DNA from: an uncultured bacterium
GTDB lineage: Bacteria > Latescibacterota > UBA2968 > UBA8231
Length of the DNA stretch: 38,438 nucleotides
Assembly (NCBI GenBank): GCA_964012055.1
Contig: CAXGRO010000003.1
Span: forward strand, 1-38,438
Direction: 5' to 3'
Shown here: piece after piece, positions 1 to 38,438 of the stretch
Numbering within the stretch: the first letter of the stretch is position 1
Layout: each line of letters opens with the position of its first letter
Position numbers and translations under genes: made by a program
Notes under the pieces: model-generated
Database searches by the model: none
What the model was told of the DNA's origin: nothing
What the model saw: the letters and a program-made list of their open reading frames with translations, nothing else

Positions 1-38
1 CTAAGCTATATATCTGTTGGGAATATTTCTTATAATTT

Positions 39-114
39 AGGAGTGTAGCTCAATTGGTAGAGCACTGGTCTCCAAAACCAGGGGTTGCAGGTTCAAGTCC
101 TGCCAGGCCTGCCA
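39..114 (+). tRNA. trnW: tRNA-Trp (anticodon CCA at 72-74), CCA end encoded; two acceptor-stem mismatches
   Basis: Cloverleaf: D-stem GCTC/GAGC, anticodon stem CTGGT/ACCAG with loop CTCCAAA, T-arm GCAGG-TTCAAGT-CCTGC, G discriminator plus CCA; usual position upstream of secE. Confidence 0.95.
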
Positions 115-169
115 CTATTCACGTCGGGCAATTGATGTCTGGCTAATTTATAGGGATTTATACCGGGGG

Positions 170-358
170 ATGTGGGAAAAAATAAGCACATTTACAAGTG
201 AAGTGCGCGGCGAATTTTCGCGGGTTTCTTGGCCCACGCGCGAAAACCTTATCAGTTCTACTAAGGTCGTATTGATCTTCTCGGCTGTTTTTGCGATTTT
301 CATCGGCCTGTTTGATCTGATTATATCTTTCATTTTGCGGACGTTCCTCGGCTTGTGA
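170..358 (+). CDS. secE: Preprotein translocase subunit SecE
   Basis: EVRGEFSRVSWPTR motif plus a single TM helix; lies between tRNA-Trp and nusG. Confidence 0.95.
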   Translation: MWEKISTFTSEVRGEFSRVSWPTRENLISSTKVVLIFSAVFAIFIGLFDLIISFILRTFLGL

Positions 359-411
359 TTCCTCGCTGAGCCCACGAGGCATAACACCTACTTAGACTTA
401 GGCCTGGATTT

Positions 412-960
412 ATGGCACAGCAGTGGTATGCGTTGCACACCTATTCTGGTCACGAAAATAAAGTAAAATCCTATCTCGAATCTCTCATTGAATCGGGTTC
501 GGCCGATGGGGCTATAGCTCAAGTTGTGGTTCCCACTGAAGAGGTGGTTGAGATGCGAGGAGGGAAGAAGAAGGTGACGAAGAGGCGCTTTTTGCCCAGC
601 TATGTCCTGGTGGAAATGGAAATGTCAAAAGATGCCTGGCATTTGGTCACCAATATTCCCGGCGTGACAAATTTTGTGGGACCTGCGCGCAAGCCACAGC
701 CGTTGCGTCAGGATGAAATTGATCACATCCTCGGCCATATAGATCGGCGCAACGCTCAGGAAGTTGAAGACGTGCCCTTTGTTGAGGGTGATCAGGTAAA
801 AGTCAATGATGGCGCTTTTAAAGATTTTGTGGGTACGGTTCAGGAGGTCATGCCCGAGAAGCGCCGTTTGAAAATTATGGTGAGCATTTTTGGACGCGGT
901 ACCACTGTAGAATTGGATGTCCTGCAGGTGGAGCCGGCCGAAGAGGCTAGAAATAATTGA
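412..960 (+). CDS. nusG: Transcription termination/antitermination factor NusG
   Basis: WYALHTYSGHENKV NGN start, PGVTNFVG, C-terminal KOW with VSIFGR. Confidence 0.98.
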   Translation: MAQQWYALHTYSGHENKVKSYLESLIESGSADGAIAQVVVPTEEVVEMRGGKKKVTKRRFLPSYVLVEMEMSKDAWHLVTNIPGVTNFVGPARKPQPLRQDEIDHILGHIDRRNAQEVEDVPFVEGDQVKVNDGAFKDFVGTVQEVMPEKRRLKIMVSIFGRGTTVELDVLQVEPAEEARNN

Positions 961-979
961 GGATTGAGATTGGGATATT

Positions 980-1405
980 ATGGCCAAGAAAATTTTGTCA
1001 ACTATCAAATTGCAGATACCGGCCGGGCAAGCCAATCCCTCGCCACCGGTGGGGCCGGCTTTGGGGCAGCACGGCGTCAATATAATGGAGTTCTGCAAAG
1101 CATTTAACGCGCTAACCCAAGATAAGCAGGGACTGATTATTCCCGCTGTAATAACAGTCTATGCAGATCGCAGTTTTACATTCATCACCAAGACGCCCCC
1201 GGCCGCTGTCTTGCTAAAGCGCGCCGCTAAAATAGAAAAAGGATCCGGAGAACCCAATCGCGAAAAGGTGGGGCGGGTCAACCGAGCTCAACTCCAAGAA
1301 ATTGCGGAACTTAAACGTGTCGATTTAAATGCCGCTTCCATTGATGCGGCTATTTCTATGATTGCGGGCACGGCGCGCAGTATGGGGCTCACCGTAGAAG
1401 GTTAG
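980..1405 (+). CDS. rplK: 50S ribosomal protein L11
   Basis: [29 protein letters not shown]. Confidence 0.99.
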
Positions 1406-1417
1406 GAGTAAATAACA

Positions 1418-2116
1418 ATGGCCAGATCAAAAAAATACAGACAGTCGGTAGAGGGATATGACCGCAGTGAAATCTATCCTTTAGAAGACGCCATCAAATG
1501 CCTCAAATCGTTTCCCGTGAGAAACTTTAACGAAACCGTCGAACTATCCATGAACTTGGGCATTGACGGTCGCCAGGCCGATCAAATATTGCGGGGTACG
1601 GTAATGTTGCCGCACGGTACGGGCCAGGAGATACGCGTATTGGTGATCACACAGGGGGAATTGGCCGAAGCCGCCCAAGAAGCCGGTGCCGATCGAGTTG
1701 GCGGCGCCGATGTTGTTGAAGAAATTCAAAAAGGCTGGCTAGATTTTGATTTGGTCATTGCCTCGCCGGATATGATGGGACAGGTAGGTAAGTTGGGGCG
1801 CGTATTGGGGCCTCGGGGTTTGATGCCCAACCCCAAGACCGGTACTGTCACTCAGGATATTGCGCAAGCCGTTACAGATGCCAAGGCCGGCCGCGTCGAA
1901 TATCGTGCCGATAGTAAGTCCGGCAACAACGCTCAGGCTCCTATTGGCAAATTGTCTTTCGATGAGTCGGCCTTAGTCGACAATGCCAGGGCTTTTAATG
2001 AAGCTATTATGCGCGCTAAACCCGCCTCCTCCAAAGGTCAATTTGTGCGCAAGATGATTGTTTCGTCGACAATGGGGCCCGGCATACGCATCGATCCGGC
2101 CCAGGTTGCCGTATAG
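1418..2116 (+). CDS. rplA: 50S ribosomal protein L1
   Basis: [20 protein letters not shown] and SSTMGPG motifs. Confidence 0.99.
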
Positions 2117-2145
2117 CAGATAAGCGATAGACTTAGGAGAGGGTA

Positions 2146-2697
2146 ATGCCCACCGCAGAAAAAATAGAAACCGTAGAACAGCTTACCGAATTGTTGAGCG
2201 GCTCCAAGGCGGTCTATCTCGCCGATTTTACCGGTATAGATGTAGCTTCGGTAACCGAGTTGCGCAATCAATTGCGCGAGGCGGAAATCGGCTATCAGGT
2301 CGTCAAAAATCGCCTTGCCAGACGGGCCGCAGAAGCTGCAGGTTTAAACGACTTCGTCGAATTTTTTACAGGTCAAACGGCTATTGCCTACAGCCAGGAA
2401 GATCCTTTGGCACCGGCTAAGATCTTGCAAAAATTTATCGATGATGGCGGCAAATTAGCCATTAAGAGTGGCTATATGGACGGTCAGGTAATGGCTCCAG
2501 AACAGGTTAAGGCTCTGGCCGCTCTACCGGGACGAGAGGAACTAATTGCCAAAGTGTTGGGCAGTGTCCAGAGCCCACTCTACGGTTTTGCCGGTGTTTT
2601 AAACGGCTTGTTGCGCAATTTAGTTGGCGTTATTGGGGCTATTGAGGAACAGCAGAGAGAAGGTGGGGTCGGGGGGGGCGAGGAGAATGCTGAATAG
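2146..2697 (+). CDS. rplJ: 50S ribosomal protein L10
   Basis: VVKNRLA and LAALPGREELIA motifs; synteny; SD AGGAG upstream. Confidence 0.97.
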   Translation: MPTAEKIETVEQLTELLSGSKAVYLADFTGIDVASVTELRNQLREAEIGYQVVKNRLARRAAEAAGLNDFVEFFTGQTAIAYSQEDPLAPAKILQKFIDDGGKLAIKSGYMDGQVMAPEQVKALAALPGREELIAKVLGSVQSPLYGFAGVLNGLLRNLVGVIGAIEEQQREGGVGGGEENAE

Positions 2698-2765
2698 GCC
2701 CAAAGCGGATAAAATGCAAGAATAACTGAAAACTCAAATTATCTCACTACGGAGGTTGTAGAGCA

Positions 2766-3164
2766 ATGAGCGAAGAAACTAGCCCTAAGGTAAACGAAAT
2801 CATCGAGACCATCGGTGGCCTAACCGTCCTAGAATTGGCCGAATTGGTAAAAGCCTTGGAAGACAAGTTTGGCGTTTCTGCTGCTGCTCCTGTTATGATG
2901 GCTGGTGCAGCAGCCGGCGGCGGCGAGGCTGAAAGCGATGCTGCTGAAGAGCAGACCGAATTTGATGTCATTATAACCTCTGCTGGCGACAAGAAGATTC
3001 AGGTAATCAAGGTCGTGCGCGAAATTACCAGTTTAGGTCTCAAAGAGGCGAAAGCCCTGGTCGATGAAGCGCCCAAGGCAGTAAAAGAAGCAGTTTCCAA
3101 ACAAGAGGCTGAAGAAATTCAAGGGCGTTTGGCCGAAGCAGGCGCCACTGTGGAAATTAAGTAA
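2766..3164 (+). CDS. rplL: 50S ribosomal protein L7/L12
   Basis: [42 protein letters not shown]. Confidence 0.99.
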
Positions 3165-3235
3165 GGGGCTAACTGTCCGGACGCATGTGTTTGTAGCTGT
3201 CTTTAACGCCCTGCGTTGCTCAGTGGATTACCTTG

Positions 3236-3285
3236 AAAGCTCATGGAAAGCGTTTCGCGTTTACGAGAAGCGCCCATGAGCTTTT
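3236..3285 (+). terminator. Long hairpin ending in a short U-tract between rplL and rpoB (putative attenuator/terminator)
   Basis: AAAGCTCATGG (3236-3246) pairs with CCATGAGCTTT (3274-3284), with an imperfect inner stem; an attenuator lies in this interval in E. coli. Confidence 0.55.
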
Positions 3286-3315
3286 GCCTTGAACCCACAA
3301 AAAGGAGTTAGGCCC

Positions 3316-6300
3316 TTGAAGGGGAACGGAACTGTTGCACAAAACGTTACTATCGCAAGGAGATCCTTCGGCAAGATCTCTGAAATCGTCGAAATGCCGA
3401 ATTTACTCTCTGTCCAAATAGATTCCTACCGCTCCTTCCTACAACTTGAAACTCCTCCGTCGCTGCGGCAGAGGAAGGGGTTGCACCTTGTTTTCGAGAG
3501 TATTTTTCCAGTGAGCGACACGCATGGAATCTATACTCTAGACTACTCCGATTATTCAATCGGCAATCCGCGTTACAACGTCGATGAATGCAGAGAACGC
3601 GGCATGACTTTCGCCGCGCCGTTACGCGCTACCTTGCGCTTGGTGGCGCGCGATAAAGAAAGCCCAGATAAGCCCGTAAAGGATGTCGTTGAGCAGTCGG
3701 TCTTTTTGGGTGAATTACCGTTGATGACCGAGCAGGGAACTTTCATCGTCAATGGCGCCGAACGCGTGGTCGTCAGTCAGTTACACCGCTCACCAGGCGT
3801 ATTTTTCGACGAAACGCTGCATCCCAACGGCAAAGAACTCTATTCTGCGCGCATTCTGCCCAATAAGGGGCCGTGGCTCGAATTTAGCATGGACATCAAC
3901 GACATTATGTACGTCCATATAGACCGGCGGCGCAAATTGCCCGTTACGCTCTTGTTGCGAGCGTTGGGCTTTTCCAAAGGTGGAGAAATTCTCAGCCTCT
4001 TTAGAGGCGATGTGGAAGAAGCCGTTAGCGAGGAACTGGTGGACCGCACATACGGCGGCGAAGATGTGGCCGATGCAGAGACCGGTGAGGTAGTGTTAGA
4101 AACCTACGAGACCATTACTGCGGCGCATATCGAAGGTCTAAAAAAGGCCAAAATTAAAAAAATAACTGTGCTCGAAGGGCCGGGCGAAAACGATCCAGGG
4201 GTGATGGAGAATACGCTGAAGAAAGATCCCAGCGAGGACGAAGAGGATGCCCTCACGCGTATTTACAACCTCCTGCGCCCCGGAGATCCCCCCAATATCG
4301 AAACGGCGCGCGGTTTGCTTGATCGCCTATTCTTTAATGCCAAGCGATACAACCTAGGAGATGTGGGGCGCTATCGCATCAATCGCCGTCTTGAACTTGA
4401 TATTCCTCTCGAGAGCACGATTTTGCATCTTGAGGATTTTACTTCCATCATTCGCTATTTATTGCAATTGCGCGTTGGGCAGGGGTACACAGATGATATC
4501 GATCATTTAGGCAATCGCCGGGTGCGTTTGGTGGGCGAACTGCTCGCCAATCAGTTCAGTATTGGCCTGACGCGCATGGCCCGCACCATTCGCGAGCGCA
4601 TGGGGTTGCGCGACGAAGATCAAATCACGCCACACGACTTGGTCAATGCACGCACCGTTTCTACTGTTGTACAGGCATTTTTTGGCAGCAGTCAGCTTTC
4701 GCAATTCATGCAACAGACCAACCCGCTCGATGAACTCACCCACAAACGCCGCTTGAGCGCATTGGGGCCGGGTGGTTTGAGCCGAGACCGGGCAGGTTTT
4801 GAAGTGCGCGATGTGCATTATACGCACTACGGCCGAATTTGTCCGATTGAGACGCCCGAAGGACCCAATATTGGGCTAATATCCTCGCTCAGTACCTATG
4901 CCAGGGTCAATGCATTTGGTTTTCTCGAAACGCCTTACCGCAAGGTTGTAGATGGCCGCGTAACTGCCGATATCGAATACCTCACTGCTGGCGATGAGGA
5001 CAGGTACACCATCGCCCAAGCCAATGCGCCCATAGATGATCAGGGCAAATTTCTTCATAATTTGGTCAAGGCACGCCAGCGCGATGATTATCCGATGGTG
5101 GCGCCGGACGAAATTCAATATATGGATGTTTCGCCCAAGCAATTGGTTAGCGCGGCGGCCGCCCTGATTCCATTCTTGGAGCACGATGACGCCAATCGGG
5201 CCTTGATGGGGTCCAATATGCAACGCCAGGCCGTCCCGCTGCTTTTTCCGGCAGCTCCTCTGGTGGGGACAGGCATGGAAAGCAAGGTCGCCAGCGATTC
5301 AGGTGCTTTGGTGTTGGCACGCAATCCGGGCGAGGTGATCAGTATTGAGGCGGACCGCATTGTAGTGCGCCGCGATAAGAAACACAGTACTCCCTTGTCC
5401 CCTCTCGACACAGCCGAAGAAGATGAATACAAATTAGTCAAGTTTAGTCGTTCCAACCAAGATTGCTGTATTAACCAGCGTCCTTTGGTAAAGGCGGGCG
5501 ACAAAGTAACCAAAGGCCAAGTGTTAGCAGATGGTCCGGCCACCGAGCGGGGCGACCTGGCGTTGGGCATGAACGTCAGGGTTGCTTTCATGCCGTGGAA
5601 TGGTTACAACTTTGAGGATGCTATAGTTATTAGCGAAGGTTTACTCAAGCGCGACGTTTTTACTTCGGTTCACATTGAGGAATTCGAGTTACAGGTGCGC
5701 GACACCAAGCGTGGTCAGGAAGAGATTACGCGCGAAATTCCAAATGTCAGTGAGACTGCCGTGCGCAACCTAGATGATGAGGGCATTGTCCGCATTGGTG
5801 CCGAGGTGGGGCCCGGCGATATCCTGGTCGGCAAAGTAACGCCAAAGGGTGAGACCGAACTCTCGCCCGAAGAACGCTTATTGCGCGCCATTTTCGGCGA
5901 AAAGGCAGGCGATGTGCGCGATGCTTCTCTCAAAGCGCCACCCGGGATGGAAGGGGTGGTCATTGGTCGCAAGATTTTTTCCCGCAAAGAGCGCAGCGAA
6001 TCTTCCCGTAAAAAGGAAAAAAGTGAGCTCGCGACCTTGCAAAAGGAAGCAGAGGAAAAGGTCGAGGAATTGCGGCAGGAACGCAATCGTCAGTTGGTTG
6101 CTTTGCTCGGAGACATAAAAATAGGGCGCTTACGCAGCAAAGAAGACGACAGCGTTATGGTGCGCGAAGGTACCCAAGTGACAGATCGTTTGCTGGAGCG
6201 CGTTGATATCGCCTCGGTTGCACCGGAAGATAAGTGGACGGAGGACGAAAAGATTAACGGTCGGATTGAGGAATTGTTGCACTATGCCGAAGAACAAATC

Positions 6301-7119
6301 CAACTGACCGAAGAGCAGGCCGAGCGCCAGGCCGAACGCCTGATGCGCGGCGACGAATTGCCCCCTGGTATTGTTCAATTAGTGAAGGTCTATGTTGCGA
6401 AGAAACGCAAATTGGCAGTAGGGGACAAAATGGCCGGGCGGCACGGCAATAAAGGGGTTGTCGCCGCCATTGTTCCCGAAGAGGATATGCCCTATAACGA
6501 AGATGGAGAGCCCGTTGAGATCGTACTAAATCCTTTGGGCGTGCCTTCGCGCATGAATTTAGGGCAAATTTTCGAAACTCACTTGGGAATGGCCGCCGAC
6601 GCGTTAGGATTACATGTGGCCACGCCCGTTTTCGACGGCGCTGCTCTCGAAGAGGTCAAGACACTACTCGAAGAGGGGGGGGTAGAGACCGATGGTAAGA
6701 CCGTGCTCTACGACGGTCGCAGCGGGGAAAAACTCGAGAAACGCGTGACTGTGGGGTACATATATATGTTGAAACTTTCCCACTTGGTTTCCGACAAGAT
6801 CCACGCCCGTTCCATTGGTCCCTACTCGCTGGTTACCCAGCAACCCTTGGGCGGCAAGGCCCAATTTGGTGGTCAGCGTTTTGGCGAAATGGAAGTGTGG
6901 GCCCTAGAAGCTTATGGGTCTGCATATACCCTGCAGGAAATGCTCACGGTTAAATCAGACGATGTAGCGGGGCGTTCCCGGGTATACGAAGCCATCGTTA
7001 AGGGCGAAAACCCACCCGACCCGGGGGTGCCCGAATCTTTCAATGTATTGGTCAAAGAATTGCAGAGTCTCTGCCTGGATATCATTCTCGAAAAAGGCAC
7101 AGTAACAGAGAGTTATTGA
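3316..7119 (+). CDS. rpoB: DNA-directed RNA polymerase subunit beta
   Basis: [12 protein letters not shown] and [17 protein letters not shown]; start placed at TTG 3316, 8 nt after SD AAGGAG (ORF track start is 3289). Confidence 0.99.
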
Positions 7120-7160
7120 GTAGCCATTAGCCTCAGGGCTCAAGCAAAAGGGGTGTTGCA

Positions 7161-10100
7161 GTGCTAAATACTATGGACGCTTCAAAAAAACCGACGGATT
7201 TCGACTCAATTCGCATCCAACTCGCCTCGCCCGATACCATCCGCACTTGGTCTCACGGCGAAGTGACCAAACCCGAGACGATTAACTATCGCTCCTTCAA
7301 GCCCGAGCGCGATGGTTTGTTCTGCGAGCGCACCTTTGGTCCGGTTAAGGACTGGACCTGCCATTGCGGCAAATACAAGGGCATTCGCTATCGCGGCGTA
7401 GTGTGCGATCGCTGCGGTGTAGAAGTGACCCAGGCCAAGGTGCGCCGCGAGCGTTTGGGCCATATCGAACTTGCCGTGCCGGTTTCACACATCTGGTACT
7501 TCAAGTCCCTGCCTTCCCGCATTGGGGCTTTGCTCGATGTATCCATGCGCAATCTGGAACGCATACTCTATTACGAGTCCTACATCGTTATAGATCCCAA
7601 AGAGGCTCCGGTAGAGCCCTACTCTCTGCTTACCGAAGACGAATACATCGAATTATTGGAGCAGGGAGTGGAGCCTGAGGTCGGCATGGGGGCGCCGGCG
7701 GTTCAGCGGCTTTTAGCTGCGATTGATATAGAAGAACTCTCAGCCGAATTGCGCACCCAGGTGCGTATCGAAACCTCTATTCAACGCAAACAGGAGGCTC
7801 TCAAACGGCTCAAAGTTGTCGAAGCATTTAGGCAATCGGGCAACCGTCCGGAGTGGATGATTTTGGAAAATATTCCAGTCATTCCGCCCGACTTGCGTCC
7901 TTTGGTACCGTTGGAGGGTGGCAGGTTTGCCACTTCCGACCTCAACGATCTATATCGTCGCGTCATTAACCGCAATAATCGTCTCAAAAAGCTAATTAGT
8001 ATCAAAGCGCCCGAAGTTATTTTGCGCAACGAAAAACGCATGTTGCAGGAGGCCGTAGATGCACTTTTCGATAACGGTCGCCGCTCGCGCGCTGTGCGCG
8101 GCGACGGCAATCGCTCACTCAAATCGCTCAGCGATTTATTAAAGGGCAAACAGGGAAGGTTTCGCCAGAATTTGTTGGGCAAACGCGTCGATTATTCGGG
8201 GCGCTCGGTGATTGTCGTGGGGCCAGAACTGCGCCTGCATCAGTGTGGTTTGCCAAAGAGTATGGCACTTGAGCTTTTTAAACCCTTTGTAATAAAAAAA
8301 CTCGAAGAGAAGGGTTTGGTGCAAACTGTCAAGAGTGCCAAGAAACTGGTCGAACGCGAAAGGCCCGAGGTTTGGGATATCCTCGAAGAGATCATCCAGG
8401 ATCACTGCGTCATGCTCAACCGTGCCCCAACGCTGCATCGCTTGGGCATTCAGGCTTTCCAACCTATCCTAGTAGAGGGCAAGGCCATTCGTCTACATCC
8501 TCTGGTTTGCGCTGCCTTTAATGCCGATTTCGACGGCGATCAGATGGCTGTTCATGTACCGCTGTCCTTTGAGGCACAAATCGAGGCGCGCCTACTCATG
8601 TTGGCTTCTAATAACATTCTCAAGCCAGCTAATGGTGAGCCCGTTCTTATGGAGAACCCCCAGGATATCGTACTGGGGTGTTATTTCCTTACCAAGGTTA
8701 ATTTCAACCAGGCCGATAAAGTTGAACGGAGTTTCGCCAATGCCAACGAAGCGCTAATGGCCTATGAATCGGGGCATATTACGTTGCATCAGCCGGTCAA
8801 AGTGCGCATAGATGGCGAGATATATGAAACTACGGCGGGCCGTTTGATTTTTAATGAAGTCCTGCCGCCCGGTATCGATTTTGTTAACCAGGGAATCGAT
8901 CGCGGCGATATCCGGCGCATCACCGCCGAAGTGCACCGCTTGTTAGGCAATCGCCGCACAGCAGAATTTGTCGATCAACTCAAGAAAGTAGGGTACCACT
9001 ACGCTACTGTAGCAGGTGTTTCGATCGCCGTCGATGACGTTGTAGTGCCCAAGGAGAAGGAGGAGATCATAGACGAGGCCCTCACCGAGGTCGACAAGGT
9101 ACGCAACCAGTACGCCAATGGCATTATTACAGACGGTGAGCGCTACAATAAAGTCATCGATATATGGACGCACGCCACTGCGGCGGTATCGCGCGCGGTG
9201 CAAACGGCTCTGGAGAAGTCCGAAGAGGGTTTCAATTCCATTTATATGATGAAAGACTCCAATGCCCGCGGTAGCGAAGACCAGATCAAACAGTTGGGCG
9301 GCATGCGCGGGTTGATGAACAAACCGCAAAAAAAGCTCACCGGTGCTATTGGCGAAATTATCGAGACGCCGATCATTGCCTCTTTCAAAGAAGGTTTGTC
9401 CGTGCTCGAATACTTTATTTCGACACACGGGGCGCGTAAGGGGCTTGCCGACACGGCCCTAAAGACGGCTGAGGCGGGTTATTTGACCCGGCGCATGGTC
9501 GATGTAGCCCAGGACGTGGTTATCACCGAAGATGATTGCAATACGGCTCAGGGCATCTGGATTGGCGCCCTCAAAGATGGCGAGGAAGTAATCGAACCGC
9601 TCACCGACCGCATTGTTGGGCGTGTCCTAGTTGATGACGCAATTGACGCCGATGGCAATGTTGTGGTTGAAGCCGATACGTTGATCGAAGAAGCCGATGC
9701 CGAGCGCATAGCTCAGGCTGGTCTCGAAGATGTGCGCATTCGTTCGGTGCTCACCTGCGAAACAGAGCGCGGCGTATGTGTCAAATGTTACGGTCGCAAT
9801 TTGGCAACCGGTAAACCGGTAAATATCGGCGAGGCCACCGGCGTTATTGCGGCCCAGAGCATTGGCGAGCCAGGAACTCAATTGACTCTGCGCACTTTCC
9901 ACATTGGCGGCACCGCCAGCCGCATCGCCGAACAGTCGCAAATTTTAGCCCGGCGCGAAGGGCGCATCAACTTTGTTAATATAACTACAGTTGACAATCC
10001 CGATTTGGGATCGACCGTCATTGGTCGCAACGGCAGAATTGAGTTGCTAGATGAACAAAATCGGGCGCGCAGTGGATTCGACGTGCCTTACGGCGCTATA

Positions 10101-11252
10101 CTGCGTGTGGAAGACGGCCAACAGGTGGAAGATTCCAACGTTCTCTTCGAATGGGATCCCTACAACAATGTCATCATTTCAGATCGCTCCGGCACTGTCG
10201 CCTTTACCGATATCATCGAAGGGGTGACCATGCGCGAGGAGTTTGACGAGGCAACCGGTATGTCGGCCCGGGGTATCGTCGAGCAGCGCGACCGCAGCCT
10301 GAGTCCGCAAATCGAAATCATCGGCAAGGACAAGGCGACTCGTTCTTATATCATTCCGGTGGGGGCGCGGCTTTTGGTCGCCGATGGCGCCGAGATAGAG
10401 CCGGGACAGGTTTTGGTCAAGATCCCGCGCGAGCGCACCAAAACGCGCGACATCACCGGTGGTTTGCCGCGCGTGGCGGAGCTTTTTGAAGCCCGGCGTC
10501 CCAAAGAGCCGGCGGTAATATCCGAGATTGATGGCGTTGTGCGCTTGGGGGGGTTAGTGCGCGGCAATCGCGAGTTGATCGTTACTTCTGAAGACGAGGA
10601 AGAACGCAAATACTTGGTGCCTTATGGCAAACACCTGCGGGTCCAGGAAGGCGATCACGTTGTCGCTGGCGAGCGACTTTCCGAAGGGTCGATCATTCCA
10701 CAGGATATTTTGCGGGTTCAGGGTGTGCACAAGGTGCAGGAATACCTGGTGAATGAAATTCAGGATGTCTACCGTTTGCAAGCTGTGGAAATCAACGACA
10801 AGCATGTAGAAGTCATCGTGCGGCAGATGTTGCAAAAAGTGCGCATCATCGATCCGGGAGATACCAACTTCCTCGAAGGTGAGGAAGTTGATAAAGTCCG
10901 TTTTAATAAAGAGAACGAGAAAGTGCTCTCCGAGGGGGGTGATCCCGCCACCTGCCAGCCGATATTGCTGGGCATCACGCGGGCCTCCTTGCGCACCGAT
11001 AGCTTTATTTCGGCTGCTTCTTTCCAAGAGACCACGCGGGTTTTGACCGAGGCTGCTGTGCAGGGCAAAATTGACCGTTTGCGCGGGCTTAAAGAGAATG
11101 TCATCATCGGCCGCCTCATTCCCGCTGGCACGGGGACAGGGCATTACAACACCGCCACTTTCGACGATTTAGAAGCCGGTAGCAACGGCGAAAATGGCGA
11201 TAATCTGGCGGCGCTTAAAGGTGTAGGTTCCGAGACCGAAACCGTTGTATAA
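7161..11252 (+). CDS. rpoC: DNA-directed RNA polymerase subunit beta'
   Basis: Catalytic NADFDGD, N-terminal zinc finger, TQLTLRTFH trigger loop followed by an SI3-type insertion; GTG start (ATG at 7173 possible). Confidence 0.99.
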
Positions 11253-11268
11253 AGCTAGCTCTGAGCTA

Positions 11269-11297
11269 TTGACAGTAAAAGGTACTGTCACTACATT
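11269..11297 (+). promoter_or_regulatory. Putative sigma70 promoter of the rpsL (str) operon
   Basis: TTGACA (11269-11274), 17 nt spacer, TACATT (11292-11297); overlapped by the inverted repeat TGACAGTA-N5-TACTGTCA. Confidence 0.7.
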
Positions 11298-11339
11298 ATA
11301 AAGCTATTGTTTACCGCGTTGAAGAGGAGATATTAACCC

Positions 11340-11711
11340 TTGCCGACCATTAGCCAACTCGTCCGCAAAGGCCGCAAAAAGGTAGAAAAGAAAAAGGACG
11401 CCCCAGCTTTGGAAAAATGTCCTCAGCGCCGGGGAGTCTGCACGCGCGTGTACACTTCCACGCCCAAGAAACCCAATTCTGCCCTGCGCAAGATGGCGCG
11501 TGTGCGCCTGACTACCGGAACCGAAGTTACGGCTTATATCCCCGGAGAGGGCAATAATCTCCAGGAGCACTCTATTGTGTTGGTGCGCGGAGGGCGCGTT
11601 AAAGATTGTCCCGGTGTGCGCTACCACATCATTCGGGGTGTTTTGGATGCCAGTAGTGTAGCCGAACGCCGCCAAGGGCGCTCTAAATACGGCGCCAGAC
11701 GACCGGAATAA
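11340..11711 (+). CDS. rpsL: 30S ribosomal protein S12
   Basis: [11 protein letters not shown] and [13 protein letters not shown]; TTG start with SD GAGGAG. Confidence 0.99.
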
Positions 11712-11732
11712 ATTAAAGCGAGATAGGGATAG

Positions 11733-12203
11733 ATGTCGCGTCGTAAAAAAGCCATAAAAAGACAGTTATTACCAGACCCCAAGTTTAATAATGTGCTGAT
11801 TTCTCGCTTCATCAACTCCTTGATGAAGAAGGGCAAGCGCAGCGTCGCCGAGCGCATTTTCTACGATGCCTTGGATTTGGTAAACGATCGCTCCGGCGAA
11901 GACTGCGTCGAAGTATTCCAAAAAGCAGTTGAAAACGCCAAACCCCTCGTCATGGTTCGTTCGCGGCGAGTAGGTGGATCTACATATCAGGTGCCCATAG
12001 AAGTGCGTTCCGACGAGCGCACTGCCCGGTCAATACGCTGGCTCATTCAGTACGCGCGAACCCGATCCGATCGCACTATGGCCGAAAAATTGGCCAATGA
12101 ATTCATCTCCGCCGCAAATGGCGAGGGCGGGGCGGTAAGGAATAAGGAAGACGCCCATCGTATGGCAGAGGCCAACAAAGCCTTTGCCCATTATCGATTC
12201 TGA
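11733..12203 (+). CDS. rpsG: 30S ribosomal protein S7
   Basis: [13 protein letters not shown] and [14 protein letters not shown]. Confidence 0.99.
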
Positions 12204-12226
12204 ATTTAAAGACCGCTATTTATAAA

Positions 12227-14314
12227 ATGGCAAGCACATTGAATCTGGAAGATACGAGAAATATTGGTATTGCCGCCCACATAGACGCGGGCAAGACCAC
12301 CACTACCGAGCGCATCCTCTACTATACGGGTAGATTGCATCGCATGGGCGAAGTGCACGAAGGCACGGCGACCATGGATTGGATGGACCAGGAACGCGAA
12401 CGGGGCATTACCATTACCTCTGCCGCCACGGCATGCGAGTGGAACAATCACCGCATAAACATTATAGATACGCCTGGCCACGTAGATTTTACCGCCGAAG
12501 TGGAGCGCTCCCTGCGCGTACTCGACGGCGCCATCGGCGTTTTTTGTGCTGTCGGCGGCGTCGAACCCCAGTCGGAAACGGTCTGGCGCCAGGCGGATCG
12601 CTACGAGGTTCCACGCATTGCGTTCGTCAATAAGATGGATCGCAACGGCGCCGATTTTTATAACGTGCTCAATATGTTGGAGGAGCGGCTGAGGAGCAAT
12701 TTTGTACCAATCCAATTGCCTATCGGCACGGGAGAAACCTTTACGGGGTTGATCGACCTGATTGAGATGAGGGCCATCACCTACGAAGAAGGTTCTCAGG
12801 GCATACAATTTTTCGAAGGCGAAATTCCCGAAGATCTGCTCGACAATGCGCTTGAGTATCGCGAAAAAATGCTCGAAGCCGTAGCCGATTTCGACGATCA
12901 CTTGCTAGAAAAATTTCTCGAAGGTGAGGAGATCGATTCGCCCGAGATCATAGCTGCGCTTCGTCAAGCCACCATCGCTTTAAAAGCTGTTCCCGTTACC
13001 TGTGGCAGTGCTTTTCGCTATAAAGGCGTGCAGCGTCTGCTTGATGCCGTAGTGGCATTTTTGCCCTCTCCGCTCGACATCGAGCAGGTTGAAGGCGTAC
13101 TGCCCAATTCCGATGAGGTTGCCATTCGCCGTGCCGAACCCAGCGAGCCATTCGCGGCGCTGGCATTCAAGATTATGACCGATCCCTTTGTGGGGCGCTT
13201 GAGTTTCATGCGGGTTTATTCGGGCACATTAGAGGCTGGTTCTTATGTTTATAACGTAACTACGGAAAAACGCGAACGCGTTTCTCGTCTGTTGGAAATG
13301 CACGCCAATGATCGCACAGAACGCAAGGCGGTACACGCCGGCGATATCATTGCCGTCGTCGGTTTGAAGGATACGACTACTGGGGATACTCTGTGCGATG
13401 AGGCCCAGCCGATCCTCCTTGAGAAAATCGATTTTGCCGAACCTGTGGTCCACGTTGCCATTGAACCCAAGACTCGCGCCGATCAGGAACAACTCCATAT
13501 AGCCCTGCAAAAACTCAGCGAAGAAGATCCTACTTTCAAAGTGAAACTCGATCCCGAAACGGGGCAGACGATCATGTCGGGCATGGGTGAATTGCACCTG
13601 GAGATTTTGCTTGATCGCTTGTTCCGCGAGTTCCAGGTTGAAGCCAATGTGGGCCGCCCGCAAGTCGCCTACAAAGAAGGCATTCGCACGGCAGTGCAAG
13701 CCACAGGTCGTTTTGTGCGCCAGACGGGTGGTCGCGGTCAATTTGGTCATGTCGAAATCGAAATCGAGCCGGGAGAGCCCGGCACTGGTCTGGTGTTCGA
13801 GTCGAAGGTTGTCGGCGGTAATATTCCTCGAGAGTACATAAATCCGGTGCGCGAAGGTATTCAGGAGGCTATGTTTTCTGGACCGGTGGCCGGCTATCCT
13901 ATTGAAGATATTAGAGTGACATTGGTGGATGGCTCTTATCACGAAGTAGATTCATCTGAGATGGCCTTTAAAGTTGCTGGTTCCATGGCTTTTAAAGATG
14001 GAACGCAAAAAGCCAAACCCTACCTGACGGAACCCATCATGGAACTCGAGGTGGTAATCCCCGAGCAATATATGGGAGATGTGATCGGCGATTTAAATTC
14101 CCACCGCGGGGAGGTGGCCGGTGTTAATGCTCGGTCCGATGCTCAAGTGGTGAGTGCCGTCATCCCCCTTAGCGAGACATTCGGTTATGCTACGCGCCTC
14201 AGGTCTTTAACCCAGGGCCGGGGCGTATTTACTATGCAGTTTTCCAAATTTCGCGAAGTGCCCGAACAGGTTAGAGAAGAAATAGTAGCTAAAGTCCGCG
14301 GACACGAGGGCTGA
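12227..14314 (+). CDS. fusA: Elongation factor G
   Basis: [23 protein letters not shown] and [11 protein letters not shown]. Confidence 0.99.
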
Positions 14315-14342
14315 GCCGTAAATAAAGGAGAGAAACTAGCAA

Positions 14343-15533
14343 ATGGCTAAGGAGAAATTTGAACGAAATAAACCTCACGTCAATATCGGCACCATCGGAC
14401 ATGTCGACCACGGCAAAACGACGCTGACGGCAGCGATTACGCTTTATCTTTCTTCTAAGGGCTTGGCCGAAGAAAAGTCGGTAGACGACATCGATAATGC
14501 GCCCGAAGAGAAAGCTCGCGGCGTAACGATCAACGTATCGCACCAGGAATACGAAACGGAGACCCGCCACTATGCCCATGTCGACTGTCCCGGTCACGCC
14601 GACTACATCAAGAACATGATCACCGGTGCGGCCCAGATGGATGGCGCTATTTTAGTGGTCAGCGCCGCCGACGGCCCTATGATCCAGACGCGCGAGCACA
14701 TCTTGCTGGCTCGCCAGGTCAACGTACCGCAGATCGTTGTATACCTCAATAAAGTAGACATGGTCGATGATGAGGAATTGCTCGAACTGGTTGAGTTAGA
14801 GACTCGCGAATTGCTCTCCGAGTACGGCTTCGATGGCGACGAGATTCCTGTGATTCCCGGTTCGGCGCTCAAATCCGTGGAAGGAGATGAGGGCGAGATA
14901 GGCCACCAATCCATCCAGCAGCTCATGGACGCCGTCGACGAGACCATCCCTCTGCCAGAACGGCCGGTGGATCAGCCCTTCCTCATGCCGGTCGAAGACG
15001 TTTTCACTATTACCGGTCGTGGCACTGTGGGCACCGGTCGAGTCGAGCGCGGCAAAGTTCGGGTGGGCGAAGATGTCGAAATCGTTGGCATTAGAGAAAC
15101 GCGCAAGACCGTGTGCACCGGCGTCGAAATGTTCCGCAAGGAACTCGACGAAGGTGAGGCCGGCGATAACGTGGGGATTCTCCTGCGCGGCGTTGAAAAG
15201 CAAGATCTGACCCGCGGCATGGTGCTGTCGCAGCCCGGTAGCATTACGCCTCACCAGAAGTTTAATGCCGAAGTTTACGTGTTGACGACCAAGGAGGGCG
15301 GCCGAGAAAAACCCTTCTTTACTGGCTATCGTCCGCAGTTTTACTTCCGCACCACTGACGTCACCGGATCGATCACCCTGCCCGAGGGCACCGAGATGGT
15401 CATGCCCGGCGACAACGTCAACATGGAAGTAGAATTGCACCAGCCCATCGCCATTGAGCAAACGTTGAAATTCGCCATTCGCGAGGGCGGGCGCACGATT
15501 GGCTCGGGCATTGTCACCGGCGTGTCCGACTAA
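14343..15533 (+). CDS. tuf: Elongation factor Tu
   Basis: [21 protein letters not shown] and FAIREGG. Confidence 0.99.
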
Positions 15534-15558
15534 AAAAAGGCTTGCGAGGAGGCCACCA

Positions 15559-15867
15559 TTGGCTGTAGATAGAATACGCATCCGCTTGAAGGCATATGAC
15601 CATCTGGCGTTGGATAGATCAGTAGACGAAATAGTACAGACTGTGAGGCGGAGCGGGGCGCGCATAGCGGGTCCTGTTCCTCTGCCCACTTCTCGCACCA
15701 TTTACACGGTGTTGCGGTCTCCTCACGTCGATAAGAAATCGCGCGAACAGTTTGAAACTAGGGTTCACAAACGGCTCATTGATATTTACGATTCGACTCC
15801 GCAGACGGTAGATGCGCTCATGAAGCTCGACCTGCCGGCTGGCATCGGGATAGACATCAAAGTTTGA
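15559..15867 (+). CDS. rpsJ: 30S ribosomal protein S10
   Basis: [11 protein letters not shown] and [14 protein letters not shown]; start moved to TTG 15559 after SD GAGGAGG. Confidence 0.97.
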
Positions 15868-15883
15868 TCAGGAAGGCATTGAA

Positions 15884-16528
15884 GTGATGGGGGCACAAGT
15901 AGAAGTTCTTAATACGGCTGGAGAGGCGGCAGGATCGGTGGAGTTGCCCACCCATTTATTCGATGCCAAGATTGTCGAATACGCCCTGTATCGAGCGGTA
16001 GTAACTTACGAGGCAAATCAACGCCAGGGGAATGCCTCCACCAAGACGCGTTCCGAAATCAGGCGTACGAGCAAGAAACATCACCGGCAAAAGGGCACGG
16101 GTATGGCGCGTCGAGGTTCGCTGCGTTCGCCTCTGGTGCGCGGTGGTGGAGTCGCTTTTGGACCTAAACCCCGTTCGTATTATAGCAAATTGCCCAAAGG
16201 GCTAAAACGACAGGCTTTCCGCTCTGCCCTGACTAGTAAGGGCGCCAATGGCCAGATCGTGATTATTGACGATTTTGAATTTCCCCAGCCCAGTACCAAA
16301 TCTTTTGCAGGCATTATATCCGCTTGCGGTTTGGCTGGCCAGAAAGTGTTAGTTGTTACTCCTGAAAGCGCTCCTATTCTGTTCAAATCCTGTCGCAATC
16401 TACCTGGCGTTGCCATGACACCGGCAGCAATTTTGAGCACCTACGAAGTAGTGGCGGCAGATGTAGTGGTCTTCACCCGTCAGGCCTTGGATAAACTGGT
16501 TACAATACACGGCGAACAGGGCGAATAA
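15884..16528 (+). CDS. rplD: 50S ribosomal protein L4
   Basis: RQGNASTKTRSE, RQKGTGMARRGS and GGGVAFGPKPR; starts 16 nt after rpsJ with no rplC between them. Confidence 0.97.
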   Translation: MMGAQVEVLNTAGEAAGSVELPTHLFDAKIVEYALYRAVVTYEANQRQGNASTKTRSEIRRTSKKHHRQKGTGMARRGSLRSPLVRGGGVAFGPKPRSYYSKLPKGLKRQAFRSALTSKGANGQIVIIDDFEFPQPSTKSFAGIISACGLAGQKVLVVTPESAPILFKSCRNLPGVAMTPAAILSTYEVVAADVVVFTRQALDKLVTIHGEQGE

Positions 16529-16543
16529 AGGAGACGGACAACT

Positions 16544-16831
16544 GTGAATTTGCATCGCAAGTTAATTGAAAAGCCCATTCTCACCGAAAAGACCACGTTT
16601 TTGCGCGAAGGCAATACGTATACTTTTAAGGTTGATTCGCGGGCAAATAAAATCCAGATTCGCCAGGCTATTGAGGCCTTATTTGAGGTTAAGGTAAAAA
16701 CTGTGCGCACCGTATCAGTACCGAGCAAGCCGCGCCGACAAGGCATGTTTCAGGGGCGGCGTGCCGGTTGGAAAAAAGCCTATGTCACGCTGCGGCAGGG
16801 CGAGACTATAGAAGCTTTGGAAACGGTCTAA
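16544..16831 (+). CDS. rplW: 50S ribosomal protein L23
   Basis: PILTEK and WKKAYVTL; GTG start. Confidence 0.97.
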   Translation: MNLHRKLIEKPILTEKTTFLREGNTYTFKVDSRANKIQIRQAIEALFEVKVKTVRTVSVPSKPRRQGMFQGRRAGWKKAYVTLRQGETIEALETV

Positions 16832-16861
16832 CTGCCGTGGCTAAGGAATATAGATAAAATC

Positions 16862-17692
16862 ATGCCCGTCAAGACATTTCGTCCAACCACCCCTACGCTT
16901 CGATACAAAACAGTTAATTCCTTTGAGGGGCTAACTAGAAAAAGTCCGGAAAAGTCGCTTATTGCTCCGCTTTCTAAATCGGGTGGGCGTAACAATCGGG
17001 GCCGCATTACCATGCGGCGGCGCGGGGGCGGACACAAGAGGAGATATCGGGTCATCGATTTTAAACGAAATAAAATTGGTGTGCCCGGTAAGGTTTCCAC
17101 CAAAGAATACGATCCCAATCGCTCTGCCTTTATCGCTTTGATTACTTATTTGGATGGAGAGAAACGCTATATCTTGGCGCCGCACGGCCTTGAAGTTGGC
17201 GATGCTGTGTCGGCAGGTCCCGACGCCCCCATCAGAGTGGGAAATGCGTTGCCCCTGGCGAATATGCCGCTAGGTACTATGGTCCACAATGTCGAGTTAC
17301 AACCTGGGCAGGGTGGACAGTTAGCGCGCAGTGCGGGGGCAGAGGTTCAACTGTTGGGTCGTTCTGATGGACGCGCCCAATTGCGCCTGCCTTCGGGGGA
17401 GCAACGCGAAGTTCTAGAAAGTTGCTACGCCACTATCGGACAGGTGGGAAATCTCGAACACGCCAACGTCGTAGTGGGCAAGGCTGGCAGGTCGCGTTGG
17501 TTGGGGCGTCGTCCCAAAGTGCGCGGCGTGGTCATGAATCCGGTAGATCATCCCCACGGTGGGGGCGAAGGCAAGTCTTCGGGTGGTCGCCATCCCGTAA
17601 CGCCTTGGGGCAAGCCTACCAAAGGCTATAAGACTCGCAAGCGAAAAAACCAGTCCAATAAATGGATTATCCGCCGACGCAATGAGAAGTAG
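16862..17692 (+). CDS. rplB: 50S ribosomal protein L2
   Basis: [12 protein letters not shown] and [13 protein letters not shown]. Confidence 0.99.
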
Positions 17693-17711
17693 TGAGGAGT
17701 GTTATTAATTT

Positions 17712-17999
17712 ATGCCGAGATCAATTAAAAAAGGGCCTTTCATTGACGACCATTTGCTCAAGAAAATTGAAGAGGCCAACCGCGTTGGAGATAAAAAGGT
17801 TATAAAAACCTGGTCGCGGCGTTCGACGATTACTCCCGAATTTGTCGGACACACTTTGGCTGTTCACAACGGAAATAAGTTTATTCCTGTGTTCATCGCT
17901 GAAAATATGGTAGGACATAAGTTAGGTGAATTCGCCCCAACTCGAACATTTCGTGGTCACGGTGGTAAATTGACCGAACGCGCCAGCGGCGTTCGTTAG
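17712..17999 (+). CDS. rpsS: 30S ribosomal protein S19
   Basis: [10 protein letters not shown] and [13 protein letters not shown]. Confidence 0.99.
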
Positions 18000-18015
18000 G
18001 AATACGGTTACAGTA

Positions 18016-18363
18016 ATGGAAGCTATAGCAGTTGCAAGACAAATCGGTGTGCCGGCGACTAAGGTGCGGCAGCTAATAGATTTAATTCGCGGCAAACCCG
18101 TAGAAGAGGCGTTAAATTTATTGCGTTTTTCTTCTCGTCCAGTGGCTAAAGTCGTTGAAAAGACGCTGCGTTCTGCCATTGCCAATGCCGTTAATCAGGA
18201 CGAGGAGAATCCGATTGACGCGGAGGAATTATACGTACGCACTGTTTTTGCCGACGAAGGCCGTGACCTGAAGCGAATTCGTCCACGGGCTCGGGGCGCC
18301 TCTGATCGCATTCGCAAGCGCCACAGTCACCTCACCATTATCGTTAGTGATCAGCTCAATTAA
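18016..18363 (+). CDS. rplV: 50S ribosomal protein L22
   Basis: LRSAIANA and [19 protein letters not shown]. Confidence 0.98.
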
Positions 18364-18373
18364 GGGGGCTTTT

Positions 18374-19036
18374 TTGGGACAAAAAACACATCCATACGGC
18401 TTTCGTCTGGGCGTTATTAAAGGTTGGCGTTCCAATTGGTTCGCTGAGAAGGATTTCTCCGAGTTGCTCAAAGAAGATACGATGCTGCGAGGCTACGTGT
18501 CTCAGCGCCTGCAGCGCGCCGGGGTTTCTCGCATTAATATTGAAAGACAGCCCAAGCGCGTGACTGTTGAGGTCTTCACCATGCGTCCGGGTATAGCAAT
18601 TGGTCGCCGCGGTGCCGAAGTGGACAAATTGCGTGATGAACTCAAGCAATTGACCGGCAAGGATGTATCGCTAAATATCCAAGAAGTCAAAAAGCCCGAA
18701 CTTGATGCCCAATTGGTTGCCGATAATCTGGCCCGCCAATTAGAAGGCCGCGTATCTTTTCGGCGGGCGATGAAAAAATCCATTGCTTCGGCAATGCGCA
18801 TGGGGGCCGAAGGCATAAGGATCGTGTGCGGGGGCCGCATTGGCGGTTCCGAAATGGGCCGCCGGGAGCGCTCCGAACCCGCTGGCAGGGTGCCGTTGCA
18901 CACGCTGCGTGCCGACATTGACTACGCCATGGCTACGGCGTACACCATATCTGGAACGGTAGGTGTAAAAGTGTGGATCTGCCACGGTGAAGTCATGGAA
19001 GAAGAGGATAGCGCAGGTCAGCCGGCGCAAATATAA
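18374..19036 (+). CDS. rpsC: 30S ribosomal protein S3
   Basis: [12 protein letters not shown] and [14 protein letters not shown]; start moved to TTG 18374. Confidence 0.98.
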
Positions 19037-19054
19037 CGACTGAGGTTCCGTACT

Positions 19055-19465
19055 ATGTTGATGCCCAAAAAAGTAAAGTGGAGGAAGCAATCGCGTGGTC
19101 GCATGCGTGGTCATACCAAGGGAGGGGATAAAGTTTCCTTTGGAGAGTTTGGTCTCAAGGCTATGGAGCCCTGTTGGATCACTAGTCGTCAAATAGAAGC
19201 GGCCCGCGTGGCTGTGAGCCGTTCGATTAGCCGCAGCGGAAAATTCTGGATACGCATATTTCCCGACAAACCCATTACCAATAAACCGGCTGAGACGCGT
19301 ATGGGTAAAGGCAAGGGAGCGCCTGAGGGATGGGTAGCCGTTGTCAAGCCAGGGCGCGTCATGTTCGAATTGGCGGGCGTGTCAGAGGAAATGGCAAAGG
19401 AAGCTTTTCGTCGCGCCGGTCATAAATTGCCCATTAAGACTAAATTTGTGGAGCGTGTAGGATAG
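19055..19465 (+). CDS. rplP: 50S ribosomal protein L16
   Basis: RQIEAAR and ETRMGKGKG. Confidence 0.99.
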
Positions 19466-19467
19466 CA

Positions 19468-19686
19468 ATGAAAGCAAGTGAATTGCGCGAAATGAATATA
19501 GATGACATACAGGCCCAACTTGAGGAATTGCTGGAAGAAAAATTTAACTTGAGATTTCAGGCCGTTTCCGGACATTTGACTAATCCCATACGATTGCGTC
19601 AAGTGCGTCGGGACATTGCCTGTATCCACACCGTGCTGCGAGAGAACGAGTTGGGAATCAATACCTTGGCCGGCGGAGAAAAGTAA
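19468..19686 (+). CDS. rpmC: 50S ribosomal protein L29
   Basis: MKASELRE, FNLRFQ and RQVRRDIA; synteny. Confidence 0.96.
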   Translation: MKASELREMNIDDIQAQLEELLEEKFNLRFQAVSGHLTNPIRLRQVRRDIACIHTVLRENELGINTLAGGEK

Positions 19687-19689
19687 GAA

Positions 19690-19956
19690 ATGCAGGAAAA
19701 ACTGAAAAGAGGTCGTCGCACTGTCGAGGGCAGGGTGATTCGTGATCGCAACTCCAAAACTCGCGTTGTCGCAGTCGAACAGCGTCTACTTCACCCCTTA
19801 TATGGACGCGTTTTACAGCGCACCACCAAAATGGTAGCCCATGACGAAGGGGAAGAGTCGAAGATTGGCGACGTGGTACGTATCCAGGAGTGCCGGCCGT
19901 TGAGTAAAACAAAGCGCTGGCGTCTCGTGGCCATCATAGAAAAGAGCAGCGACTGA
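19690..19956 (+). CDS. rpsQ: 30S ribosomal protein S17
   Basis: HPLYG and ECRPLSKTKRWRL. Confidence 0.97.
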   Translation: MQEKLKRGRRTVEGRVIRDRNSKTRVVAVEQRLLHPLYGRVLQRTTKMVAHDEGEESKIGDVVRIQECRPLSKTKRWRLVAIIEKSSD

Positions 19957-19962
19957 TTTATC

Positions 19963-20331
19963 ATGATTCAAGAGTACACAATAGTTACTATGGCAGATAA
20001 TGCCGGCGCACGTCGCGGTAAGTGCATACGCGTTCTGGGCGGGTCGGGTAAGCGCTATGCCTCGGTGGGCGATCTCATTGTCATCGCCCTTCACGATGTC
20101 GTACCCAACGGACCCATTAAAGAGGGGCAAGTTGCCCGCGCGGTTGTCGTGCGCACAAAAAAGGAATATCGACGCCCCGATGGTTCCTATATTCGCTTTG
20201 ACGAGAATGCTGCTGTCTTGCTCAACGACGAGAATGAACCTCAAGGCACGCGCATTTTTGGTCCGGTAGCGCGCGAACTGCGCGATAAGCAGTTCATGCG
20301 CATCATTTCATTAGCTCCCGAAGTCGTTTAG
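19963..20331 (+). CDS. rplN: 50S ribosomal protein L14
   Basis: IRFDENAAV and [13 protein letters not shown]. Confidence 0.99.
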
Positions 20332-20346
20332 GCAAAAGAGTCTACA

Positions 20347-20661
20347 ATGGATATACGAAGCGGTGATATCGTCGAAGTGATTAGTGGTAATGAGAAAGGT
20401 AAGAGAGGGCGCGTACTAAGCGTCTTGCGTGAAAAAGACCGCGTCTTGGTGGAAGGGGTGCGCATGATGAAACGCCATACCCGCCCTACTTCCAGAGATC
20501 CCCAGGGAGGCATAGTCGAACGCGAGGCCCCCATTCACGCATCTAATGTCATGTTAGTTTGTCCCAATACAGACCAGCCTACGCGCATCGCCAAGAAACA
20601 ACTTGACGATGGCAAACACGTAAGAGTTTCCGTGCGCAGCGGAGAAATGATCGATTCTTAA
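20347..20661 (+). CDS. rplX: 50S ribosomal protein L24
   Basis: GDIVEVISGNEKGKRG and EAPIHASNVM. Confidence 0.98.
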   Translation: MDIRSGDIVEVISGNEKGKRGRVLSVLREKDRVLVEGVRMMKRHTRPTSRDPQGGIVEREAPIHASNVMLVCPNTDQPTRIAKKQLDDGKHVRVSVRSGEMIDS

Positions 20662-20683
20662 GTGGCAAAATTAGAGCGGAGCC

Positions 20684-21226
20684 ATGGATAGCAGACTAAA
20701 AGATTTATACAAATCGGAAATTGTGACCGCCATGATTGAGCAATTTAGTTACGGCAACGTCATGCAGGTTCCTCAAATAGAGAAAATTGTCGTCAATATG
20801 GGTGTCGGCGAAGCCGTCCAGGATGCCAAGGTTTTGGACAACGCTATTGCCGATCTGACGGCAATTACCGGCCAAAAACCGGCAGTGCGTCGTTCTAAAA
20901 AAGCCATCTCCAATTTTAAATTACGTCAGGGAATTCCAGTTGGCTGCATGGTCACCCTGCGCGGGGACCGCATGTACGAGTTTCTCGATCGTCTTGTTAC
21001 GTTTTCCCTACCTCAGGTGCGCGATTTCCGTGGTGTATCCTCTCGCAGTTTTGATGGCCGCGGCAATTACAATTTGGGGATTCAGGAGCAGCTCATTTTT
21101 CCCGAAATAGATTACGATAAAATTGACCAAATTCGCGGTCTCGATATAGCTATTGTAACCTCGTCCAATACCGATGAGGAAGCCCAAGCGTTATTGCGGC
21201 TGTTCGGTATGCCTTTCAGCAATTGA
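20684..21226 (+). CDS. rplE: 50S ribosomal protein L5
   Basis: [11 protein letters not shown] and [11 protein letters not shown]. Confidence 0.99.
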
Positions 21227-21238
21227 GCGGAGAAGAGA

Positions 21239-21424
21239 ATGCCCAAGAAGTGTTTGATAATTAAGGCCGCGCGCAAACCCAAGTTTAAGGTGCGCCAGTA
21301 TACTCGTTGTCAACGTTGCGGCAGGCCGCGCGCCGTTTACAAAAAATTTGGTATTTGCCGGATTTGTTTCAGGGAATTAGCGTTGCGCGGCGAGATCCCC
21401 GGCGTCACCAAAGCAAGCTGGTAG
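21239..21424 (+). CDS. rpsN: 30S ribosomal protein S14, zinc-binding (type Z) form
   Basis: 61 aa with CQRC...CRIC and [11 protein letters not shown]. Confidence 0.97.
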
Positions 21425-21438
21425 GGAGTGAATCAACT

Positions 21439-21837
21439 ATGAGTATGACTGATCCCATCGCCGACATGCTGACTCGAGTGCGCAACGCCTGCCACGCCAG
21501 GCATCCCAGAGTGGATGTCCCTTCTTCCAAATTAAAACGGGAAATTGCACGCGTGTTGGCCGAGGCGCGTTTCATCGACAATTTCGCCTATATAGAAGAC
21601 GACAAGCAGGGTGTGCTGCGCCTTTTCTTGCGATACGATGACAATAATGCTCCACTCATTAAGGGTCTAAAGCGTATAAGCACACCAGGTTTGAGACAAT
21701 ATGCCGCTAAGGGAGAGATTCCCAGGGTCTTGCGCGGCCTTGGTATCGCAATTATTTCCACTTCCAGAGGAGTGATGACCGACCGCGAGGCTCGTAGGGC
21801 TGGCGTTGGTGGCGAAGTCCTCTGCAATATTTGGTAA
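21439..21837 (+). CDS. rpsH: 30S ribosomal protein S8
   Basis: [16 protein letters not shown] and STSRGVMTD; start moved to ATG 21439. Confidence 0.98.
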
Positions 21838-21852
21838 CTTAGGAGATTTACT

Positions 21853-22416
21853 GTGTCACGTGTAGGAATTGTGCCGATTCCCGTACCTCAGGGAGTGGAA
21901 ATTACCGTCAATGCAGGAGAGGTGGTAGTAAAAGGGGCCAAAGGCAACTTGGAAGTTCCTTTTGACACCGATTATCTGGAAGTAAAACTTGAGGACAATA
22001 TAGTCCAGGTTCATAGAAAATCAGAAGAAAAATTCGCTCGTTCGTTGCACGGACTTACTCGTTCTCTTATAGCCAACGCGGTAACAGGGGTAACTGAGGG
22101 TTTTTCTAAAAGGCTCGATATATTTGGCGTGGGGTATCGCGCCGAGGTACAGGGTAAGCAATTGACAATGCATCTGGGCTATTCACACCCTGTAGTGTAC
22201 GCTGCACCAGAAGGCGTCGAGTTGAGTACAGAGGATGCCGCATCGAGTACTGGGGCGCAAGTTCGAATCGTGGTCTATGGAGCGGATAAACAACAGGTAG
22301 GACAGGCTGCAGCCGATATTCGCAGCAAGCGCAAACCCGACCCCTACAAGGGTAAGGGCGTGCGCTATGAAGATGAAACCATTCACTGGAAGGCCGGTAA
22401 GGCGGCAGTAGTTTAA
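21853..22416 (+). CDS. rplF: 50S ribosomal protein L6
   Basis: GVGYRA, LGYSHP and [11 protein letters not shown]; GTG start. Confidence 0.98.
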
Positions 22417-22418
22417 AT

Positions 22419-22793
22419 ATGTCTAATAGAACAGCGCAAGGGAAAAGGGACGCTCGGCGCAACCGTCGTCGTCACAGGATACGCAAAGCGGTAATTGGCA
22501 CTCCGGAAAGGCCGCGGTTGGTGGTTCACCGCAGTTTGCGCCATATCGAAGCGCAGATAATCGACGATACAGTGGGACATTCATTGGTTGGTCTGTCTAC
22601 TCAAGCCAAAGATTTTCGCGGGGAAAATTTTGAGGGCCGTTTAGCCCAGGGGCAAGAGCTGGGCAAGCGTCTGGCGGCAACGGCCAAGGAAAAAGGTATA
22701 GATAAAGTCGTATTTGATCGCGGTGGCTTTTTGTATCACGGCATAGTCAAGGCCGTGGCGGATGGGGCGCGCGAAGGCGGCTTGCAGTTTTAG
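22419..22793 (+). CDS. rplR: 50S ribosomal protein L18
   Basis: RPRLVVHRS and [12 protein letters not shown]. Confidence 0.98.
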
Positions 22794-22808
22794 AGGAGAG
22801 GAATATCT

Positions 22809-23315
22809 GTGGCTAAAATTGATACCAATAATCTGGAATTGAGCGAGGTAGTGGTCCAAAACAGCATCCGGCGCGTATCTCATGTGCGCAAAGGTGGGCG
22901 ACGTTTCAGTTTTAACGCTGCCGTTGTCGTGGGAGACCGCAACGGGCATGTGGGGGTGGGCTTGGGCAAGGCCGGCGAGATTGCCGAGGCGATTCGCAAG
23001 GGCACGGAGGCGGCTAAAAAGAATATTGTAAAGATTCCCGTAGTCGATGGGACGATTCCGCACCAGATAGTGGGGCGTTTTGGCGCTGCCAAGGTCTTGT
23101 TAAAACCGGCATCGCCCGGTACTGGTGTAATCGCCAGCGGTGGTGTGCGCATTGTGCTCGAATTGGCCGGTGTTCACGATATTTTGACCAAGTCTCTGGG
23201 CTCGAGTAATCCGCAGAATACGGTTAAAGCCACACTACAGGGGTTGTTGGAAATGCGCGATGCCGAGACGACGGCCGAATTGCGCGGTATTGATATGGCG
23301 CTGTTGCGCGGTTAA
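22809..23315 (+). CDS. rpsE: 30S ribosomal protein S5
   Basis: KGGRRFSF and [12 protein letters not shown]; GTG start. Confidence 0.98.
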
Positions 23316-23329
23316 AGGGGCATAAGGCA

Positions 23330-23509
23330 ATGAAATTGGCGATTACACAACATAGAAGTTCCATCGGCAGAGCTAAGGATCAGAAAGCAACTATTGAAGC
23401 ATTGGGACTAAAACGCATGAATCAACAAGTGCTTCATGAAGATTCGCCTCAAATACGTGGCATGATTGCCAAGGTTTCACATCTACTTAAGGTTGAAGAG
23501 GTAGAGTAA
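23330..23509 (+). CDS. rpmD: 50S ribosomal protein L30 (59 aa, below the ORF-track cutoff)
   Basis: Hand translation [59 protein letters not shown]; between rpsE and rplO. Confidence 0.97.
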
Positions 23510-23530
23510 CTCGGGAGTAAGTATAGAATT

Positions 23531-23977
23531 ATGCGGTTAGGCAAAATTGCGCGCCCACCAGGCGCACGCAAGAATCGCAAGCGCCTAGGCCAGGGACCTG
23601 GTTCGGGTACGGGCAAGACGGCGGGCAAGGGACATAAAGGGCAACGCGCTAGGTCGGGAGCAAAGCGAGGTAGACGTATTGGTTTCGAAGGTGGTCAGAT
23701 GCCGTTACATAGGCGCCTGCCCAAAATAGGTTTTGTAAATCGTTTTAGAGTTGAATATCAGGTTGTTAACATAGGCGCCATCGAAGAGCGCGGCCTGGAG
23801 GGTGAGGTGGGGCCCGAAGAACTTAGAAAAGCAGGGCTTATACGCAAGGCTGGATATTTAGTCAAAATTCTCGGAGAAGGCAGCCTTAGCCGGGGTGTTA
23901 CTTTAAGAGCGCACAAATTTTCTCAATCAGCGCTTGAAAAAATCAACCAGGCGGGTGGTACCGCAGAGGCAATCTAA
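23531..23977 (+). CDS. rplO: 50S ribosomal protein L15
   Basis: GSGTGKTAGKGHKGQRARSG and FEGGQMPLHRRLPK. Confidence 0.98.
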   Translation: MRLGKIARPPGARKNRKRLGQGPGSGTGKTAGKGHKGQRARSGAKRGRRIGFEGGQMPLHRRLPKIGFVNRFRVEYQVVNIGAIEERGLEGEVGPEELRKAGLIRKAGYLVKILGEGSLSRGVTLRAHKFSQSALEKINQAGGTAEAI

Positions 23978-23978
23978 C

Positions 23979-25316
23979 GTGTTTCAAAGTTTTCAAAATT
24001 GTTTTAAAATACCCGATCTGCGTCGGCGTATTCTCTTCACCTTGAGCATCCTGGTGATTTATCGCATCGGCGGACAGATTACGGTGCCCGGCGTTGATAT
24101 TGCTGTGCTTAGGGAATATTACGCAGCGGCGGGAAACTCCTTTGTGGCTTTATACGATATGTTTGTTGGCGGTGCATTTACGCGGGCAACGGTTTTTGCT
24201 CTAGGGATTATGCCCTATATCAGCGCCTCGATTATCTTTCAATTGTTGGGATCGGTCATTCCCTATTTTCAAAAATTACAGCGCGAAGGAGAAGAAGGAC
24301 GTAAGAAAATTACTCAATATACGCGCTATGCAACTGTGTTACTGGCAGCAGGCCAATCTTTTGGGATCAGCCATTTCTATTTACAAAATATAACTCTGCC
24401 ATCTGGCCGTGCGGCCGTGCCCGATCCGGGATGGGGTTTTAGCCTCGAAACTATGCTGACTCTAACCGCTGGCACTATTTTTGTCATGTGGTTGGGCGAA
24501 CAGATTAGCGAGAGGGGAATCGGCAACGGTATTTCGTTGTTAATTTTTATTGGCATAATTGCCGAATTGCCCTTTGCTATCAAGAGTGAATACCAGTTTT
24601 TTCTCGATAATCGAGGTGCCGGCAAGAATATCATTGAGGAACTGATACTGGTTGCTCTGATGATTTTGATAGTCGCTTTCGTTATCCTATTGACCCAAGG
24701 GGTGCGTAAAATCCCCGTACAGTACGCCAAACGCGTTGTGGGACGTAGAGTATATGGGGGACAGACTACACATATACCGTTGCGCATCAATACCGCTGGT
24801 GTGATTCCAATTATTTTTGCCCAGGCAATCATGTTCCTGCCCGGCACGGCGACTCAGATGTTTCCCAACAGTGAATTTATGCAGGCGGTGGGGAGTTGGT
24901 TTACCGTGACATCTATGTTTTACTGGTTTGTGTATGGACTTATGGTAATTTTCTTTGCCTATTTCTATACGGCAATTATCATGGATCCAAATCAGTTGGC
25001 AGACAATATGAAGCGCAATAATGGTTTTATCCCCGGCGTGCGTCCGGGCAAACGCACTGCCCAGTACATCGATCACATTATGACACGTATAACGTTGCCC
25101 GGAGCGGTCGCCCTGGCAGTGGTAGCCATACTTCCCTACTTCATTAGTCAGCAATTTAACGTACATCCTTCTTTTTCGCAGTTTTTCGGTGGCACGGGAT
25201 TGTTGATTGTCGTTGGGGTGGCACTCGATACTCTACAACAGATCGAATCGCAATTAATGACGCGTCACTATGAAGGTTTTATGAAGCGGGGCAAAATTAC
25301 AGGGCGTCGCAGTTAA
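23979..25316 (+). CDS. secY: Preprotein translocase subunit SecY
   Basis: [22 protein letters not shown] and FIPGVRPG; start moved to GTG 23979. Confidence 0.98.
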
Positions 25317-25332
25317 GGTCGAGGATAGAGTT

Positions 25333-25449
25333 ATGAAAGTGAAAGCATCTGTGGGCAAGCGCTGTTCGGAATGCAAGATCATCAGGCGGCATGGAATTGT
25401 GCGGGTGATCTGTAAGCGCAATCCTAGACACAAGCAACGGCAAGGCTAA
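25333..25449 (+). CDS. rpmJ: 50S ribosomal protein L36, zinc-ribbon form (38 aa, not in the ORF track)
   Basis: Hand translation [38 protein letters not shown]. Confidence 0.97.
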
Positions 25450-25461
25450 GGAGGAACCCAT

Positions 25462-25845
25462 ATGGCACGTATTGCAGGCGTAGATTTACCGCGCGACAAG
25501 CGAGTCGTGATAGGCCTGACCTATATCTACGGCATTGGTCAAAGCGTAGCCGCCAAGATTTTGGAGCAGGCGCAAATAAATCCGGATACGCGGATTAGTG
25601 CGTTGACAGAAGAAGAAACGACTCAGTTGCGCAATATCATCGAGGCGAGCTATAAAGTAGAGGGTAGTCTGCGCGGCGAAGTCAATATGAATGTCAAGCG
25701 GCTCATGGACATTGGCTCTTATCGCGGTTTGCGCCATCGGCGTGGTTTGCCGGCACGAGGGCAGCGTACCAAAACCAATGCACGTCAGCGCAAAGGGCCA
25801 CGGCGTGCAGTTGCGGGTAAGAAGAAAGCACCAGCACCTAAGTAA
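25462..25845 (+). CDS. rpsM: 30S ribosomal protein S13
   Basis: [10 protein letters not shown] and [21 protein letters not shown]. Confidence 0.99.
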
Positions 25846-25887
25846 GATAATTTTTACTATAACCCTTTTTAGGAAAGGTTTTAACCC

Positions 25888-26283
25888 TTGCCACCCGAAA
25901 GATCGCGTAGCAGAAGGCGCAAAAAGGCTAAACAAGTAGAGGCCGTGGGCGTTGCCCATATTTTAGCCACATTCAATAACACTATCATTACTTTGACTGA
26001 TCGCGGCGGGGATGTTATTTCCTGGGCGACGGCGGGAAAGGTAGATTTTAGGGGGAGTCGCAAGTCTACACCTTTTGCGGCGCAAATGGCGGCAGAAAAT
26101 GCAGCGCGCGAAGCGTTGAATATGGGGTTAAAGCGTGTGGAAGTTTGGGTAAAAGGACCGGGAGTGGGACGCGAATCTGCTATTCGTGCTCTGCAAGTGG
26201 CCGGGTTGGAGATATCGGCGATCCGCGACGTGACCCCTATGCCACACAACGGCTGCAGGCCGCCAAAACGTCGTCGGGTATAA
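25888..26283 (+). CDS. rpsK: 30S ribosomal protein S11
   Basis: [15 protein letters not shown] and [13 protein letters not shown]; TTG start. Confidence 0.99.
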
Positions 26284-26292
26284 GGAGGAGAG

Positions 26293-26919
26293 ATGAGCAG
26301 ATATACTGGACCGAATTGCCGTTTTTGCCGTCGCGAAGGGGCAAAACTTTTCCTCAAAGGAGAGCGTTGCCATTTGGAAAAGTGTGCTTTCGAACGACGC
26401 AGTTACGCCCCAGGGCAACACGGCCAACGCATGCGACGCAAGCAATCGGATTACAGCGTACAATTGCGGGCCAAACAGGCTCTTTCTCGCATTTACGGCA
26501 TGCGCGAAGGGCAGTTTCGCGGATATTACAAAGAATCTACACGCGTGCCCGGCGTTAGCGGTGAGAATATGATGCGTTTACTCGAGAGTCGTTTGGACAA
26601 TATTGTTTACCGCCTAGGATTTGCTCCATCGCGTAAGGCGGGCCGCCAATTGGTGCGTCATAACCATATAACAGTCAATGGTAAACGCGTCAACATACCC
26701 TCTTATCAGGTTCGACCCGGTGATGTAATCGCCGTAGTAGATAAGAGTCGACAACTCGAATTCATCCAAGAGTCTATGCGGCGGGCTCGCGATGTGGTTC
26801 CCTGGCTATCCGTAGATAAGGTTCACCTGCACGGTTCTGTTTTAGAGAAGCCGAACAGGGAAGATATTCCGACCTTAGCGGAAGAGCAATTGGTTATCGA
26901 GTTTTACTCGCGTGTGTAA
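26293..26919 (+). CDS. rpsD: 30S ribosomal protein S4 (Cys-containing form)
   Basis: CRFCRREG..LFLKGERC...C and LESRLDNIVYRLG. Confidence 0.99.
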   Translation: MSRYTGPNCRFCRREGAKLFLKGERCHLEKCAFERRSYAPGQHGQRMRRKQSDYSVQLRAKQALSRIYGMREGQFRGYYKESTRVPGVSGENMMRLLESRLDNIVYRLGFAPSRKAGRQLVRHNHITVNGKRVNIPSYQVRPGDVIAVVDKSRQLEFIQESMRRARDVVPWLSVDKVHLHGSVLEKPNREDIPTLAEEQLVIEFYSRV

Positions 26920-26964
26920 GTCTACCTACATTTCATATTTATAGAAGAGGGAACAAGGGGCTCT

Positions 26965-27981
26965 ATGAAATTAGAAGGTCTCCAGATGCCGAGACTTGTC
27001 GAGATCGACAAAGATAGTCTGAGCGAAGATTATGGTCATTTTGTCGTGCAGCCGCTAGAACGGGGTTTCGGGATCACCTTGGGGCACGCGTTGCGGCGAA
27101 TTTTGCTTTCCTCTATTCAAGGGGCTGCCATCACACAGGCCAATATCGAAGGCGTCCAGCACGAATTTTCTGTTGTCAAAGGAGTGCGTGAAGATGTACC
27201 GGAGATTGTGCTCAACCTTAAGGAAGTAGCTATACGCTATCACGGGACGGAAGCCCGACTCTTGCACGTCGAGTGCGCTAAAGCAGGGGCCGTTACAGCC
27301 AAGGACTTGGCGGTAGATCCAGCCGTGGAGATTATGAATCCCGATCAGCATATTGCCACTCTGGAAGATGGTGCAAAACTAAAGATGGAACTCACTATTG
27401 GTCGAGGCCGGGGTTATCTATTTGCCGACGACAATAAGGTAACTGAACAGCCCATCGGTACTATACCGCTCGACGCCAATTATTCCCCAGTGACCAAGGT
27501 GCACTATGAGACCGAAAATGCGCGCGTGGGACGGCGTACCGATTACGACAAATTAACCCTTGAGGTTTGGACCGATGGGGCTGTTAAGCCCGAAGATGCA
27601 CTTGCGCAAGCTGCCAAGATTCTCATGGAGCATCTGGCCCTTTTTATTAACTTCGAAGAAGAGCCTGTAGAACCCGTTGAAAAGGAAGTCGACGAAGAAA
27701 CTAAACGTATTGCCAAACTTTTGGTTATGCCGGTAGACGAATTGGAACTGTCTGTTCGTTCGGCTAACTGTCTGCGCGCCGCCGGTATTACGCACTTGTG
27801 CGAATTGGTTTCTAGGTCAGAGGCCGAAATGCTAAAGTATCGCAATTTTGGTCGCAAATCGCTGAATGAATTGGGGGAAATCTTAGAAACACTCAATCTG
27901 AATTGGGGTATGGATATCACGCCGTACGAAAACATTGAGATTGATGAAGACGTGGCCAGCCCTCTGGCAGAGGAATTTTAA
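26965..27981 (+). CDS. rpoA: DNA-directed RNA polymerase subunit alpha
   Basis: [32 protein letters not shown] and NFGRKSL. Confidence 0.99.
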
Positions 27982-27997
27982 TTACTTAGGACTAGAC

Positions 27998-28555
27998 ATG
28001 CGACACGGCAAGAAAATAGCAAAATTGGGACGCAACAGCAGTCACCGCAAGGCCATGCTGGGCAACATGGTTACTTCCCTATTTGAAAATGAGGCAATTC
28101 GCACGACCGATACTCGGGCCAAAGAATTGCGGCGCACGGCCGACCGCCTTATCACGCTAGCCAAGCGCGGCGATTTACATGCACGGCGACAGATTCTAAG
28201 AGTTATTCCGGATAAGCGGGTGGTTGCTAAACTCATCGATAGTTTGGGAGAGCGGTATCGCATGCGCAACGGCGGTTATACTCGCATTGTCAAGTTGGGT
28301 CCGAGGCGAGGCGATGCCGCTGAAATGTGCATTATCGAATTGGTTGATCGCCCCGGCGTTGATGAGGTCGTAGAAGAATCGACTGAAACCGAGGCTGTAG
28401 CGGAAGAAGCACAGGAGACGCGGGAAGTACAGGAAACAGAAGAAACAGCAGAGGAAAGCGAAGAATCTCAGGAAATAGAAGAAAGCGGCGAAGAGACGGA
28501 AGACACACCTGAGACAGAAGAAAACGCTGAAGGCGAGTCCTCAAAAAAAAGTTAG
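27998..28555 (+). CDS. rplQ: 50S ribosomal protein L17 with acidic C-terminal extension
   Basis: MRHGKK..KLGR and [16 protein letters not shown]; start moved to ATG 27998. Confidence 0.97.
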
Positions 28556-28580
28556 CAACTTGGAGTCCTCATTATTTTGG

Positions 28581-28617
28581 AGCGAGGCGGGATAGATTCC
28601 TGCCTCGTTTTCTTTTT
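28581..28617 (+). terminator. Rho-independent terminator ending the ribosomal supercluster
   Basis: Stem AGCGAGGCGGGA, loop TAGAT, stem TCCTGCCTCGTT (two G-U pairs), followed by TTCTTTTT. Confidence 0.85.
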
Positions 28618-28629
28618 GCGAAATAAACT

Positions 28630-29985
28630 ATGAAACGCGGTGACCGTATAACGGTGCAGGTAGAACAACTATCTCCCAAAGGGGATGGCATAGCCCGATT
28701 TGATGAACGCGAGATAGTCATTCCGCGTACAGTACCAGGAGACTATGTGGAAGTGTATCTCAAACGCAAGCGCCGTGGCCGTTTTGAAGGTGCAGTAGAT
28801 TCTTTACTCCAGAGTAGGTATGAGCGCCAAGATCCGCCCTGCTCTCATTTTGGAACGTGCGGTGGTTGCCGTTGGCAAGATATAGGTTATAGTGACCAAT
28901 TGCGGATTAAAGAACAGGCAGTGTTAGACGCCTTGGCACAACACGATGTGCAGGCCAGGGAAGTCGATCCAATTCTCGCCAGTCCAGTTGCTTTGTTTTA
29001 TCGCAATAAAATGGAATTTTCGTTCGGTACGGATCGCGAGAGCAAAATGGAACTCGGGCTCCATGTGCGCGGACGTTTTAATCGCATATTTAATGTGGAT
29101 TCCTGTCATTTACAATCGGAGTTGTCAAACCGTATTGTTCAAACTGTGCGGTCTAATGCCCAAGCGCTAGGTCTTTCAGTTTATGACTTAAAGACCCATG
29201 AAGGATTGTTGCGTTTTCTTGTAATTCGCCATGGTGATAATAGCGACCAGACCATGGTCAATCTTGTGGTCTCTGAATTCCCCAGTGAAAAAGTCGACGC
29301 GTTGGTTAGTAGGGTCATCAAAGAAGTAGGAGAAATTGACACATTCATCGTCACATTACACCAAGGTAAAGCACAGGTAGCAGTTGGGCAACAGGAGTTT
29401 GTGCTCAAAGGCGAAGGTAAGATTCGGGCACAATGTGTAGGACTGGATTTTGAATTGTCTGCACAATCCTTTTTTCAGCCCAATATTGCCCAGGCTGAGC
29501 AACTTTATGGCATTATCATGGAAAGAGCTGGGGATATAGAGGGGTGTGAAGTGCTCGATTTATACTGTGGCAGTGGAGCAATTAGTTTGCAATTGGCGCG
29601 TCTGGCAAATAAAGTCTACGGTATTGAACTGGCCTCTGAAGCAGTGGAAGATGCCTGGAGTAACGCCAGGAACAATGGCATCGAAAACGTTGAATTTTTA
29701 GTCGCTCCGGCAGAGGAGGCACTTGGGCAATTGCAGAGTTCAGGACTAAATTTTGATCTAGTCGTAGCCGATCCACCGCGCGTTGGTCTTCACAAGCGGG
29801 TCCGGGTAGCACTGGTGGAACTAGGTCCACCTAAGATTATATATGTATCCTGCAATCCCTATACATTGGCAGAGGACCTGAGGTATTTGGTGGATGGCGG
29901 TTATATCTTAAAGAGAATGCAGCCCGTGGACATGTTTCCACAGACACCTCACTGCGAAGTAGTAGCCGAATTGGCAACTTTCTAA
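28630..29985 (+). CDS. rlmD: 23S rRNA (uracil-C5)-methyltransferase, RlmD/RumA family
   Basis: N-terminal TRAM domain, CSHFGTCGGC Fe-S motif, LDLYCGSG SAM motif, DPPR, YVSCNP and DMFPQT; exact target base not determinable. Confidence 0.9.
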   Translation: MKRGDRITVQVEQLSPKGDGIARFDEREIVIPRTVPGDYVEVYLKRKRRGRFEGAVDSLLQSRYERQDPPCSHFGTCGGCRWQDIGYSDQLRIKEQAVLDALAQHDVQAREVDPILASPVALFYRNKMEFSFGTDRESKMELGLHVRGRFNRIFNVDSCHLQSELSNRIVQTVRSNAQALGLSVYDLKTHEGLLRFLVIRHGDNSDQTMVNLVVSEFPSEKVDALVSRVIKEVGEIDTFIVTLHQGKAQVAVGQQEFVLKGEGKIRAQCVGLDFELSAQSFFQPNIAQAEQLYGIIMERAGDIEGCEVLDLYCGSGAISLQLARLANKVYGIELASEAVEDAWSNARNNGIENVEFLVAPAEEALGQLQSSGLNFDLVVADPPRVGLHKRVRVALVELGPPKIIYVSCNPYTLAEDLRYLVDGGYILKRMQPVDMFPQTPHCEVVAELATF

Positions 29986-30082
29986 AGGGGCAGGGCTTCA
30001 AGGCATTTTTGATTGACTAACTATCTGATTATCTATTTTTTTAAAAAAACTGATAAAGTTAAACAAATCCAAGGTTTAAACC

Positions 30083-31498
30083 ATGGCTAAGGTAAAAAAA
30101 TCGGAAAACTCCGGTAAAAAAATAAAAAGTAAAGGTAAGGTCAAAAAAGTAAAGAAGGAAAACAACGGACAAGCGGAACAAACTGCTCCAGAAAAAGAAG
30201 AAAAGTCTCGTTTTGCCAAGTCCGGAGTTTTCAGTAAACCGGGGGATTTATCTGCTCTTCTCCAGGAGTTTAAAGGGGCTAAGGTCAGTGCGGAACTCGT
30301 GCGACTACGTATGCAGACTGAATCTGTTGAGCACGGGCGCGGCAAAGCGATTGTGTGCGGTTACACCTTTCGCAAATTTAATGATGAGCCAAAGGCTGTG
30401 CTTTTTATGGCAACGCCCAGGTCTTCCAGCGGCGGCAGTTTTGAACCGACAGAACGCCTGCTTAAACCGGGTGAGCAATTACAAGTAAGTTATACATTGG
30501 AAGTGGAAGGGGGCGATCGCCCCATTTATTTTGTATCCAAGGCGTATTTTTTGCGCAAGAGCTTCTACATCGCCGAAGATCCCAACAATCCCGGAAAGCA
30601 CTGGGCTGGGCCGCGCGAAACAGCTGCGGAGAAATTTCCCAAAAACGTCATGGTTGCCGGGGATGATATTATTGAAGTACGCATTGATAATGCCACGTCT
30701 TTTCCCAATGGCCCTGGGATGTTGCAGAAGGATGTGCTAGACCGTTATCTAAGTGGCGCCGAACTCTACGTTGTGCTCGGCGGTGGTCCGTGGGCGCAGC
30801 GTAGCACTCAAGGCAATTTTTTTGAGGATATTCGTGACTCGCTGGATAAATTTTTGGCGAAGGAAAATATAAAGCTAATAGAACAGGTCAACTTGCAAAG
30901 TTTTGCCAATATGGGCGATGTAACCATTTTAACTAAGGAACGTTTGCTGGCGGATGTGAACCACGACGTAGCGCGTCCCAGCGTTATCAAAAAGCCAAAC
31001 GACAATCTGCGCGAAATTAACAACAATATTGGTTTCTTATTGCATTTTAAGATGGATGAGGAGATTAAAGAAACCATTATGCGCAATGTGCCGAATAAAG
31101 CTGGTCCAGAGGAAGATGTCTATCTACCTCTGGTACTGGAGCGGATCAGCGATTCCAAAGAGCAGTATCGCGTCACCTTTCGCCTTTTTCCCCGCGATCT
31201 GGTTGAGGAGCGTGGGCGCAAAGCCGCCATGAGCGGTGGCGGCGTAAAATTCATGCCGCCCTATGCGCTACATCCCGGGGCGGAGAACCACAATACCTAC
31301 AGCAAACTGCTAATTGCTTTGAGCCAGCGTTTTCGAGAAGATGAGAAGCCGGAAGAGGACAAACTAAAGAGCGAAAAATTAGTGGCGTCGGTGCAACAGC
31401 GCATGGCCGAGCAGAAACATAAATTTGTCGATGAAAAAGTAAAAGCCGCTTTCCAAGATCGCGTTGCCGCTAAGAAACGGAAGGAGGAAGGGGCCTAA
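30083..31498 (+). CDS. Hypothetical protein (471 aa) with Lys-rich N-terminus; probable degenerate YcgR/PilZ-like paralog of the convergent neighbour
   Basis: Long ORF filling the interval; colinear manual similarity to the 502-aa neighbour (LVRL..EH..GKA, LFMATP, LKPGE); fold assignment is inference. Confidence 0.75.
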   Translation: MAKVKKSENSGKKIKSKGKVKKVKKENNGQAEQTAPEKEEKSRFAKSGVFSKPGDLSALLQEFKGAKVSAELVRLRMQTESVEHGRGKAIVCGYTFRKFNDEPKAVLFMATPRSSSGGSFEPTERLLKPGEQLQVSYTLEVEGGDRPIYFVSKAYFLRKSFYIAEDPNNPGKHWAGPRETAAEKFPKNVMVAGDDIIEVRIDNATSFPNGPGMLQKDVLDRYLSGAELYVVLGGGPWAQRSTQGNFFEDIRDSLDKFLAKENIKLIEQVNLQSFANMGDVTILTKERLLADVNHDVARPSVIKKPNDNLREINNNIGFLLHFKMDEEIKETIMRNVPNKAGPEEDVYLPLVLERISDSKEQYRVTFRLFPRDLVEERGRKAAMSGGGVKFMPPYALHPGAENHNTYSKLLIALSQRFREDEKPEEDKLKSEKLVASVQQRMAEQKHKFVDEKVKAAFQDRVAAKKRKEEGA

Positions 31499-31503
31499 CT
31501 TTC

Positions 31504-33012
31504 TTAAGATTCAGGCTCTTTAGGTGGGGTTTCAGGAACAGCGGGTCGAATCGTATTGGTAGAAAGACTGGAATTTTCCAGGTAACCGTAAAGCTGACTC
31601 AACTGGCTGTGCACTTTCCTTAAATGTTCGTTATCTCTAATGTGGCGGCTGTAGCGCCACTGAACGAGTTCGTCGTGTTCGAGGGGTATGCCCTCAGGTT
31701 CGTAAGCAAATTGTAGACCGTGCTGCAACACGGTGCGATCCTGCGAAGTGCTCAAGCGCGTGCGCACGATCTGGGCTACGACAGTAATTTTGAAGGGCAG
31801 TTCGGGTTTGAACTGCTTGACCGCGTCGGGGAAGTGAATGTGTGGATAAAAAGTAAAATGCAGCATGGGGCCTTTTAATCTCTCAAAGGTCTTTTCCCAG
31901 TACTCTCCTTCAAATTCAACTTCGTCATCCACATTGGGCGGACATTCATCGCCCAGAATGAATTTGAGTAATTCTGGACTGCTCTCAATCAAACAACCAC
32001 AAATACTGTAGTCGACGAATTCCACTTTGAGGCCCGATTCTTCGCGCATAAATTCGAGGGGCCGTACCACCTCATTTTGAGTGCGTACTTCCATGACTTC
32101 ACAGAGCATTTGATAGTACTTACTCTGGTAATCGAAGAAGGTTAGGATTTTTTCGCCCGGGTGGAGATTGTACGGATTTTCTTCCCCTTTTCTTATACCG
32201 GCCTTAGTTGATTTTTTTAAATACAGCACATCGCGCAAGGGTTCCATTTCGATCCCTAAAACGTTGATTTCGCCCAAAAGAAGCTCGACATCTTTCTTTT
32301 TTACCATGCTGCCCGAGGTATCTTTTAATACCTTGGATACCTGTAAGGAGCGTTCGTGGGGCTGGCGTTTGAGCATGAGATCGCGGAATTGATTGATTGC
32401 ATCACGCGTAGTAAAGGGCCCTTGGTAATCTTCTTCGGCGAAGTCGTTTACCTGCATGTCGGTCAACAAAACCGGGGGGACGCCATCGGCGGGGAATTCT
32501 TTATTGGTGGAGCGCAGAAAGGCCTCAAAGGTGACGTGCGTAGTTAGGGGAATGCGCGAATCGCCGTAATTTTTAAGCGTATAGCGCATATACTGGCGCT
32601 TGTCCTCTTTTTTGAGGGCACTGATGGGAGAGAGTTTATACGCCGCTTTGGCGTGAAAATCGAGCGCCTCGGCAATTTCGGGCAGAATGCGAAAGCGCCC
32701 TATGACGCGGCAGTTGAGGCGGTGGGGGACGCGGCGATGGAAGAATTTTAGAGAGACCCTTTTGGTATTGAGGTTTTGGTCTTTGGCAATTTTGAGATTG
32801 TCAGGTGTGGTTAGATAGAGGTTTGATCCTTCACTGTAGAGTTTTTTATCGCGTCGCAAGAAAAAGGCTTTGCCCAATTCTTCGTGCTCGGTGTTTTCTT
32901 TTTCCAAATAGACCAGAGCGGAAGCGGGGCTGAGTTCGGCGAGATTATCGATTTGTTTTCTGGGGTCGAAAGTTTTTCCCTTATTTTTCTTGCGACTAAA
33001 GAAATCAAACAT
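31504..33012 (-). CDS. Hypothetical protein (502 aa), putative PilZ-domain c-di-GMP receptor with an internal domain duplication
   Basis: RQYMR (RxxxR, aa 139-143), DYSICG (DxSxxG, aa 334-339), AQIVR...HGLQF PilZ-like terminal strands; SD-like AAGGA upstream; ORF is solid, function is inferred. Confidence 0.7.
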   Translation of the reverse strand: MFDFFSRKKNKGKTFDPRKQIDNLAELSPASALVYLEKENTEHEELGKAFFLRRDKKLYSEGSNLYLTTPDNLKIAKDQNLNTKRVSLKFFHRRVPHRLNCRVIGRFRILPEIAEALDFHAKAAYKLSPISALKKEDKRQYMRYTLKNYGDSRIPLTTHVTFEAFLRSTNKEFPADGVPPVLLTDMQVNDFAEEDYQGPFTTRDAINQFRDLMLKRQPHERSLQVSKVLKDTSGSMVKKKDVELLLGEINVLGIEMEPLRDVLYLKKSTKAGIRKGEENPYNLHPGEKILTFFDYQSKYYQMLCEVMEVRTQNEVVRPLEFMREESGLKVEFVDYSICGCLIESSPELLKFILGDECPPNVDDEVEFEGEYWEKTFERLKGPMLHFTFYPHIHFPDAVKQFKPELPFKITVVAQIVRTRLSTSQDRTVLQHGLQFAYEPEGIPLEHDELVQWRYSRHIRDNEHLRKVHSQLSQLYGYLENSSLSTNTIRPAVPETPPKEPES

Positions 33013-33053
33013 CGGAATTTGTCCTTGGAAATAGGATATAATAGATCACTATA

Positions 33054-33081
33054 ATGATAAGCTAAGCCAATATAGTGTCAA
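33054..33081 (-). promoter_or_regulatory. Putative sigma70 promoter for the 502-aa gene
   Basis: Minus strand TTGACA (33081-33076), 16 nt spacer, TATCAT (33059-33054), about 40 nt upstream of the ATG. Confidence 0.55.
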
Positions 33082-33201
33082 GTATAACATAGCAGAAATT
33101 ATTGTAAGGCATATAGTTCGGAAAATATGATAATGGCAAGTAGGCAGTGGGATAATGTCATTTTGGCACTTGTGGCATCTCTTTTGGAGAGAAAAGAAGG
33201 A

Positions 33202-33217
33202 CGGCATGAAATTTGCA
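33202..33217 (+). promoter_or_regulatory. Putative sigma54 (-24/-12) promoter upstream of lon
   Basis: CGGCATGAAATTTGCA: GG (33203-33204), exactly 10 nt, GC (33215-33216), with GGCA and TTGCA consensus context. Confidence 0.7.
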
Positions 33218-33301
33218 TCTACAAGCAGAAGTGAGGATTTATAAGGACAGTTTACTGCTCTTGTCTTAATGTTTGGATAAAGAGACCGCAAGGAGATTAA
33301 A

Positions 33302-35653
33302 ATGGCTACAAACGACCACGAAACCCTATCTATCCCCGAGCATTTGCCGGTATTGCCTCTGCGAAATATGGTATTATTTCCGGGAACGCCCACTCAATTA
33401 CTCGTAGGTCGCGCCGGTTCGCTGCAATTGATTCAGGATGCTTGGGAAGGAAATCGACTCATAGCTATTACTGCTCAGAAGGAAGGGGAGAAGGAAGCAC
33501 CGCAACCGGAGGATTTGTACGAGGTTGGCGTCGTGGCGGTTATCCATCGAGTGTATAAATTGCCGGATAATCATTTGCAGATTCTGGTGCGTGGCACAAA
33601 GCGCATGCGGTTGGTGGAGTACACGCAGACTTCTCCCTATCTACAGGCGCGATTGGGGGCACTGGAGGATGCTGAATTAGGCACCCAAGAAGAACAAGCC
33701 CTGGCTCAAAACTTATCGCAGCAATTCCAAAAAATGGTTACCTTGGTGCCAACACTGGATAATGAATTGCAAGTGGCCGCAATTAGTTTAGAAAAACAGC
33801 CGGCGCAACTGGCCGATTTTATCGCGGCCGGGTTGGATTTGCCCATTGCGGAAAAACAGTCACTGTTGGAAGAATTGTCGGCACGCAAGCGGCAGGAAGA
33901 GTTGACAGTTTTATTAAATCGCGAATTGTCTATTTTGGAAATGGGACACAAAATCCAAAACCAAGTCCAAGAAGAAGTGGGCCAGGTTCAGCGCGAGCAC
34001 TATCTGCGCGAACAGATGAAAGTTATTCAACAAGAACTGGGAGAAGATGGGTCCGGCGAGTTGGAGGAATTGCGCAAGCGCATCGATAAAGCCAAATTGC
34101 CCGAAGAAGTGGAGAAAGAAATTCGGCGGGAATTCGATCGTTTAACCCATATTCCTTCTAGTGCCGCCGAGTACACTGTGGTGCGCACGTATTTGGACTG
34201 GATCTTAGGCTTGCCCTGGGGAAAGGCTTCTAGGGACCGTTTGGATATAGGCAAAGCGCGCCAAGTTTTGGAAGAAGATCACGAAGGATTGGATAAGATT
34301 AAAGAGCGCATCTTGGAGCATTTAGCTGTGCGCAAACTCAAAAAGGATTCAAAGGGCCCCATCTTCTGCTTTGTTGGTCCTCCAGGAGTGGGCAAGACAT
34401 CGCTAGGAAGGTCCATTGCACGAGCTATGGGAAGAAAGTTTGCGCGCATTGCTCTAGGTGGGGTGCACGATGAAGCCGAAATACGCGGTCATCGGCGCAC
34501 CTATATCGGCGCTTTACCTGGTCGCATTATTCAAAGTTTACACAAAGTAGGGACCAATAATCCCGTCCTCATGTTGGACGAAATCGACAAAGTCGGAGCC
34601 GATTTTCGCGGCGATCCGGCCGCTGCCCTGCTGGAAGTCTTAGACCCCGAGCAGAACAGTACATTTGCCGACCATTACCTTGATCTGCCCTTTGATCTCT
34701 CCAAAGTAATGTTTATTGCCACGGCCAATCAGTTGGAAACAATTCCCCCTGTTTTATTGGATCGCATGGAGGTTATACAACTTTCAGGTTACACTGAGGA
34801 TGAAAAAGTTCGCATCGCCCGAACCCATTTATTGCCGCGCCAATTGCGCGAGCACGGCTTGCAGCGCCGCAAAGTGAAAATCGATGATGAGGTAATGAGG
34901 GGGCTGATACGTAAGTACACCCAAGAGGCCGGCTTGCGCAATCTGGAGCGAGAAATTGGACGGATTTGCCGCAAGATTGCGCGCCAGGTAGTGGAAGGAC
35001 AGAAGGGTGGTTTTGCGATCTCTCAGGACGATTTAGCGCAGTATCTGGGCGCGGAAAGAGTTCAGGTTACTGGGCGCGAGAATGTCGGCCGACCGGGGAT
35101 TGTGGCGGGTCTGGCATGGACGCCGGTGGGCGGCGAAGTCATGTTTGTCGAGGCGACCAAGATGCGCGGGAGCAAAGGGCTGACATTGACCGGCAAATTG
35201 GGGGAAGTTATGAAGGAATCCGCCCAGATTGCGCTTTCCTATGTGCGCACGCGGGCGGGCGAGTGGGGTATTGATCAAAATTTCTTCGACAAGCAGGATA
35301 TCCACGTCCACTTGCCTTCCGGCGCCGTTCCCAAAGATGGGCCTTCTGCCGGAGTGACCGTAGCTACCTCTTTGCTCTCTTTATTGACGGGCAGGTCGGT
35401 ACGTGAAGACGTGGCCATGACCGGAGAAGTAACATTAAGAGGTCGTGTCTTGTCAGTAGGTGGCATAAAGGAGAAGGTATTGGCCGCTCATCGCGCCGGC
35501 ATGAATACGGTCATTTTGCCGCGGCGCAACGGCAAAGATCTGGAAGAATTGCCCGATACCGTACGGCAGCAATTGAATTTTGTTTTAGTGGAGGATCTGG
35601 CCGAGGTCTTCGAGGCGAGTCTGGCGGAGAAATCCGTACGCCGAGCGGCGTAG
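33302..35653 (+). CDS. lon: ATP-dependent protease La (LonA)
   Basis: LPVLPLRN N-domain, Walker [10 protein letters not shown], Walker B MLDEIDK, catalytic PKDGPSAG and GGIKEK; SD AAGGAG. Confidence 0.98.
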
Positions 35654-35671
35654 GGGCTGCGGAGCAGGTAA

Positions 35672-37045
35672 TTGGAATACGCGGAAAATCAACAGCCGCG
35701 GGTACTGGTGGTGCTGCCAGAAACCGCTCAGACTAAAGAGTTGGTCGCTTATCTAGAAGGCCGTCAATGTGAAGTTCTCTGGGTCAAGGAAGGGCAGAAT
35801 GCCTATGATGTTATCGACGTCGACAGGCCAGATGCCATCATTTGTGCCCTGCGTGAGCCGCGCATAGACGGTCTGCGGCTCTTACAGGTAGGCCGCCAGC
35901 GCAATGCCGAAGTATGCACTATCCTGGTGGTTGATCCCGAAGACATAGAATTGGGTGTAGAGGCAATGCGCCAGGGGGCTTATGACTTCCAACTTCGGCC
36001 TCTAAATTTGGAAAAAGTCGAGGCCGTACTACAGCGCGGCTTGTCACACCAACAATTGGTTGGAGAATTTTCCGAATTACAGCGTCGTTTGGACGACCGC
36101 TTTCGCTGGGGAGGAATTGTGCGCCGCTCCTCTTCTTGGCAACGCATTTACGGTCAGATTGAGCAAGTTGCCCAGTCTAAGGCCAGTGTACTGATCGTCG
36201 GCGAGACAGGCACGGGCAAGGGAGAAGTTGCCAAAGCCATTCATCAGCAGAGCCGCAGGCGCGAGCAGCCCTTTGTCGAAATTAACTGTGGTGCCTTACC
36301 CCAAGCCCTAGTAGAGAGCGAATTGTTCGGTCACGAAAAAGGGGCCTTTACCGGCGCTACTGCCCTGCGCAAAGGTCGTTTTGAGTTGGCCGATCAAGGC
36401 ACGCTCTTTCTAGACGAAGTGGGCGATATTCCACTGCCGATCCAGGTAAAATTGCTTAGGGCCATACAGGACGCCCAATTCGAACGCGTAGGCGGTGCAC
36501 AAACCCATAAGGTAGACGTTCGAATTTTGGCTGCGACCCACCGCGAGTTGGATCACATGGTGGAACAGGGGGACTACCGCGCCGACCTGTACTATAGGCT
36601 CTGCGTGATCGCCATCGAAGTACCGCCGCTGCGCCAATGTCGAGAAGACATTCCCCTTCTGGTAGACGCCTTTATTCAACAATTTGCCGCCGAAAATGGC
36701 AAGCAAGTAGAAGGCATTACTTCGGGCGCAATGGACGCCCTATTAGAGTACGATTGGCCCGGCAATGTGCGCGAACTCAAGAACTGTATCGAAGGCATGG
36801 TAGTTATGTGTCCCAACCATGGGCGACTCGAAATTAGCGATATCCCTCGACATATTGGGCGCCAGGGACCGGCAGTGGCGGGAATGCATTTTAGGGTGGG
36901 AATGACCTTACACGAAGTGGAAAAAACCGCCCTTGCAGAGACATTAAAGGCGGTCAATTATAATCGGCGACGGGCGGCGGAAATTCTCGGTGTTGGGCTC
37001 AGTACTGTTTACCGCAAAGAAAAAGAATACGGAATAAGAAAGTAA
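35672..37045 (+). CDS. Sigma54-dependent enhancer-binding protein (NtrC family) with atypical receiver domain
   Basis: GETGTGK, ESELFGHEKGAFTGA, LFLDEV, WPGNVREL and Fis-type HTH (AAEILGVGLSTVYRK); REC fold lacks the phospho-acceptor Asp. Confidence 0.93.
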   Translation: MEYAENQQPRVLVVLPETAQTKELVAYLEGRQCEVLWVKEGQNAYDVIDVDRPDAIICALREPRIDGLRLLQVGRQRNAEVCTILVVDPEDIELGVEAMRQGAYDFQLRPLNLEKVEAVLQRGLSHQQLVGEFSELQRRLDDRFRWGGIVRRSSSWQRIYGQIEQVAQSKASVLIVGETGTGKGEVAKAIHQQSRRREQPFVEINCGALPQALVESELFGHEKGAFTGATALRKGRFELADQGTLFLDEVGDIPLPIQVKLLRAIQDAQFERVGGAQTHKVDVRILAATHRELDHMVEQGDYRADLYYRLCVIAIEVPPLRQCREDIPLLVDAFIQQFAAENGKQVEGITSGAMDALLEYDWPGNVRELKNCIEGMVVMCPNHGRLEISDIPRHIGRQGPAVAGMHFRVGMTLHEVEKTALAETLKAVNYNRRRAAEILGVGLSTVYRKEKEYGIRK

Positions 37046-37053
37046 AATAAAGC

Positions 37054-38438
37054 TTAGTGGCTGCCCTCGTAGAACGATTTAATTAGGTTATTGAGCGCTT
37101 CCTGTGGGTTGCGCAATATAGCAGGGGTGACAGTAAAATTCTGCAAGTTAGCCAGTTTTAGGCCGTGACCATAGTCGGCAAAAATGTCCTCGCACAAGTC
37201 GCGGGGTGATTTCTCTTGCCCATGTGCTGTCTTTTTAACCCATTTGCGCGTTTCGGCATCAAAGTGCAAATGGATGCCGTGGTCAGCGGCAAAAGCATTT
37301 ATAAACGATTGCAGCGAGTGCTCGTCTAATAGCTGATCAAGCTCGTTCTCCGGATCTTTGACAATGGCAGCTGTTAGCTCAAAATCCTCTATATCCGTGG
37401 ATGGCAATTTCTTTTCGAAAGGAATCAGGACCTTTTCTATAGCGCCAACCAAGCCGCGGGCTCCCGTGCGCTCTTCGTAGGCGCGCGTCGCCAGCACTTG
37501 AAGGGCCTCATCGGTGAACTCGATTTCGATTCCGTAGGCGCGAAAATCGCGTTTTTTGGCGAGAATGACACTGCTTTTGGGCGCGCGCAGAATTTCTAAT
37601 AGATCCGTACAGCTGAGTGGGTCGAGCACGGCGATGACGGGCAGGCGACCGACAAATTCCGATTCAAAACCGTATTCCATCAGATCTTCCGAGCGCGTTT
37701 GTCTAAAGAGATCGGATTTGTTGAATTGGGACGGGTCGTTCGCATCGTCGCGGTTGAGGCGAAAACCTACGGCGCCCTGATTGAGGCGTCGTGCTATAAT
37801 TTCGTCCAGGCCCGAAAAGGCGCCGCTAACGATGAACAGGATATTGCGCGTATTGATCTTCTGGCGTTCTGCCTTACCGGTGCGTTGGATTTGCATGACG
37901 GATTCCATCTGCGAAGCCAGGTCGTGGGCCGAACGCAGGTCCACTTCAGTTTCTTCCATAAGCTTGAGCAGATTGCGCTGCACGCCCGAGCGCGAGACAT
38001 CTAGGCCAACGGTATTACCGCTGGAAGCAATCTTGTCTATCTCGTCGATGTAGATAATACCGTACTGGGCCGTTTCAACATCCCCATCTGCTTCGCGCAC
38101 TAACTCGCGTACTAGATCTTCTACGTCCCCCCCTACATAGCCCGTTTCGCTGAACTTAGTCGCGTCTCCTTTGACAAAAGGCACGCCAATCTTGCGGGCA
38201 ATGAGTTTTATCAGATAAGTTTTGCCCACGCCGGTCGGACCGATCATCAAGACGTTGCTTTTTATATTTCCAATAAGATCCTCCTCCGGATCGGGGGGGA
38301 GGTTTAGGCAGTTGAAGTGCGTGCATATCTTGGTTGCAAGGATGGCTTTTGCGTTTTCTTGCTCAATTACATATTGGTCGAGGTAGGCTTCTAATTCTTC
38401 CGGTTTTAAATCAAAGTGGAAACCCTGGCTGGGGGGGG
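37054..38438 (-). CDS. ClpX-like AAA+ ATPase (5' partial; frame stays open to the window edge)
   Basis: Upstream in-frame FDLKPEELEAYLDQYVIEQENAKAIL..KSNVL, then GPTGVGKT, GYVG pore loop, IYIDEIDK, VGF loop, EFVGRLP and TGARGL. Confidence 0.88.
   Translation of the reverse strand, partial: PPSQGFHFDLKPEELEAYLDQYVIEQENAKAILATKICTHFNCLNLPPDPEEDLIGNIKSNVLMIGPTGVGKTYLIKLIARKIGVPFVKGDATKFSETGYVGGDVEDLVRELVREADGDVETAQYGIIYIDEIDKIASSGNTVGLDVSRSGVQRNLLKLMEETEVDLRSAHDLASQMESVMQIQRTGKAERQKINTRNILFIVSGAFSGLDEIIARRLNQGAVGFRLNRDDANDPSQFNKSDLFRQTRSEDLMEYGFESEFVGRLPVIAVLDPLSCTDLLEILRAPKSSVILAKKRDFRAYGIEIEFTDEALQVLATRAYEERTGARGLVGAIEKVLIPFEKKLPSTDIEDFELTAAIVKDPENELDQLLDEHSLQSFINAFAADHGIHLHFDAETRKWVKKTAHGQEKSPRDLCEDIFADYGHGLKLANLQNFTVTPAILRNPQEALNNLIKSFYEGSH

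Follow-up and report, generated by a model that had tools for sequence, protein, structure and literature searches.

The gene at positions 31504..33012 (minus strand) of the window, the whole 38,438-nucleotide stretch of DNA from an uncultured Latescibacterota bacterium that was analysed here, encodes a 502-aa protein that is probably a cytoplasmic YcgR-like (PilZN plus PilZ) c-di-GMP receptor, in which a duplicated PilZN domain splits the PilZ barrel and for which the flagellar motor is the most likely partner. The main receptors of c-di-GMP are PilZ proteins, whose censuses rely on Pfam models.

A 502-aa protein beyond the reach of PilZ models

The open reading frame (502 aa plus stop) is monocistronic, all its neighbours lying on the other strand; the gene is present in a single copy in its own genome, and its start is conserved across homologues (N-terminal MFDFF). 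A preliminary description of this DNA had proposed a PilZN domain followed by a PilZ domain with an inserted second PilZN, and had anticipated that standard PilZ HMMs could miss such a protein. This proved to be the case: searches of Pfam and NCBIfam returned zero matches even at E<=10, with none of the Pfam models of canonical PilZN-PilZ proteins (PF07317, PF12945, PF07238) reaching the protein. PF16823 and DUF1577 were likewise without a match in the Pfam search, and DUF1577 was absent among 101 relatives as well. Comparison of sequence profiles with PDB chains gave no relevant match for the protein, and the ESM Atlas returned its own family at 0.92, with clusters of PilZ, PilZNR and PilZN as leads below 0.9 only. 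Among the sub-threshold Pfam matches of the family, PilZNR leads (30/101 members, best E 0.003), followed by PilZ (15/101 at E<=1), and a single member of the 101 (P0131, >22.5 bits) passes the gathering score of PF07238.

Domain layout in the predicted structure

The AlphaFold2 model of the protein (pLDDT 83.6, pTM 0.70) has three domains, and the PilZ domain, continuous in YcgR-like receptors, is broken in it at aa ~173-326. PilZN-like domain 1 (aa 14-138; 32599..32973, minus strand) is of the split-barrel type, with one helix and six strands (H17-27, E31-36, E44-51, E64-67, E85-92, E95-108, E123-129), and superposes in VIA-align on YcgR-N 5y6h (Z 8.4, rmsd 3.1, 100 aligned, model 13-138), on MrkH 5kec_A (Z 8.4, model 10-138) and on 2l1t (Z 9.1). 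It is followed by the first piece of the PilZ domain, piece a (aa 139-172; 32497..32598, minus strand), delimited by VIA-align and AlphaFold2 and made up of the RxxxR motif, a conserved 16-residue loop (YTLKNYGDSRIPLTT) and a strand at 160-172, and then by a connector (aa 173-192, STNKEFPADGVPP...; 32437..32496, minus strand) that is partly kept in short forms of the family according to the alignments; T169, G177, P179 and D185 of the connector region are nearly invariant in alignment A1. The inserted PilZN-like domain 2 (aa 193-326; 32035..32436, minus strand), placed by VIA-align, hhalign and the short forms, again has one helix and six strands (~125 aa) and superposes on the N-domain of VCA0042/PlzD (3kyg_A: Z 9.6, rmsd 3.2, 104 aligned, model 193-324; 2rde_A: Z 9.2), superpositions on the PlzD N-domain covering model aa 193-325 overall. 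PilZ piece b (aa 327-487; 31552..32034, minus strand; AlphaFold2 and VIA-align) supplies the other barrel strands, a helical excursion at 346-378, the sequences AQIVR (413-417) and HGLQF (431-435) and a C-terminal helix at 462-487, after which the protein ends in a low-confidence, non-conserved tail (aa 488-502; 31507..31551, minus strand; pLDDT <50 at 486-495, variable in the alignment). Both PilZN-like domains also superpose on FMN-binding split-barrel (PNPOx-like) proteins, at Z 6.4-7.5 and so below their PilZN matches; this resemblance is one of fold only, with no sequence match and no sign of cofactor binding.

The model contains the predicted PilZ barrel, with its C-terminal helix: MapZ 5y4r_D superposes on it with Z 9.2 (107/119 residues), Lpg0364 with Z 8.7, Alg44 4rt0_C with Z 8.2 (107/107, chain 16-122 onto model 138-475) and the PilZ domain of YcgR 5y6g with Z 8.0 (122/131, chain 112-242 onto model 137-482). 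Complete PilZ domains start at model residue 135-141 and end at 470-482, the latter range holding for MapZ, Alg44, YcgR-PilZ, BcsA-PilZ and Lpg0364, with just 93-122 residues aligned at rmsd 2.5-4.1 A, VIA-align reporting the first and last aligned residue only. These ranges indicate that the barrel is interrupted after RxxxR and the first PilZ strand, and from them the strand at 160-172 is taken to be barrel strand 1. The best 10 PDB matches in Foldseek, whose own candidate list supplied the structural matches, are all PilZN-PilZ c-di-GMP receptors (MrkH, which ranks first, MotI/DgrA and VCA0042; E 5e-6 to 6e-4), and YcgR and PP4397 follow later at about E 1e-2. Parts and whole alike find their best structural matches in YcgR (5y6f), MotI/DgrA (5vx6), PlzD/VCA0042 (2rde, 3kyg), PP4397 (3kyf) and MrkH (5kgo), and the protein shares with canonical PilZN-PilZ receptors a PilZN-type domain directly before the RxxxR hinge and a C-terminal helix after the barrel. 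Those receptors, however, measure 210-250 aa, carry their two motifs 20-30 aa apart and have no insert, whereas this protein has 502 aa, a 195-aa separation and a third domain.

The same model could be read as three barrels in a row with no true insertion, the strand at 160-172 belonging to the middle domain and a PilZ domain without strand 1 receiving RxxxR from afar. That the strand belongs to the PilZ barrel was deduced from alignments of which only the end residues are given, and whole YcgR-like proteins do align on aa 189-484 over 173-195 residues, but at an rmsd of 12-17 A. Alignments of the middle domain, by contrast, begin at 192-204 and never at 160, and Alg44 (107/107) and two other PilZ chains (107-108 residues) align from model 136-138 with rmsd 3.3-4.0 A; since the full PilZ domain of Alg44 is aligned from there, a strand is needed at the strand-1 position. 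The strand after RxxxR is moreover retained in short forms that lack the middle domain, and the match with a PilZ profile grows by 27 columns and gains in score once piece a is joined to piece b, which together make the three-barrel reading highly improbable. Direct-coupling analysis of 103 long forms (Neff 65), which was run to look for co-variation between strand 160-172 and the C-terminal barrel, returned gap artefacts at the termini as its top pairs.

The profile in question was built from 11 canonical PilZ domains of the same class and scored 31.4 (E 2e-4, 108 columns) in hhalign against the spliced pieces a and b, compared with 25.5 (E 1.5e-3, 81 columns) against piece b alone. ARVVR/AQIVR and GMGMAF/HGLQF fall in register in the alignment with canonical PilZ domains, and canonical strand 1 comes to lie at about aa 154-166 in that of the spliced profile. 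The sequence-profile alignment set the canonical RxxxR on aa 149-153 and not on 139-143, a point against the proposed assignment. In the family, about 16 residues separate RxxxR from strand 1.

The insert as a duplicate of the N-terminal domain

Based on an alignment of 103 long-form homologues, hhalign matched aa 14-138 to the insert sub-alignment (aa 193-326) over 108 columns with a probability of 94.7% (E 6.4e-8), the match spanning about aa 199 to 326 on the insert side. Four controls run with the same settings (N-domain against C-domain, insert against C-domain and two reversed comparisons) gave 0.1-0.4% (E 0.16-0.48). The broader alignment was needed for a clear repeat signal: with 43 close homologues, the match was limited to 25 columns (probability 11%, E 0.0026). 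The four pairs of similar segments that had first suggested a repeat of the N-domain in the insert are all in register in the hhalign match, and at the level of sequence profiles the insert is homologous to domain 1, of which it is a diverged duplicate.

Relatives without the insert complete the picture. Seven short relatives lack aa ~195-318 and keep both c-di-GMP motifs, spaced 55-89 aa apart as compared with about 173-200 aa in long forms of ~470-580 aa, and the match of a short-form profile to the gene falls into two stretches, aa 6-194 and aa 319-483. The proposed order of PilZN and a PilZ domain with a second PilZN inserted is thus supported by VIA-align, by hhalign and by the insert-less relatives. 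Long and short forms coexist within one bacterial family; a short form is present in genome G110. Among 1.84 billion proteins, the protein family as a whole accounts for about 100 clusters when grouped at 90% identity and for 128 representatives at 50%, and it was found in 43/151 sampled genomes of the phylum. Membrane-anchored forms also occur in it.

Conservation of the c-di-GMP motifs

The motif strings read from the sequence (RQYMR at 32598-32584, DYSICG at 32013-31996, AQIVR, HGLQF and the four N-domain/insert pairs) are exact in letters and position, and the separation of RQYMR from DYSICG, given as about 190 aa in the preliminary description, counts 195 residues. RQYMR (aa 139-143; 32584..32598, minus strand) occupies a hinge directly after PilZN1, with pLDDT <50 at 138-141, and DYSICG, the [D/N]hSxxG motif (aa 334-339; 31996..32013, minus strand), lies at the end of barrel strand 2. 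RxxxR occurs four times in the protein (at 94, 98, 102 and 139) and [DN]xSxxG once, as DYSICG. When the sequence was shuffled 20,000 times with its composition preserved, 10.4% of the shuffles carry [DN]xSxxG, 89% carry RxxxR and 6.1% carry RxxxR upstream of [DN]xSxxG, so that the pair by itself is not significant. What lifts the motifs above chance is their conservation among 119 relatives of 340-700 aa: R139 is kept in 117/119, R143 in 116/119 and G339 in 117/119, position 334 is D or N in 108/119 (D in 89, N in 19, E in 9) and position 336 is S in 107 (G in 6, C in 2). Furthermore, in an alignment of 18 sequences with and without the insert, with identities as low as 19%, no column is invariant other than those of R139, R143, S336, G339 and W452.

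These counts also bear on whether the protein could be a degenerate PilZ-like scaffold that does not bind c-di-GMP and serves protein-protein contacts alone, like XCC6012 or the type IV pilus PilZ. Such a scaffold would fit the missing PilZ HMM match, a motif spacing well beyond the canonical 20-30 aa, the extra loop of 16 residues that separates RxxxR from strand 1 and the frequency of the motif pair in shuffled sequences; the relatives with E at 334 (9 of 119) or with G or C at 336 (8 of 119) we also counted against the receptor. Against it, R139, R143, S336 and G339 make up four of the five invariant columns, in forms with and without the insert alike, which would be hard to explain other than by selection on the ligand site, and YcgR-GAZ and PA2989 are described as binding c-di-GMP despite inserts at the same site (PMC11800159; 10.1101/2020.02.11.943704). 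We therefore regard a non-binding scaffold as very unlikely.

Genome context and a possible link to flagella

The genome that carries the gene also encodes GGDEF, canonical PilZ, FliG (L077:1908-2936), FlhA, MotA/PomA (L039:1357-2133) and MotB proteins, and no Pfam PilZN or PilZNR protein was found in it. Across 115 genomes of the class, 37 have both the family and FlhA, 6 the family only, 4 FlhA only and 68 neither; in the 78 that are GGDEF-positive, the family is present in 37/41 FlhA-positive and 6/37 FlhA-negative genomes. Related genomes are not independent, and these counts overstate the link; 18 FlhA-positive genomes from other classes of the phylum are without the family. The co-occurrence with FlhA hints at a flagellar output. 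Of two short-form loci with upstream DNA, one (L044) has the same orientation as fliG and lies ~105 bp downstream of it, the FliG fragment being 77% identical to FliG of the studied genome, and the other (L076) has MscS-like neighbours; no family member follows fliG in the studied genome. A predicted complex of the protein with two c-di-GMP and its own MotA/PomA-like protein (alignment A1) scored 0.03 against a mark of 0.32, a value that speaks neither for nor against the pairing.

A genuine split-PilZ receptor might instead act away from the motor, on proteolysis, on transcription (as MrkH does) or on another process. Ortholog loci carry Lon, a sigma-54 response regulator and a ClpX-like ATPase gene on one side and RumA and L17 on the other (sigma-54 regulator in 24, Lon in 17 and RumA in 25 of 30 loci). 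None of the 30, in which the gene is part of a conserved housekeeping block, has room for flagellar genes within 6 kb, and neither these loci nor 14 paralog loci lie in a flagellar operon. Paralogs adjoin UvrC/His genes, HDOD-kinase genes or response regulators, those of ~670-717 aa lying next to single-domain response regulators in 3/5 loci and another group being preceded by HDOD and GAF-histidine kinase genes. The first rank of MrkH, a DNA-binding PilZN-PilZ protein, in Foldseek and the six family-positive genomes without an FlhA match point the same way. The gene, however, stands on the strand opposite to its neighbours, and neither Lon (missing in 8 ortholog loci) nor the 471-aa neighbour (missing in 7) is constant, so that the synteny has the appearance of a housekeeping gene order passed down by descent. 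No specific equivalog was matched by the sigma-54 regulator. The family, moreover, tracks FlhA far more closely than it tracks GGDEF alone, and the six exceptions consist of two partial matches, three genomes of 76-84% completeness and one genome, G063, with only fragmentary family matches that contain stops. Fragmentary copies and copies interrupted by a transposase in G063/L035 suggest that genes of the family may decay after flagella are lost. We regard a non-motor output as rather unlikely.

Discussion

A split at this point of the PilZ fold is not itself unprecedented, as insertions there have been described for YcgR-GAZ and tPilZ. YcgR-GAZ proteins of Leptospirales (e.g. LIC_11920) are reported to consist of a PilZN domain followed by a PilZ domain with a folded domain after RxxxR and the first strand, to have the c-di-GMP motifs as their most conserved residues and to bind c-di-GMP with a Kd of 60-300 nM, binding being abolished by R112A/R116A; their insert is described as a divergent GAF-like domain (Pfam DUF1577) found only in Spirochaetota (PMC11800159). 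Our protein resembles them in beginning with PilZN and in the insertion at the same PilZ point, but it carries there a PilZN-like domain of the split-barrel type that is homologous to its own N-domain; its hosts are Latescibacterota-type metagenome-assembled genomes, and it matches no Pfam family. In tPilZ proteins (PA2989, XCC6012), an insertion between PilZ strands 1 and 2 is reported to place the motifs >90 aa apart, the insert consisting of two helices (~57-60 aa) by which a stand-alone PilZ domain is driven to form tetramers (10.1101/814665, 10.1101/2020.02.11.943704); some members still bind c-di-GMP, with a Kd of 2.88 uM cited for PA2989 (10.1101/2020.02.11.943704). The insertion point and the wide motif gap are shared with the protein studied here, which differs in holding a ~125-aa beta-barrel domain within a YcgR-like protein. 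Literature searches on this architecture and on c-di-GMP in Latescibacteria found nothing relevant.

If the protein is the YcgR-like receptor that we favor, c-di-GMP would be clamped, as in canonical PilZ, between a flexible arm with RxxxR (R139, R143) and the face of the barrel that bears D334-x-S336-x-x-G339, and the ligand would, as in YcgR, hold PilZN1 in place on the barrel. PilZN2 is predicted to have both its connectors emerging beside the ligand site, and binding may thereby reposition PilZN2 too. A partner would then meet a newly composed surface on the ligand-bound protein; the likeliest partner would be the stator or rotor of the flagellar motor, as for YcgR/MotI. More speculatively, and with considerable doubt on our part, the protein might work as a 'double-PilZN' switch, in which one c-di-GMP site assembled from two distant PilZ halves positions two homologous PilZN domains: this would allow a single receptor to contact two parts of the motor (stator and rotor, for instance) or to link two copies of the same part, and the insert would be an evolvable module gained and lost by lineages.

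The duplicated PilZN barrel is a third kind of insert in the loop between strands 1 and 2 and lends support to this loop being a hot spot for insertions in PilZ domains generally. Pairs of natural proteins with and without the insert offer a ready test of what the second PilZN contributes to a YcgR-type switch, and PilZ censuses based on Pfam overlook the whole family, which may be the missing YcgR equivalent of flagellated Latescibacterota-type bacteria, none of them cultured.

A narrow family with two conserved c-di-GMP-type motifs

The ORF at 31504..33012 on the minus strand (502 codons) encodes RQYMR (aa 139-143, an RxxxR motif), DYSICG (aa 334-339, the sole [DN]xSxxG present), AQIVR (aa 413-417) and HGLQF (aa 431-435), each at the position reported in the preliminary description, and the two c-di-GMP-type motifs are spaced 195 residues apart. 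Because RxxxR lies upstream of [DN]xSxxG in 6.1% of 20,000 shuffles of the window protein, the motif pair alone proves little. The expectation that standard HMMs would miss this protein held, as searches of Pfam and NCBIfam returned no match even at E ≤ 10; profiles of the family likewise found no relevant chain in the PDB.

A word-indexed search (E ≤ 0.001) recovered 101 clusters, nearly all of ~500 aa, labeled by their depositors as Latescibacterota, 'Gemmatimonadetes' or Handelsmanbacteria MAGs, and none of them carries a precomputed Pfam domain. The family is narrow: 1.84 billion representatives, searched exhaustively with a profile, yielded only 128 matches in all. Conservation of the motifs in homologs, on which the earlier proposal depended, was found for R139 (117/119 members of 340-700 aa), R143 (116/119) and G339 (117/119), that is, in at least 116 of 119 for each, while S336 is kept in 107 of the 119 and position 334 is D in 89, N in 19 and E in 9. 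R139, R143, S336, G339 and W452 are the sole invariant columns in an 18-sequence alignment with identity down to 19%, which indicates that selection within the family has been strongest at the two motifs. Many distant members have an N-terminal hydrophobic helix that is absent from the window protein.

The inserted segment repeats the N-terminal domain

The proposal that the segment between the motifs repeats the N-terminal domain was borne out by hhalign. With 43 close sequences, the two regions could be matched over just 25 columns (probability 11%, E 0.0026). With 103 long forms (relatives carrying the insert), 108 columns of aa 14-138 and of a sub-alignment for the insert (aa 193-326, of which ~199 to 326 took part) were paired at a probability of 94.7% and E 6.4e-8, and controls at the same settings (N-domain against C-terminal part, insert against C-terminal part and two reversed) reached 0.1-0.4%. 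All four sequence pairs originally noted fall inside this alignment, and the secondary-structure elements correspond one to one: a helix (17-27/202-213) followed by strands 31-36/222-229, 44-51/242-252, 64-67/263-266, 85-92/288-295, 95-108/298-309 and 123-129/313-318. Copy 1 stops right before RxxxR and copy 2 right before the DYS-bearing strand.

A probable PilZ barrel in two pieces

The AlphaFold2 model (43 homologues; mean pLDDT 83.6, pTM 0.70) begins with a helix and six strands (aa 17-129), continues through a hinge of low confidence that bears RxxxR (pLDDT <50 at 138-141), a long strand (aa 160-172) and a second helix with six strands (aa 202-318), and closes with a barrel that has two additional helices and ends in a long C-terminal helix (aa 328-487). 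Its ten best PDB matches in Foldseek are all PilZN-PilZ c-di-GMP receptors (MrkH, MotI/DgrA, VCA0042; E 5e-6 to 6e-4), with YcgR and PP4397 next at about E 1e-2. Upon re-alignment with VIA-align, which gives the first and last aligned residue only, YcgR-N (5y6h) superimposed on the N-domain (Z 8.4, rmsd 3.1, 100 residues), as YcgR-N, MrkH-N and 2l1t (Z 9.1) map to model residues 10-143, and the VCA0042/PlzD N-domain (3kyg_A) superimposed on the insert (Z 9.6, rmsd 3.2, 104 residues, model 193-324). Whole PilZ domains start at model residues 135-141 and end at 470-482, yet only 93-122 residues are aligned: MapZ (Z 9.2, 107/119 residues), Alg44 (Z 8.2, 107/107, chain 16-122 on model 138-475), 4xrn (108/108), Lpg0364 (93/93) and YcgR-PilZ (Z 8.0, 122/131, chain 112-242 on model 137-482). 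A complete PilZ domain thus fits only if pieces 136-172 and ~326-480 are combined, and on the model these ranges uphold the suggested barrel split in two. Judging from the first and last aligned residues, strand 160-172 would be barrel strand 1, and R139/R143 would lie close to D334/S336/G339. The RxxxR arginines are R17/R21 in Alg44 and R114/R118 in E. coli YcgR, and in these alignments they would line up with R139/R143.

Sequence signals linking the family to canonical PilZ are weak. In a scan of the 101 members at E ≤ 1, PilZNR (30 members, best E 0.003) and PilZ (15 members, best E 2.5e-5) were the two commonest families, and one protein, P0131, passed the PilZ gathering score. A profile of 11 canonical PilZ domains from genomes of the same class scored 31.4 against the spliced pieces 134-176 and 326-480 (E 2.1e-4, 108 columns), 25.5 against the piece after the insert alone (E 1.5e-3, 81 columns) and 26.5 against contiguous 134-480 (E 3.2e-3, 105 columns), and found nothing in the piece before the insert alone, the N-domain or the insert. 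The gain upon splicing goes in the predicted direction but is modest in size. The spliced alignment places DISxGG/DYSxGG, ARVVR/AQIVR and GMGMAF/HGLQF in register and aligns the canonical RxxxR to aa 149-153, not 139-143; in the family, a conserved ~16-residue loop (YTLKNYGDSRIPLTT) separates RxxxR from strand 1.

Natural forms without the insert

Seven relatives (short forms, 357-383 aa) lack residues matching ~185-325 and retain both motifs, with an RxxxR-to-DxSxxG spacing of 55-89 aa versus about 173-200 in long forms of ~470-580 aa. Their profile matches the window gene in two blocks (aa 6-194 and 319-483), which sets the insert bounds independently of the model. In a tree of 42 of the 101 rows, built from non-insert columns only and left unrooted, six short forms make up one clade (100/99) nested with five long forms in a 12-row clade (100/99), the seventh is sister to a long form (88/80), and the other 30 rows are long forms without exception. 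This placement in an unrooted tree points to an insert that is old in the family and makes its secondary loss probable in at least some of the short forms.

Genomic context

The window's assembly (6.31 Mb, 982 contigs, 86% complete) holds one copy of the family, six GGDEF matches, four canonical PilZ matches, full FliG, FlhA and a MotA/PomA-MotB pair, and gave no match to Pfam PilZN or PilZNR. In each of 30 ortholog loci taken from other MAGs, the family gene runs opposite in strand to its neighbors, with a 338-aa ORF (presumably rpoA), L17 and RumA on one flank and a sigma-54 regulator and a ClpX-like gene on the other; Lon (17/30) and a 471-aa unannotated protein (18/30) are variable. The arrangement is a housekeeping block whose gene order was inherited, rather than an operon, and no consistent partner gene was seen across paralog loci.

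In the window, the 471-aa ORF (30083-31498, +; lysine-rich N-terminus, no Pfam or NCBIfam match) converges on the family gene with 5 bp between stops; its homologue occupies the same place in 18 of the 30 loci and is missing, with RumA directly adjoining, in 7. Lon (33302-35653, +) is divergent; in the eight loci missing it (L012, L014, L016, L017, L021, L027, L028, L032) a sigma-54 response regulator is the divergent neighbor, about 190 bp off. From ORF sizes and order, window 1-28555 (all +, including ORFs of 1276, 1363, 695 and 396 aa; L17 matched PF01196) looks like an rpoB-rpoC/str/S10-spc-alpha ribosomal-protein region.

Paralogs of ~670-717 aa (L049:5944-7956, L051:5335-7485 and L059:5515-7512, from genomes G106, G114 and G070) show two matches to the family profile (86-274 and ~300-496), have an extra N-terminal part without Pfam match and adjoin, divergently, a single-domain CheY-like response regulator in three of five such loci. 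Another paralog group (L047, L050, L053, L057; G106, G114, G140, G070) always has HDOD protein, GAF-histidine kinase and ATP-sulfurylase genes upstream and a ~1050-aa TPR protein gene downstream, which may be a signaling neighborhood. Elsewhere in the window's genome, a 259-aa ORF (L043:1473-2249, G000:C80) matches aminoglycoside 6'-N-acetyltransferase models in its C-terminal half; its best score, 110.7 bits, falls short of the 140-bit threshold, and it counts as a GNAT protein rather than a called resistance gene.

Co-occurrence with flagellar genes

A short-form gene at locus L044 follows fliG on the same strand at a distance of ~105 bp, and the FliG fragment encoded by that fliG shares 77% identity with the FliG of the window genome; at the other short-form locus for which upstream DNA exists, the neighbors are MscS-like. 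No family member follows the window genome's own fliG (L077, G000:C392, 1908-2936), which precedes overlapping 251-aa and 535-aa ORFs without Pfam matches and a LysM/HTH protein; recognizable fliH-fliI are not there on this contig of only 5.7 kb.

Among 151 genomes from the phylum, 43 have the family (E ≤ 1e-10), 59 FlhA and 106 GGDEF, and all family-positive genomes belong to one class (115 genomes including the window's). In that class, counting related, non-independent genomes as separate, 37 genomes have both family and FlhA, 6 the family without FlhA found, 4 FlhA without the family found and 68 neither. GGDEF occurs in 43/43 family-positive genomes. Split by FlhA, the class's 78 GGDEF-positive genomes carry the family in 37/41 cases with FlhA and in 6/37 without. 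In one genus, GGDEF is present in 20/20 genomes, FlhA and the family in none; in another, all three occur together in the same 4/22 genomes. Two of the six exceptions are partial matches and three lie in genomes 76-84% complete; in the sixth, G063 (100% complete, no FlhA found), family matches are fragmentary with stops. Eighteen FlhA-positive genomes from other classes are without the family. The co-occurrence is a lead to a flagellar role, not proof, and we propose a flagellar target of the window protein only tentatively.

A paralog at L035:6001-6957, on a contig of 8,426,055 bp (8.43 Mb) that equals the G063 contig in length, breaks off near profile position 312 and directly borders a gene for a Mutator-family transposase (L035:6994-8238). 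Taken with the fragmentary matches in G063, this may reflect decay of the family in a genome that lacks flagella.

Relation to known PilZ proteins

A literature search on the window protein's architecture, or on Latescibacteria and c-di-GMP, found nothing relevant. According to the available text of PMC11800159, YcgR-GAZ has a domain inserted at exactly the same PilZ point as the window protein and binds c-di-GMP (Kd 60-300 nM, 2:1), binding being abolished by R112A/R116A, and in YcgR-like proteins of Myxococcota the strand 1-2 loop is extended by helices. In the available accounts of tPilZ/PA2989/XCC6012, two helices inserted between strands 1 and 2 set the motifs >90 aa apart (10.1101/814665, 10.1101/2020.02.11.943704). 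Neither a PilZN-type barrel as PilZ insert nor the family of the window protein is described in these portions of the tPilZ literature or of the main text of PMC11800159.

The observation in the preliminary description is confirmed, and its reading as PilZN plus PilZ with an inserted second PilZN is supported by the VIA-align ranges, the hhalign repeat and the short forms. We hold this architecture to be highly probable and consider c-di-GMP a likely ligand; on balance, the best reading of the window protein is that of a YcgR-like c-di-GMP receptor whose split PilZ barrel hosts a duplicated PilZN. The insertion point in PilZ is itself already known from published work, and the family is unannotated and invisible to standard models.
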